DNA from: Squalus acanthias
Taxonomy: Eukaryota
DNA length: 64,000 nucleotides
Assembly (NCBI GenBank): GCA_030390025.1
Contig: CM059430.1
Coordinates: forward strand, 12,524,001 to 12,588,000
Direction of reading: 5' to 3'
Position numbers and translations under genes: made by a program. Under the pieces are notes generated by a model. It saw nothing but the letters and a program-made list of their open reading frames with translations, was not told the DNA's origin and did not search any database. Positions 1 to 64,000 of the stretch are shown piece after piece; position 1 is the first letter of the stretch, and every line of letters begins with the position of its first letter.

Positions 1-67
1 GCCAGGCAGCATCCGTAGAGAGAGAAAGAGAGTTGACGTTTCAGGTCGATGACCTTTCATCAGAAAA
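1..67 (-). mobile_element. Penelope-like element terminal fragment with minimal hammerhead motif (family A)
   Basis: Reverse complement reads CTGATGA-A-AGGTC-ATC-GACCT-GAAAC-GTC-AACTCTC...GGATGCTGCCTGGC, homologous to the copies at 10062, 47278 and 56381. Confidence 0.7.
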
Positions 68-1676
68 GGGTTTGGCATCCAATCTGCTTCCAGTGGCACG
101 GATTACAAAATTAAACAGCTTCCTCACACAACCAGCCTGTAAGTTGCCCTCCTGCCAGCCAAAAAATAGCCACGGTATTAATGATGAGGCTTCGATTCCG
201 ACAGACAAGAAGAATGGCACCACTTTACCAATAAGGGGCGGAAAAAAGCATTACTCACTCCTTTAATGGGCTGCACAATATCCTCCAAACAACTGAATAG
301 CTCCTCATCTGTAATACCAATTCACAGTATCAGCGCTTGGGAATACATTACCTCGCACTGTATATATGATTGATGAGATCTGATTGCCTACATGCTTTAT
401 TGGGAGAGGAGGATGCTCGGCGCTCAGTATCTGGGAGGGAGGGGGATTGAAGCATGCCCTTAAGGTCCATTGGGACCAGAGAGCTCCAATCATTTGGTGC
501 GAGCAGGTTGAAAAACGAAGCCCTCCTGTCACTTGCCCTTTCACGTGTGATTCTCTGCCCTCCGTGCTCTTCAGTCACACACCTTACTTTATTTCATCCC
601 CCCTCCCCGTCCCCATTAATGCCACAGGAGCCACTGCTAATCACAGATCTACTGCTTCCTGCCGTTTCCTAATTACAAAAAGCCAGTCCCCAGCAGTCTT
701 CTGACTTCAAACCACACTCCGCGATCGCCACGCACTGTAATTACAAACTAATAGTTTGGATGAATTTTTTTTTGCTGGATCCACGCAGAACCCCTCCTGG
801 ATAATTATACCCTCGAGCGCCAGGCTGGCAGGTCTCCTATTTAATCGCAGGCGCACATTTGTGTCCTGCACTTCATAATAATCTCTCTTGACAATTTTCA
901 TTACAATTGGAAGAATGTTGAACAAATAAACAGTATTATTTAGCTGCCTCCTTCATCTCAGACAACTTTCCATCCCCTTGGGGCCACTGCTCAGCATATT
1001 AACAGTCATAGGCCACTATGTATGCTGCACACATGATAGCATTTGACATTCAGCTGATCTCTCTACAAGGCAGTTGAATTCGAAGGTCAATTATAATAAA
1101 ACTATTGGGTTTACAGCAAGGTTTTTTCCCCATAATGTCCTGATATAAAGTACCTTATTTTTCTCCATTTCTTTTGTTATTCACCAGCCAAATTCACGAC
1201 CTCTACTTCATTTTTTTTCTCTCTCATCTTTTCCACACAGCCTCCTGACCAAAAAGACCAAATTTTGAATTCTCTCCAACCTCTCTCCTCCTCCTCCACC
1301 CCCTTCCAAAAAAAACATCATCTACCTGGCTTTAGCGGGAGGTCTTTGCGCAGAGCCTGGACGCTCTGCTCAGTGGAATGAAGAGAAGGAAGAAAGCACA
1401 AAGAAGGAAGAAAGTGTTTTGACTGGGTTGCGGACGGGTCAACTGCGTCCCCCGTTGGACAACACTGAGGGGAATGGTTGGACATGTTTGTGCCAGAGGA
1501 AACTCCCCTAAACCTTCGCCCCGACGTCAGGACACATTTCAATAGTGGGGCCGGGAGGGATTTAAAATCTCAGTGCATTCAAATTTTCTTCCCCTCTGAC
1601 CCACCCTTAGGGATTACTTCCGCAGGTGGGTGGCTGACGGGGAGCGAGGGAGGGCAGGATTGGGGCCAGCTGGCTC

Positions 1677-2322
1677 AAGGGTTGCCAACCCTCCAGGATT
1701 ATCCTGGAGTCTCCAGGAATTGAAGATTAATCTCCAAGGCACTGCTGCGAGCAATCCCAGGGAGAAAAATCACAGGGGTGTGAAAAAAGATATATTTGTT
1801 TCAACACTTCTGTTTATTAGTTATAAAAATGTTTTGGGGAAGCAAAAGCTGTTTGACTGGCAGTCAAGAATCATTCAAACGGGTAACAAAGAGTCTGTTT
1901 GCTTTCCAATTGGCCATGAGAAGGCGCTGTGCTGTGAGGATGGACATGTTCATGGAATCATAGAATGGTTACAGCACAGAAGGAGGCCATTCGGCCCGCC
2001 GAGCCCGTGCCAGCTCTCTGCAAGAGCACTTCAGCTAGTCCCACTCCCCCGTAGCCCTGCAATTTTTTTTCCTTCAGGTACTTATCCAATTCCCTTTTGA
2101 AAGCCACGATTGAATCTGCCTCCACCACCCTTTCAGGCAGTGCATTCCAGATCCTAACCACTCGCTGCGTAAAAAAAGTTTTCCCTCATTTCGCCTTTAG
2201 TTCTTCTGCCAATCACCTTAATGTTAGGCGACCAATTTGGGGGGGGGGGGGGGGGGGGGGTGGAGGGAGGAGGTCATGGGATGAAACCTGCAGGAATAAA
2301 TCCAGCCTGAGTTGGAACCCTA
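1677..2322. mobile_element. hAT-type non-autonomous DNA transposon (MITE) with nested CR1
   Basis: Termini AAGGGTTGCCAAC ... GTTGGAACCCTA, flanked by a perfect 8-bp TSD GCTGGCTC (1669-1676 and 2323-2330). Confidence 0.8.
1953..2220 (-). mobile_element. CR1 LINE 3' fragment inserted in the hAT MITE
   Basis: ORF2 C-terminus VRIWNALPERVVEADSIVAFKRELDKYL, and a 3' UTR ending GGGCCGAATGGCCTCCTTCTGTGCTGTAACCATTCTATGATTCC. Confidence 0.9.
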
Positions 2323-2744
2323 GCTGGCTCCCCTATGACTGATAACTATTGCTCAGTGATTCTTAACAGGACATGTTGCATCCCCAAGTCTCCCACTCTA
2401 CACAGTCTCTCTCCTTCCCACTGCCGTCGAGTGAAGAATGCTTACTGCATGTTCGTTTTCTAAACTAAAATGATAGTAGGAATTTGCAACTTCGCAAAAC
2501 GATACAAGTAACTGTTTGTAAATATAACAAACCTTCCCTGCCCATGGTGCTGTTGTAATGAAGCATAGACCCTTGTGATCTGGGACTTGTTCTCTTTTTG
2601 ACGCTATTTTTATATAGAATATACGTCTAGATTTTCTCCCAACGCCAATTTGTGTTTCTATGTTCTGTAATGTGCAGGAAAGCATCTCTCAAGATATAGA
2701 GTGTACAATTTCAGATGATACCAAACTTGGGCAGCCACGATGAG

Positions 2745-3135
2745 GAGTGAGGTACCACCCAGCTGTGCCATCAGTGGAGTTCATAAGGTGCCACCCAGAC
2801 CGGATGCTGCCCAGGCCAAACACCCGCCCTGGAGGTCGCTCCAGGTCAGACATGCCAAGGGAGGCTTGAGGTACTGGCCAGGTCAGACATTCTCTTGGGG
2901 GCAATGCTCCCTCTAATTTCCGCCCCCCGCCCGCCCCGCCCCGTGCTCAGTCCCAGCGCCAACAGCTGGTTAGTGGCCTGCGCAGGATCTCCAGATTGGT
3001 GCGCATCCACGCACCTTAGGGGGAACGTTGCTTGGGGGTGCAAGGTATTGCTCAGACCAGACATGCGGTCGAAGACATGAGATATCCTGAGGTCAGACAT
3101 CCCCTGTGAGGTACTACCAGGCTAGACATCCCCAA
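2745..3135. repeat. Degenerate tandem repeat with core (GAGGTAC..)CCAGGTCAGACAT
   Basis: Core variants recur at about 2841, 2878, 3057, 3090 and 3117. Confidence 0.5.
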
Positions 3136-3613
3136 CTGGCAGGGACTGACTATGGTGGGGTCTGAATCCGTAACATTCCTGCTCTGTGACATTATGTTTC
3201 AGTGGATAACCTACAGCACATGGGATGGTCGAATGAGAATCTTTACAGGAGACACAACACTCACAAGCAATATGGACAATGCCATTTTAAACAGGGTAAC
3301 AAGTGACTGACTTCTTATAGTCTGAGCCTAGTTAGACAGCTATCAATCACCATTATAGGTATCCTGCATTGTACAGGATTAGAAAGTACATTGAGGATTT
3401 AATGTAGCCTCGTGCTTCTACTTGTACTTTGTTGCTTCCTGAGGCTATAGCGTATGTGACCTAAAGGATGTGACCTAAAGGATGACACCACAGTGATATG
3501 GTCAGGCATTGAAGATCAAAGTGTTCTTCACCCTCAGTTTGAAATGTCTGCACAACTGCTAAACTTGCTGCAAAAATAATCCAAATGTAAACCTTGAGAA
3601 ACACTTTCATTTG

Positions 3614-4022
3614 TTTTATTCGTTCCTGGGATGTGGGCGTCGCTGGCAAGGCCAGCATTTATTGCCCATCCCTAATTGCCCTCGAGAAGGTGGTAGTGGT
3701 GAGCCGCCTTCTTGAACCGCTGCAGTCCGTGTGGTGAAGGTACTCCCACAGTGCTATTGGGGAGGGAGTTCCAGAATTTTGACCCAGCGACGATGAAGGA
3801 ATGGCGATATACTTCCAAGTCAGGATGGTGTGTGACTTGGAGGTGGTGGTGTTCCCATGCGCCTGCTGCCCTTGTCCTTCTAGTTGGAAGAGGTCGCAGG
3901 TTTGGGAGGTGCTGCCGAAGAAGCCTTGGCGAGTTGCTGCAGTGCATCTTGTAGATGGTATACACTGCAGCCACAGTACACCGGTGGTGGAGGGAGTGAA
4001 TGTTTAAGGTGGTGGATGTTTA
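3614..4022 (-). mobile_element. CR1-group LINE (second family) 3' fragment
   Basis: Translates as ...IYKMHCSNSPRLLRQHLPN...SFIVAGSKFWNSLPNSTVG...FKKAAHH, with a WNSLP motif and a 3' end ...CCCAGGAACGAATAAAA. Near-identical copies at 11843 and 27093. Confidence 0.8.
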
Positions 4023-4152
4023 AGGTTTTCATGTCCTGAAAAAACCAAGTTGCCTTTAACAAGCATCCATTAATATGGGAAGATGGGCCTTTGGGCATGT
4101 GCAGCGTCTGATGTTCAACACACTAAAATCAAACAAAAACAAAGAAAAAAAA

Positions 4153-4606
4153 GTATCAGCCGTGGCTCAGTGGGAAGCACTCTCACCTCTGAGTCAGAAG
4201 GTTGTGGGTTCAAGTCCCACTCCAGAGACTTGAGCACAAGAATCTAGGCCGACACTCCAGTGCAGTACTGAGGGAGTGCTGCACTGTCGGAGGTGCCGTC
4301 TTTCGGATGAGACGTTAAACCGAGGCCCCGTCTGCTCTCTCAGGTGGACGTAAAAGATCCCACGGCACTATTTCAAAGAAGAGCAGGGGAGTTATCCCCG
4401 GTGTCTTGGACAATATTTATCCTTCAATCAACATAACTAACACAGATCTGGTCATTATCACATTGCTTGCTGTGCTCTAATTGGCTGCCATGTTTCCTAC
4501 ATTACAACAGTGACTGCACATCAAAAAATACTTCATTGGCTGTGAAGCGCTTTGGGACGTCCTGAGGTCGTGACAGGCACTATATAAATGCAAGTTCTTT
4601 CTTTCT
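4153..4606 (+). mobile_element. Full-length Deu-domain tRNA-SINE (SacSINE1/AmnSINE-like)
   Basis: A-box TGGCTCAGTGG, B-box GGTTCAAGTCC, core GGATGAGACGTTAAACCGAGG...GTAAAAGATCCC..GGCACTATTT..AAGAAGAGCAGGGGAG, and an L2-like tail ending TATATAAATGCAAG. Confidence 0.85.
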
Positions 4607-6790
4607 GGTTTGTTTTGCAGGGAGAGACTGATCCCTCGCATCAAAGGAGAAAATTCAGCATTAAAAAGGTGATATTATAGACACTTAACAAACAATATAG
4701 AAAAAGACCGAGCTGGAACACTACTTCAAACTAAACTGAGAGTAGAACAAGAGTTTGCGGCTGAAACTAGTAAACGGCAAAGTCAGAGTGATCAATACTC
4801 ATCAACACCCGGGTGGGGTATTGGAGGGGAAAACCCGGCGGCATTTAATGAACACGTGGATCCGATAATTAGGGGTTGTAGGTTTTTCCCGGAAGGACGA
4901 GTTTAGATGGACTGAATGGCCTTACTCATCTGCATCGATCCTGTGAGCGCATGGTCGCTTTTACTGTGTGATTCTACTCAATGTCACTCCTCATCTTCAA
5001 AGCAAACACCACAAACAAACCCTCGCTATGAATCAGTTATAGCGTGATTAACAATTCTGCCATTAAAAGATGTGTCTTTACTTCAGGGCGGGGTGGGGGG
5101 GGGGGGGCGGTTGTGGTGAAGGACAGTTTATCCCATTGTCTTCTCCTATAACGCATTCCTTTCAAAATCCCTCAACCATTCTAACACAGTATGAAAGGTC
5201 TAAAGCATTAATTAATGGAGGTTCCCCTCCTGCCCCACTCACCAGTTTTGGGAATACGGAGTGATCTCACGTACCCCAATATACCAGGAGTATGCAACTG
5301 TTCACATAACAGAGTCAATTAGACAGTAAAGGGTTTCTTTTTTTAACAATAGCATGTTTGGCCTTCCTTAGCAACATGTACTTGGCAATCGCAATAGCTG
5401 CTGAAGGTACTTGTGTGTTCAAACAAGCCAAGCATTATTAACAGTGAATGCACTGTTTGCCCCGAGGCGTATTCAGTGCTCTATTATACCAACGCCTTGT
5501 CTCCTCAGCTGGATCTGAACCTGTTACATTAACTTTGTCCAGTCAATCATCATCCAGCTCTGAGCGGCAAGAGAGAGAAAAAAAAAGGACAAGGAAGTGG
5601 AGAGAGAGGGAAAAAAAAATCCATGTCCCGGGATGTCACGGAAGGAGTTTTTGTTGTTTTGACAACATGGCATTTGTTCTCATCCCCCAACCCCTTCAAA
5701 AAAAAAACATAGCATCGTCATTTGTACAGCACGCGTGACAGGAAGCAGGCCGATGCTTCAGGTCTTAACTCAGCCGCTGTTGGAACTTTTTTTTTGCTCC
5801 GTCAAAATGGTCACATTTAAGGGATTTTGTTTTCATAATGGAATCAGCCAGTTCCAGGCTTGTGAGTTGTCTCTTTTCAATTTCTTCCCCTCCCTGCTAT
5901 CTTTCACCTCTCTTCGTCCTCCCCCACCCCCCCGCACCCCCCCCCCCCCCTCCAACATGGCTTCCATAGTTTAGTCTCACCATTTTAAACCAGAGTCTTA
6001 CAGGCTCGGAATGCGCGCTGGTCGACTGCAGCAGAGAAATAAAATATGTCCTCTCCTTCTCCCCCCCGCTCCCCATCCCCCCTAACATGGCACTACTGCA
6101 CCTTAAGACCAGTTATTGGGTTACTGGAAGGAAATGATCGCCCGCTGGAGCTAATCCCCTCAGCCAGGCTGGCTGCTGTGCTTGCCCATTGCAACTGACA
6201 GCCCCCTTTGTAAGAGTGAATTATGAAACTTACACTACACTACAAAGGCCTCTCCAGCAAGGTGCTGGATAATGTTTCACAACTCTAACCAGTCTTAATT
6301 GTCAGCTCTTAGCCAGCAGCCCCTTTGCAAGTCACAGCGCCCTGCCCTAATGTGATCAGCCACTTTCTTGATCCAGTGTGACCTCCACCTCCAGACTGAC
6401 GTTTCTCTGATAACACTCAGTCGCTAATTAAGAGCGCAGCCTTCGGAGAGCCCCCCGCATTAAGATGCAGCCGGCTGGTTGGAGCCGCATTTCCAATCAG
6501 ATTGAAATTTGCTTACAGAACCAATCTGCCGGGTGCCCCAGGCTCGTGTCAGATACCTTGCAAGCTCCTGTTTAAGCACCTTGCTTTAATCACAGTAATC
6601 GATGCTAACCCGGAGAGAGGCGGTGCACAATCAAAGCCCTGCCATTGCATGATTCAGGCAGATTGATCTCATTGTGAAACTGTTACTCCTCTATAGGCGC
6701 TATGCCTTTAACACTCGTACGCAATTGGCTTCGGACACTAAAGGTGTCTTACTCAGTGCATATGCCGTAGCCAAGAAGCTACTTAAAAAA

Positions 6791-7249
6791 AGACAGACTA
6801 TATAGCGCCCTTTCACGACCACTGGACAGCCCAAAGCTCTTTACAGCCAATGAAGTACTTTTGAAGTGCAGTCACTGTTGTAATGTAGGAAACGCGGCAG
6901 CCAATTTGCGCACAGCAAGCTCCCACAAACAGCAATGTGATAACGACCAAGTAATCTGTTTTAGTGATGTTGATTGAGGGATAAATATTGGCCCTAGGAC
7001 ACCGGGGAGAACTCCCCTGCTCTTCTTCGAAATAGTGCCATAGGATTTTTTATGTCCACCTGAGAGGGCAGACGGGACCTCGGTTAACGTTTCATCTGAA
7101 AGACGGCACCTCCGACAGTGCAGCACTCCCTCAGTACTGCACTGGAGTGTCAGCCTAGATTTTTGTGCTCAAGTCTCTGGAGTGGGACTTGAACCCACAA
7201 CCTTCTGACTCAGAGGCGAGAGTACTACCAACTGAGCCACGGCCGACAC
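6791..7249 (-). mobile_element. Full-length Deu-domain tRNA-SINE
   Basis: Reverse complement of the 4153 family, including the pol III head (GGGACTTGAACCC...ACTGAGCCACGG). Confidence 0.85.
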
Positions 7250-8678
7250 TTCTAACCACATCTGCAGCCCACAGTGTTCAGCTAAAAGGTCTCAGCAAGG
7301 TTAGAACCGCTTAAAAACGCACCTTAAGTTCTCCTCTTATGGCTCTGTGCACAAATGCACGGAACCCACAAGACCAGAAGGCCCCAGGCCTGAACCTTGG
7401 TCTGTTTGCTGACCAGACCATCAGTTGGCTTGCTATAATTGACCCAGCCTCTTGGAGTGAGCGAAAGGGAAACAATAAACATCTGCCAGGCTCCCTGCTC
7501 GTGATCGCTACTCCCGGAGTCCTACTCTAAAGTGCGCATGGGGGGGGGAGGACATCAAGTGGACAACCGGCTGACATCCGCTGTCCAAGGCGACACACGC
7601 ACACACTGAGGTACCAGACCAGAATCTCCTGCTTGTGGAATAGGGGAGTCAACGGCATTGGGTGAGGAAGCAAGCAGAAAGAAAGAATTTGGATTCGACC
7701 TTCCATCCGCACAAGCCTCTCACACACACTCAGGCACGAAGCACACTCTGAGCTCACAAAAGGCATCCCTGTAAATTCATCAGAAAGAAAAGGCCCTAAT
7801 GGGACAGGGGGACGCTGCTGTCCCCTCGGAGGCCCCGAAGTCAGTTCATTTATTAACAGACACAAGAGAAACAAATCAAACAGCCCTAATCGGGTTTTTG
7901 TTATGAAACAAAGATCCGGTTCTACATCAAGTTACATCGTGACATGCTAATTCAAATAGTTAACAGTAATAAGTAAATGGATTGAAAATGCTGCCGTGTA
8001 CATTCTGAGGGTCTGCAGATTTATCGCGCGCGGCCTTTGTGTGTCAAGTCCTTTAGCAGACTTTCAAGGAAGCAAAATCCATTTTCCTGAAGGTGAAAGA
8101 TGTCAGTACTTGGAGACAAAGCACTTATACTCTTTCTACCCAATGACAACACCAAGCACTCCCTGGCCAGGTTTATTATTTGTTATAGACACAACTTGAA
8201 CCTCTCTGCTCGCTGCCCTAATAATGTGTTTTTTAACCTTCTGTAGAAGAGGTGACAGTCCTATTTCCCACACCATCTATCCTTATGCTCTCTGAAATTG
8301 GCCAGTCACTGTGAAATTATGGGCTGCCTTTTCAGTGCCGCAGACTCACATCCACTGGGAACTGGACTGAGACGGTCCAAACAGTTTCACTCAGGACCCT
8401 TATCAGAACTGAAGCACAGAATCATCTATTTCATTTTGGTACTAAAAACTCTCAGGGCATTTCCACCTGCTTTAACTTTAAGGCTTAAAAAAGAGGCGAT
8501 ATTGAAGACTTGGCCAATCAGAGTCGGCAAGGGTACTTTTTCCCGACATTTTATGCGAGAGTATTTCGCAACATCAGTAAAATACGCTAGCCACGTATCG
8601 CGTGCTTCATTAATACCATCTCCAGGGCTTCCTTTGCCTTGCACTGTAACTTTTATGCTTCTCTCAAAAGGTGCTGAC

Positions 8679-8815
8679 CAATGTTGCTGCTAAGCCGCGC
8701 AACTGTCTGGAGGTCCCGCGCAGGCCGCTCGCCGGCTTTTATATGGGAGAAACCGCGCATGCGCGAAAATATGAGTGGGCCGCGCACCAAAAAAAATAAA
8801 TAAGAGGGAACATTG
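8679..8815. mobile_element. Small hAT-type MITE (137 bp) with GC-rich interior
   Basis: Termini CAATGTTGC...GGGAACATTG and an 8-bp TSD GTGCTGAC/GTGCTAAC. An inverted sister copy lies at 52712-52865. Confidence 0.75.
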
Positions 8816-9829
8816 GTGCTAACTCTTACCGGGGTACAGTTTATAGAGTTGCCAGTGCCTCACTCAAGTGGTACACTCTTCATGTACTGGAATAATGAGC
8901 GTGAAGCACATCACGACGGAACCCAATTCGGCCTTTGCCCGACATTCACACACCTGCAGCTTTTCAGCAGCAATCACCGGACAGCGAGAACCCCGTCTGA
9001 ACTTCTCACGTGGGAGCGCAGACAGTGCCGGGGGGGCTATTTGACTGCAGTAGGCGTCACAGCCGAACCCGCTCTACCCCTCGCCTGACAGCTACACACG
9101 CATATTTTACAGCAGGGGTTACCGTACAACAAGAAACTTTAACTCATTTTCATCCTCCTGAGCTTGGGGGGGGGACTGAAGCCAACAGTGATGTCTCAAC
9201 TACTGCTCTGGTAGACCAAAAGCTGGAACCTTCTGGTCTCTCCACGCCCTGGTGCATTTCCTCACTAAGCCATCAGGCACTCTTAAAAATTATGGCACGG
9301 TTGAAGTCAAAGGAAGGGCTGCCTGCCCAAGTGACGCTGCCCGTGCTGCTATACTAGCCATCCAGGCTCGTTACACAAGTGAATGTTATAGGGGAGGCAA
9401 TGTTAGTTCATGCACTGACTTCATGCAACAGTGCTCAGAAACTTCTGCGCTCCAGCACTGACTGACACTCTTAGCCCCTCGACTGCACGTGGAAACAGGG
9501 TTCGACGTTCCTTGCCAGGCCGTCAGGGAGCGGATGTAACAGTAGGAGAGCGTTCAAGCTCAAGGGGAAGGGGGGGGGGGGCGGGAATGTTAAATTTAAG
9601 AACTCGCGTTCATCTTAGTTCATCAAGTCAAGTGCTTCTCCAGCACTCAGAGCATGAACCAGTGCCACCAAGTATCCATGGGTCAACAACTTCACTACTC
9701 ATTAAAGAGGCTCCAACAAAGCTAGAGTGAGGGTGTAATACAGGACACCAGGCAACAGACCCAAACCTGGGTTTAACAGACAATGCCATTTCCATAACCT
9801 CCTCCGCCTCCATTTTTTCCAGATGGTAG

Positions 9830-10160
9830 CTGTTGCTGATGATTCTGCTATTCCCATTTACACCTCCTCTGGAGTCATCTTTTGTTTCTTTACTTGTCCC
9901 ATTAGCATCTCCTTTTAGCCTCGCACCATCCCCCCTTTTGTCATTTAATCTCTCCTGCCTTCCATCCTGTCACAGACCTTCCCCTTTTGTTCTTTCCTCC
10001 CCTCCCCCCTTTCCCTGCCCCTACACTTGCTTAAAAATCTGTTCCATCTCCAACTTTTTCCAGTTCTGACGAAGGGTCATCGACCCGAAACGTTAACTCT
10101 GTTTCTCTCGCCACAGATGCTGCCTGACCTGCTGAGTATTTCCAGCATTTTCTGTTTTTA
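9830..10160 (+). mobile_element. Penelope-like element 3'/pseudo-LTR fragment with hammerhead motif (family A)
   Basis: Pyrimidine-rich tract, then AGTT-CTGACGA-A-GGGTC-ATC-GACCC-GAAAC-GTT-AACT (10062-10098), then CAGATGCTGCCTGACCTGCTGAGTATTTCCAGCATTTTCTG. Confidence 0.75.
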
Positions 10161-11842
10161 ATGGCATTTTCATTGATGCTTTCCTTGGTGCATTGGCAGC
10201 CTACTCCTGTGGCATCTGGGCTCCCCCTTTCAACAGGGTTGATGGAATTTCCTGCTGGTCAGACAATTATTTCCCCCATCCCATGGTTGCTTGCTAATAC
10301 TTCCTTAGCCTCTCTCTCTCGTTTGCCACGTCTCTCTCTCTCTCTTCCGTCCCCCATCCCTTCGGGCAGAGGTGAAGCCCTCAAGAAGCCACCACTCATT
10401 ACAATCCACTTACTGCTTTCAGGAGGTCAGAGGTCCTTGCAGTCAGAGGTCGGCCAATAAAGCCATCAGGCAGAGCGAGATGTTTTGAGCGTGGAGAACG
10501 GAGCCTTGTCTTAAGGTTCTCTCTTGCTAAGTAAGCTATTAAGGAGGACTTGCCTCGAGGCTGCCGGTGAGGCTAGGGGCTGCTCAGGCGAGGACAACAC
10601 ACATTAAAAAAAACAAAAATGACACAAGCACTGGAATAAAAACTACAGTGAATCAATCTAAGCTGGCCCTGTCAACACCGACCCGCCCAAAAAAAACAAG
10701 CATACTGTTTGTAAGACCAAATTCGATGTAGTTTGAAAAAACAACACAAAGACAAGCTTCCGTATAGTGTAACAAATTTGTCAAATAAACGTTAAAAAAA
10801 AAGTTTTCATTAAAATAAATAGGCAGCATCAATAGTTCATTGAAAACCGGGCGGTGGGGGCGAGACCAGGTCAACGTGTTATTTATGGCTTTTCAAAACA
10901 CCATCTGAAATCTGAATTGGGTAGTAGAGTTATAGGAAGGGCGAGTAGCTCCAGGGTCCGGGGCAACAGTGGCAGTCTCTTTGAATCTCGCAGAGAACAC
11001 ACACACGCACACACACAGCAACAATGGTGCAATTTACTTAAAATGGCCACTAGAAGGCAGCCACTAACTATATGCCTCAGTTGACAGCTGCACTGCTGGG
11101 GATTAAGATTGATGACTTGCTCAGGAGCTCGCGTCAAAACCCGCTCTTACTGTCCATATCTAACCGTGCCTCCATTGTTACCAGAGCGATCGTGTTTTGT
11201 TTTTAATACATTGTTACAGGGTTGACAAAGACGCCTGTCTACTGAGCACTCAGGAATCGACAACTGCTGTCTAAGGCGCAGGCCAACTCTTTTTTTTTTA
11301 AAGTGACTCCAACAGACCCAGGGGTGAAATATTTACAGTGAATCCTGGCCGGGTCACTGCTGTTGAGTAGCTGTCAATACCAAAGTGCATCTGTTGCGGT
11401 CTCATCCTTTGCTTTGTGTAGGCAGCCTGTGTAAATCTATCAAAGCTGGCTCGGTGTCAAAGCGAGTCTATTGTCTTCATTTGACCAGGATGGTCTCGAT
11501 TTGCCCTCCCCTTTCCCAGCCCAAGGCCTACATCGCAGTAGCACTGGTCAGAAATGTGCTGGGCTTGCTCGATTTGACAAAAAAAAGATTGCCAAAGCGA
11601 ACCATATCAGAGTTTCCCCAGAGTTGCGCCTGGGGAGGAAGGAGAGTCCACTGGACATGGCCACTCTGTTCTTCCCCGCCTTTCCGGAAGGTGCCGGCTC
11701 GTGCTGGGGTAATGCTCCACGAGTGACGGCAATTGGCCGACCCCTCACTCGAGTGGTCGTTCTGCATGGGTCAGCCTTGACGGTTGAGTGATAATGGGCT
11801 ATTCAACCAGAGGAGCCGCCACATCTCAGCCCAATCTTTTCT

Positions 11843-12213
11843 TTTTATTCGTTCATGGGATGTGGGCATCGCTGGCAAGGCCAGCATTTATTGCCCATCC
11901 GTAGTTGCCCTTGAGAAGGTGGTGGTGAGCCGCCGCCTTGAACCGCTGCAGTCGGTGTGGTGAAGGTACTCCCACAGTGCTGTTAGGGAGTGAGTTCCAG
12001 GAATTTGACCCAGCGACAATAAAGGAACGGCGATATACTTCCAAGTCAGGATGGTGTGCGACTTGGAGGGGAACTTGGAGGTGGTGGTGTTCCCATGCGC
12101 CTGCTGCCCTTGTTCTTGTTGGCAGTAGAGATCGAGCGTTTGGGAGGTGCTGTCGAAGAAGCCATGGCAAATTGCTGCAGTGCATCTTGTAGATGGTACA
12201 CACTGCAGCCACA
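11843..12213 (-). mobile_element. CR1-group LINE (second family) 3' fragment
   Basis: Translates as AAVCTIYKMHCSN...SFIVAGSNSWNSLPNSTVG...HHLLKGN. Same family as 3614. Confidence 0.8.
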
Positions 12214-12324
12214 TTCGTTTTGACGTCTACACATTCGCATTTTCCGGTGGGGAAATCACTGGATCGATAGTGAACAGGAATGGGTGGCGAGGAACTGGTA
12301 AAGGGTGGTCCAGCATAAGCCAGC

Positions 12325-12368
<44 letters not shown>

Positions 12369-13951
12369 GGGAGAAAAGTGTGCGCAAAAACAAAATGAGC
12401 GCAAGAAACCCATTTAATGAGGCAGCTGAAATCTACCTCCCTTTTAGCTGATTAGCCGCTGCGTATATCCTCAATAAAAGCAACCCTTTAATAACACTCC
12501 AACTTCATCGCATCGCTCCTTCCAAAGAAATTATAGCACCGACTTGCATAAATGTCTGCCTGCTCAAGAATCCATGTTAGGCTTATCCGTGTAAAAGAAT
12601 GATTTATCCCAGCTTTTCGAGAAAGAGCAATGCACTGAAGTAACGGGTAAGTTGAAATAAATCAATTAGGGACAGGATTTAGAGGTGAGGCTGCACATTG
12701 ATTATTTGGACGCCTCGCACAGAATGACAATGAACACCCTCCGAACACTTGCACAATCCATCTGACTTCATTGCTGCACTTTGCTACTTAACCCAAACTG
12801 CCCCACATTCCCTGCCAAGTAAGAGCCCTTGTGTTACACTCCCCAGTTAATGGGCAGCTGCACTCCTTGACAACCATTTAACTGCTGTTTTGCATCTATT
12901 TCGAATTCTAATTGCTCTGCGTGGTATGCCTGAGTAGGATGAATGAAAGGATGAGGCACAGTAAAAACATTTGCGCTTTACTGCTTTTCATAAGACGACG
13001 CTTTCACCTATAAGGGGGAGGGGGGGGGGAAATCGCTCCGGGGGAAGAACCTTTCCCTTCCAAACAATCTACTTTTCATCATTATTTCCCACCTCCCCCA
13101 CCCTTCAGTTATCTCTTGTGCTTGGAGAATGGTTCCACAGGCTCATTACCTCACCCAAAGTGATTGCTCTCCGCGCGTTAAGCCCAGGCAGACAGTGCGG
13201 GCCGGTAGGCTATTTGAACATGGGAGGCATCACAGTCCGTCCTTGGCCAGAAATCCACACATGCAGACTTTGCGATAGGGGTTACTCCACGATGGTTGGA
13301 GCCTTGCTGATTGTCCGCTTCCCACGGCCAGGACCACTGAGCCATCGGAAGCACCCTTCGCCACCCACCTCCCCATCACCTCCCTTTCACCGTCCCAACA
13401 CTGAACCTGTAACTATAAGACTGCGTTCCAATCCAGGCAGTGAATTTTGACTAATGAGACGCGAGGGAGCTAAACCCCGCTTTTTAGGCAAGATCGACAG
13501 CATAGAACACCTGTCGTTGCCACTGCGTTTAAAAAAGCTGGAGCTTTTATGGCCAGTCACTGGATTATACCTTCAAGAAGCATTACTGGCCATCGGTTCA
13601 ACAGCACAAAGCACCTTGCAAGATGGGCTGCGCTGCCAGGGGCAGGAACAGAAACAGTAAATGGAAGACACAGTGAGTGGGGTAACTCAAACTGATCCAC
13701 ATTCCCCTCGCTCCCTCCCTCCCTCCGGGCCGAAACTCCAATTAACACTGCACCCAACGTAGATGGCATGACTAAGATTTAGTGCTGCTATCTAACCACA
13801 TTAGGCTACAGGGAGAATCAATGCTATCAATGCTACCCAACTGATCCCCGTTACATACACAGAAAGCCCAGTGATCTTTCTCATATACAAGATACACATT
13901 TAGATTCAAGAGATTGCAGACAGCGTTCTACTGGTGCTAGAATGCCCTCTG

Positions 13952-14066
13952 CTGGGTACAGAACGCCCTCGGGCCCTGGGTACAGAACGCCCTCGGGCCC
14001 TGGATACAGAACGCCCTCGGGCCCTGGGTACAGAACGCCCTCGGCCCTGGGTACAGAACGCCCTCG
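13952..14066. repeat. 24-bp minisatellite, about 5 copies
   Basis: Unit CTGGGTACAGAACGCCCTCGGGCC. Confidence 0.95.
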
Positions 14067-14724
14067 GCGCTGCGAGCACCATTCGCCTGCTATGATGGCA
14101 CACTATCACTGTAAAAGCACATTACATCAACTAAATGGAAGCCCCATTTCCAGAGATAGGTCATATTGCTCAATGCTTTCTTCTGCAGGACAACACAAAG
14201 CCAATATAATGGGCCCTGCTGGAACACCATGCGGGAGCTGCATAATGTACGGTGCTTTGTAAACACACGAGGCATTGCCTGGTGCAGTCCATGCAGGGCC
14301 CACCTCCTGGTACTTGAAGCTCTCAGTTATCCAATTAACACTAGGTCCTAAGAGCCTCAGATAATCGGAAGTCTATTGTAATTAAACAGGATTACATCGA
14401 GGAATATTAGAAGTGCCAACATTAGTTAACTCTAGAATATACATTAAACATTCATTGCCACCACTGTTTGTCCAAACACTCTAAACGCTTCAGATGCAGC
14501 CTATTACCGAGACAGGCCATAAACAGAGGATCAAGTACAATTACTGAGTAAGAAAGGCATTGCTAGGGCCTCGACTGGCCAATAATCCTCCTGTTATTTG
14601 CTCATCATGAATATTATTTCTCAATACAGTAATTGTCACAGTAGGCAGGTAGCAGTGGGAAGCTTCCTTTTGTCAAAGTTTATATGCTTTATTGGTTCAT
14701 AGTATTACGGGTACATATACGGAA

Positions 14725-15168
14725 GGCTGTGGCTCAGTGGTAGTACTCTCTCCTCGGAGTCAGAAGGTTGTGGGTTCAGGTCCCACTCCAGAGACTGGAG
14801 CACAAAAATCTAGGCTGACACTCCAGTGCAGTGCTGAGGGAGTGCTGCACCATCGGAGGTGCCGTCTTTCGGATGAGATGTTAAATCGAGGCCCCGTCTG
14901 CTCTCTCAGGCAGACGTAAAAGATCCCATGGCACTCTTTTGGAGCATGGGAGTTCTCCCTGGTGTCCTGGCCAATACTTATCCCTCAGTCAACATGTGAA
15001 ACAGATAATCTGGTCATTATCACATTGCTGTTTGTGGGACCTTGCTGTGCATAAATTGGCTGCCACGTTTCCCACATTACAACAGTGACTACACTTCACT
15101 GTAGAGCACTTTGGGACGTCCGGTGGTTGTGAAAGGTGCTATAGAAATGCAAGTCTTTCTTTTTTTTA
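14725..15168 (+). mobile_element. Deu-domain tRNA-SINE
   Basis: Head TGGCTCAGTGG/GGTTCAGGTCC, Deu core, and tail AAATGCAAGTCTTTC. Confidence 0.85.
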
Positions 15169-15312
15169 CACCTGGGTTGCGCTCTGCATTGACAGGAGGC
15201 TCAGAGTGGGCAGGGAAGGTAGATGGATTTGGCTACTTGTCAAGCTGGATGTTGCCAAGGTGCTTCAGCTGGACATGGGCAGCTGGGGGCCTCCTGCACT
15301 CATGAACTGTCG

Positions 15313-15736
15313 CTGAGTGAGTGGGGAGGCTGCAGGAAGTGTGCTGGAGTATCTGAGTGAGTGGGGAGGCTGCAGGAAGTGTGCTGGAGTATCGCTGAGT
15401 GAGTGGGGAGGCTGCAGGAAGTGTGCTGGAGTATCTGAGTGAGTGGGGAGGCTGCAGGAAGTGTGCTGGAGTATCTGAGTGAGTGGGGAGGCTGCAGGAA
15501 GTGTGCTGGAGTATCTGAGTGAGTGGGGAGGCTGCAGGAAGTGTGCTGGAGTATCTGAGTGAGTGGGGAGGCTGCAGGAAGTGTGCTGGAGTATCTGAGT
15601 GAGTGGGGAGGCTGCAGGAAGTGTGCTGGAGTATCTGAGTGAGTGGGGAGGCTGCAGGAAGTGTGCTGGAGTATCTGAGTGAGTGGGGAGGCTGCAGGAA
15701 GTGTGCTGGAGTATCTGAGTGAGTAGGGAGGCTGCA
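15313..15736. repeat. 40-bp minisatellite, about 10.5 nearly identical copies
   Basis: Unit CTGAGTGAGTGGGGAGGCTGCAGGAAGTGTGCTGGAGTAT. Confidence 0.97.
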
Positions 15737-16335
15737 TGTGCGACCGCCTCACTTTGTTGTGTTCCTGATGTCAGCCACGTTGCCATGGGAACGAGCCAGC
15801 ACGAATTGGGGAAGTGGACAAGCTCTGGGGTGATTCTCTGATCTTTTTTCTCCATCCAGCACAATTAGTCGTAACACCATCTTTAACTTTACTCCGCAAC
15901 AGACGTTTTTGTGCAGTAGCCAATTTTAACAATTCACACTGGATAAAACGTCTGAAGAAAAACTGCGGGGAGAGCAAGGGCCCGGTGGTCTGATTTGACA
16001 CCAACTATTCCCGGCTGCAGCTAAAATAATAAGCCTTGGCGTGCAAAATTTTGTTGCGATCTGTGACGTTTCGCAGAGATGACGCCAAACAGGATAAGGG
16101 AGCTGTTTTTGAAACCGGGCGGTTGCTGAACTCGAAGTAACAGCTGGTGACTCCACGGCAAGCAGTTAACGGCCGATTAGAAAGCACACTGCGAGCATCG
16201 ATTCCATTCAGCCCAAGCATACTGGAGGCCAGAGCAAACTTCATTCTCCCCCTTTGGTGCTTAGAGGGCAGTAAATGCAAAATGTCGGACGGTAGTTGCA
16301 AACGAAACAGAATTAAACATCCACAGAACACTTGA

Positions 16336-16580
16336 CGAAGAAGAGCGGAGGAGTCCTGGCCAATATTTATCCCTCAATCACGATCACTAAGCAAACAGAT
16401 AATCTGGCGCATTATCACGGTGCTGTTTGTGGGAGCTTGCTGTGCGCAAATTGGCAAAGAGGTTTACGGAAGGAATTCCAGCACTTAGGGCCGAGGCAGC
16501 TGAAAGCACGGCCACCAATGGTGGAGCGATGAAAACTGGGGATACGCAAGAGACCAGAATTAGAGGAGCGCAGAGATCTC
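16336..16580. mobile_element. Deu-SINE internal fragment (+) joined to an L2 fragment (-)
   Basis: GAAGAAGAGC..GTCCTGGCCAATATTTATCCC..CAAATTGGC, followed by L2-like AGGAATTCCAG..GGCAGCTGAA.GCACGGCCACCAATGGTGGAG. Confidence 0.65.
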
Positions 16581-16916
16581 TAACATTACAGTAAACTTCA
16601 AATCACATCTTTTAAGATCCATTTACATGTCCTCTGAACAAATGAAAGTGAGTTATCCAACAGTGTGACTATTGTCCTTGTGACCTAGTGTCCAAATCTG
16701 ACTGAGCCATTAAAACATCAGTCATTATTTATCCAAATGTACTTCACATTGATTAGAAGTTATGCAAAATCAATTCAATAGACAGCATCCAGTGATAACA
16801 TTAAGTTTAGTCAGTATACCAGCAGCTCTCCCATGGCACTGCTCATAGTAAGTCAGAGTACACGCTATTTTAACAGGACAGAGGCATTATACTATGTAAT
16901 GCACGTAACACTATCG

Positions 16917-17350
16917 AGCTCAGCTGTAGCACAATCGCCTGAGCCAGAAGGTTGTGGGTTCAAGCCCCACTTTAGAGACTTGAGCGCATAATCTAGACAC
17001 TCCCAGTGCGGTAATGAGGCACATTTCGGATGAGACGTTAAACCGAGGCACCGTCTGCTCTCTCAGCAGGACGTAAAAGATCCTACGGCACTATTTCGAA
17101 GAAGAGCAGGGGAGTTGTCCTTGGGTGTCCTGGCCAATATTTATCATGAACTAACATCACTGAAAAACAGATTATCTGGTCATCCATCACAATGCTGTTT
17201 GTGGGAGCTTGCTGTGCGCAAATTGGCCACAGCGTTTCCTGCATTACAACAGTGACTGCACTTCAAAAGTACTTCATTGGTTGTACAGTGCTCTGCGACG
17301 TCCTGGGGGTCGTTTAAGGTGCTACATAAATGCAAGCCTTTTCCTTTCTG
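16917..17350 (+). mobile_element. Deu-domain tRNA-SINE (degenerate)
   Basis: B-box GGTTCAAGCCC, Deu core and tail present, with internal deletions. Confidence 0.8.
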
Positions 17351-20300
17351 TTAATGCACAGGGCATTACTCTGTGGGGGCCTGTATTACCTTGCGTGTCC
17401 CTTTATATTAGATATAGTTATGTACAGATTGACTGGTACCAGGACATAATAGGAAAAGTCCCATTTGAAGCAATATGCGTTGGGGTCGTGTGATCCACTA
17501 CTGTCAGACTCTTAATTCATCACTTCAAATTGCTCCCACCAGCAATGACCCATAACCACCAGTACTTCACCCTAGCTGTATATAGAGCTGTAATTTCTCT
17601 CCAGGCACAACCCAGGTCTAGAAGGTTAACATTGATAATTGCACCGTTGAACGTTTTTTTTTCCACAGCTCAAGTGGACATCGTATGAACATTTCACATG
17701 CTCGCCACTGCATGATCCAGATAATTCTGGTGAACAAAACCGGTACTGTGTGGTCATGTGAGAAACATTTCAGAAGCCCATTATTACACTTCGCTGTGAT
17801 CCAAGGCACAAGGAAGCAATCTTCTTTATTATTTTACTACTTCCTCCTCACCATCAGAGCTCACGCTTCCACCCTCCGCTACGCCCCCCCCACCCCCAAC
17901 TCCAGTGCCACCCTCTAATCCAAGCTCCTCAGCTGTGGTCGGCATGCGTGACCTCACTGCGTGCCGGCGCCTATTGTACAGGGAGCAGACTCACAAAGAT
18001 AAGCACACAAGACGTGCAGGAGACTGGAGTGGAACCGTTAACGTGCACCCACCCTGTGCTGTAAACTTAACTTATTTGATTTTTAAAAGTCTGGATCCGG
18101 AGGAAAGAGAAAACAAAAATAAATATTCAGGCTAAGATGCGGCATCGATTCTTGGAGGGTGGTGGGGGGGGCGCGGGTGGAGGGATGAGAATCCAGTGGT
18201 TTTTGTAGCAAAATAATTTCAGTATTTGGTAGAATGAATTCCTTCAGCCATGAGCGAAGAGGTCACTAAAGGTTAATAGAAGAAGTTATTAACTAGAAGG
18301 AGCTTAACATCTGGCGTGTGGCAAATCGAAGAAAACGGTCGACATATGTAGTGCACACAGCAGCCTTCGGAGCAGGAACAGACCTGAGCTGCTTAGCATT
18401 AACAATGCAGGAAGATCGCACCATTAGCTTGGTCACATTTCATAGGCCCTTTTCATAGATCAGCTGGATACAGATCATCGATTAGGCAAATGGCTGCCTG
18501 TGACACAATGGCTTGTTTCAGCTTGAGTTTCAGGAAAAATGAACTGGGAAATTGTTTGGGGGGTGGGGGGCAAGTTTTCCTGATTATCCTGTTGGCTGGG
18601 GCTCCGTTGGTGGTGGGTGGGGAGATGCGGGGCGGTGGGGGGGGGGGGGGCGGGAGGCGGGCGGTAGGGAGGAAGCTCAGGGCTACCATGTCCTCTTACA
18701 GGAGTCATGGTACTGCAATGGCTGAGTGATGGCACTGGCCACTTACTTCACGCTTTTGAAACAAAACCCTGCACCTTCTAGGAATAAAGAAAAAAAAAAA
18801 TCTTAATACCCAGAAATGCAGAACCTGCGATCAAAAAAAAAACCACTGCACGCCTCCCCTCAAAATACAATTTTATAATCATGAGCGAGCAGACTGTAAA
18901 TCTTCCATCACTTTTATTGCACACTAGTTTTCCAGTCAGCCCTGCTCTTGAAAATAAAAATCATTTCACGGGAACGGGTTGCTAAGTGGCCTTTACTTCT
19001 AACGCAGATTGCCATTTACCGCAGTGGTTTACATATCCCGCATACCACCGGCAGGGCCACTTTGCGATGAAGCCTCGCATTCTCCCAAACTCTGGAGTCC
19101 CATGGAGTCCTCTCGCCTCCCAAGGTTTATTTTCCACAGCTTATGGCTTCCTGATACTCCTAGGCAGCTTTACCAACCAGAATAAGCCGCCTTTTGTCTC
19201 CCCGCATCTCTCTCTCTCTCTCTCTCCTCTACACTCCGGGACAGACGGGGCCAATTCTCCACATTCCTGTCGCTGGACACGCGCTTCGTCTTGCGTGCGT
19301 GCAAGCACCACTCCCGAGTAGTGGCGGGGTTTGTTTTTTGCAGACGCGTCACAGGGCATTTTTTTTTGAAGAACACAGCTCCCATTGTTCAGTCAGCTGC
19401 TCTCTCAGTGCACACAATTTGTTGTTAATAAATTACCGCCATTGTTTTTTTTTAAAACAAAGTTAGATTTATTTTCTCTTTTTTTCCCCCCACTCTCCAC
19501 ATTTTTCACTTACTTGTTGGCCACATCTCAGAAACCACTGGCAGTCAAAGAGCTAAACTATGAAGACTTACATCTTCCAGAGAGGCTTCTTCTCTAAGTG
19601 AACAGCAATCGAACCGTCTCCAAAATAAAAAAACTTGAGAAGGAGCGAGGAAGAGAAAGGCAACCTCTGAAACTAGGCCCCAATTAGACCAGCGCTGGCT
19701 CCTGAGGTGTACATAGGAATTATCACAGGAATTCAGCAACAAAGGGACACGATTTCTCCTCAGGCTTGTGTAACCTGAAAGGGGGGTGGGAGGGGACAGA
19801 CTGAGGTAAATACCCTAATTATTTTGGGCTGTCTTCCTTTTGGAGGAAGGCAGATAAAAGCCAGTGTTTGCTGTCAAATCTTAAAAAGCCATTTGAATTG
19901 TGAAGTGTTTCACTTTTGTTGTTGTGTTTTGATACTAAACAAAGCTACTAGCTGGGCCATCTGGGCCAAAACACCCAAATCATTTGGGTAACCCAACAGA
20001 GGAGATAAATATGCTCACACTGCTCAGTATAAACTGCCAGTCCGGTTATTAGAGGCTGGTGTGCAAATTCCCACTTAGAAGCTGTTGGCTTTCACAATTT
20101 TCTCCACCATGAGATCTGTTTGGCGAAGAGCATTTTTCATTCTTCCAAATGCACCAAATGGATGCATGAGGAAAAAACAATGTCCCCTCAACAGGACAGA
20201 AGTAATTTGTAAGGCCTTCGTCATTCAAACGTAAGCACCGTCGAATGATAAAGAACGCAAGCTGCCTGGTTACTATATGGGATGCCTGTGTGAAGTACAT

Positions 20301-21322
20301 AAAACATATCACGTTCAAATGCAATCCACAAGGTCGTAGGTCAGCACATGGGAGCAGGAACTATTAGTGTAACATCTTAACTGTGTTGCCTTAGATGTGT
20401 GGAGGGGAGAGGCAGAGAACAATAAGAGTCGCACTGGTAAAATCGAAGGTGTTGGAAGAAGTGCAGGCCGCCCCCACCCCCCCGCCCCCCCATTTATCCA
20501 CCAATAGTTCTCGTCAACTGTCTCCTCTCCTCCTGAAAGTGTGAACTCCTCGCCATTTGAACGGGGGGGTGGGGGGAGAGGAGATGAGTAGAAAGCAGTG
20601 CAGGCTTTTGCGGTGCAAAGTTCACTGCTTCACTTTACAATTACACAACGGGAGAGTTAAGGTGCTGAGTTGGCGTGTCTCAGATGGGCTGGTGATTGTA
20701 CTGCCAATGGCTGCAGTGACCCTGAGCTATGGGGCAAGGGGGTAGAAAATCAACAAGGTCTCTCTCCCACCCCTGATCATTATCCAGTGACTCCTGCTGA
20801 AAGTATGTGGAAAGGATTGAACTCGGACACTTGCCGCCTATACTAGCCATTTGCATGATGCACCATAGGGCAACCAGCATCCATGGGACCGTGCCCCAGC
20901 GTGAATCAACACCCTTGCGAGGAGGGAAGTAAAATGGTGAAGGAAATTATAAGTTTTAATCTCTGGACAACCTGGCATCACCGCACACTCTACTGTGGCA
21001 ACACCTCCTTAGCCTGTTTTGTCTGGCTATTACCTGCTGTCGATGCTTACACAGTCATTTTCAAAGTACCTTTCATCATCCAAGCAATGCACACACCCAC
21101 ACTTGGCACAGTTGCAACAGACACCACCTGACTCGTGCCCACGTGATACCACAGCAATCAACTCAGATTGAGTTAGTCTCCATTCATCTACTGCACCAGC
21201 AGCCTGGGTGTCTGACAAGCATGCATCAAACACTTGCCAGATGGTTAAGAGACAGACACAAAAGAGCGATCTACATAGTCCGAATTCAATATTTTTGCTG
21301 GGTTATGGAACCAAGGCAGGGT

Positions 21323-21406
21323 TGAGGTACAGATCAGCCATGATCTAACTGAATGGCAGAACAGTCTCGAGGGGCTGAATGGCCTACTCCTGTTCCTATG
21401 TTCCTT
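21323..21406 (+). mobile_element. CR1 3' UTR remnant
   Basis: GATCAGCCATGATCT..TGAATGGC..GGGGCTGAATGGCCTACTCCTGTTCCTATGTTC. Confidence 0.75.
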
Positions 21407-24397
21407 ATACTGTGGCCGTTATTGAGTGACTTGCAGCATTGCTTTATGTTCTATGACTGCTGTATTATGCTGCCCTTCTCTCTTCCCTCCAGGAACCCAA
21501 CCAGAAATGTCTCTCTATGGATGACTTATTTCAAACTGGTAGTAATGGGAGAACCTCACACACATTTTAGGTAGCAGCATTAAATTGATTCATTTCCATC
21601 AGTTTACAAAAGGTATAATCATTTCCCAGTTACCCGGACCTTACTGCACTCATAGTGGTACTATGTGAGGTTTGGCTTGAAATATTCTTCCCAGCAAAGA
21701 AGCGCTGAGGCCAATTCTAGCACCCCAACTAAGATCAGTTAAGGCAGCATAGACTAGGGTGGAATCTGGGAGCTTCCATGTCTCCACCACTCCGCCACAC
21801 ACTGTAGAGCGGTACAGAAACGTGCTTGCCATGAACCAATCAGTACTCGCACCCAACAGGGGGGCGAAAATAAAAGGGTGACTGAAGTTGATGCCAGAAG
21901 GGGCAAGTCATTTAATTACCCTCTCGGTGAGGTGACAGTTCACATGCAAAGAGATCTGAAGGGGGAAAACAAAACTAAAACAAAGGCCAAAGCTGAGGGG
22001 GGGGAACTTTGAATACATTACAACACAACAGACCAGGGATCGTTCGAAAGGAATTATCATACTGACCTCAGAATGAGAAGAGGCAAAAAAAAAAGACTGC
22101 ATGCTTAATCATCCTGAATTCCCAAAGTACCAAAAGCCCATTTAGGGCATTGTAGGACAGCCTTTAATCTCCATACATGAACAGGGATGCAAAGCCAATG
22201 GAGCTCTTGATGTAGTCCGAGTAATTAAGTCTATCCCAAGAGCAGATGTTGCGAGCAGTTCTGTTTGCTTTGATATCCCTCACTTGTGGGATGAACTGAT
22301 ATTCAATTCCAGAAAAGCAGTCAGACATTCCTTTTTATTGTGATCACAGAGTAACTTAAACCCCTTCCCAGCACCCAGAGTTTGTAACCTAGTGGCACTA
22401 TTGCAGGTGCTTTGGGTTCAGAAAGTAGCTTTCTTCATCCAGTGGAGAGAGAGTGAGAAAAGGAGAGAGAGAGAGAGAGAAAAGGGAGAAATAATGGAAG
22501 ATAGAAAGGAGGAGAGAGGGGGAGAAAGAGAAAGGAGGGTTAGAGAGAATACAAAGGGAGAAAGACAGAAAGAGGAGATCAGAAGACAGACAAGGGAAAA
22601 AGAGGGGAGAGAAATAAAGAAGAGAATTGAGGAGAAAGGGAGCAGACCGAGCCTGGGTGACCTATTTGACTGCAGCAGTGCTTGAGCTAAGACTATAAGA
22701 CCAACACATTTCCAAAATTCAGGACGTGGGTTGCACAAGCAGACACGTATTGTCAGTTTTAGTACCAGGGTTCCAGCCATTCATGCAGCTCAAGAGGTGA
22801 CTTTCTGTATTCAAAATTTATCAGCTAAATGGAGTTAAATAAAACCACAATGACAGCCTGATAAATATATCGAATGTTCAAATAGTTACAAGAAACAGCT
22901 CCATTGAACAAGGAAGGAGTTCAAACCCAAATTCAATCGCTGGGTCACATAAATCAGAGTGTACTGTATTAGTCACTAACCACAGGACGAGGCACTGCCC
23001 TCCACACTACCACATCCTGTAGGTGGTCGGTGCTGGAGCATCTTGGCAGAGTCCTCCTCCCGTCCCTTGGCCCACCAACTTGGCCCGCACTGGTACAGCT
23101 GGGGAACTAGTGGGGGGGCAGATAGCAGCCTTGGTGCAGGAAAGCCAGGCCCAGCTGGGCTTTTGTTGAGCATGTTTTTCCCCCCAACAGTAAAAATTAC
23201 TTAAGACACAGACGAGAGATATAATTTTTTAACATTTGTAGTCTGGCATGACTTATTTGTAGTTTTGAAATCCAAGTGGAGGCTCTCGAATGTTTTGGTT
23301 CAAATTAAAACTGGTTGGACTCCCTCTATGTATGCTTCAAAGAATAAGATGAGAAAAAAAAAACACAGCCATGAATCCATCGAGAAAATTCTATCCTTTA
23401 ACAACTTCACCAGGTTTGAGATAATCTTCTACCTCGACTGAGTATTCAAATTTGAACCACCCAATCAAATGAGCAGAATCAAAAATCCTGCCATCAGATT
23501 GGATCTTTTGAATCTAAGAAGGTGGCTTCCTCCTGTCAGCTTACAGGGTGGAAGTTCACTCCTGATCTGGTAGTAAATATAAGACTTCAACTTTTTCAAC
23601 ACTCACATCCTGCAGGTTAAAGTGATCTTGGCCAACAAAGGAAGTTCCCCCAATTTTCTCCCCATCTCCCATGAAGATACTGGGCCACAGTTCTACAGCA
23701 CTGGTGGTTCTGCAGTGCCTTGTCCAAGTGTCCATTCATCCATCATGAATGAGCTTTGATAAAGTGAATCTTAACAGGGGGTGGGGAGGAGGCTCAGTTG
23801 AGAGCAATCTGATGCTCTCCAAGGGCCCCCCTCACACACACACTTCCCTGTAGGTGGTCATTAGATAGTGATCAGGAGTAGTGGACAACCTGATCAACTT
23901 TCCCCTGTCCAACCCACCCAGGGAACTTCGACAAATGAGAGTGTCCCAAAGCCAGCTGAGATCAGGAAAATTAGCACAGGATAGTGATCTCTGGTCTGGT
24001 TGGCTCATTCCCACACTGGGCAATGCATTTAACAAGAGGGTCACCAGGAAAGCCCCCACCAATTATTTTTTTAAAAGAAAAAAAAAATGATGTTATGAAG
24101 GAGAAAAGGCATCATCACCATTTTGGGCAGCAATTTCTCCTTCAGTTTGAGCCACATACCACTCCCCAAACAAACAGGTCGCTATGTAGCCTGCTATTGG
24201 GTTGGTCAACTTGCACTCGCTATAGGGAAGGACTTCATCTCTGCTTGATGCGCTCCTCCTGGTCCTCCTCCAACTCCTCCTCCCTCAACTGACGCACTGT
24301 GGAGATCAGGACCTCACCATGTGGAGACCCACACCCTACCTGGTCATTAACCTCATTGCTGATTGCCGGGGGGGAGGGGGAGTTGATTTTTTTTAAA

Positions 24398-24857
24398 GTT
24401 ATTCATTCACGGGATGTGGGCGTCGCTGGCAAGGCCAATATTTATTGAGAAGGTGGTGGTGAGCTGCCTTCTTGAACCCGCTGCAGTCCGTGTGGTGAAG
24501 GTACTCCCACAGTGCTGACTTTGTCATAGCGGTTTTTGTACAACTGAGTGGCTTGCTCGGCCATTTCAGGGGGCAGTTAAGAGTCAACCACATTGCTGTG
24601 GGTCTGGAGTCACATATAGGCCAGACTGGGTAAAGATGGCAGGTTTCCTTCTGTAAAGTTGGAAAAACCCAACTGGTTCACTAACTTTCACGGTCACCAT
24701 TACTGATACTAGCTTTTTAATTCCAACTTTATTCAATTGACTGAATTTAAATTCCCCCTAGCTGCCGTGGTGGGATTTTGAACTCACGTCTCTGGATCAT
24801 TAGTCCAGGCCTCTGGATTACTAGTCCAGCAGCCTAACCACTATGCTACCGTACCCA
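24398..24857 (-). mobile_element. tRNA-headed SINE sharing its 3' tail with the second CR1-group LINE
   Basis: Minus-strand head GGGTACGGTAGCATAGTGGTT...GTGAGTTCAAAATCCC (A/B boxes). Its 3' end (24398-24514) matches the LINE 3' ends at 3614, 11843 and 27093. Confidence 0.7.
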
Positions 24858-26728
24858 GTAAGATGGCACAGAATGACTGCCATCTTTGCCTACACAACAG
24901 TCACTGCACTTCATTGTTTGAAGCGCTTTGAGACTTTTTTGCTGACGTGATTAAGCAGCTACAGAGATTTCCTTTATTACTCTCCCACCATGGCCACAAA
25001 CCTCTCCACCAAGCCTATCTATGGTTACATTCCACGCCTTGGCTCAGCGTGCACAACAAGAGCAAGGTTTCCAGCTCAATTTGAAACGTGACGTTGAACA
25101 AAAAAAAACAATGTTTGCTGGGGTGGCAGAAATTTCCACAGAGGACCACTATATTTCTCAGATCTCCTTGCCTAATTAAGCCGTGTATTATTATTTTTTT
25201 TGTTAAAGAAAAGCACTGCGTCTTCACAGGGCGAGAATTTACTTTTAGTCTTCGATTCAGGACCTTGAAGTAGAACTAATAAAGGTAGATGGTTATAGCT
25301 ATTTTGCTTAATAAATTTTGAAAGCTTTGCGGAAGGTGAGGTGAAGGGGGGGGGGGGGGCGGTGAAAGAATAAAGTCAAATATATTGGCTCCTTCTGCAT
25401 TGGAGCAGGGCCCCGGTAATGATCTCATAGATGAATAACTAATGTGCCAAATCGGAAAACATTCCACAGACCCAGGCGTCTCAGGCAGGATTCCAAAATA
25501 CGGCTCTCCACAGATAAGCTGCAAGCTGCACGATCAGCCTTCCGAGGTGTATTGTTTCGAGAGACAGAAACTGCCCAGCAGATGGCAGGTATAACAAAGC
25601 AGCTTGCTATGGCCAAAGCAATTATTTATCTAATTATGATTTACCACTTAACCACATGATCTTTGTGGAGTTGTGGGCAATTAAAATCAGTGTGATTATG
25701 TGGATTATGCAAATTGGGCAGAGCAGAGCAATTAAATTTGAGAGCACACACGCGAGCTGTCAGCGAGCGGGTCACAGAACCCGGGGGCCCCTGCGCTCGC
25801 ACAGGAGAGCCCTGGGATGGCTGACCTGCTGTAGTGCGCTACTAGCAGGGACATCAATTATCATCCCTTCATCCTGATCCCCGCTCGGCTGTCAAGCCTT
25901 TCAGTGGTGCCGCAGGGGAGTGCATCCAGAGTGATAAGGGAAGGCGGGGGGATAAAGAACAAGAGCTGTCTGCACAACGGAACGATCGAGCGAGAGAGGG
26001 AGAGAGAGAGAGAGAGAGAGAGAAAGCCACAAAGCCATGAAACGCACATAGCGCAAATCAACCGAAGACGTTAAAAGGCCCTTCAGAGATCAACCTGTGT
26101 GTCTCTTGTAATCTCCCCATTGATTATTTGTTGTGGGGGGGGTGGTTGTCTGACCTGATACATAACAGGCTCAATATAAATCATTCTAAGTGTGTGCTGC
26201 AGCCATTTGCTTGACTGTGGGATTATCTGATAATGTAACCTTCGCTGCCATGATCACTTAAAAACCAAATCTACACAGAACCTGCTGCAGTTGATTTGCT
26301 TTCCACTCACTTTTTTTTTTTAAAAAGGAAGTCTTCTGGATTTGTTTTTCTGCATTTGTTTTTTTGACAATTCACCCAGAACCAGTCCCAGAGATTCTTA
26401 AAATACTCCCTCAATTCCTAAATCTCGAAGGGGGGGGGGTCCAATTTTTTATAGCGCAAAGGTGTTTTATAGATCGTTTTAATAAATGGGAAATTTTCGT
26501 CTGGCCCTTATTTGCGTTCCGCAGTGACAATCGTATCATCGCAAACGTTTGTCACATTTGCAGCAAGGGTCAAAGGTTGCCAGGTGCGAAGTTCAAGCTT
26601 ACTCTCAGGAACATTTTAGCTTCACAACAATGACCTGATTTACAGCACTCACTGTAACGTTACACATGTTTTTTTTTGGGGGGAGAACAGAAGAGGGGGG
26701 GGGGATGGAGAAAATGAGTTGGACACCG

Positions 26729-27030
26729 ACCTTTCACCTTTGGGGACCTGCTGTGCAAACTGAGCCCAGACTGACAGGATGCTGGCTGCAAAGGCTCCCA
26801 TGTGAGCAGTCTTAATCCAGTTCCTGGTGGGCACAGACCTACAGCGCAAAAACTGTCCCTAATTCCGCACTAATTGGCAATCAAACGCAGCGAGGCTGCC
26901 GGAGCGGCTGGTATGTAATATGGCACAAATGTCATACTTTCCGAGATTGGGGCGGAAGCAGGTTGTTGGAGCAGAGTGGAGAGAACTTTACCTCTGTATC
27001 TAGCTTGCAGAGCATACTTGTCCTGGGAGT
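26729..27030 (+). mobile_element. Old SINE resembling LF-SINE
   Basis: CCTTTCACCT...GCCCAGACTG...TCCAGTTCCTGGTGG...GCACTAATTGGCA echoes the LF-SINE consensus as recalled. Related copies at about 61390 and 61570-61870. Confidence 0.45.
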
Positions 27031-27092
27031 GCTCTGCGTTTCTGAAATGGGAAGTGTTGCAATTTCCAGCACAAACACCCCTCACCTTGATA

Positions 27093-27408
27093 AGCATTCT
27101 TCGGCAGCACCTCCCAAACCCGCTACCTCTACCACCTAGAAGGACAAGGGCAGCAGGCGCATGGGAACACCGCCACCTCCAAGTCACACACCATCCTGAC
27201 TTGGAAATATATCGGCCACTCCTTCATCGTCACTGGGTCAAAATCCTGGGACTCCCTCCCTAACAGCACCTGTGGGAGCACCTTCACCACAGGGTTTGCA
27301 GCGGTTCAAGGCGGCGGCTCACCACCACCTTCTCAAGGGCAATCAGGGATGGGCAATAAATGCTGGCCTTGCCAGCGACGCCCACATCCCAGGAACGAAT
27401 AAAAAAAA
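27093..27408 (+). mobile_element. CR1-group LINE (second family) 3' fragment
   Basis: LRQHLPNPLPLPPRRTRAAGAWEH..., ending CCCAGGAACGAATAAAAAAAA. Confidence 0.8.
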
Positions 27409-30399
27409 AGTTTACAAAAAATGTTTCAAAAGATAGGAGCGCTCCTGGGTAGCTCAGCAACTTTATCCAGTCAGCAAGCAAGCTGGAAGGTCCCACGTTC
27501 TACCCCCTGATCTATAAGGAGTTAAGCTGATCTATGTCGTAGAGGCACTACAGTTGGTCTCAAGGCTTAGGGAGGGGGAAAAACAATCACACTTCTATTG
27601 TTATCCATCCTGAAAATGTGCATGTGAGGTCAAGATTGATGTGATGCATCCTATGGTCAAAGAGCCTTCTTGATATTCACTGTTCAACATGAATAATAGG
27701 ACACGTTATCCTAGCCTTCAGGAGTGGAAATCTTGATTTTGTAACACGTGTGAACTTAATTTACGGAGGCTAAACTCTAATTTCCTCCCACCATCACTTC
27801 CCACATTCAACTGGTCTCCATCAGCCTATGCACCAACCCAACTGTTCCCAGTTGTCAGATAATCCTGAACGGGTCATTATGGGGTGCTGAAGCTGTAGCG
27901 ACAAATGTGCACAGTGTTCCTGAGCTAGGGAGGGGAGTTCAACCAAATGTTCTCACTCCTGTTCTCCATCCAGTGCCCCTGCATCAACCGAGGGCAAGCT
28001 TGGGCTTGACTGTAATGCTCTCCACAGCCAAATAGCCTATTGACACTGTCTAGGCACTTACTTGGCTATTTGATTGAGGTAGTGGTGCCCCATGGAACTG
28101 TAGACCAGCAGGAGTCTGTGTCAGGAGGAGGAGGAAATGGGGGTGGGGGGGGAGATTATGAATGTCACACAATGAGAGAAAAAGGTGAAATATTCCTTTC
28201 ATAATTTAGTATTTGAGCTGGAACATTTATACGGGAAATAAAACCCATCATTTATTGAAATAAACAGCTGAGGTAGCAAAAGGGGTTGGGCTGGGGGGGA
28301 AGGGGGAAGAAAACTTCCTTCACTAAACAAGTACAAATGACTAAATAATAAGCTCGGACAATGGAGATAATGAAGTATTCATATTATTGATTGTTCCGGT
28401 GACTTGTGCTTCTCATTGTCAGCACGAAGTGTGTTTATTGTGCCATTTCACCCAGCCGACTCCTTTCCCTATTTTAAAATGATAAAGCCACAAGCGCCGA
28501 CTCAATCAATTCAGGCTTAATGTGCTTCGCGAGCCTGCAGATGGTACCAGTGGGCCAGCCGGGTTTATCTGGGGGTACGAAATGAACGCTGGCAAGGCTG
28601 CAGATTTGCTGCATGTATTTTGATTTTGCTAATAATCAGGCCATCTGCTAGCAATCGATGGCCCGCACTGCTCCCGCCGGCAGGCATCCGGCAAGATGTC
28701 GCCTGGATCTCAAACGGATCAGTCTGAACCCATCTCCCGCTGCCAAGCTCGAAACCCTTTCCAAAACCTCGCAGTCTCCCTCCCTCTTTCTCCCCTGTTA
28801 AAAATCTCGGTTCTTCCTAATTAATTCATTTGCTCAGAAATTTAGCTTAAAAAATCAGAAGATGGAGGGGGAGGGAGAGGGGGACACGAACAGGAGGCTG
28901 GAAAACAGAAGCCAGTCAGAACAGTTTTTGGATGATGAATATTAAGTCAAAACACAGGGCACAGATGTGGCACACATTACCACTAAATGAATACTGCATA
29001 CAGCAGTTAAGGCATCCGTACTCATTCATTAAACGCCATTATTGTAAGGGTAAGCGTTTTGCACATCAAGTACAAGCTTTCAAGATCCCAGAAGCTTCAA
29101 CTTCAGATGGCAAAATGGAGAAGGGGGAAGAAAGGCTTTGTGGCAGAGATGAATGGCCCTCGATTGACGCCAGAACGAGGACGATGCGCTCCTCTAGAGA
29201 GTCGGGCCAGTTGGGCCCTAGTCTACCGACTGCATCCAATCGCTGATTGTCAAGAGAAAAGTTCACCTAATGCCAATGTGGTGTGTACCTGCACTCGGTG
29301 CAAAGAGTGGAGAGGCTGCGCTGCATGGTGCTAAAGGCCCAAAGGAGAAATAGACTCTCAATTCCTGTTTTGAAAGCCAAAAACCAACACAAAAAACAGA
29401 CCGTTGAGCTGATTCCTGGGCCTAGCTGTTGATGTGTGTCCAATGCTGCACTGATAACTGTGGTTCTGAGGCAGCTGCTATGTGGTCATGGCAGTCGCAT
29501 TGCCAATGGGTAGTATCAGAGCCAGTTCTTAGTGGACACAGTAGAGGATTGGTGGGGGGAGGGATGCTTGAGCTGTACAGCAAAGGACCCCTTAGTTTTC
29601 CCTTCCCATCCCCCAGGAAGCATGGCTGCAACAGGCAACACTCAACCCTGGAAGGGTGGGTGGGGATAGTGATGGGAGTTCAGAAGCATTAGTCAGGGGA
29701 ACGGGATTCCAACATGCCCTGCAGTCAGAAATTCAACGCTGTGGTCGTGCAGTCAGTGGGTTAGTCCCACAGATTACTCATGTTCAATTATTTATTGCAC
29801 TGCAGACAGCCAGTGCCCCCTTCTTGGCCAATGGCGTCACCAGCAAACCACCAGAGGCGAGTTGCGGTACGGCACATCATTACTGGATTAGAGAGTCAAA
29901 AACAAAAAATCTGGATTTGCTTTGCCTCCGACTGACAACAAAGGCTTCAGTTCCAGGACATAAATCATATTCAGATGAGGGTGTTTCTTATTCTGCGCGA
30001 AGGTGCCGTGATCTGTTTAAAATGTTGCCTATGGTAATCTTCTGCCTTCAGTGCAGATTATTAAAATTCACTGTATATTTAATCTGCTCGTCTGAATTAA
30101 TTGAATTTTTAGACTCGGTAATTGTCAGTATTTGCACTACTCCAATCATGAGCTCATGACAATTTAATGACAAAACAGAGGACCAACCACAGAGCCGTCA
30201 TAACCTGAATCAATTATGTATCATGGGTAAAATATTACACCACCATAGGCAAGGAAAAGAACTCCATTAAGAAAAAAGGTCTGATTTTTCTGCTGGTTCT
30301 CATTGGCGCCGGTTAACTTCATATTCTTTAGAGGAAGATTGGGAGGTAGGTGCTTGTGTCTTGTACTAAAACTCCACCAGTGCTCCGCCATTAACCCAT

Positions 30400-30852
30400 C
30401 TACAACTCCGCCGCCTACATCTTATTTATCCCATATTCCTGTGCACCCATCACCCCTGTCCTCCAATGGCTCCCCACTCCCAGTGCATTGATTTACAAAT
30501 CATTGTCCTCCTTCCCAAAGACCTCCATGGCCTCTCCCCATGCTATCTCTGTAGGCTCCTCCATCTCTGCGCCGTAGCTTACACCCATCGCTGGCCAACT
30601 GTGCCTCACTCTCTGCCTCTGCTCCACCATCAGTAACAGGGCCTTCAGCCATCACAGGCCTTGGCACTCGGGGATGCACTTCTTAAATCCTCCCACCTGG
30701 TTCCATCTCTCCCCGTCTTCAACCCATCTCTTCAAACATGGCTTCAACACCTCACCTAACTATTCTCTCAGCTTCTGTTTGGTGTCCATTCCCCTCGCCA
30801 TTGCGAAGTGTCTTGAGATTTTTTGCTACAATGAAGGTGCTTACATATATAT
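30400..30852 (+). mobile_element. Degraded L2 LINE 3' fragment
   Basis: CCCATCACCCTGTCCTC..ATGGCTCCC..GATTTACAAAT..GGCCTTCAGC motifs and an L2-type tail GAAGTGTCTTGAGATTTTTTGCTACAATGAAGGTGCT. Confidence 0.65.
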
Positions 30853-30865
30853 TAACTGTTCTCGA

Positions 30866-31132
30866 TTAGAATCATAGAATGGTTACAGCACAGAAAGAGG
30901 CCATTCGGCCCGTCGAGTCCGTGCCGGCTCTATGCAAGAGCACTTCAGCTAGTCCCACTTTCCCCGTAGCCCTGCAATTTGTTTTCCTTCAGGTACTTAT
31001 CCAATTCCCTTTTGAAAGCCACGATTGAATCTGCCTCCACCACCCTTTCAGGCAGTGCATTCCAGATCCTAACCACTCACTGTGTAAAAAAGTTTTTCCT
31101 CATGTCACCTTTGGTTCTTTTGCCAATCACCT
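30866..31132 (-). mobile_element. CR1 LINE 3' fragment
   Basis: Nearly identical to 1953-2220. Confidence 0.9.
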
Positions 31133-31388
31133 TTTTAAACAATACCATCGGGTGGATGTTAACTTTCAGTGGTGGCAGAAAACTGACGGTAGTGGATCTG
31201 CTGCCCATTATAGAAACCACCCGATTTCAATCGAAGGGGACGATTATCCCCCCATTTTGGCAGTTCTTCCAAATGCACAGCTGCTAAGTCCCGGACATAT
31301 GTGGTATTAAGCCATATATAGAGCAGCTCGGCTCCCGGGTTTGATCCCTGCTCTGTAGCTGCTCAGAGCCAGAGTGGCACAGCAAGTA

Positions 31389-31710
31389 AACATAGAAGAT
31401 AGGAGCAGGAGTAGGCCATTCGGCCCCTCGAGCCTGCTCCGCCATTTAATGAGATCATGGCTGATCATCCAAATTCAATACCCTGTCCCTGCTTTCTCCC
31501 CATATCCCTTGATCCCTTTAGCCTTAAGAAATATATCTAACTCCTTCTTGAATATATTTAATGAATTGGCCTCAACTGCCTTGTGTGGTAGAGAATTCCA
31601 CAGGTTCACCACTCTCTGGGTGAAGAAATTCCTCCTCATCTCAGTCCTAAATGGCTTACCCCTTATCCTTAGACTCTGACCCCTGGTTCTGGACTCCCCC
31701 GCCATCGGGG
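31389..31710 (-). mobile_element. CR1 LINE 3' fragment (second subfamily)
   Basis: GESRTRGQSLRIRGKPFRTEMRRNFFTQRVVNLWNSLP. Confidence 0.9.
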
Positions 31711-32143
31711 GAGCTGCAACATCCCTGGGGTAGGGAATAGTAAAGTCAGCTACCGTTCTCGCTCCTGATCACTGTCTAGCAACTCCTCCCGAGAAGTGCA
31801 ACATGTAGACTTTGTGTAAGGGCAAGATCAAGGTCAGCTGTAATGTCCTTCACACACTCATTGCCTGTAGACACTCAATGCAGAGACTCATGCATGAAGA
31901 AGGGATCATTGGACAACCTACTGGAGAATGATTGGCATGAGTCAGCAACTTCAGAGAGAAGAGAAAAACTGGATGGATGGAAGGCTATCAAAGGCTTAAA
32001 TGACCAGGCAGTTATGACCATTTAACTTTATTGATCTATATTTTGTTACAGTCAAGTATAGCTCAGCCATAGCACCTACACAATGGGGTTTAAATTATAA
32101 GGGGTTCTCTTTCTTCTGGTTATCTTTCCCACTCTCAAACAAA

Positions 32144-32768
32144 GCACTGGGGTTCATTTCGAGAGGAATGGAATTGAAAAGCAGAGAGGTTATGGAAAAC
32201 TTATATAGAACCCTGGTTAGGTCACACTTAGAGTACTGTGCACAGTTCTGGTCTCCATATTACAAAAAGGATATAGAGGCACTGGAAAAGGTGCAAAAAA
32301 GATTTACTGGAATGATACCAGAACTGAGAGGTTATACCTATCGGGGAACACTGAACAGGCTGGGGCGCCATTCTCCTGAAAAGAGAAGGCCGAGGGGTGA
32401 TCTAATAGCGGTCTTTAAGATTATGGAGGGGTTCAATAGGGGAGATGTAGAGAGGATGTTTCCACTTGCTAGGGACCATAAATATAAGATAGTCACTAAT
32501 AAATCCAATAAGGAATTCAGGAGAAACTTCATTACCCAGAGAGTGGCTGGAATGTGGAACTCACCACCACAGGGAGTGGTTGAGGTGAAAAGAATAGATG
32601 CATTTGAGAGCAAGCTGGATAAGCACACGAGGGAAAAAAGAAATCGATGCATATGTTGATCGGGTGAGATGAAGTAGGGTGGGAGGAGGCTGGTGTATAG
32701 CATAAACACCAGCACAGACCAGTTGGGCCGAATGGCCTGTTTCTGTGCTGTAAATTCGATGTAATTCA
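32144..32768 (+). mobile_element. CR1 LINE 3' fragment
   Basis: LYRTLVRSHLEYCAQFWSPYYKKDIEALEKVQKRFT...RRNFITQRVAGMWNSPP, followed by the CR1 3' UTR. Confidence 0.92.
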
Positions 32769-34117
32769 TTGACGACACCCATACTATCCTTCTCAATTAG
32801 GAGGGTAGAACTGTTAAGCTTACAGAGCAATGGATGCAGTGAGTGTTGGAGGGAAGTGCTGAGAGAAGACGTCCTTCCCTTTATGTGTCCCTTCCTCTGA
32901 AAGGGCAATGTGAATACCATTCAAGACCAACTTTCAAAATGAACCTCTGAGCAGAAAACCCAAAGCTCTAAGTGCATTGGCCATTGACTGCCATTGCAGC
33001 CCAATCAATAGCCTTCCAACAAAATGGGCCTACACCTCCAGAAGCCACTTTGGCTCCATTAATACCTACAGCAACCTTCACAGGCAATTTAATCTCCAAC
33101 TTCCCTCAAAGAAAAATTGCTTCCTAAATAATTTTAGCAGACATATTTAAAAATACCTCAAATTCCTGACAAATCAATGGGACGAAAGCATACTCACCGT
33201 CAACCCTGGCTTTCCTCGCGCTCTCTTCACGGTTTTGATCTACGTTCAATGCAAAGTAAAGGGGATCTACACGGAAAACACAAAGGCTCATCTCACCAAC
33301 ATTCTGCACAGCGCTCAGACGGAACGGCACAGGCAAAAACCATCACCACTCCTCTCAAATTGAGCTTAAGTTAACCGATTGCACAGCGAGCAGGTACAAA
33401 GGAGGTTGTGTGCCTTCGCATGCAGAGGGGGTCGATCTGCTAATAAAAGTTTTAACAGGCGCATACCACTAGTTCATAAAAAGCATCAGGCTAGCAAAAC
33501 AACATAGTACCATAAATGTTTAAAGTGCAGTAAGTAACAGCTCCCTGTCAAAGCTTTCCAGGCAGCACACAGTGTGTGAGGTTAATAAACACTTTGGGCT
33601 GACTAGACTTATCAGTTTTAGGGACATATGTTGCTGCTGTTATCGGTGTCATTACACAGCAGTAAAGTGTAAAAATTGATTACAATGGCATTTATCCCTG
33701 TCCATTGACAGATGCTAGGAAGCCCAGGGAAGGGACAGTAAACATCTGGTCAGCCTGCCTGCTGCACAGGTGTTGAGCAAACAATTCAAGAGTCCCGCCC
33801 TGCCTCCTGCAGCCGTGCCCTGCGAGATTACTTCAATGTTTTAACCCCGTCAATAGAGACGCCCAATCTCGGCCTTTGAAGGATTCCAATCCTGTTCAAC
33901 GTCCATTTTCTTCAAACGGATGATGAAAGGCAGGAATCGCACTTAGCACCAATAGTTACTGACAAGCTCGCACCATGCCAATTTGCAATAAGACATTTTT
34001 TTTTTTTAAAAAGCCTCGGATTCAATTTACGGACCAACCACTCAGGCAATTGGCGCTTGGGACTAACAAAAGTACATGAGACGTATGGTGGTGTTCATTA
34101 GGGGAGGAATGTTGCCA

Positions 34118-34640
34118 GAACATAAGACGTAGGAGCAGGAGTAGATCATTTGGCTCCTCGAGCCTGCTCCACCATTCAATAAGATCATGGCTGATCTGAT
34201 CTTGGCCTCAACTCCACTTCCCTGCCCGCTCCCCATAACCCTCGACTCCCTTACCTTTCAAAAATCTGTCTATCTCCACCTTAAATATATTCAATGACCC
34301 AGCCTCCACAGCTCTCTGGGGAAGAGAATTCCAAAGATTCACGACCCTCAGAGAAGAAATTCCTCCTCATTTCCGATTTAAATGGGTGCCCCCTTATTCT
34401 GAAATTATGCCCCCTAGTTCTAGATTCCCCCACGAGGGGAAACATCCTCTCTGCATCCACCCTGTCGAGCCCCTTCAGAATCTTATATGTTTCAATAAGA
34501 TCCCCTCTCATTCTTCTAAACTCCAATGAGTATAGGCCCAACTTGCTCAACTTTTCTTCATAAGACAACCCCTTCATCTCCGGAATCAACCTCGTGAACT
34601 TTCTCTGAACTGCCTCCAATGCAAGTATATCCTTCCTCAA
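34118..34640 (-). mobile_element. CR1 LINE 3' fragment
   Basis: KDILALEAVQRKFTRLIPEMKGLSYEEKLSKLGLYSLEFRRMRGDLIETYKI. Confidence 0.92.
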
Positions 34641-35517
34641 ATTCTATTCCAAACCTTGGCCTTTTAGACAAAACCGTAAGGTTCCATAAACCACCACCAC
34701 CCCACCACCCCCACCCCGCCACCCCCAAGACATCTCAAGTTGCAATGAGCCTCCAGATACATCATTCACAAGAGAACTGTTGCAAAGATTTCCACCTTTA
34801 TGATACTTCCCTCCGACAAAACACGCTGACCCCGCTAACTTGGTCTTCCGACCTTCCTTTTGAGCTCCTTGTAAGCACATTTTTTTTTGCACAGAGATTT
34901 TTTTTTCTTCTGATCCTCTCCTGCGAAAGGTTTCACGCCTTGGCAGGTTGGCTGCTAGTACCTTGCCCAACTAACCATTCTTCAAGTGTGAGCCAGGCAA
35001 GAGCAAACAAGCTCCTCGAAACAGGTGCACATTTACATCTTGCACCCGTCAGACTCGCAGCAGAAACCCACATTTTAATTGGGCTGTGGATTATTCTTGG
35101 CTGCCAAGACGGTGCCATTACACTGCACGGAAAAGAATAAATTGAGCAAATGTTTATCGTATTAATCATAGTGGAACGGCTAGAGATGAACGATGCACAC
35201 ATTGGCTACCCTGGCAGATTTAGGTCTGAAAACACGTGAGAGTAACTCTTGCAGCGATGGGATGGCACTCGATGTACCCGAGAGATCATTAAAAGGAAGC
35301 ATTTCCACCAGTAACTCACAAGATAAGTGGAAGATATTATGTCTGGGTGGGGTTGAACTACGAGGCTTGTATTCAACTGTTAGTCCATCCTTGAACGTTG
35401 ACCATCCTAGTTACAAGTATCTTTCTTTTCTAAACAAATATGCCCCTCTTATTGCCTTGCCAGTTGCCTATTTTCCCCCCAGTGCTCTGAATAGCTGGCA
35501 TGGTCACTATAGGTAGC

Positions 35518-35745
35518 CATGATGCGGAGCGGTGTTGGACTGGGGTGGACAAAATTGAGAGGTCGCACAACACCAGGTTATAGTCCAACAGTTTTATTTG
35601 AAATCACAAGCTTTCGGAGCTATCGATCGCCCCCTCCTCAGGTGAAGTAGCTCCTTCACCTGAGGAAGGGGCGATCGATAGCTCCGAAAGCTTGTGATTT
35701 CAAATAAAACTGTTGGACTATAACCTGGTGTTGTGCGACCTCTCA
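35518..35745. mobile_element. Palindromic Penelope-like mini-element with two opposed hammerhead motifs (family B)
   Basis: 93-bp inverted arms (35555-35647 and 35654-35746, one mismatch), a 37-nt unpaired left extension and a 12-bp TSD ACTATAGGTAGC (35506-35517 and 35746-35757). Hammerhead core CTGAGGA...GAAAGCTT at 35660-35693. Confidence 0.8.
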
Positions 35746-35996
35746 ACTATAGGTAGCACCATGGGCATGAGGCTGCAATCCAACACTCTGTGGTGTGGTC
35801 TATTCCAACGCTCTATGGCAGGGCTATCCAAGCTTTTCTCTTCCCTGGTTGCATACACGCATACGATGGAGTCTCGGGGGCCACATATAAAGTTTAAATC
35901 CATATTCCCAATCAAGCAGCGTACATGTCAAGTTGCTCAAGCAATCAGATCTTGGGATTTAGGCTTTATTCACCAAATGAGGCAACTGTGCTATAT

Positions 35997-36318
35997 CCGT
36001 CTTTCGGATGAGACGTTAAACTGAGGGTCCATCTGCTCTCTCAGGTGGACGTAAAAGATTCCACGGTACTATTTCGAAGAGGAGCAGGGGAGCTCTCCCC
36101 AGTGTCCTGGCCAATATTTATCCCTCAATCAACATCACTAAAAAAAGATTATCTGCTCATTATCACATTGCTGTTTGTGGGAGCTTGCTGTGTTCAAATT
36201 GGCTGCCGCGTTTCCTGCATTACAACAGTGACTACACTTCATTGGCTGTAAAGCGCTTTGGGACATCCTGAGGTTGTGAAAGGCGCTATATAAATGCAAG
36301 TCTTTCTTCTCTCTTTCT
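35997..36318 (+). mobile_element. 5'-truncated Deu-domain SINE
   Basis: Runs from CCGTCTTTCGGATGAGACGTTAAA through the tail AAATGCAAGTCTTTC. Confidence 0.85.
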
Positions 36319-38946
36319 TTATAAATAGCCCCTTCCAAACCTCCAGGGACCTCAACGTTTAAAGTACAAAGTAGCAAATAAGAACTAGGGTTAAAAAAAA
36401 ATTCCAGTGCCACTCCAGGAGCGCACATCAAGAAACATCCAGACTGTGATGATGTACCCATTAAAAGGTAATGGATTTAAAGTCACACTGGAACAGACAT
36501 TTTCACACCTATAGGCACAAATAGGACTGAGTTGCCTGGGCTCGAGGGCTGGATTGCCAGGGCCCTGGGGAAGTGGGGGGAGGGGGCGGGAGGGGTAAGG
36601 GTGCTCACATCCCTTCGCCACACCACTGTTCTGGCGCCAGATATAATCAGAGAGATTCCACGTAGTTTCTGAGCTATCGTTCCACAATGGATATCCACTA
36701 TATAGCGATAGCTCAGCAACTATGTCGAGTGCCCGTCTACAAGGCGGCCTTTGGGAGACACGTGAAGAGAAATCTGCAGTGGGAGACTGCCATGCAGATG
36801 GAAGGCTTCCTGCAGCTTGCTCTGTTAGACAGCGAGCCAGGCACAGTGTGTTGTACCAAGAGCTCGTGACATCTCAAAGGCGGTTCTAGTGAGGTGCGAG
36901 GCTGTGTGTCAGATATGAATCTCCACGAAGAATTATCGAGCCAATCCAAAATATCCCTGGGATCCTGCGACAGAAGACAGGCCAAATATCTGCCCTTTGT
37001 GCATACAAAAACAAACACTGCGGAACGCAACAGGCATTAAACTGGACGGTTCCATTTTTTTTTTTGTTGCCCTCCCTGCAACATCCTGAATTGTTACGCG
37101 TCTAAAAGGCTGAAAATTGACCCGGCTCGGAGCTGTCCAACCTTCAGAAAGGCTGCAATGCGACCTCGCCCAGGAAAATCCACGCAACAGTGCCAGTTAA
37201 AGGGCTATTTCGAGATGGCTGGCCGGCCCTCCAACAGTTTGTCTCGCAGTCCAGTGAGATGCAGCAGCCAATCGCTCGCGCTGCCAGTGTTTCCAGTTGG
37301 ATTCTGTACCTTTGGCATTTGCAGCAAGCAGGCACCTGATGTCAAAACTTAACCGCGCAACAGCACAAGGAGGGCAGCACGGGAGCAAAGACGTGTGGAA
37401 TTACAGGGATGGTAGCCGGGGAGGTTGAACACAAACCCCCTACCACCAACAAAAGCACGAGATAAAAGGGAAAATGCAGGTTTACCCTAGGTGCAGGGCA
37501 GATATTTGTACGGGGATTCACGCCTGTCATCATTTTGGACTGAATAGCAAAGTGCGGCTGCTGGCCGCTCGACCATGGGGGGAATCGCGTTTCACCTCAA
37601 TCTTGCCCTCTTCGTGGTTCACATGCATGCAGCTTCCAGCAGGGGGGGTCACCGCACGGCAAACAGAAGCAGGAACTCTGGTTGATCCTTCTGCCGCCAC
37701 CTATCCACCCGCCCCAAATCGCCGAGGCTTTGAAGTCAGCTGCCGTTCCTTTGCCACCAACCTTGCAGCTAACTGAGCACTGTCTGGAGGGCTCAGCAAT
37801 GCACCAGATCACTGATTAACCCACCGAGATACCCAGGGAGCTCCTGCAAGACTCATTTCAAATTTAGCTGCTCAACTTTGGTTGAAAAATCACTGCATTT
37901 CAGAGCTACCAGGTTATAAGAACATCAGGAGCAGGAGCAGGCCATTCGACAGTTATCTGACAATTTGGGCGTGTCTTGTTTAGCAGTAACCAGCCCAAGT
38001 TCAGTGCATCATTGGTCAGTGTCTGATTAGCTGAATTGCTTCCTTCAGTCTAACGCAAATGCTACGATAAAGGGCCTGAAATTGGCCAGCATCTACTAGA
38101 CGAGAAGTTTTATCGGTTGAAATAAAATATCAACTGAAAATGTTATTTTTTTTAAAAAGCAAAATCAACAAAAAAAGTTAGAAATGAGGTGTCCGTATTT
38201 TAGTGTCCAGTTATTTTACTGGGATTGTGGAGGAAATGAATGTCCTCTGTGAAAGGCACTCTTCCTTGGTGCAAGACTCGTGCTGGTACTGCTCGGCTCC
38301 CAAAGCGCAGGTCTTGCCTGGCTGGCTGCAAGCGCAAGGTAAAAACTGCCAGGAATAGTTAAGTGTCTCAAAGACCCAGATTTAGCGGCCTTGAGGTTTT
38401 GGCGAGTCCCAGTAATCCCCAGCTGAATTTTCCCTCCCTTACGCAAGGGTGCGGAGTCCAATCACAGCCCCCCTTCCTGATACCCCGGCAAAGATTTACT
38501 AACACAGCGCAGACTAGGGATCAAACCTGGGACCTACTGCGGTGCATGTCTCAGTGTCACGTCAGGGAGCGAGTGCCTTTATCTGCTAAACCATCAGGGA
38601 TCTCCTTCATTTACTCCTCCTTCACCCACCCCGCCTATTTTCACCCTGTCCCTTTTCCTTGAGGCCTTGACTCCCTGTTGGAGCATAGGCATCTGTTGTG
38701 TGCTGGTACCTTGCCAAAATAGCCACTCGTCCTGTGGGAGCCTAAACAGTAAATGCAAGCATGCTATTTGGCCATGGGGGGGAGGGGGGGTGGTGGAGGA
38801 AGCGGGGGGAGGGGCGGGATTAAACACAGCCATGTCAGATCCTGTCCTCATTGATATCCACACTTCAGTGGGAGATATTGGATAGTATGTAAGAAGGGGG
38901 AAACTCAGGAACATGGAGGTCAACTGCACCATCCTTACTGCTATAT

Positions 38947-39697
38947 AGATAGATAGACTTGCATTTATAATAGGATATACAGCACAGAAACAGGCCATTC
39001 GGCCCAACCAGTCAATGCCGGCGTTTATGCTCCACTCGAGCCTCCTCCCATCTTTCCTCATCTAACCCTGTCAGCATAACCCTCTATTCCCTTCTCCCTC
39101 AAATGCTTATCTGGCCTCCCCTTAAATGCATCTATACTATTCGCTTCAACCACTTCTGTGGTAGCGAGTTCCACATTCTCACCACTCTCTGGGTAAAGAA
39201 GTTTCTTCTGAATTCCCTATTGGATTTCTTGGTGACTATCTTATATTGATGGCCTCTCGTTTTGCTCTATAATAGCACCTTTCACGACCTCAGGACGTCC
39301 CAAAACACTTTACAGCCAATGAAGTACTTTTGAAGTGTAGGCACTGTTGTAATGTAGGAAACGCGGCAGCCAATTTGTGCACAGCAAGCTCCCACAATCA
39401 GCAATGTGATAATAATCTGTTTTTAGTGATGTTGATTGAGGGATAAATATTGGCCAAGACACAGGGGGAGAACTCCCCTGCTCTTCCTTCGAAATAGTGC
39501 CGGGGGATCTTTTACGTCCAACCCGAGAGAGCAGACGGGGCCTCGGTTTAACGTCTTATCCGACAGTGCCGCACTCCCTCATTACTGTACTGGGAGTGTC
39601 AGCCTAGATTTTGTTGTGCTCAAGTCCCTGGAGTGGGACTCGAACCCACGACCTTCTGACTCAGAGGCGAGGGTGCTGCCCACCGAGCCACGGCTGA
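38947..39697 (-). mobile_element. Deu-domain SINE whose tail is split by a CR1
   Basis: Tail end at 38947-38973, body and head at 39268-39697 (GGGACTCGAACCC...CCGAGCCACGG). Confidence 0.85.
38974..39267 (-). mobile_element. CR1 3' fragment nested in a SINE tail
   Basis: CR1 3' UTR and ORF2 end, flanked by the duplication TATAATAG (38966-38973 and 39268-39275). Confidence 0.85.
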
Positions 39698-41984
39698 TCC
39701 TGGTCCAGCTCCAACCCGCGACCTTTCCTGGTGTGTATGGCTCAGCTGCCCATTGGACAAACTCACTGAGCCATTGTGCCGGGGGGGGGGGACTCTCCGT
39801 CATTTGTAGCTCACACTCAAAATGCAGAAACTGGTCAAATCTTTATGGCAATTTTGATTTGGCCAGATAGGTCTTGGATACATTTATTGCTTTGCAAGGA
39901 AAGAGTTAAAACACAGCAGGATAAAAGACGTACAAGGAGCCTTCCAGAAAATCCTGAAATACAATAATATTTGCCCAGACAATGCGGACACAAATTCATT
40001 TCCAGGCTGCATAAAGGAAAGATAATTCCGGTGGAACCTGGGAATGATCTGAACCCTCTGGGTACAGAATTTCATTTGCACTTTGCCAAGTCTACAGGTC
40101 TTTAGCTTCAGTCACTATCTATGAGAATATATTGCTGGAGATTGCAAAGGGAATGCAAATGAATACTAATCAGAGGGTTTTTTTTTTCTCTTCACAGTAT
40201 TCCTTAATAAACTGATTGCCTGAACCTAGTAATAAAACCAGATTTACTAAACAATGCTCCCTGAATCCACAGAGTGCTTTTGCAAAGCGACACAGAGACA
40301 CACACTAAAGAGATATTCAGCATTCGGTTTGAATGTTGTTCCTTTTATGATTTTACAGGGTTATTGAATGGTTTTATCAACACTTTGGCATTTCAAGTAT
40401 TCTTCGCAGCTTGAGCTGATATTGCAGTAAGTTGCTCTAATGTAACCAATGTTTTAAAGAAATTACGCCCCTCCCAGCAAAAATCTCAATTTGAAAGGAA
40501 AATCTTTGGAGCTATTTAGAAGTGCAGGGTTGTTATGTGTTGCTCAACTTGGGAAGATCGATGTTAATAATTACTGAAAGAACATCACGTTTCAAGCCTT
40601 TCGTGAAAAAGTCGCTCAATGAAATGATTTGAATCACATCAGAACGCCACTGTCAATGTCAATGTGTCTCTTCCATCTCTCCTGAAGTAACGACACAAGC
40701 GAATTACTTCAGCAGCTCTCAAAATACGTAGGTGATCTTTGAATCGATCCCCAACCGTTGAAACAGTCACGATGCTGAGCGTTAGGATGAAGAATTAGAA
40801 AAGTGAAGAAAGAGGGAAGGGGAGGCAAGAAGCAAGTGATAGGTCAGGTCTTTCAAAAGTATTCGAAGAGTTGAGGAAACATAAAAAAAAGGTACAGCGC
40901 GGGGGTGGCGGGAAGAAAGAAAATGATAAAAGGATAAAAAATAAAAAATCCAATCCATGTTTGAAATTGAAGTTGCGACTCCTGGTGCATGTTCCCAAGT
41001 AATACTGATCATAATTTAGTCAGGTTCACTAAGGTGATTGTCATTAATTGATACAATTTTTTTTAAATTGCTGATTACTAATAGCATGCTCATCATCACA
41101 TTGCAAACAGCCAAGAAATGGGACACACCAAGAAATGCATATTTAAAACTAACATTCTTATTTTATACATTGGAATTATTTGGATTCAAAGGCTGAAATA
41201 TATATTTTTTTTAATGAAGCAGTAATTCTTTAACTATCAGCCTCCTTGCTGTTTCAATCCATTATTCAGCTGTCACATCCTATTCTCTACCCAGCTCAAA
41301 AGATGAGAATCCAACAGGGCAGAGATAGAGAGTGTTAAGAGCCTGCTTCGCAATAATTAGTCCACTGGAGTCGAGTGGTAAGTTTTTTCTCTTACCCCCC
41401 CCCCCCCCCCCACCTTCCCCCGCAACCCCTTGTCTTTTCTAATTCTCTACCTGTCAAATAATCATTTGATAACCAAGAAATGGCTAACACGGTTACCATG
41501 ACAGCTGCACGTGAAGACTGCAGAGTGAGTGAGCTGCAGTTAACTCTGGCCGAAATCTCCACCGAAATAAAAAGGCGCTCCTCAGGTCTTTGGATTTAGT
41601 TAAGATCAATCAAAACAAAAGCAAAAAGGAGAAAAAAAATACTTTGACTAAAAACGAAACCAACTTAATTGCCGTGTTGGGAACGAAGGGCCTGCCCATC
41701 CCACAATTTTTTCAAGTAGTCAATAAACAAAGTTTGCTGTCTGTTCAATTTTTTCAAAGGTCACTTTCCTCTTAAACTCAATTGATATAGGTTATGACTA
41801 ATAATAATAATGATGATGCAACAATTCCATCTCTGGTAAGTACATGACTTTGTAAAATCAATCTTCTTTGGATACACTTGACTGCATCTTTTAGCGAGTT
41901 TTAACTTGCTTTGCTTTGATAGGAAAATAAATCATTTGGCGTGGGGAAACCGGATCTACACTGGCCTGGGTTATATATATTTTT

Positions 41985-42900
41985 TAGGGGGGCCTTGAAG
42001 GGAGAGGCTGGTAACACCACTGGCTATTTGAGGATTAGTGTGGATCAGTGGGAAGAGGATACACAAGAGGCCAAAGTCAGAGGACCAAAGGATGTGGGAC
42101 AGGCCGAGAGTCTGGGGAGGTTAGGTACGGGCAAGGTATGGGCTGGATTTACAGCTGAGGTGAGGATTTTCAATTTGATGTGTTGGGGGACTGGGAGCCA
42201 TTGGAGGTCGACGAGGATGGGATATGGGTAGCAGAGTTCTGGAGAGACAGCAAGATGTGTAGCAGAGAAATTGAGCGTACAGATAATGAAAGTAGAGATA
42301 TGTTTTGACATCAGTAGGACTAAGGTGGGGCAAAGGTGGACCATGATGTGGAAGTAGGCAGTCGTGTGGTGATGGTTAGCATATGGGGTTTGAAGCTCAG
42401 TTTTGGGTTGCACACAACGCCAATGTTGTGTACTGTACTGCCTTGTTCAAACTGAGCGAGCAGCCAGGACGTTGGGATGAAGTCAACGACAGGGACTTTG
42501 GAGCTGAATAACTTGATATCCCCATGTTCAATTTGAGGAAATTCTAACTCGTGCGAAAATCGGATATCAGATAAGCACAGCCTCCATGGAGTCGAGGGAG
42601 GTGAGAGAGCAGGTTGATGGCGGTGTACATGTGGAAACTGACCCCATTGTCTACCAATAATTTTGTCTGGAAAAGGAAAGGGAGGTGACTAAGAATGCAA
42701 TCTTGGGATAAAACTGGAGGGTGACAGTATAAGAGCAGAAGGAGTGGTCCTTGCTGACGATGCGCTGGCTGCAGTGGGCCCAGCTAGGACTGGCACCACG
42801 CAAGGGCAGTGCCGTAGAAGTGGACCACAGAGGCGAGGCGGTGGAGAAGGATGGAGGGAGTGATGGTCGTCTTGAAAAACCGCGGCGAGGTCAAGGAATG
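41985..42900 (-). mobile_element. Degraded L2 LINE fragment
   Basis: PYPILVDLQWLPVPQHIKLKILT, resembling the L2 C-terminal 'ITPVL..LHWLPV' motif, with many stops. Confidence 0.7.
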
Positions 42901-43433
42901 AAAAAAATATCCACAGTTGCCAGCATTATTATGGACTACTTCAGATTTCCAGCATCTGCAGTATTTTGCTTTTGTGTTATTAGGGAATAAATTCCTCCCC
43001 CAAAAAAAAGTGAGGCTTCCTTTAAAGCTAGAGTTTCATTTGCTACAGTTTGCTCGCAGACACATAATCAGAATTCATTGAGCCATGAAGCGATGTTAAG
43101 CACCCACCGATGGTAACACACCATGCTTAAGTCAGTCAGATTACCTAAGTGTTTCGAAACTAGCTGTTAAATAAAACAGACCCAGCACTTACAGAAGCTT
43201 TCAAGAAAGAGTGTGTGTGTGTGTGTGTGAGAGAGGTAGAGAGAGAGAAAGAGATGGATATGAGGGAGGGGGGAGGAGGGAGAAACGAAAGAGCTGGAGA
43301 AAACTAAAACCTCTGGCTGGTAAAGGGTAACGTGCTGACATTGCTAAAAAAAATAAAAATAAATTGCATATAGAAATAAGGAGGATCAGCAACCAAATGA
43401 AAGAGAGAAAAGGGGGTCGTTGACGCAGCTTAC

Positions 43434-43470
43434 CTGGGAGGTAGTAGAGCGGTGGCTTCAATCCAAACAT
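43434..43470 (-). CDS. gse1: First coding exon of a GSE1-like gene (Gse1 coiled-coil protein, CoREST/HDAC-associated), encoding MFGLKPPLYYLP plus phase-1 G
   Basis: Minus strand reads AAAACC ATG TTT GGA TTG AAG CCA CCG CTC TAC TAC CTC CCA G|GTAAGC, with A at -3 of the ATG and a canonical donor. The peptide matches my recollection of the vertebrate GSE1 isoform N-terminus MFGLKPPLYYLPG-MSHEPKSP. The next exon (MSHEPK...) is not in the ORF track, so it should lie left of the window. Confidence 0.75.
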
Positions 43471-45060
43471 GGTTTTAACTTACAGTGCCATTGTTCCTTT
43501 CCAGGGGAGATCTGCAGGCATGAATGAGTTGTACAGGTCCAGAGTACAAGGTGCTCTTGTCATTCAGTGGAGCATGCAGACTGTCAGCCCCAGATCCACA
43601 ATGTGCTTAATTGACTACCAACAATACTCTGAAGCCACCAAACAGCTGCCATCCCTGGACCCTCCTTCCTTAAAATGTCAGGGCTGGGAGGAGGAGGAGG
43701 AGGGGGGGGGGGGAAAGATACTAAAACGTCGCCAAAAAGCACTGGGTTGAGATTATGAACAAGCATTCATCATTTTTTTTTTAAAACAGAAAGAAAACGA
43801 GAGAGAATTCCAAAGGCGTGCGAGGAGCAATGCTTTTTCCTTCCACTCTAGTAATTTGAATGTCAAGGTCGGAGGTCAATGGATTTTGTTTCCAAACCGA
43901 GCTTGAGAGAGAAAGGGAGAGAGAGACATTGCCCAAGGAGGGGGAAGAGAGCAGCGGCTTTGTTGCGGTGCTTGCCTCGGTCGCTGGCTCTCTGGCTCTG
44001 CCGGGACGGGACTTGCTGGACTTGCGAGAGAGAGAGAGAGAGAAGGGAGGAGCGACCAGCACACAGGAGCTCCTCTCGGCTCCACGTCCCACGTCTTGCA
44101 GAGAGAGAGAGAGAGAGGGAGGGGAGGAAATAAAAAAAAAGAAAAAAAATTCGCTCCTCCTCTTCGCAAAGCCTTCAGGATCTGCACCCGTCGATCAATC
44201 TTCATGCAAGAATCATTATCTGCAAATTGGAAGGCTGGCTGAGTGACAGCAGATTTGTCACTCTTAATGAAAGAGTGAGGGTATAAAACCCATCAGCAGG
44301 CATCTGTTCACCCGAGTGCTGCTCTTCCTTCCCTTCCTCAGCTCGCCGATAGTCACTTCGGATCGTGTGTCAATTTACAAAAGCGATACTCCTCTCCCTC
44401 GCCAAAGTGTGTGTGTGTCTCTCTCTCTCTCTCTGGGGTTTTCTCTCTCTCACACACACACACAGATTATATATGAAGAAACTCCCGTGCCAATGAAGAG
44501 AAAAGACAGATCCCGCAGTTTAAATCAGCAGCAGCCAGTCCGACAGAGCCTGGCAACTGACCACAGACAAGAGAGGTTCGGCATCTAAACCCCACAGTGT
44601 GTGGGGCTTGGCAACACTAACATGACCACTTTCTCTCTTTCAACCTCAAGTCAAAGCCTGACAGAAACAACAGGGGTTCGAGACGCGGGCTAAGTATCCT
44701 GTGACTTCAAGAGCAGAGAGAGAGAGAGAGAGAGGGGCGGGACTAAGGAGTGGAAACATAAATATCTCCAACCTGCCTCCAGGCTCCAGTGACACCCAGG
44801 AAGAGGTTAATGTGGGCGAGCTGCTCAGGACCTGTTGGGGGTTTGCAATCAGGTGTCTCATCTCATCCAATCGCCCATCACACACACACACACCAAGTGT
44901 TATCTGATCACTTTTTTTGCCCTCCCTCTCTTGCAAAAAGCACACAACATACTTTCCAGCGAGAAAGTGGCTAGCAGTTTAACTCCTTCCACTCCAGCTC
45001 AGCATTGATGGATCAATTCCTCGCCACCACTTACAGAATTCTCCCCCCCCCCCCCCCCCC
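43471..45060 (-). promoter_or_regulatory. Putative 5' UTR/promoter region of the gse1 isoform
   Basis: Transposon-free and relatively CpG-rich, with dense GA/CT and CA microsatellites directly upstream of the ATG exon. Contains an 8-bp inverted repeat at 44241-44263 and TATAAAA at 44282. The TSS cannot be fixed from sequence. Confidence 0.5.
43480..43563 (-). promoter_or_regulatory. Upstream ORF (27 codons, MTRAPCTLDLYNSFMPADLPWKGTMAL*) in the putative gse1 5' leader
   Basis: ATGs at 43563, 43521 and 43491 share a frame. TAA at 43482-43480 is followed by GTT AAA ACC and the main ATG in the same frame. Confidence 0.55.
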
Positions 45061-46671
45061 CCACTAGCTCACAGAGATACACATTTGGGGATTGTTCTGA
45101 CTGAGTTCTTACACTCACATGCAGTCTGATCTGATTAAAATAAAAGGGGAAGGGGTGGGATCTTGACAACAACGCGTTAATGATACTGAAAGGAAGATTT
45201 GTTTGCATGGCAGCCACTTGGGTTAAAATGCAGACACACAAACCACCACAACAATACATCATTTCTCCCCAAACTACTTTTTTTTATAAATGAAAACACA
45301 TCAGAAGTTCAGTGCTTGCGAAAATGAAACCACATCCTCTGTTTCACCCACCACACTAAGATTTTTTTTTTAGTTTGCACCCAGTCTATTTTTCTTTCCA
45401 CCGAAGCCCCTTCTTTATTTAAAAAGATAAAAGCAACATAAAGAACGTAAAAAAGCTTCAGAAGAATTTCTATCTCCTCAATCCCCTGGCACCCTGCTAT
45501 TAACGGTTGACTGGGTGTAGAAGGCTTGTAGTCTATCAGCTCAAACAGCGAGAGGAAAGCGATAAGCAATCACTTAATCTCTCCCTAACACACTAGCCCC
45601 AGTGCTCCAGGCTGCTGAAGGATTTTTTTTTATCTGTGTTGTTTGTTGCAAGATTGTGTGTGTGTGTGTGTGTTGGGAGGAAGGGGGGGTTAAAAGAAGT
45701 AGGAGGGCGGAATGGAGCGAAATTATCTGCTCCAGGGCCGTGAAAACACAAGTGCGAAGCATCTGGCCCATTCATTTGACTGTGACCTCCGGGGTCGAGC
45801 TGAGCCTATTATCAGCTGCTGCACTTTGGCGGCACATTATTTGCAGAGATGTCTGTGTGTATTCCCTCGGAGAATGCCAGCCTGTCTGCGAGCGCACACA
45901 CACACACACACAGGTCCCTGCTGCTAAGTTGTAGAATGGAAATCCACACGCCTACCCAAAAAAGAAAGCATAGGCATTGACATCAGCTTTTTTAAAAAAA
46001 AATCAAGGTGTTACAACAAAAGGATGGGCTTTGCTGCAATTAGCCAAATCTGCATAACATTTGCCATTAAGAATACCGGGGGCCTCCAAACACATAATGC
46101 CTGTACTTCTGTACAGATTCTATTACACAAGCACATATGCATGCCACTCTTGGTTTGCTTTATCAGGCACACCAGTCAAATGCCTTCAGCTAATCTATTA
46201 AAAACCATTATTAGCACAGGAAATCGGTGAGTAACTTTTACAAGTACAATGATTTAAGAAGAGGGCGGTAAGAGATGCTGTTATTTCGCAGGGCTGGGGG
46301 CTGGGCTGTGTCCCAGTCTTGAGTCGGTGGCATGCAATGTCTTTCGTGTACTGTCAATGCCATTTGGGCTGCGCAGTGTGTTGGCACCTCAGCGAGACTT
46401 GACTACCGCGTCACAATTCCTGCAATTAGCCATATAGCGGGTTTGCTGTTTCAAGAGCCCTGTTTAAATACAAAAAGCAAACCCTCCTGTGGGTAACTGG
46501 TTATTTTTAGTGTTGAGCTTATTTGTAAAGGGTCGAGATAACATAACCTCTACCCAGTTCCGCTACTCTTATGTTGTTAAGTATAGCAAAAATATAATAG
46601 CATGCCTCTTGTATTTTACAGGTAGGGTGCACTGTTTGGGTAAATTGGATCAGCGTCTGCAGATTAAATAA

Positions 46672-47489
46672 AAGAAAGAACTTGTATTTATATAGCGCCT
46701 AGGACGTCCCAAAGTGCTTTACAGCCAATTAAGTACTTTTGAATTGTAGTCACTGTTGTAATGTTGAAAACAGGCAGCCGATTTATGCACAGTAAGCTCC
46801 CACAAACAGCAATGTGATAATTACTAGATAATCTGTTTTATTGAAGTTGGTTGAGGGATAAATATTGGCCAGGACACCGGGGAGAACTCCCCTGCTCTTC
46901 TTCGAACTATTGCCATGGGATCTTTTACATCCACCCAAGAGGGCAGTCAGGGCCTCGGTCTAACGTCTCTTCTGAAAGACGGCACCGCCGACACTGCAGC
47001 ACTCCCTCTGCACTGCACTGCACTGGAGTTTCAGCTAGATTGTGTGCTTTGGACCCCCCTTTTTTTTCCCTCCCAGAAGCTGGCAGCTGTCCTTCATTCT
47101 GCCAGTGCATTTCACACTTCTTTTAGCCTCAACCTGTCACATCAACACCTCCTCTTGCCTTGATCATCTCTTAATGTCTCTCAATGTCTCTTAATCTCTC
47201 CTTTTGTTCTTTCATCCCCTCCCTCTTTTCCCAGCTTTATCCTTGCTTTAAATCTATTTCATTTCCTGCTTTTTTCCAGTTCTGACGAAAGGTCTTCGAC
47301 CTGAAACGTTAACTCTGTTTCTCTCTCCACGGATGCTGCTTGGCCTGCTGAGTTTTTCCAGCGTTTTCTGTTGTTATTTTGGATTTCCAGCATCCGCAGT
47401 ATTTTGCTATCACTCTGGAGTAGGGCTTGGACCCACAACCTTCTGACTCAGAGGCGAGAGTGCTACCCACTGAGCCACAGGCTGACACT
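46672..47489 (-). mobile_element. Deu-domain SINE interrupted by a Penelope-like fragment
   Basis: Tail and body at 46672-47050. The head resumes at about 47412 (CTCTGGAGTAGGGCTTGGACCCACAACC...CTGAGCCAC). Confidence 0.85.
47052..47411 (+). mobile_element. Penelope-like fragment with hammerhead motif (family A)
   Basis: AGTT-CTGACGA-A-AGGTC-TTC-GACCT-GAAAC-GTT-AACT at 47278-47314, homologous to 9830-10160. Confidence 0.75.
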
Positions 47490-49469
47490 TAGGCCTTCTT
47501 GCGTGTACAATAAAGATCAGAATAAAATACGTATCTGGGTTTGAGCGTAATAATACCAAAATCTGCAGTAGCCATGCTTGGTGTGGGCAAGTAGATTATG
47601 CTTGCCTCAGTAACATTTTGACACGAGTACACTACCATCCCAATTGAGAGTAGCTAACTTGACATAGGCCAGGAGTCAACCCTGGGACCTCTGATCTGTA
47701 TAGCTCAGTACCACAGCAGACAATGCATTGACCCATTGAGCTATGGGACTGGGGCTTGTACACTCCTTTAAAAAAACATGAATTTCTACATTGCTCGATG
47801 TTTGTGCTGACGAATTCTGCGCAAAAGCTAACTTTGGTTGTTCGGTTCTCTATCTAAATGCAGAAATTCTGTCAACACAATTAAATCCTTAAAAACGCTG
47901 TTAAGCATGTCCAAAGTGTGATTATATAAAAGTCAATTATGTCCTCTCCTCATATGGTATGTAGAATGGAGCACCGTATTCATTTTCGCTGCCACAACAA
48001 ACAACTGCATTATTGTCGAAGTAAATAATTACTGGTAGTGTGGAGCAGTCTTCCATTTACTTTAATAAACTGCCTTTGGAAACTAAAAATCCCCTTCTGT
48101 CACCACACAGCCAATTGATAAAAATGGCCTCACTAATGCACGGCAATAAATCGGCCCTAATTACAACAGTAGCCTATTTATAGGGAAATTATGGGCGGGG
48201 TGGTCATGAGGGTAATTCAGGCAATCTGTTCATTGATGCAAATATCGTGAACGAAATAGCTGTAAAGCTAGATGAGTATCTACCTCAACGTAGCAACCTG
48301 CCTAAAGCTGCTCTTTATATATATACAGTATATATATTGGCATCATTTTAACGCAGATTCTGGGAGCTCAGCGTCTGTGAGGCGGCTCCAGGCTTTTACG
48401 TTGCTCGAGGCGGCTCCCTTAGCCCTGGGCGGCGTACTTGCAGACCCAGTTTTCGTTGGTCTACGGGCCTGCCTCCAGGCATGAAGAAGCCAGACTTAGC
48501 GGGATCAGCGTCTGGATTCCCGTCTCCCAGAATCCAAATTGAAATGGCGGCAATTAAAAAAAAAAAATCAGCTACTGTTACCAATGGTAAACACTCGATA
48601 GCTGTGCTAACATTGTGCAAGGCTAAGCTCAAACGTCCCACGTCAATAAAAGCCTTCTCAATACACCCTGTCTGGCAATTAAACATAAAGAATAATTTCC
48701 TTAAGCGTGCCACTCACCTGCCTCACGCTATGTACTGTTCCCCAACCAAGAGGATTTGTTCTCAGCTTCCTTGTAAACTGGGCTCAGTAAGTCAACCATT
48801 AAAGTCATTTTACTATTGATGGGGGATGGCAGGACAGTAGACCCTCGTGACCTCTGAATTTTGCACCCTTTTTCTGTTTAAAGAACAGATCCTTGTTGGG
48901 CCCTGTTGGAGGGCCAATTTCTGGGTCAGTCGTTCTTGGGATACAGGAGGTCAAGTCCCCAACCCTGCTAGAGGCTCCCCCAGTTCGCCTGATTTATATT
49001 AAACCGTGCTGTTGGCTGGAATACTGCCAACCACCCCACCGACGGCACACTTATCTGTATGAAAGTGCCTTAGGATAAGTGGCTTCGGAGGGGCACGAAA
49101 GGAACATTAATTCAGTATTAATTCACGGTCCGTTCTTTTCTCCTTCCCTGTAGGGAAACACCTTGTGTTCCACTTGTCACGTTCGCCACCACCACCCATC
49201 CCCGCACCCACCCCCCCGCCCCCCCCCCCCCCCACTCCAGCAATTCATTGTACAACGAATCGTGAGCAAAAAAAAAAAACCCACATCCTGCCCGCTGTGC
49301 GACTGCAGTACTTGGGTGTGCCGACGTGTTGCCACAAAGCCTTTTGGTTACGGAGTAATTATAATCGATTCCGCCCCCCCCCCCCCCCGCCACATTGTGC
49401 TTCCTCTTCCTGTAGATTACTGCTGTAGCTGTAACTACCTACAGAATAATGATGGCCAGGGCCTGTAAC

Positions 49470-49860
49470 ATGTCCTTCACAACACCACAAGATAGACATG
49501 GCTGAGGAAGGCCACTCGGCCTGCCCTAGCTCGTCCACCCACCCCACGGTGTCCCTATTACAACATCTAACTGGTTTCTTAAATGATTCCAATTCTTCTG
49601 TCTCGACCTTGCAGCCCAACCCATGTGTCGATCACTCTGTGCATCAAGAGGAGCTTCATGACAACCATCTTCAACTTACTTGTCTTTTGCCATTTTGCAT
49701 CTGTGGTCCCATTGTCCCACAGTCACAACTTATTTTGAAGTAGTGCTCAGCGTGTACCTCTTCTATAGCTTGTGAATTCACCCCTGTGCCATTTCTTAAG
49801 TTCCTTTCATTGGCTTTGAGCCTGCAGGAACCCAAGCAATGTCAATCCTCTGGCTCATGC
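49470..49860 (-). mobile_element. Old CR1 remnant
   Basis: GAAGGCCACTCGGCC...CTAGCTCGTCC 3' UTR-like sequence followed by decayed ORF2-like sequence. Confidence 0.5.
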
Positions 49861-50081
49861 GTTTCTGGAACTCGCCTGATCGCAATGTGTTATTTTTGCT
49901 TCACGCACACGTCGCCATTCCTCCCCTCAATCCGGTTTTGAGCAGCTTTGCCTGCTCGGGGTAAGTTGACTAGCTGGTCCAAGGAGGTGGCCACCATCAC
50001 CAACAGCAGAGGTGCAACGAATAGTCCATCTGACATCAGCGGTGCAAAATTGCAGTAAAAATAACTTACACGTTCTAGGTA

Positions 50082-50410
50082 CCGATCTGAAAATGAAATC
50101 CATGTAAACTGCACCACACAAGGCTTTGGTATTCCCAGCACGGAACCGTGACCAGTGGGAGAACACAACTGGGAAATTGCCCACGACTTACCGTCGCCAG
50201 GGTGCGCGCTTTCCTGCATGTTCTGAAGACACTAGGGTAGACGGCACAGAACCACACCCAGCAGGCAGGCCCATCAGGAAAAGGTGCACCATGGGGATGG
50301 AAAATCACCGGCTGCAAGTGAGCAATTGCCCAATCCCGCCGGTTACCATTCCTCACTGGGAATGCCAAAGCCTGTGTGTGCCATTTGCATGGATTTCATT
50401 TTCAGATCAG
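50082..50410. mobile_element. Tc1/mariner-like MITE with long imperfect TIRs
   Basis: Left CCGATCTGAAAATGAAATCCATGTAAA..GGCTTTGGTATTCCCAG mirrors right CTGGGAATGCCAAAGCC..TTTGCATGGATTTCATTTTCAGATCAG. TA lies on both flanks. Confidence 0.7.
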
Positions 50411-51189
50411 TACAAAGGCACTAAACCCCCTTGTGTATGTTATAATGCAGTTCCAGGCAAGTGGCTTCGTATTATGAAACATCATATTCATTACAGGCCT
50501 GTGGAAGACCCAGAAAATAGAATCTGCCTTAAAATAAAAATCAATTTTTATTGAGTATATTCATAGGATAACAAGTCATACAGACATTGCAGGAGATATA
50601 ACACTTTATATTAGATTCAGGGAAAGGTTTTTATTCCCTTAATAGAGTTGGCTACAGGCCACAGCAGCAGATAGGTCTTCAGACCCTTAACACTTCCACC
50701 TAGATAATGCACTTTGGCCAAATTGGCCTCGTCTCAGATTGTAAAAGGGAGCTGAAAGCACTCAGCTCACACGAGGTATCTTGAATGGGGCCAAAGGTTC
50801 TGGCCTGTGGGATTTTACACAAGGTAGGTTCCGATGAAGCAGGCCCTTCAGTTCATTTCATCTCATCCTTCCAAAATTCCAAATTTAAGGTCAGATGAAG
50901 AGGGGTAAGAGGAGACGCATTTGGACCATAAACATCAGCACAGACCTGTTGGGCCGAATGGCCTGTTTCTGTGCTGTACGATCTATGAAACCCGACTGCA
51001 CAAAAGACAGGTACAGTATAATAAAGTAGCTAAAGCAGAAGCCTGGTCAGGGGTGAGGTGAGAGAAGTGTTGGAGACTTTCACTGACAAATTAAGCTGGT
51101 CTTAATCTGACTCAAAACATCACGCGCAAAATGAGAGAAATTCAGGAAAAGCAGACTGTTCACAAATTTGGTTTCCTAGACTGGACCCG

Positions 51190-52025
51190 GCGCCGAGCTT
51201 CTGACCCCATGTCCTTGCCATCACAAAGACTCCATTACTTCCACCTCCAGATAATTTGCCCAGCTCCACCCTAGCTCAGCCCATCTACTGCAAAAACCCT
51301 CATTTCATTTATGCCTTTGACACCTTCAGACTTGATTATTTCAATGCTTTCCTGGCCGGCCTCGCAATCTCTGCCCTCCATAAACTTCAGCTCATCCAAA
51401 ACGTTCTTGCCTGTACCCTATCCCGCGCGAAGTCCTGCTCGCCCATTCCCCTTGCTGACTCCCAGTCCCCCAATGCTTCAAATTTAAAATTCTCATCCTT
51501 GTGTTTGAATCCCTCCATGGCCTCTTCCCTCCTTATCTCTATAACCTCTTCCGGAGCTCGAATTCCCCAGCCAACCCCACCAAACTTTCCATTCTTCCCC
51601 TGGACACCTCTCCTTTCCGTCTCCAGTGGTCGCCATGCCTTCAATCACCTACGCTCTGCAATTAACTCCCTAAACTCCTCTACCTCACCTCCTATCATTA
51701 GTACATTGCTGTTTGTGGGAGCTTGCTGTGCGCAAAATTGGCTGCCGCGTTTCCTACATTACAACAGTGACTACACTCCAAAAGTACTTCAGTGGCCGTA
51801 AAGCGCCTTGGGACGTCCGGAGGTCGTGAAAGGCTCTATATAAATACAAGTCTTTCTTTCTTTTCTCCTCCTTTAAGTCCCATCTCTTTGACCAAGCTTT
51901 TAGTCATCCCTCCTAATATCTCTTTCTTTGGACCAATGCCTATTTGTTCTTTTATGCCTCTTTGAAGAGACTTGGGGCAGTTTTCTACACGAAAGGTGCT
52001 CTGTAAGTGCAAGCTACTGTTGTTG
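51190..52025 (+). mobile_element. L2 LINE 3' fragment with a nested Deu-SINE tail (about 51695-51862)
   Basis: IYAFDTFRLDYFNAFLAGL...LHKLQLIQN matches the L2 'SRLDY.N' block, and an L2 tail lies at about 51960-52025. Confidence 0.8.
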
Positions 52026-52314
52026 ATATTTGTACAATGAACTACTCAGAGGCATTCAAGGGCAATAGAAAACAGCTCCTTCAAATTAAACACATTCATA
52101 GAGCTCACTTGAAACAAGTAACAGCAGTTGTGTCTGTTTATTTTTATTGTGCTCCATATTACAGCATCCTTTAAAAAAAAAATCCACACCAAAAATAGAT
52201 CAACCCAATTATTTCAATTTATCAACATTTGCCTATGCAGTGATTACTGGAGTTTAGACCACATAAGATAACAGCCAGTTAAAAACACAATGCAAGTAGG
52301 TTGTGAAGTATGGC

Positions 52315-52990
52315 CCAGACATTACAGTACTGCAGTTTGGTTCGGAAGAGTGAATGCATTACAATCCACTGGGTGGGTCAAGAAGGGTGATGTCTGCATT
52401 ACAGTACCGCATCCGGGCCAAGACAGGGGTGCACGCATTACAGTCCCATGTGTGAGTCAGAAAGAGCAATACATTCATCACAACACCATGGGCGAGTCAG
52501 GAAATGCAGTACATTCATTACAGTCTTACAGGTGCACTAGGAAGGGCATTACAATCCCATGGGTAGGCCAGGAAGGGTTTTGCATGCATTACAATCCCAC
52601 TGGTCGGCTAGTAAGGGCGATACAATACAGTTCCTAAGATAAGCCAGGAAGGATGATGCATGCATTACAATCCCCTGGTTGGGTCAGGAAGCGTAGCACA
52701 TGCATTACAACCAATGTTCCCCCTCATTTCTTTTAGGGGTGCGCGGTCCCTTTAACGGGCTGCGCGGCCCATTCAAAAATTCGCACATGCGCGAAATCTC
52801 TCACTGAAAAGCCGGCAAGCGGCCTGCGCGGGACCTCCGGACAGCTGCGTGGCGCGGCAATGTTGATTACAACCCCACGGGATGGCCAGGAACAAGCAAT
52901 ACGTTATGGTCCCGGGGTAGGTCAGGAAGAATGACGCGTACATTATAGTCGCACGGCTGGGTCAGGAAGGGCATTGCACGCATTACAAAA
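52315..52990. repeat. Degenerate minisatellite of roughly 35-40 bp (GGGTCAGGAAGG...TGCATTACAATCCC)
   Basis: More than 10 recurrences of CATTACA and CAGGAAG, interrupted by a MITE. Confidence 0.75.
52712..52865. mobile_element. hAT-type MITE (sister of 8679-8815, inverted)
   Basis: Perfect 8-bp TSD ATTACAAC (52704-52711 and 52866-52873). Interior AAAAGCCGGCAAGCGGCCTGCGCGGGACCTCC is the reverse complement of the 8679 copy. Confidence 0.8.
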
Positions 52991-54437
52991 CCCTAGATGT
53001 GTTGGGGAGGAAAATGGGAGGGCATTACTTTTAACGAGATGGTAGAAACAAATCTAAAAAAAAATCAACAATTAGCCACATCAATAAAATCATTGGAAAT
53101 ACAGAACCACGCCTGCTGCTTGTACCACGAATCGTTATCAACCAAGGTTGGGAGCGCGGGGCTTTGTCCTTAGTTGCGCTACATTTGTTGCTGCTTAAGT
53201 AAGGATTTCACCATTGTGAGAATCCACACAGTGCTTCCTATCCAATACCGCACTTTCACGCCCATCAGAATTCCTAAACCGTACTAGTTACGTGGCTGCA
53301 CAGTATCCGAAAACACATTGCACATAAGCAGCAGCCGGACACCGAGAAAACTCCAAAGGTGAGAGCTGAGCATATCCAGGCAACTCAAACGAGCTGATTA
53401 ATAATTCAGGAAGTGAGAAGCGACATCAAAAGCTCAAAGCCGGGCCATCTGTGTTATTGGACGGCTGTTGGGCACAATCACACCTGACTGCAGAAAGTGA
53501 TCCAGACAAGTGCAATACTGCGTCCAATGGGACCAGGGAGGGAGGTGGGGAGAGCAGATGGATAACTAACCGTGCAAATGATGGCAAAGTCACTGTGACA
53601 ACAACAGTGCTTCTAAATCCCTCACTTGGCAAATTTACAGGAAGCTCAATTAACTTTTTACATCTGAAATATCTGCACCAGCTTTCCACTTAAAGAGACC
53701 GTGCCCCCTTCCTTTCTTCTCGTTGGTCTGCCTTGGCAGAATGCCAAAGGCATCAGAAGTGAGGCCTTCAGTGATGCTTTCCTTTTAAATGTGTGCCAGC
53801 CTTCCTCCAATTCTGCACAAAGGGTGTTTTATTTTTAAATTCAGCCCGAAAAGCTGTAATGTAAAGTTTAACAGAGGCATGGGAAAAACCTGTTCCACAT
53901 TACTGCCATCTCTGTTGAGCCCACTTGAGCACTCCAACCACATTCTTGGACTTCAAACGATTGTGACATTCGCCCCCTTTATTTAAAGCCATTATCTATT
54001 ATGCATGTTTTATGAAAAAAACGTGTGCGTGGATAGAGACGGAGGTGGAAGAGCGGATCTCGGAGGGAGAAAGAGCAGCACAGTCCCAACGTGATTCCAT
54101 TTGAGGGCATGCACTCGTCAGCAGCCAGAGGATGCGTGTGTATTATACACCGCGGGCAGGACTGCCGCGTTCTCTCCCTCCCCGCTGCTGCCGACGGTCA
54201 CCCGAGTCACATCACCTGGGGTGAACAGTAGAGGCCGACGGGATCCGAGGACAGAATCCGCTGTCTCTACCACTTTAAACGGAGTTGCTTCCTGGCAAAT
54301 TGTGCTAGGAATGTGAATTTTATCATCAAACTAATTGTTTCCACATTGTCTTTTTTTAAAAAAAAAATGCAACTTCATAAAAATGAGAAACCGTGAAGCG
54401 ACTCCACACTTTTCATTTCAGCGTCATAAATTTATAT

Positions 54438-54815
54438 GAGACTTGAGCACAAAATCCAGGCTGACACTCCAGCGCAGTGCTGAGGGAGTGCTGCACTGTC
54501 GGAGGTGCCGTCTTTCAGATGAGACGATTAAACCGAGGCCCCGTCTGCTCTCTCAGGTGGACGTAAAAGATCTCATGGCCCTATTTGAAGAGAGCAGGGG
54601 CGTTCTCCCCGGTGTCCTGCCCAATATTTATCTCTCACTCAACATCACTAAAACAGATTATCTGATCACTATCTCACTGCTGTTTGTGGGAGCTTGCTGT
54701 CTGCAAATTGGCTGCCGCGTTTCCTACATTGCAACAGTGACTACACTCCAAAAAGTACTTCGGGATGTCCGGTGGTCGTGAAAGGCGCTATATAAATGCA
54801 AGTCTTTCTTTCTTT
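54438..54815 (+). mobile_element. Deu-domain SINE lacking the tRNA head
   Basis: Runs from GAGACTTGAGCAC through the Deu core to the tail AAATGCAAGTCTTTCTTTC. Confidence 0.85.
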
Positions 54816-55119
54816 GATAAGAATAAGAATCGTTCAAGCCATGTTTTTAACTCCATTTGATTAGATCTTTAAACCAGAAGAGCTACAAGCATCAACATCT
54901 CTGAAAAATTTGCACCAGAAGATACTGCTTTCAAAAGTTTTTATGTGCTTTAAAAACATGGCAGTGACTTGCACATATGTCTGGTTACAGGCTAACCGTT
55001 TAAAGGAGAAGAGTTTAAACACTGGTGTTTATGGTATTTCTTCAGAGAAAGCAGCTTTAAAGTGATTTGAGGATCCCTCGGGAATTCAATGATTAAATGC
55101 ATCACTTGGTGTTGGACGG

Positions 55120-55380
55120 AGCCACACAGATCAGGAGGTCCAAGCTTGATTGCACGTCTGTGCTGAGTTAACTGATCTCAGCTGGCAAGAGTGTTAAAAG
55201 TTGGCTTCAGGACCCTTTAAATGAAGGGCTCCTGCTCCTGATTGCTATCCTGCACCATCTGCTCTCAAATGTGTGCAAACAGGATCTGGGTGACAGTGGT
55301 GCCCCCCACAGTCAAATAACCTGCAGTCACACACCAGCTGGCATCGCACGTGAAAATGGCCACTTGGGGGCAGCACCTGT
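55120..55380 (+). mobile_element. Representative copy of an old, highly diverged dispersed SINE-like family
   Basis: Motifs CTGTGCTGAGTTA.CTGATCTCAGC, CTCCTGAT..CTATCC and CAGTCAAATA.CCTG recur in either orientation at about 7370, 8900-9150, 13190, 20680, 21700, 23850, 27480, 27900, 31330, 57700 and 62050. Confidence 0.55.
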
Positions 55381-55414
55381 AGAAGTGTATTAAAAATGGC
55401 TGTAGGCATAAAAA

Positions 55415-56893
55415 CCACTGAATCACAGAACAGTACAGTACAGCACAGAAGGAGGCCATTCGGCCCATCGAGTCTTCGCCGGCTCTATTGAAGAGCAATC
55501 CAGTTAGTCCCACTCCCCCCGCTCTTTCCCCATATCCCTGCAATTTTTTCTCCTTCAAGCATTTATCCAATTCCCTTTTGAAGGCTACTAATGAATCTGT
55601 ATCCACCCCCCTATCAGGTAGTGCATTCCAAATCCTAACCACTCGATGCATAAAAAGATTTCTCATGTTCCCTCTGGTTCTTTTGCCAATCACCTTAAAT
55701 CTGTGACCTCTGGTTATCGACTCTTCAGCCACTGGAAACAGTTTCTCTTTATTTACTCTATCTAAAGCCTTCATGATTTTAAACACCTCTATCAAATCTC
55801 CTCTTAGCCTTCTCTGCTCCAAGGAGAACAACCCCAGCTTCTCCAGTCTATCCACGTGACTGTAATCCCTCATCCCTGGAACCATTCTAGTAAATCTCTT
55901 CTGTACCCTCTCCAAAGCCTTCACGTTCTTCCGAAAGTGTGGTGCCCAGAATTGGACACAATACTCAGCTGGGGCCGAACTAGTGTTTTATAAAGGATTC
56001 GCATAACTTCCTGACTTTTATAGTCTCTGCCTCCATTTATAAAGCCCAGGATCCCATATGCTTTATTAACTGCCTTGTTAACCTTTCCTGCCACCTTCAA
56101 AGATTTGTGTACAAACACCCCCAGGTCTCTCTCTTCTTGCACCCCCTTCAAAGTTCTGCCATTTAGTTTGTACTGTCTCTCCTCCTTCCTACCAAAATGT
56201 ATCACACACTTTACTGCGTTGAATTACCTCTATCTGTCCGCCCATTCCACCAGCCTGTCTATGTCCTCCTGAAGTCTATTCCTCACTGTTTACTACACTT
56301 CCAAGTTTCGTGTCATCTTCAAATTTCAAAATTGTGCCCTGTACCCACAAGTACAAGTCATTAATGTATATCACAGCAGTGGTTCTGACGAAAGGTCATT
56401 GACCTGAAACGTTAACTCTGTTTCTCTCTCTACAGATGCTGCCTGACCTGCTGAGTGTTTCCAGCATTTTCTGTTTTTAGTCCCTAGTCCTGGGGAACAC
56501 CACTGTATATCGCCCTCCAGTCCGAAAAACAGCCATTCACCACAACTCTCTGTTTTCTATCCCTTAGCCAATTTTGTATCCATGCTACTGCTGCCCCTTT
56601 TATCCCATGGGCTTCAATTTTGCTAACAAGCCTAATATGTGATACTTTATCAAACCCCTTTTGAAAGTCCATATACACAACATCAACTGCACTGCCCTCA
56701 TCCACCCTCTCTGTTACCTCACCAAACAACTCAATCAAGTTAGTCAAACACGATTTGCCTTTAACAAATCCATGCTGGCTCTCCTTTGTTAGTCCATGCT
56801 TGTCCAAATGGCTGTTCATTTTCTCCCAAATTATTTTTTCTAAAAGCTTCCCCACCACCGACACTAAACTGACTGGCCTGCAATTGCCAGGTA
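55415..56893 (-). pseudogene. 5'-truncated, frameshifted CR1 ORF2 (reverse transcriptase) with 3' UTR
   Basis: GNCRPVSLVSVVGKLLE..SQHGFVKGKSCLTNL..VDVVYMDFQKGFDKV..GVPQ. The catalytic motif has decayed to FEDD, the sequence is split over three frames, and it is interrupted at 56381. Confidence 0.93.
56381..56479 (+). mobile_element. About 100-bp Penelope-like fragment starting at the hammerhead, nested in CR1
   Basis: GGTT-CTGACGA-A-AGGTC-ATT-GACCT-GAAAC-GTT-AACT...CCAGCATTTTCTGTTTTTA. Confidence 0.75.
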
Positions 56894-57045
56894 AGAACAA
56901 TTTCACCACGAGCGGAGCCCCCTGACTAGGATGGCTGGATGGTAAAATCACCCCTCACACCCCAGCAGGGATCAGACCTTCAGGAGAGGAGGAAAGAAGA
57001 CTGACAAAAAAAATGAAATGGATCAAGGACAAAACCCAAATCATT

Positions 57046-57486
57046 GTCAGCCATGGCTCATTGGTAGCACTCTCGCCTCTAAATCAGAAAGGCCTTGAGC
57101 ACAATAATCTAGGCTGACACTCCAGTGCATCACTGAGGGAATGCTAAACTGTCGGAGGTGCCGTCTTTTGGATGAGATGTTCAACCGAGCCCCCGTCCGT
57201 CCTCTCAGGTGGACGTAAAAGATCCCATGGCACTATTTCAAAGAAGAGCAGGGGAGTTCTCCCCGGTGTCCTGGCCAATATTTATCCCTCAACCAAGATC
57301 ACTAAAACAGATCATCTGATCATTATCACATTGCTGTTTGTGGGAGCTTGCTGTGCGCAAACTGGCTTCTGCGTTTCCTACATTACAACAGTGACCACAC
57401 TTCAAAAAGTACTTCATTGGCTGTAAAGCACTTTGGACATCCTGAGGCTGTGAAAGGCGCTATATAAATGCAAGTCTTTCTTTTTA
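57046..57486 (+). mobile_element. Deu-domain tRNA-SINE (B-box deleted)
   Basis: Head GTCAGCCATGGCTCA, Deu core and tail. Confidence 0.85.
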
Positions 57487-60279
57487 TTGTGAGAGAGCTC
57501 TGTGTCAGCAGCATGACTGGGTTGGCGGGGAGTCTGACTCTGTACAGACAGAACAGAGATAAGACTAGAAATTACTTTGGGCTACCTTTAGTGGACAAAC
57601 ACTCAGGGGTTAATCTTATAATGCCCCACTCCCAGCACTCAGCTTTGTGTGATGGGACCGCATATCAGGAATTTGGGTGAGGGGGTTGCGTGACGTTCTG
57701 TCCATTTATTCGAGGCAGTGTGTAACCGCAAGCTATTTGACCCTGAGGGGCATCACAGTCCACCTTGATCCAGTTCTCGCCCAACACTTACAGGCTCACA
57801 TTTTTTTTCAGCAGAAGTCAGTGGGGTGGAATAAATGGATTAGCAGCCGCATCGAGAGAAAAAAACGCTGGAGAGAGGGACTTGCTACAAGCGCATTAAG
57901 TGTTGATATGGAAACAGTGCGCGGTCAAGAGGATATATCCCAGCATTGGCAGGGCGGAGAATGACAGCTCTTGGCTAAACCTTTCAACCTTGACTACCAC
58001 ACTGCCCGCCGCCTCCCCCCCCCCCCGCCCCCCACACTGCCGGTCGGGTTTCTTTTAACATACATAACAACAGTAGTGGATCTCCTGTGGCGCCTCCACA
58101 GAGAGTTCAGACAGAGTGGATTTCCCTCAGTACATCAGACAGGCTGCAGGGAAAGGTCTTGGGATCGGCTGCTTCTGCAGCTCCATCTGCTGGCAGACGT
58201 GTGCAGCTGCAGGCATGACCGTGTCACAGAATGGTGATGCCCAAATAAGGAGTGTGAGCGGTAGATAGCAAATTGAATGTATTGTTGATACAGATTCAAT
58301 TGTAACCATCCTTTGTCTCAGCTTCTGACAAGAACTCACAATTACTCTCGTAAGCCATCTCTTAACAGTCACACACAAAACCTGCCCACAAAGGCAAAGG
58401 GTATTTTATATTTAAAACAAAACTCAATCATATTTACTAACGGTATTTTTGTTTGGTGACAGTAAAGCAGTCCCTCTTCTCTTTCTTGGGAAGCCCGCTC
58501 CTCACCCCAAGTGTCATCCTTGGCCAACTGAGAGACCGATGATCGGCTCCCAGGCCGGAAGAACGTAAGAATTAGGGGCAGGAGTAGGCCATAAGGCCCC
58601 TTGAGCCTGCTCCGCCATTCAATGAGATCTTCAACCTGAGAACAGCCATTATATGGTGTGTGAGAGTGAGGTGACTCCCCCTGTGCAGGGGTGGGGGAGG
58701 GGCCTGGTCTCACCTAGGCCCTACCCAACAAGTCCCACGACTCAGCTCAGTAACTCGTCAAGCGGCGAATCAAGAGACACAAACGTAAGACCTACTACTC
58801 TAGGGCGAAGAGTGCTGGATATCTGACCTGCTGTGTCACTGCCCTAATGGCGATGACCGTAAAAACCCATCACATCTGCCGTTCGAATTTAAAACACTGC
58901 GACCCTGCCATTAATGATCTAAATTAAAAGCTATTCAACGGGAAGATCTGTTTGGAGACCAGAGAAATTTAAATGAAAACCAAATGACAGAACTTGGCAC
59001 AACACGTCTAGTTACAAAAAAAAAACCCACGTGGCAGATGTCTGACCTTTAACCTTGCACTCACAGTCGGACACGAGACGTGTAAACTATTGCTGGTCCA
59101 CGACAGAAGCACCGTCAAAAACGGATGCCATTAGAACCGACAAGAATCATTCACAGCCGGCGGGATGCATATATTGGAAGGTGTAGCGAGGCATCAGAAT
59201 GGGGAGGCAGAATGCAACCAGTAGAACTCTCGGGCTCCGTGCTGCTGGTGCCACTTGTCCTCATTTCACTAACAAATGCTACTTAACCACGGTAAGTACA
59301 AAAAAATAAAATAAAAGAGAGATAAACAGGTCGAGGGGAAGCGACAAGGGATGGTCACATACCCAGAGTAAAAGCCAACTCTTATCAACGCCAGCTGCTG
59401 TTACTAAGAGCGAGTCAGGGTATGTTTCTGTCAACTCCTGTCGCTTTAAGAAAGGTTCTATGTAAATGACATTGAGAGAGTACAATGACGAAGATACATT
59501 CGGTCGGAAGGCAGAACCCACAGCTGTACTTTTGCTTTTTGCATATTTCAGTTGAAACCGAATACGTGTTAGGCCCTTCGCGCAGTGAGGAGGCTCTGTC
59601 TGGCCCTGTTTACGATGCCTTAAAAACAAATCAAACAGATAACTGCACCAAGCGAGGGTTTCAATTTCATTGTGTAGCAATAGATTAAATGTGGCACAAG
59701 CAGAGGTCAACGGACCACAGTGTCGCATACTGTGAAAGGAATGCTGTCCTTTCACCCAATGGATGAGGCTCTCTCTCTCTCTCTCTCTCTCTGCAGCGAG
59801 TTTCAGTTCAGAAACCCGAGTTAAAATTCATCCAAGTCTCATATTCTTTGGTGGGCGTAAAGGTCCTAAAATGAAATTAAGTTCAGACAGTCTCAGCTCA
59901 GATCCGAATGGGGACAAGTCCACAGTATAAAACGCTCCATAATTCTGCTCTCAGCTTCAGAGAAGGCATGGCGACGATGACTGGTGTGGCAAATGGAAAT
60001 GCTAAACTGGTGCAGTTGGAGGGGGCACTTTGGAGGGTGGCATTAAGGCACATTACAGGGGAGGGTAGGCAGAGTGGTGCTCTGCATCTGTCACAAGTAA
60101 TACTTGACCTGGAAGTGCTTGCTGTGCAACAAAAATGGTAAAATGCTCCATTCTCTCCAACACTGACTTCGAGGGTCCGGGTTGTCTGTTTCTAGAACCA
60201 AATTTTAAAAATTCAAGAATGAAAATCAATGGGTCACAGTAAGTACACATTCGAGGTGCTTGGGGGTGGGGCAGGTCTC

Positions 60280-60465
60280 ACCCGGGCAGGTAGCCAGGGC
60301 CTCCGTTTAACGTCTCATCTGAAAGACGGCGCCTCCAACAATGTAGCACTCCTTCAGTACTGCACTGAAGTGTCAGCCCTGTGCTCAAGTCTCTGGAGTG
60401 GGGCTTTGAACCCACAACCTTCTGACTCAAGAGATCAGAGTGCGACCGCTGAGCCAAGGGGTGAC
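60280..60465 (-). mobile_element. Deu-SINE 5' half (degenerate)
   Basis: TTTAACGTCTCATCTGAAAGACGGC...TTGAACCCACAACCTTCTGACTC. Confidence 0.75.
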
Positions 60466-60833
60466 ATTTTCTCCAGAACTCTGCTCACTCAACTATACCT
60501 CGAGCAGAAGTCACTGTCACTGGAAGAGAAAGGGAGAAAACTGAAAAAAAAAGCGCTGCCAATGCTAGCTGGACGTGCTTGTAGAAGTTTGCCTCCTCCG
60601 TTCTCTCCAGTCATTCCTGGTAGGAGTGAGCTATTCTCTCTGTAAGCAGTTTCAGTCCCAGTGCACAGACTGGTGGTGAACAAGCCCACAGTTTGAGTGA
60701 GTGTGGTCTGGGATCAGTTAGTAACATAGGGATGGGGAAGTCCTGATAAGAGCATATTCCGAAATGAAGGAAGTCTGTTCTTGGTAAACTGAACTCTTTA
60801 CAGGAATCTGGGCCTATACTCTTTGTAATTTAG

Positions 60834-60945
60834 AAGAAGGAGGACTTGCATTTCTATAGCGCCTTTCACGACTACCGAACATCTCAAAGCGCTTTACAGC
60901 CAATGAAGTCCTGCTGAAGTGGAGTCACTGTTGTAATGTGGGAAT
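60834..60945 (-). mobile_element. Deu-SINE 3' tail
   Basis: GACTTGCATTTCTATAGCGCCTTTCACGAC...GTCACTGTTGTAATGTGGGAA. Confidence 0.75.
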
Positions 60946-60947
60946 GA

Positions 60948-61315
60948 AACATCTAAGACTCTGAGGGAGGAATGACAGGGTAGATGCGGAGAGGTTGTTT
61001 CCCCTGGCCGGAGAGTCTAGAACTAGGGGGCATCATCTCAGGATAATGGGTAGGCCATTTAAGACTGAGGTGAGGAGGAATTTCTTCACTCAGAGGGTTG
61101 TGAGCCTTTGGAATTCTCTGTCCCAGAGGGCTGTGGATGCTCAGTCGTTGTGTATATTCAAGGCTGAGATCGATAGATTTTTGGACTCTAGGGGAATCAA
61201 GGGATATGGGGATTGGGCGGGAAAGTGGAGTTGAGGTCAAAGATCAGCCATGATCTCACTGAATGGCGGAGCAGGCTCGAGGGACCGTATGGCCTACTCC
61301 TGCTCCTAACTCTTG
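60948..61315 (+). mobile_element. CR1 LINE 3' fragment
   Basis: FPLAGESRTRGHHLRIMGRPFKTEVRRNFFTQRVVSLWNSLSQ, followed by the 3' UTR. Confidence 0.9.
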
Positions 61316-61569
61316 TGCTCTTATAAATCAAGCCCACTCTGGAGAACAGCCTCCAACTCCATTCACTGTGCCCATGGAAGACGATATGGCTTTACATCTG
61401 TGGGGTGTGAGTTCAAATCCGGGCCGGACTGACGGGATGAAAGTTTCTTCTAGGCATAAGGAAATCACTTTGACCTAGGGGTACACATGTTATTTTTAAA
61501 ATTGTGCTTACCAAGATGAGGGACATTTAGTGCTGGGAATAGAACACTTCCCAGCGTCAATGTTGAGCA

Positions 61570-61870
61570 CACCTAGGTCAAATATAGCACAGCAAGGTGC
61601 AGAGTAAACCTCCCTCCATTCCGCAACAAGAATGCACCACAGAAGAGCACCAGTGTGACGGGATTTTTACCCATTTTCCACACCAGCCCGTCTGAGTAAC
61701 ACTGCCAAAACGATGCCATGTTAAGGCCCAAGCCCGCTAGAATCTGGATCGAGATTCTCTGAACTGATTTCACACAGGACCCTCGCAGCCAGCAGACCTC
61801 CAACCCATTAGTCTGGGCTGGATTTGAACCTAGGCCCCAGAGGTGAAAGGTCAGTGGCTAACCCACTGAA
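61570..61870 (-). mobile_element. Old tRNA-SINE with an LF-SINE-like head
   Basis: Minus strand reads TCAGTGGGTTAGCCACTGACCTTTCACCTCTGGGGCCTAGGTTCAAATCCAGCCCAGAC, with a B-box GGTTCAAATCC. Confidence 0.5.
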
Positions 61871-62329
61871 ACAGCTGCTTCCTGCTCACTAATTGTAACC
61901 AAAACCCATAACAGACAATTAAATAAAAGCACCATCTTTTTTTGCTTAGACTCCCAATTTTCCTCCCGGCTCTCTCCTAAGGTGCCGACTCTCTCCGGGT
62001 TACAATTCTAAGGACCCTGGCAGCCTTTAAGCACCTCAGCCAAGGGGCCATTCTTGGTGTTTGAGACGACACAGTGAGCTGCGGCAGGCTATTACACCGC
62101 GGCACCGAGAACAGTCGAGACCAATCCTGTCTGCGCCCGATGTCCGCACACATGCACTTTCCAGCAGCAGGTCACTGGAAAGCAACAAGGAGTGGGAGGC
62201 AGTCTCATTTATTTCCCCCTCCTGAGCCCATGGATGCAGAGGTCAATTATAGAACTCTTAACTGCCTTGCTGACTTTGATCAACTAACACAGCGCAGATT
62301 GGGGGGGGGGGGGCGGGGGTCTGATATGG

Positions 62330-62775
62330 AGTCAGCTGTGGCTCAGTGGGCAGCACTCTCGCCTCTGAGTCAGAAGGTTGTGGGTTCAAGTCCCACTCCA
62401 GAGACTTGAGCACAAAAATATAGGCCGACACTCCCAGTGCAGTGCTGAGGGAGTGCTGCACTGTCGGAGGTGCCGTCTTTCAGATGAGACGTTAAACCGA
62501 GGCCCCCGTCTACCCTCTCAGGTGAACATAAAAAGTCCCACAGCACAGTTTGATAGAGGAGTAATCGTGGTGTCCTGGCCAGTAGTTATCCTTCAACCAA
62601 CATCACTAAAACAGAATGTCTGGTCACGTTATCTCGGCACTGTCTGTGGGACCTGGTTCTGCGCAAAGTGGCTGCCACTACAACAGTGTGTACACTTCAA
62701 AAATAATTCATTGGCTATAAAACGCTTTGGGATGTCCCAAGGACCTGAAAGCTGCTATATAAATTAAAGTTCTAC
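62330..62775 (+). mobile_element. Deu-domain tRNA-SINE (3' half more diverged)
   Basis: Intact A/B boxes and Deu core, degenerate tail. Confidence 0.85.
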
Positions 62776-63503
62776 TTCTGCTGCTGCTACTGAAGTTATG
62801 ACAGAAGGTCTAGACTTGAGACATCTTTAGTCTATCAGGGGCTGACTGACTTGCTGTGCGCGCTTAGCATTTTCTGCTTTTATTTCACATTTCCAGACTT
62901 TGCAGCGATCCCTGACCAGCACTCTCCTCTCCCAGGACGGTGGTGAGTTTGTACCTCGGGCAGACTCTCCATGCTGGCCGCAGGGTGTGGTGGCAGTACC
63001 TCTCCCGAGGGAGCTGTATTGTGTCATGCCAACAGAGCCACATTTCTTGTTGCCTCACCATCCTGTACCGATGGCTGCACTGCACGGGACAGACCCCCAG
63101 AAACATCTGATTTGCTTCAAAAGGACCCACTCCGCCAGAGACCTATTGTTTTTTTCGCCTGCGGCTGTGCCTGCGTTTGCTGATAGCTCCCGAATCCAGA
63201 TCTTGGGGTCTGCTCCACTGGGTCAAAAAAGTGCACGTGCCGAAACAACTAGTAACGGCAAGGAGCGGGACCCTGGTCATTGTCATCGAAATTTGTTTTA
63301 ATCGGCAACCGAATGTCTTTGGGGGGCTGAGCCGATATCCGAGGTTAGAATCAGCTATCAGTTCAGAGATCTGAAAATTTGACGGTGTTGGTGAGGTTTT
63401 TGCAATAACTAAGCTCAGGGGTGACAATCTGTCCAGCCCATCAGGTGCCCACGCCCTACTCAAACCACACTACCGGAGGTTAGCTGCACGCTTGCTGCTA
63501 GAG

Positions 63504-64000
63504 TGTGAAGGACTGCACAGATACCCAGTCACTACACTGTGAAGAACTGCAGGTATATCCAGTCACTACACTGTGAAGAACTGCAGGTATATCCAGTCAC
63601 TACACTGTGAAGGATTGCACAGATACCCAGTCACTACACTGTGAAGGACTGCAGGTATACCCAGTCACTACACTGTGAAGGACTGCAGGTATACCCAGTC
63701 ACTACACTGTGAAGGACTGCAGGTATACCCAGTCACTACACTGTGAAGAACTGCAGGTATATCCAGTCACTACACTGTGAAGGATTGCACAGATACCCAG
63801 TCACTACACTGTGAAGAACTGCAGGTATACCCAGTCACTACACTGTGAAGGATTGCACAGATACCCAGTCACTACACTGTGAAGGACTGCAGGTATACCC
63901 AGTCACTACACTGTGAAGGACTGCAGGTATACCCAGTCACTACACTGTGAAGGATTGCACAGATATCCAGTCACTACACTGTGAAGGACTGCAGGTATAC
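63504..64000. repeat. 34-bp minisatellite, at least 14.5 copies, running off the window
   Basis: Unit CCAGTCACTACACTGTGAAGGACTGCAGGTATAC, with three recurring variants. Confidence 0.97.

Follow-up and report, generated by a model that had tools for sequence, protein, structure and literature searches.

EN+ Penelope-like elements (PLEs) are recognised by having just one open reading frame (ORF), in which a reverse transcriptase (RT) is followed by a GIY-YIG endonuclease, and by tandem or inverted pseudo-LTRs (pLTRs) that hold a hammerhead. According to the accessible sections of two studies (PMC3846280; PMC8557442), their insertions carry a head-to-head inverted, 5'-truncated copy, a short target-site duplication (TSD), a tail of 30-40 bp at one end only, a TATA box with an initiator (Inr) in the pLTR, palindromic junctions, and a pLTR or tail reaching the ORF start. 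The inverted pLTR, the tail on one side, the TSD and the hammerhead within the pLTR have all been described for PLEs before; the formation of tandem and inverted ends is described in these sections as unresolved, and the origin of the inversion is left open or attributed to antisense self-priming. The minimal hammerheads of metazoan PLEs, as far as the accessible text of PMC4209133 goes, lack a helix III loop, are palindromic at 15.2-16.2, and show a bulged base between 9 and 10.1, a G10.1-C11.1 pair and a short stem I; opposite-strand pairs occur 100-700 bp apart, and monomers are inactive while dimers have low activity. In the Poseidon element of Anolis, the hammerhead lies near the ORF start and requires the protein for activity, and the protein cuts and extends both target strands in vitro, reverse transcription starting at two internal sites, between which the tail lies (PMC11167929). 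The available part of that source does not trace inverted insertions back to these sites, and this two-start-site, two-strand biochemistry has been demonstrated for one element only. Non-LTR retrozymes are short, non-coding, PLE-derived units with a type I hammerhead (PMC7229834; bioRxiv 10.64898/2026.07.22.740005), and are described in the accessible text of the latter as head-to-tail tandems that can release unit RNA between same-strand hammerheads.

In this study, a 228-base insert was analysed within a window of 64,000 nucleotides from Squalus acanthias, the window being the whole stretch of DNA examined. Judged by its sequence, it is an EN+ PLE insertion, with an inverted terminal copy, a one-sided tail, a TSD and pLTR homology. 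The features listed above for such insertions recur in its family, whereas the form found here is the smallest one, without ORF or promoter, and its family holds about 97,000 arms. It was rejected as a non-LTR retrozyme, its arms being head-to-head with one hammerhead per strand. We consider it about 70% probable that the insert consists of head-to-head copies of the 5' leader of a Neptune-like Penelope element, made in one integration by two separately primed reverse transcriptions.

Architecture of the insert and its hammerhead motifs

The insert is enclosed by the exact 12-bp repeat ACTATAGGTAGC, as the original prediction had stated, and the tail, TSD and young age assigned to it were likewise judged right (Table 1). 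The prediction had divided it into a 37-nt extension and a 192-nt hairpin; the 93-bp arms, their single mismatch (35634/35667) and the 6-nt loop were recovered, whereas the sum overlaps the TSD by one base because base 35746 both ends the hairpin (35555-35746, 192 nt) and begins the right TSD. The hairpin folds at -196.6 kcal/mol (z = -24.9), and 0 of 200 shuffles folded equally well. Contigs from the DNA run coded organism A span both insert junctions with a few differences; the insertion is thus not confined to this assembly.

Table 1. Positions of the features of the insert within the window
Feature	Positions	Strand	Remarks
Left TSD, 12 bp	35506..35517	.	ACTATAGGTAGC; sibling TSDs 12-13 bp in 37/51
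Right TSD, 12 bp	35746..35757	.	ACTATAGGTAGC
Penelope 'tail', 37 nt	35518..35554	-	Leader between two putative RT start sites
Tail-bearing arm, 93 bp	35555..35647	-	Sense copy of parent 5' leader
Minimal type I hammerhead motif, mirror	35604..35645	-	Sequence; bulged base after A9 is G
Centre junction TAGCTC, 6-nt loop	35648..35653	.	Sequence
Tailless arm, 93 bp	35654..35746	+	Second sense leader copy
Minimal type I hammerhead motif	35656..35697	+	Sequence; covariation in 77 sibling motifs
AATAAA	35703..35708	+	Mirror 35593-35598 on minus strand; same place in 97/100 arms

The tail ends at the ATG of the parent ORF (35520-35518, minus strand) and is 4 nt shorter than in sibling copies. Tail and arm together (minus strand) are 92.6% identical to the unit of the parent element L122, described below, and the tailless arm, which ends at the upstream putative RT start site, is 94.6% identical to it. 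At the centre, TAG matches a parent allele upstream of stem I, and TAGCTCC, which repeats arm positions 35679-35685, is likely templated filler. Between the hammerhead and the arm end, the conserved AATAAA is followed by a GT-rich tract in the window and in 97 of 100 sampled arms, and the pLTR thereby has an LTR-like order of TATA, start, ribozyme and putative poly(A) signal; poly(A) tails were not noticed among the inserts viewed. About 900 bp downstream, a degenerate palindrome (window 36657-36728; 36-bp arms, 78% complementary) shares a short GAGCTATCG-like motif with the arm and has no significant match to the parent unit.

Hammerheads had been predicted on both strands, and both read as claimed. 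The plus motif comprises stem I TCAC/GTGA, core CTGAGGA, a bulged A, a 5-bp stem II, GAAA and the palindromic AGCT, with a predicted cut after 35693; both cores are intact because the sole arm mismatch is the bulged base after A9. The covariance-model check proposed with the prediction did not support the call, as an Rfam search gave no hammerhead match at E <= 5, and the best match, mir-1460 (45.7 bits, where the gathering score is 74), was rejected as merely reflecting the hairpin. The folds of single arms are not better than those of shuffled sequences (z -0.5 to -0.8). The ribozyme call therefore rests on the motif and on stem covariation in siblings. Across 77 sibling motifs, a stem I pair is C-G in 51, T-A in 24, T-G in 2 and C-A in 0, and the outer stem II pair is C-G in 70, T-A in 4 and other in 3, while N7 and loop II vary freely; this covariation represents few independent events because subfamilies inherit changes. 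The conserved core and covarying stems I and II point to the minimal type I class that had been proposed. The motif has the sequence and stem features noted above for PMC4209133, and differs from those hammerheads in its 5-bp stem II, in U or C at 17 and, in one subfamily, in C at 4.

The parent element and its family

One sibling copy had a tail extended a few bases beyond the rest; the pattern derived from it gave 948 matches, several of which run on into an ORF. The element L122 (G000:C1:223719000-223728500) consists of 3,138-bp tandem units and inverted copies, with hammerhead, arm and tail at each unit boundary and an 892-aa ORF starting at the ATG of the tail. Two complete ORFs stand in tandem there, the units are near-identical, and the array is a candidate active source. 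The ORF matches RVT_1 (E 1.4e-8), its C-terminus matches the genome's Pfam GIY-YIG (PF01541) sequence at 40% identity (E 1e-15), and the linker between RT and endonuclease (EN) is Cys-rich (CHGKLCKTC). Pfam on L122 itself gave no GIY-YIG domain, and no solved-structure relative of the ORF was found, both at E <= 0.01. L122 was assigned to the EN+ PLEs because of its RT domain, Cys-rich linker and GIY-YIG-like C-terminus; the order of RT and endonuclease in a single ORF and the tandem and inverted hammerhead-bearing pLTRs fit this group. By the single criterion of the Cys-rich linker (PMC3846280; PMC8557442) it is Neptune-like; Nematis shares this motif. In Poseidon, by the available account (PMC11167929), hammerhead and tail lie inside the ORF, whereas in L122 they precede the ATG and the RT-EN linker is Cys-rich. 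The Penelope-like origin that had been proposed was thus borne out, as arm and extension are the 5' leader of this intact element.

The insert in the window is 93-95% identical to the L122 leader and contains nothing else of the unit. Its exact hammerhead variant has 2,251 matches genome-wide. Of the first 30 of these, 10 end near stem I and 20 continue upstream past the TATA box, 7 of the 20 reaching into the end of the ORF. The source of short palindromes and of long copies is therefore one and the same, the exact variant being common to both. Other candidate parents were rejected. The first GIY-YIG match (L061) and L074-L091 belong to Penelope lineages other than that of the parent, and their hammerhead differs. 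The arm has no match in L063-L091, and the arm pair at L061 was inserted separately and has a flanking repeat of its own. A second Penelope family of very high abundance is represented by L074-L091, in which open frames reach 1,004 aa and a different minimal hammerhead (CTGAYGAAAGG...CCTGAAACGTT) follows the ORF.

The arm 26-mer has 97,107 exact matches genome-wide, against 0 for the reversed control, and the family is also present in assembled contigs of runs coded organism A, C and D. Single arms, tailed or tailless, occur as well (L036, L043, L211). A search with the 228-bp unit gave 1,912 candidates, and the 40 that were scored are, the window itself aside, 93-97% identical to it. Close copies have flanking repeats of their own, 12-13 bp long in 37 of 51 copies picked by similarity, lengths that include overlap with the element ends. 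The outer ends are fixed and the centres vary, with 44 different centre strings in the 51 copies, some of which differ only in nearby stem letters.

These counts bear on the proposal that the 228-bp palindrome is itself a non-autonomous mobile unit, descended from master palindromes and kept by masking of its ribozymes. It would account for the thousands of near-identical short palindromes with their own TSDs, and some simple centres do recur, the commonest 12 times among 50 listed. The same recurring centres cross subfamilies, however, and the exact centre of the window occurs only 2 times genome-wide, against 2,221 centres keeping both stem-I starts, its second copy (L004) having a left arm of a different subfamily variant. 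Furthermore, short and kilobase-long pairs form a continuum with the same outer ends, and the unit has no TATA box. A fixed internal structure inherited by descent is thus not apparent, the predicted mobile family with a fixed junction is not upheld, and this reading, already largely refuted, is very improbable. The opposite possibility raised with the prediction, a one-off truncation, is excluded, as the insert is a routine product of an abundant element with 2,221 comparable centres.

Several further observations were made on sibling loci. Some centres contain reiterated short units (GTGAAG, TACAGG or GATA repeats; G000:C1:235640, 547691, L117), which suggest slippage or repeated templated synthesis during end-joining. 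The targets often are AT-rich positions within other LINE-like repeats, and the same target motif, e.g. ATAAATAGAGGC, recurs at separate loci. Short head-to-tail tandems of leader units (about 180-340 bp; L093, L097, L123), some joining different subfamilies, could be retrozyme-like, with two same-strand hammerheads.

Arm pairs and the origin of the inversion

The sample comprised the first 100 arms by position on contig C1, all within its first 3.1 Mb. Their 3' ends cluster at two sites separated by about 40 nt, with 61 close to the arm end, 38 close to the tail end, 0 between and 1 continuing. Sixty-two of the arms form 31 head-to-head pairs with spacings of 73-3,475 bp, and 38 lie outside pairs. 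Exactly one tail is present in 30 of the 31 pairs, and none in the remaining pair. The hammerhead region is identical between arms in 15 of 23 scorable pairs (8 of the 31 were left out because the core was missing on one side), compared with 2.4% of 1,478 cross-locus pairs. The other 8 scorable pairs are not identical, and discordant arms occur in L004, L025, L037 and L102; a single RNA template is therefore not universal, and these insertions suggest two RNA molecules in some events. Short and long pairs are one continuum with common outer ends. Pairs as short as that of the window (spacing up to 160 bp) number 14 of 31, which extrapolates to roughly 13,000 genome-wide.

The relative lengths of the two arms are informative on how the inverted half arose. 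Among 30 pairs, the tailless arm reaches farther 5' in 12 (11 without one whose tail runs into a full unit) and the tailed arm in 8 (one being a measuring-limit artefact), and 10 are equal or beyond the 400-nt limit. The same parent could have produced the inverted half by fold-back or self-priming of one cDNA, or from an antisense transcript, with no second target-primed cDNA. Self-priming on an antisense template has been proposed for rotifer Penelopes (PMC3846280, accessible part), the arms of a pair usually match, and microhomology and arm-templated filler are frequent at centres, all of which would agree with such a process. Nevertheless, a tailed cDNA cannot yield a longer tailless arm and a tailless cDNA cannot yield a tail, so that either cDNA fails one of the two classes of pairs. 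Fold-back also sits poorly with both 3' ends being fixed at two sites and with pairs that mix two subfamily variants (L004), and an antisense RNA would need to end at sense TATA+32. We regard this origin as unlikely. Two RNA-templated primings are the simplest reading, since neither fold-back explains both the longer tailless arm and the tail.

The 5' ends of the arms were also unevenly distributed. Their maximum is at the A of ACTTCAC, 7 nt ahead of the core, where four positions hold 11 of the 100 ends (Poisson p about 5e-6 relative to the flanks). A TATA box stands 30-33 nt upstream of this A in 59 of the 60 matches that bear the promoter, overlapping loci included. Among 50 listed of the 2,221 centres, 1-4 bases separate the stem-I starts in 26, and zero bases in 0. 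The sequence at the site, TTACTTC/TCACTTC, resembles the initiator consensus. Taken together, the peak, the stem-I-start centres, the TATA spacing and the initiator-like site lead us to infer that the pile-up formed where cDNAs ran off at the start of transcription, about 32 nt below the TATA box. Only a part of the arm population is accounted for in this way, because 38 of the 100 arms reach 250 nt or more upstream (the arm at 556552 was mis-scored as long through flank homology) and others stop at scattered points. In the accessible sources, a similar TATA-Inr pair is described for rotifer pLTRs (PMC3846280), and a TATA-less internal promoter for Drosophila Penelope (PMC2377424).

The pile-up is also no farther than 3-4 nt from the 5' strand of stem I, and a similar one would be expected if priming were double and the short cDNAs were copied from the 3' pLTR, with the RT stalling at the hammerhead fold. 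That many cDNAs continue far upstream is compatible with stalling, and so are the mixed counts of cap-like G: an untemplated G precedes the +1 A in 26 of 50 two-base centres, and a second test of 100 cases gave G 29, A 31 and C 40, so that the two together establish no cap signature. An RT arriving from the 3' side would, however, meet the 3' edge of the structure rather than halt after passing it, the monomer fold is not unusually stable, and the TATA spacing and Inr-like motif fit a start site. Stalling is accordingly improbable, still more so than fold-back.

The preferred reading, two primings with run-off, can be set out as follows. The parent would be transcribed from the TATA/Inr promoter in its pLTR, so that the RNA would start at the base of hammerhead stem I. 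Both target strands would be nicked by the endonuclease about 12 bp apart; one nick would prime at the ORF start codon, giving the tail end, and the other about 40 nt upstream, giving the arm end. Both cDNAs would run off the 5' end of the RNA after 90-135 nt and would be fused by end-joining with microhomology or filler. Because the insert would consist of joined run-off cDNAs, it would be a promoterless insertion by-product rather than a mobile mini-family, likely built afresh at each insertion instead of spreading as its own mini-element, and, without TATA box and ORF, probably a dead end. LINE-1 twin priming involves two cDNAs that start at internal sites, each primed by one of the two target strands, and that are linked through microhomology. 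The LINE-1 cDNAs cover different parts of the RNA and yield an inversion, whereas those proposed here overlap and would yield an inverted duplication. The in vitro support for two-strand priming (PMC11167929, available part) comes from Poseidon, an element outside the clade of the parent. As a broader statement, we lean slightly towards the view that the inverted ends of Penelope-like elements arise from twin priming on the sense transcript, with leader cDNAs running off and leaving roughly ten thousand hammerhead hairpins in this genome.

Host context and significance

The original prediction had placed the insert in a gse1 intron. An exon that reads MSHEPKSPSLG and has a splice acceptor is present on the minus strand, 4.4 kb before the window begins; on that strand it is about 40 kb downstream of the element, and its motifs make it gse1-like. 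A short motif of the first gse1 exon had no match in the window or in 100 kb beyond it; the intron location is thus plausible, with its downstream side located and its upstream exon not. A GC- and purine-rich segment with microsatellites and a plus-strand TATAAAA (window 43781-44300) is possibly a promoter or first exon, with no link to gse1.

The claim that the antisense arm comes first whichever strand is transcribed is right, as it follows from the geometry. A transcript across the locus would therefore bury the hammerhead and AATAAA in a duplex. Masking is not required for the persistence of arms, since 38 of 100 sampled arms have no head-to-head mate, and the hiding of both hammerheads in the hairpin would be an incidental side effect of the geometry. 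The benefit to the host suggested in the original prediction is conjectural: besides the arms without a mate, minimal hammerheads are inactive as monomers (PMC4209133) and the Anolis one depends on the protein. Should they be transcribed, the near-perfect 90-bp hairpins, which number about ten thousand, could supply dsRNA in large amounts.

The locus is ordinary for this genome, being one of many stumps of a very abundant element, and the population of arm pairs matters more than the locus, with moderate interest as evidence on PLE end formation. A search of openly accessible papers found none on Penelope twin priming and none on the family, which may already be catalogued, for example in Repbase or Dfam. 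What connects the biochemistry of Poseidon to genomic products is the rule of one tail per pair, together with the match between arms, the greater length of tailless arms and the stop below the TATA box. If the proposed origin is true, the genome would be a natural data set that tells twin priming from the antisense self-priming proposed in print, the intact 892-aa protein being at hand for the test, and the thousands of sibling inserts may reveal how Penelope-like elements make inverted ends.
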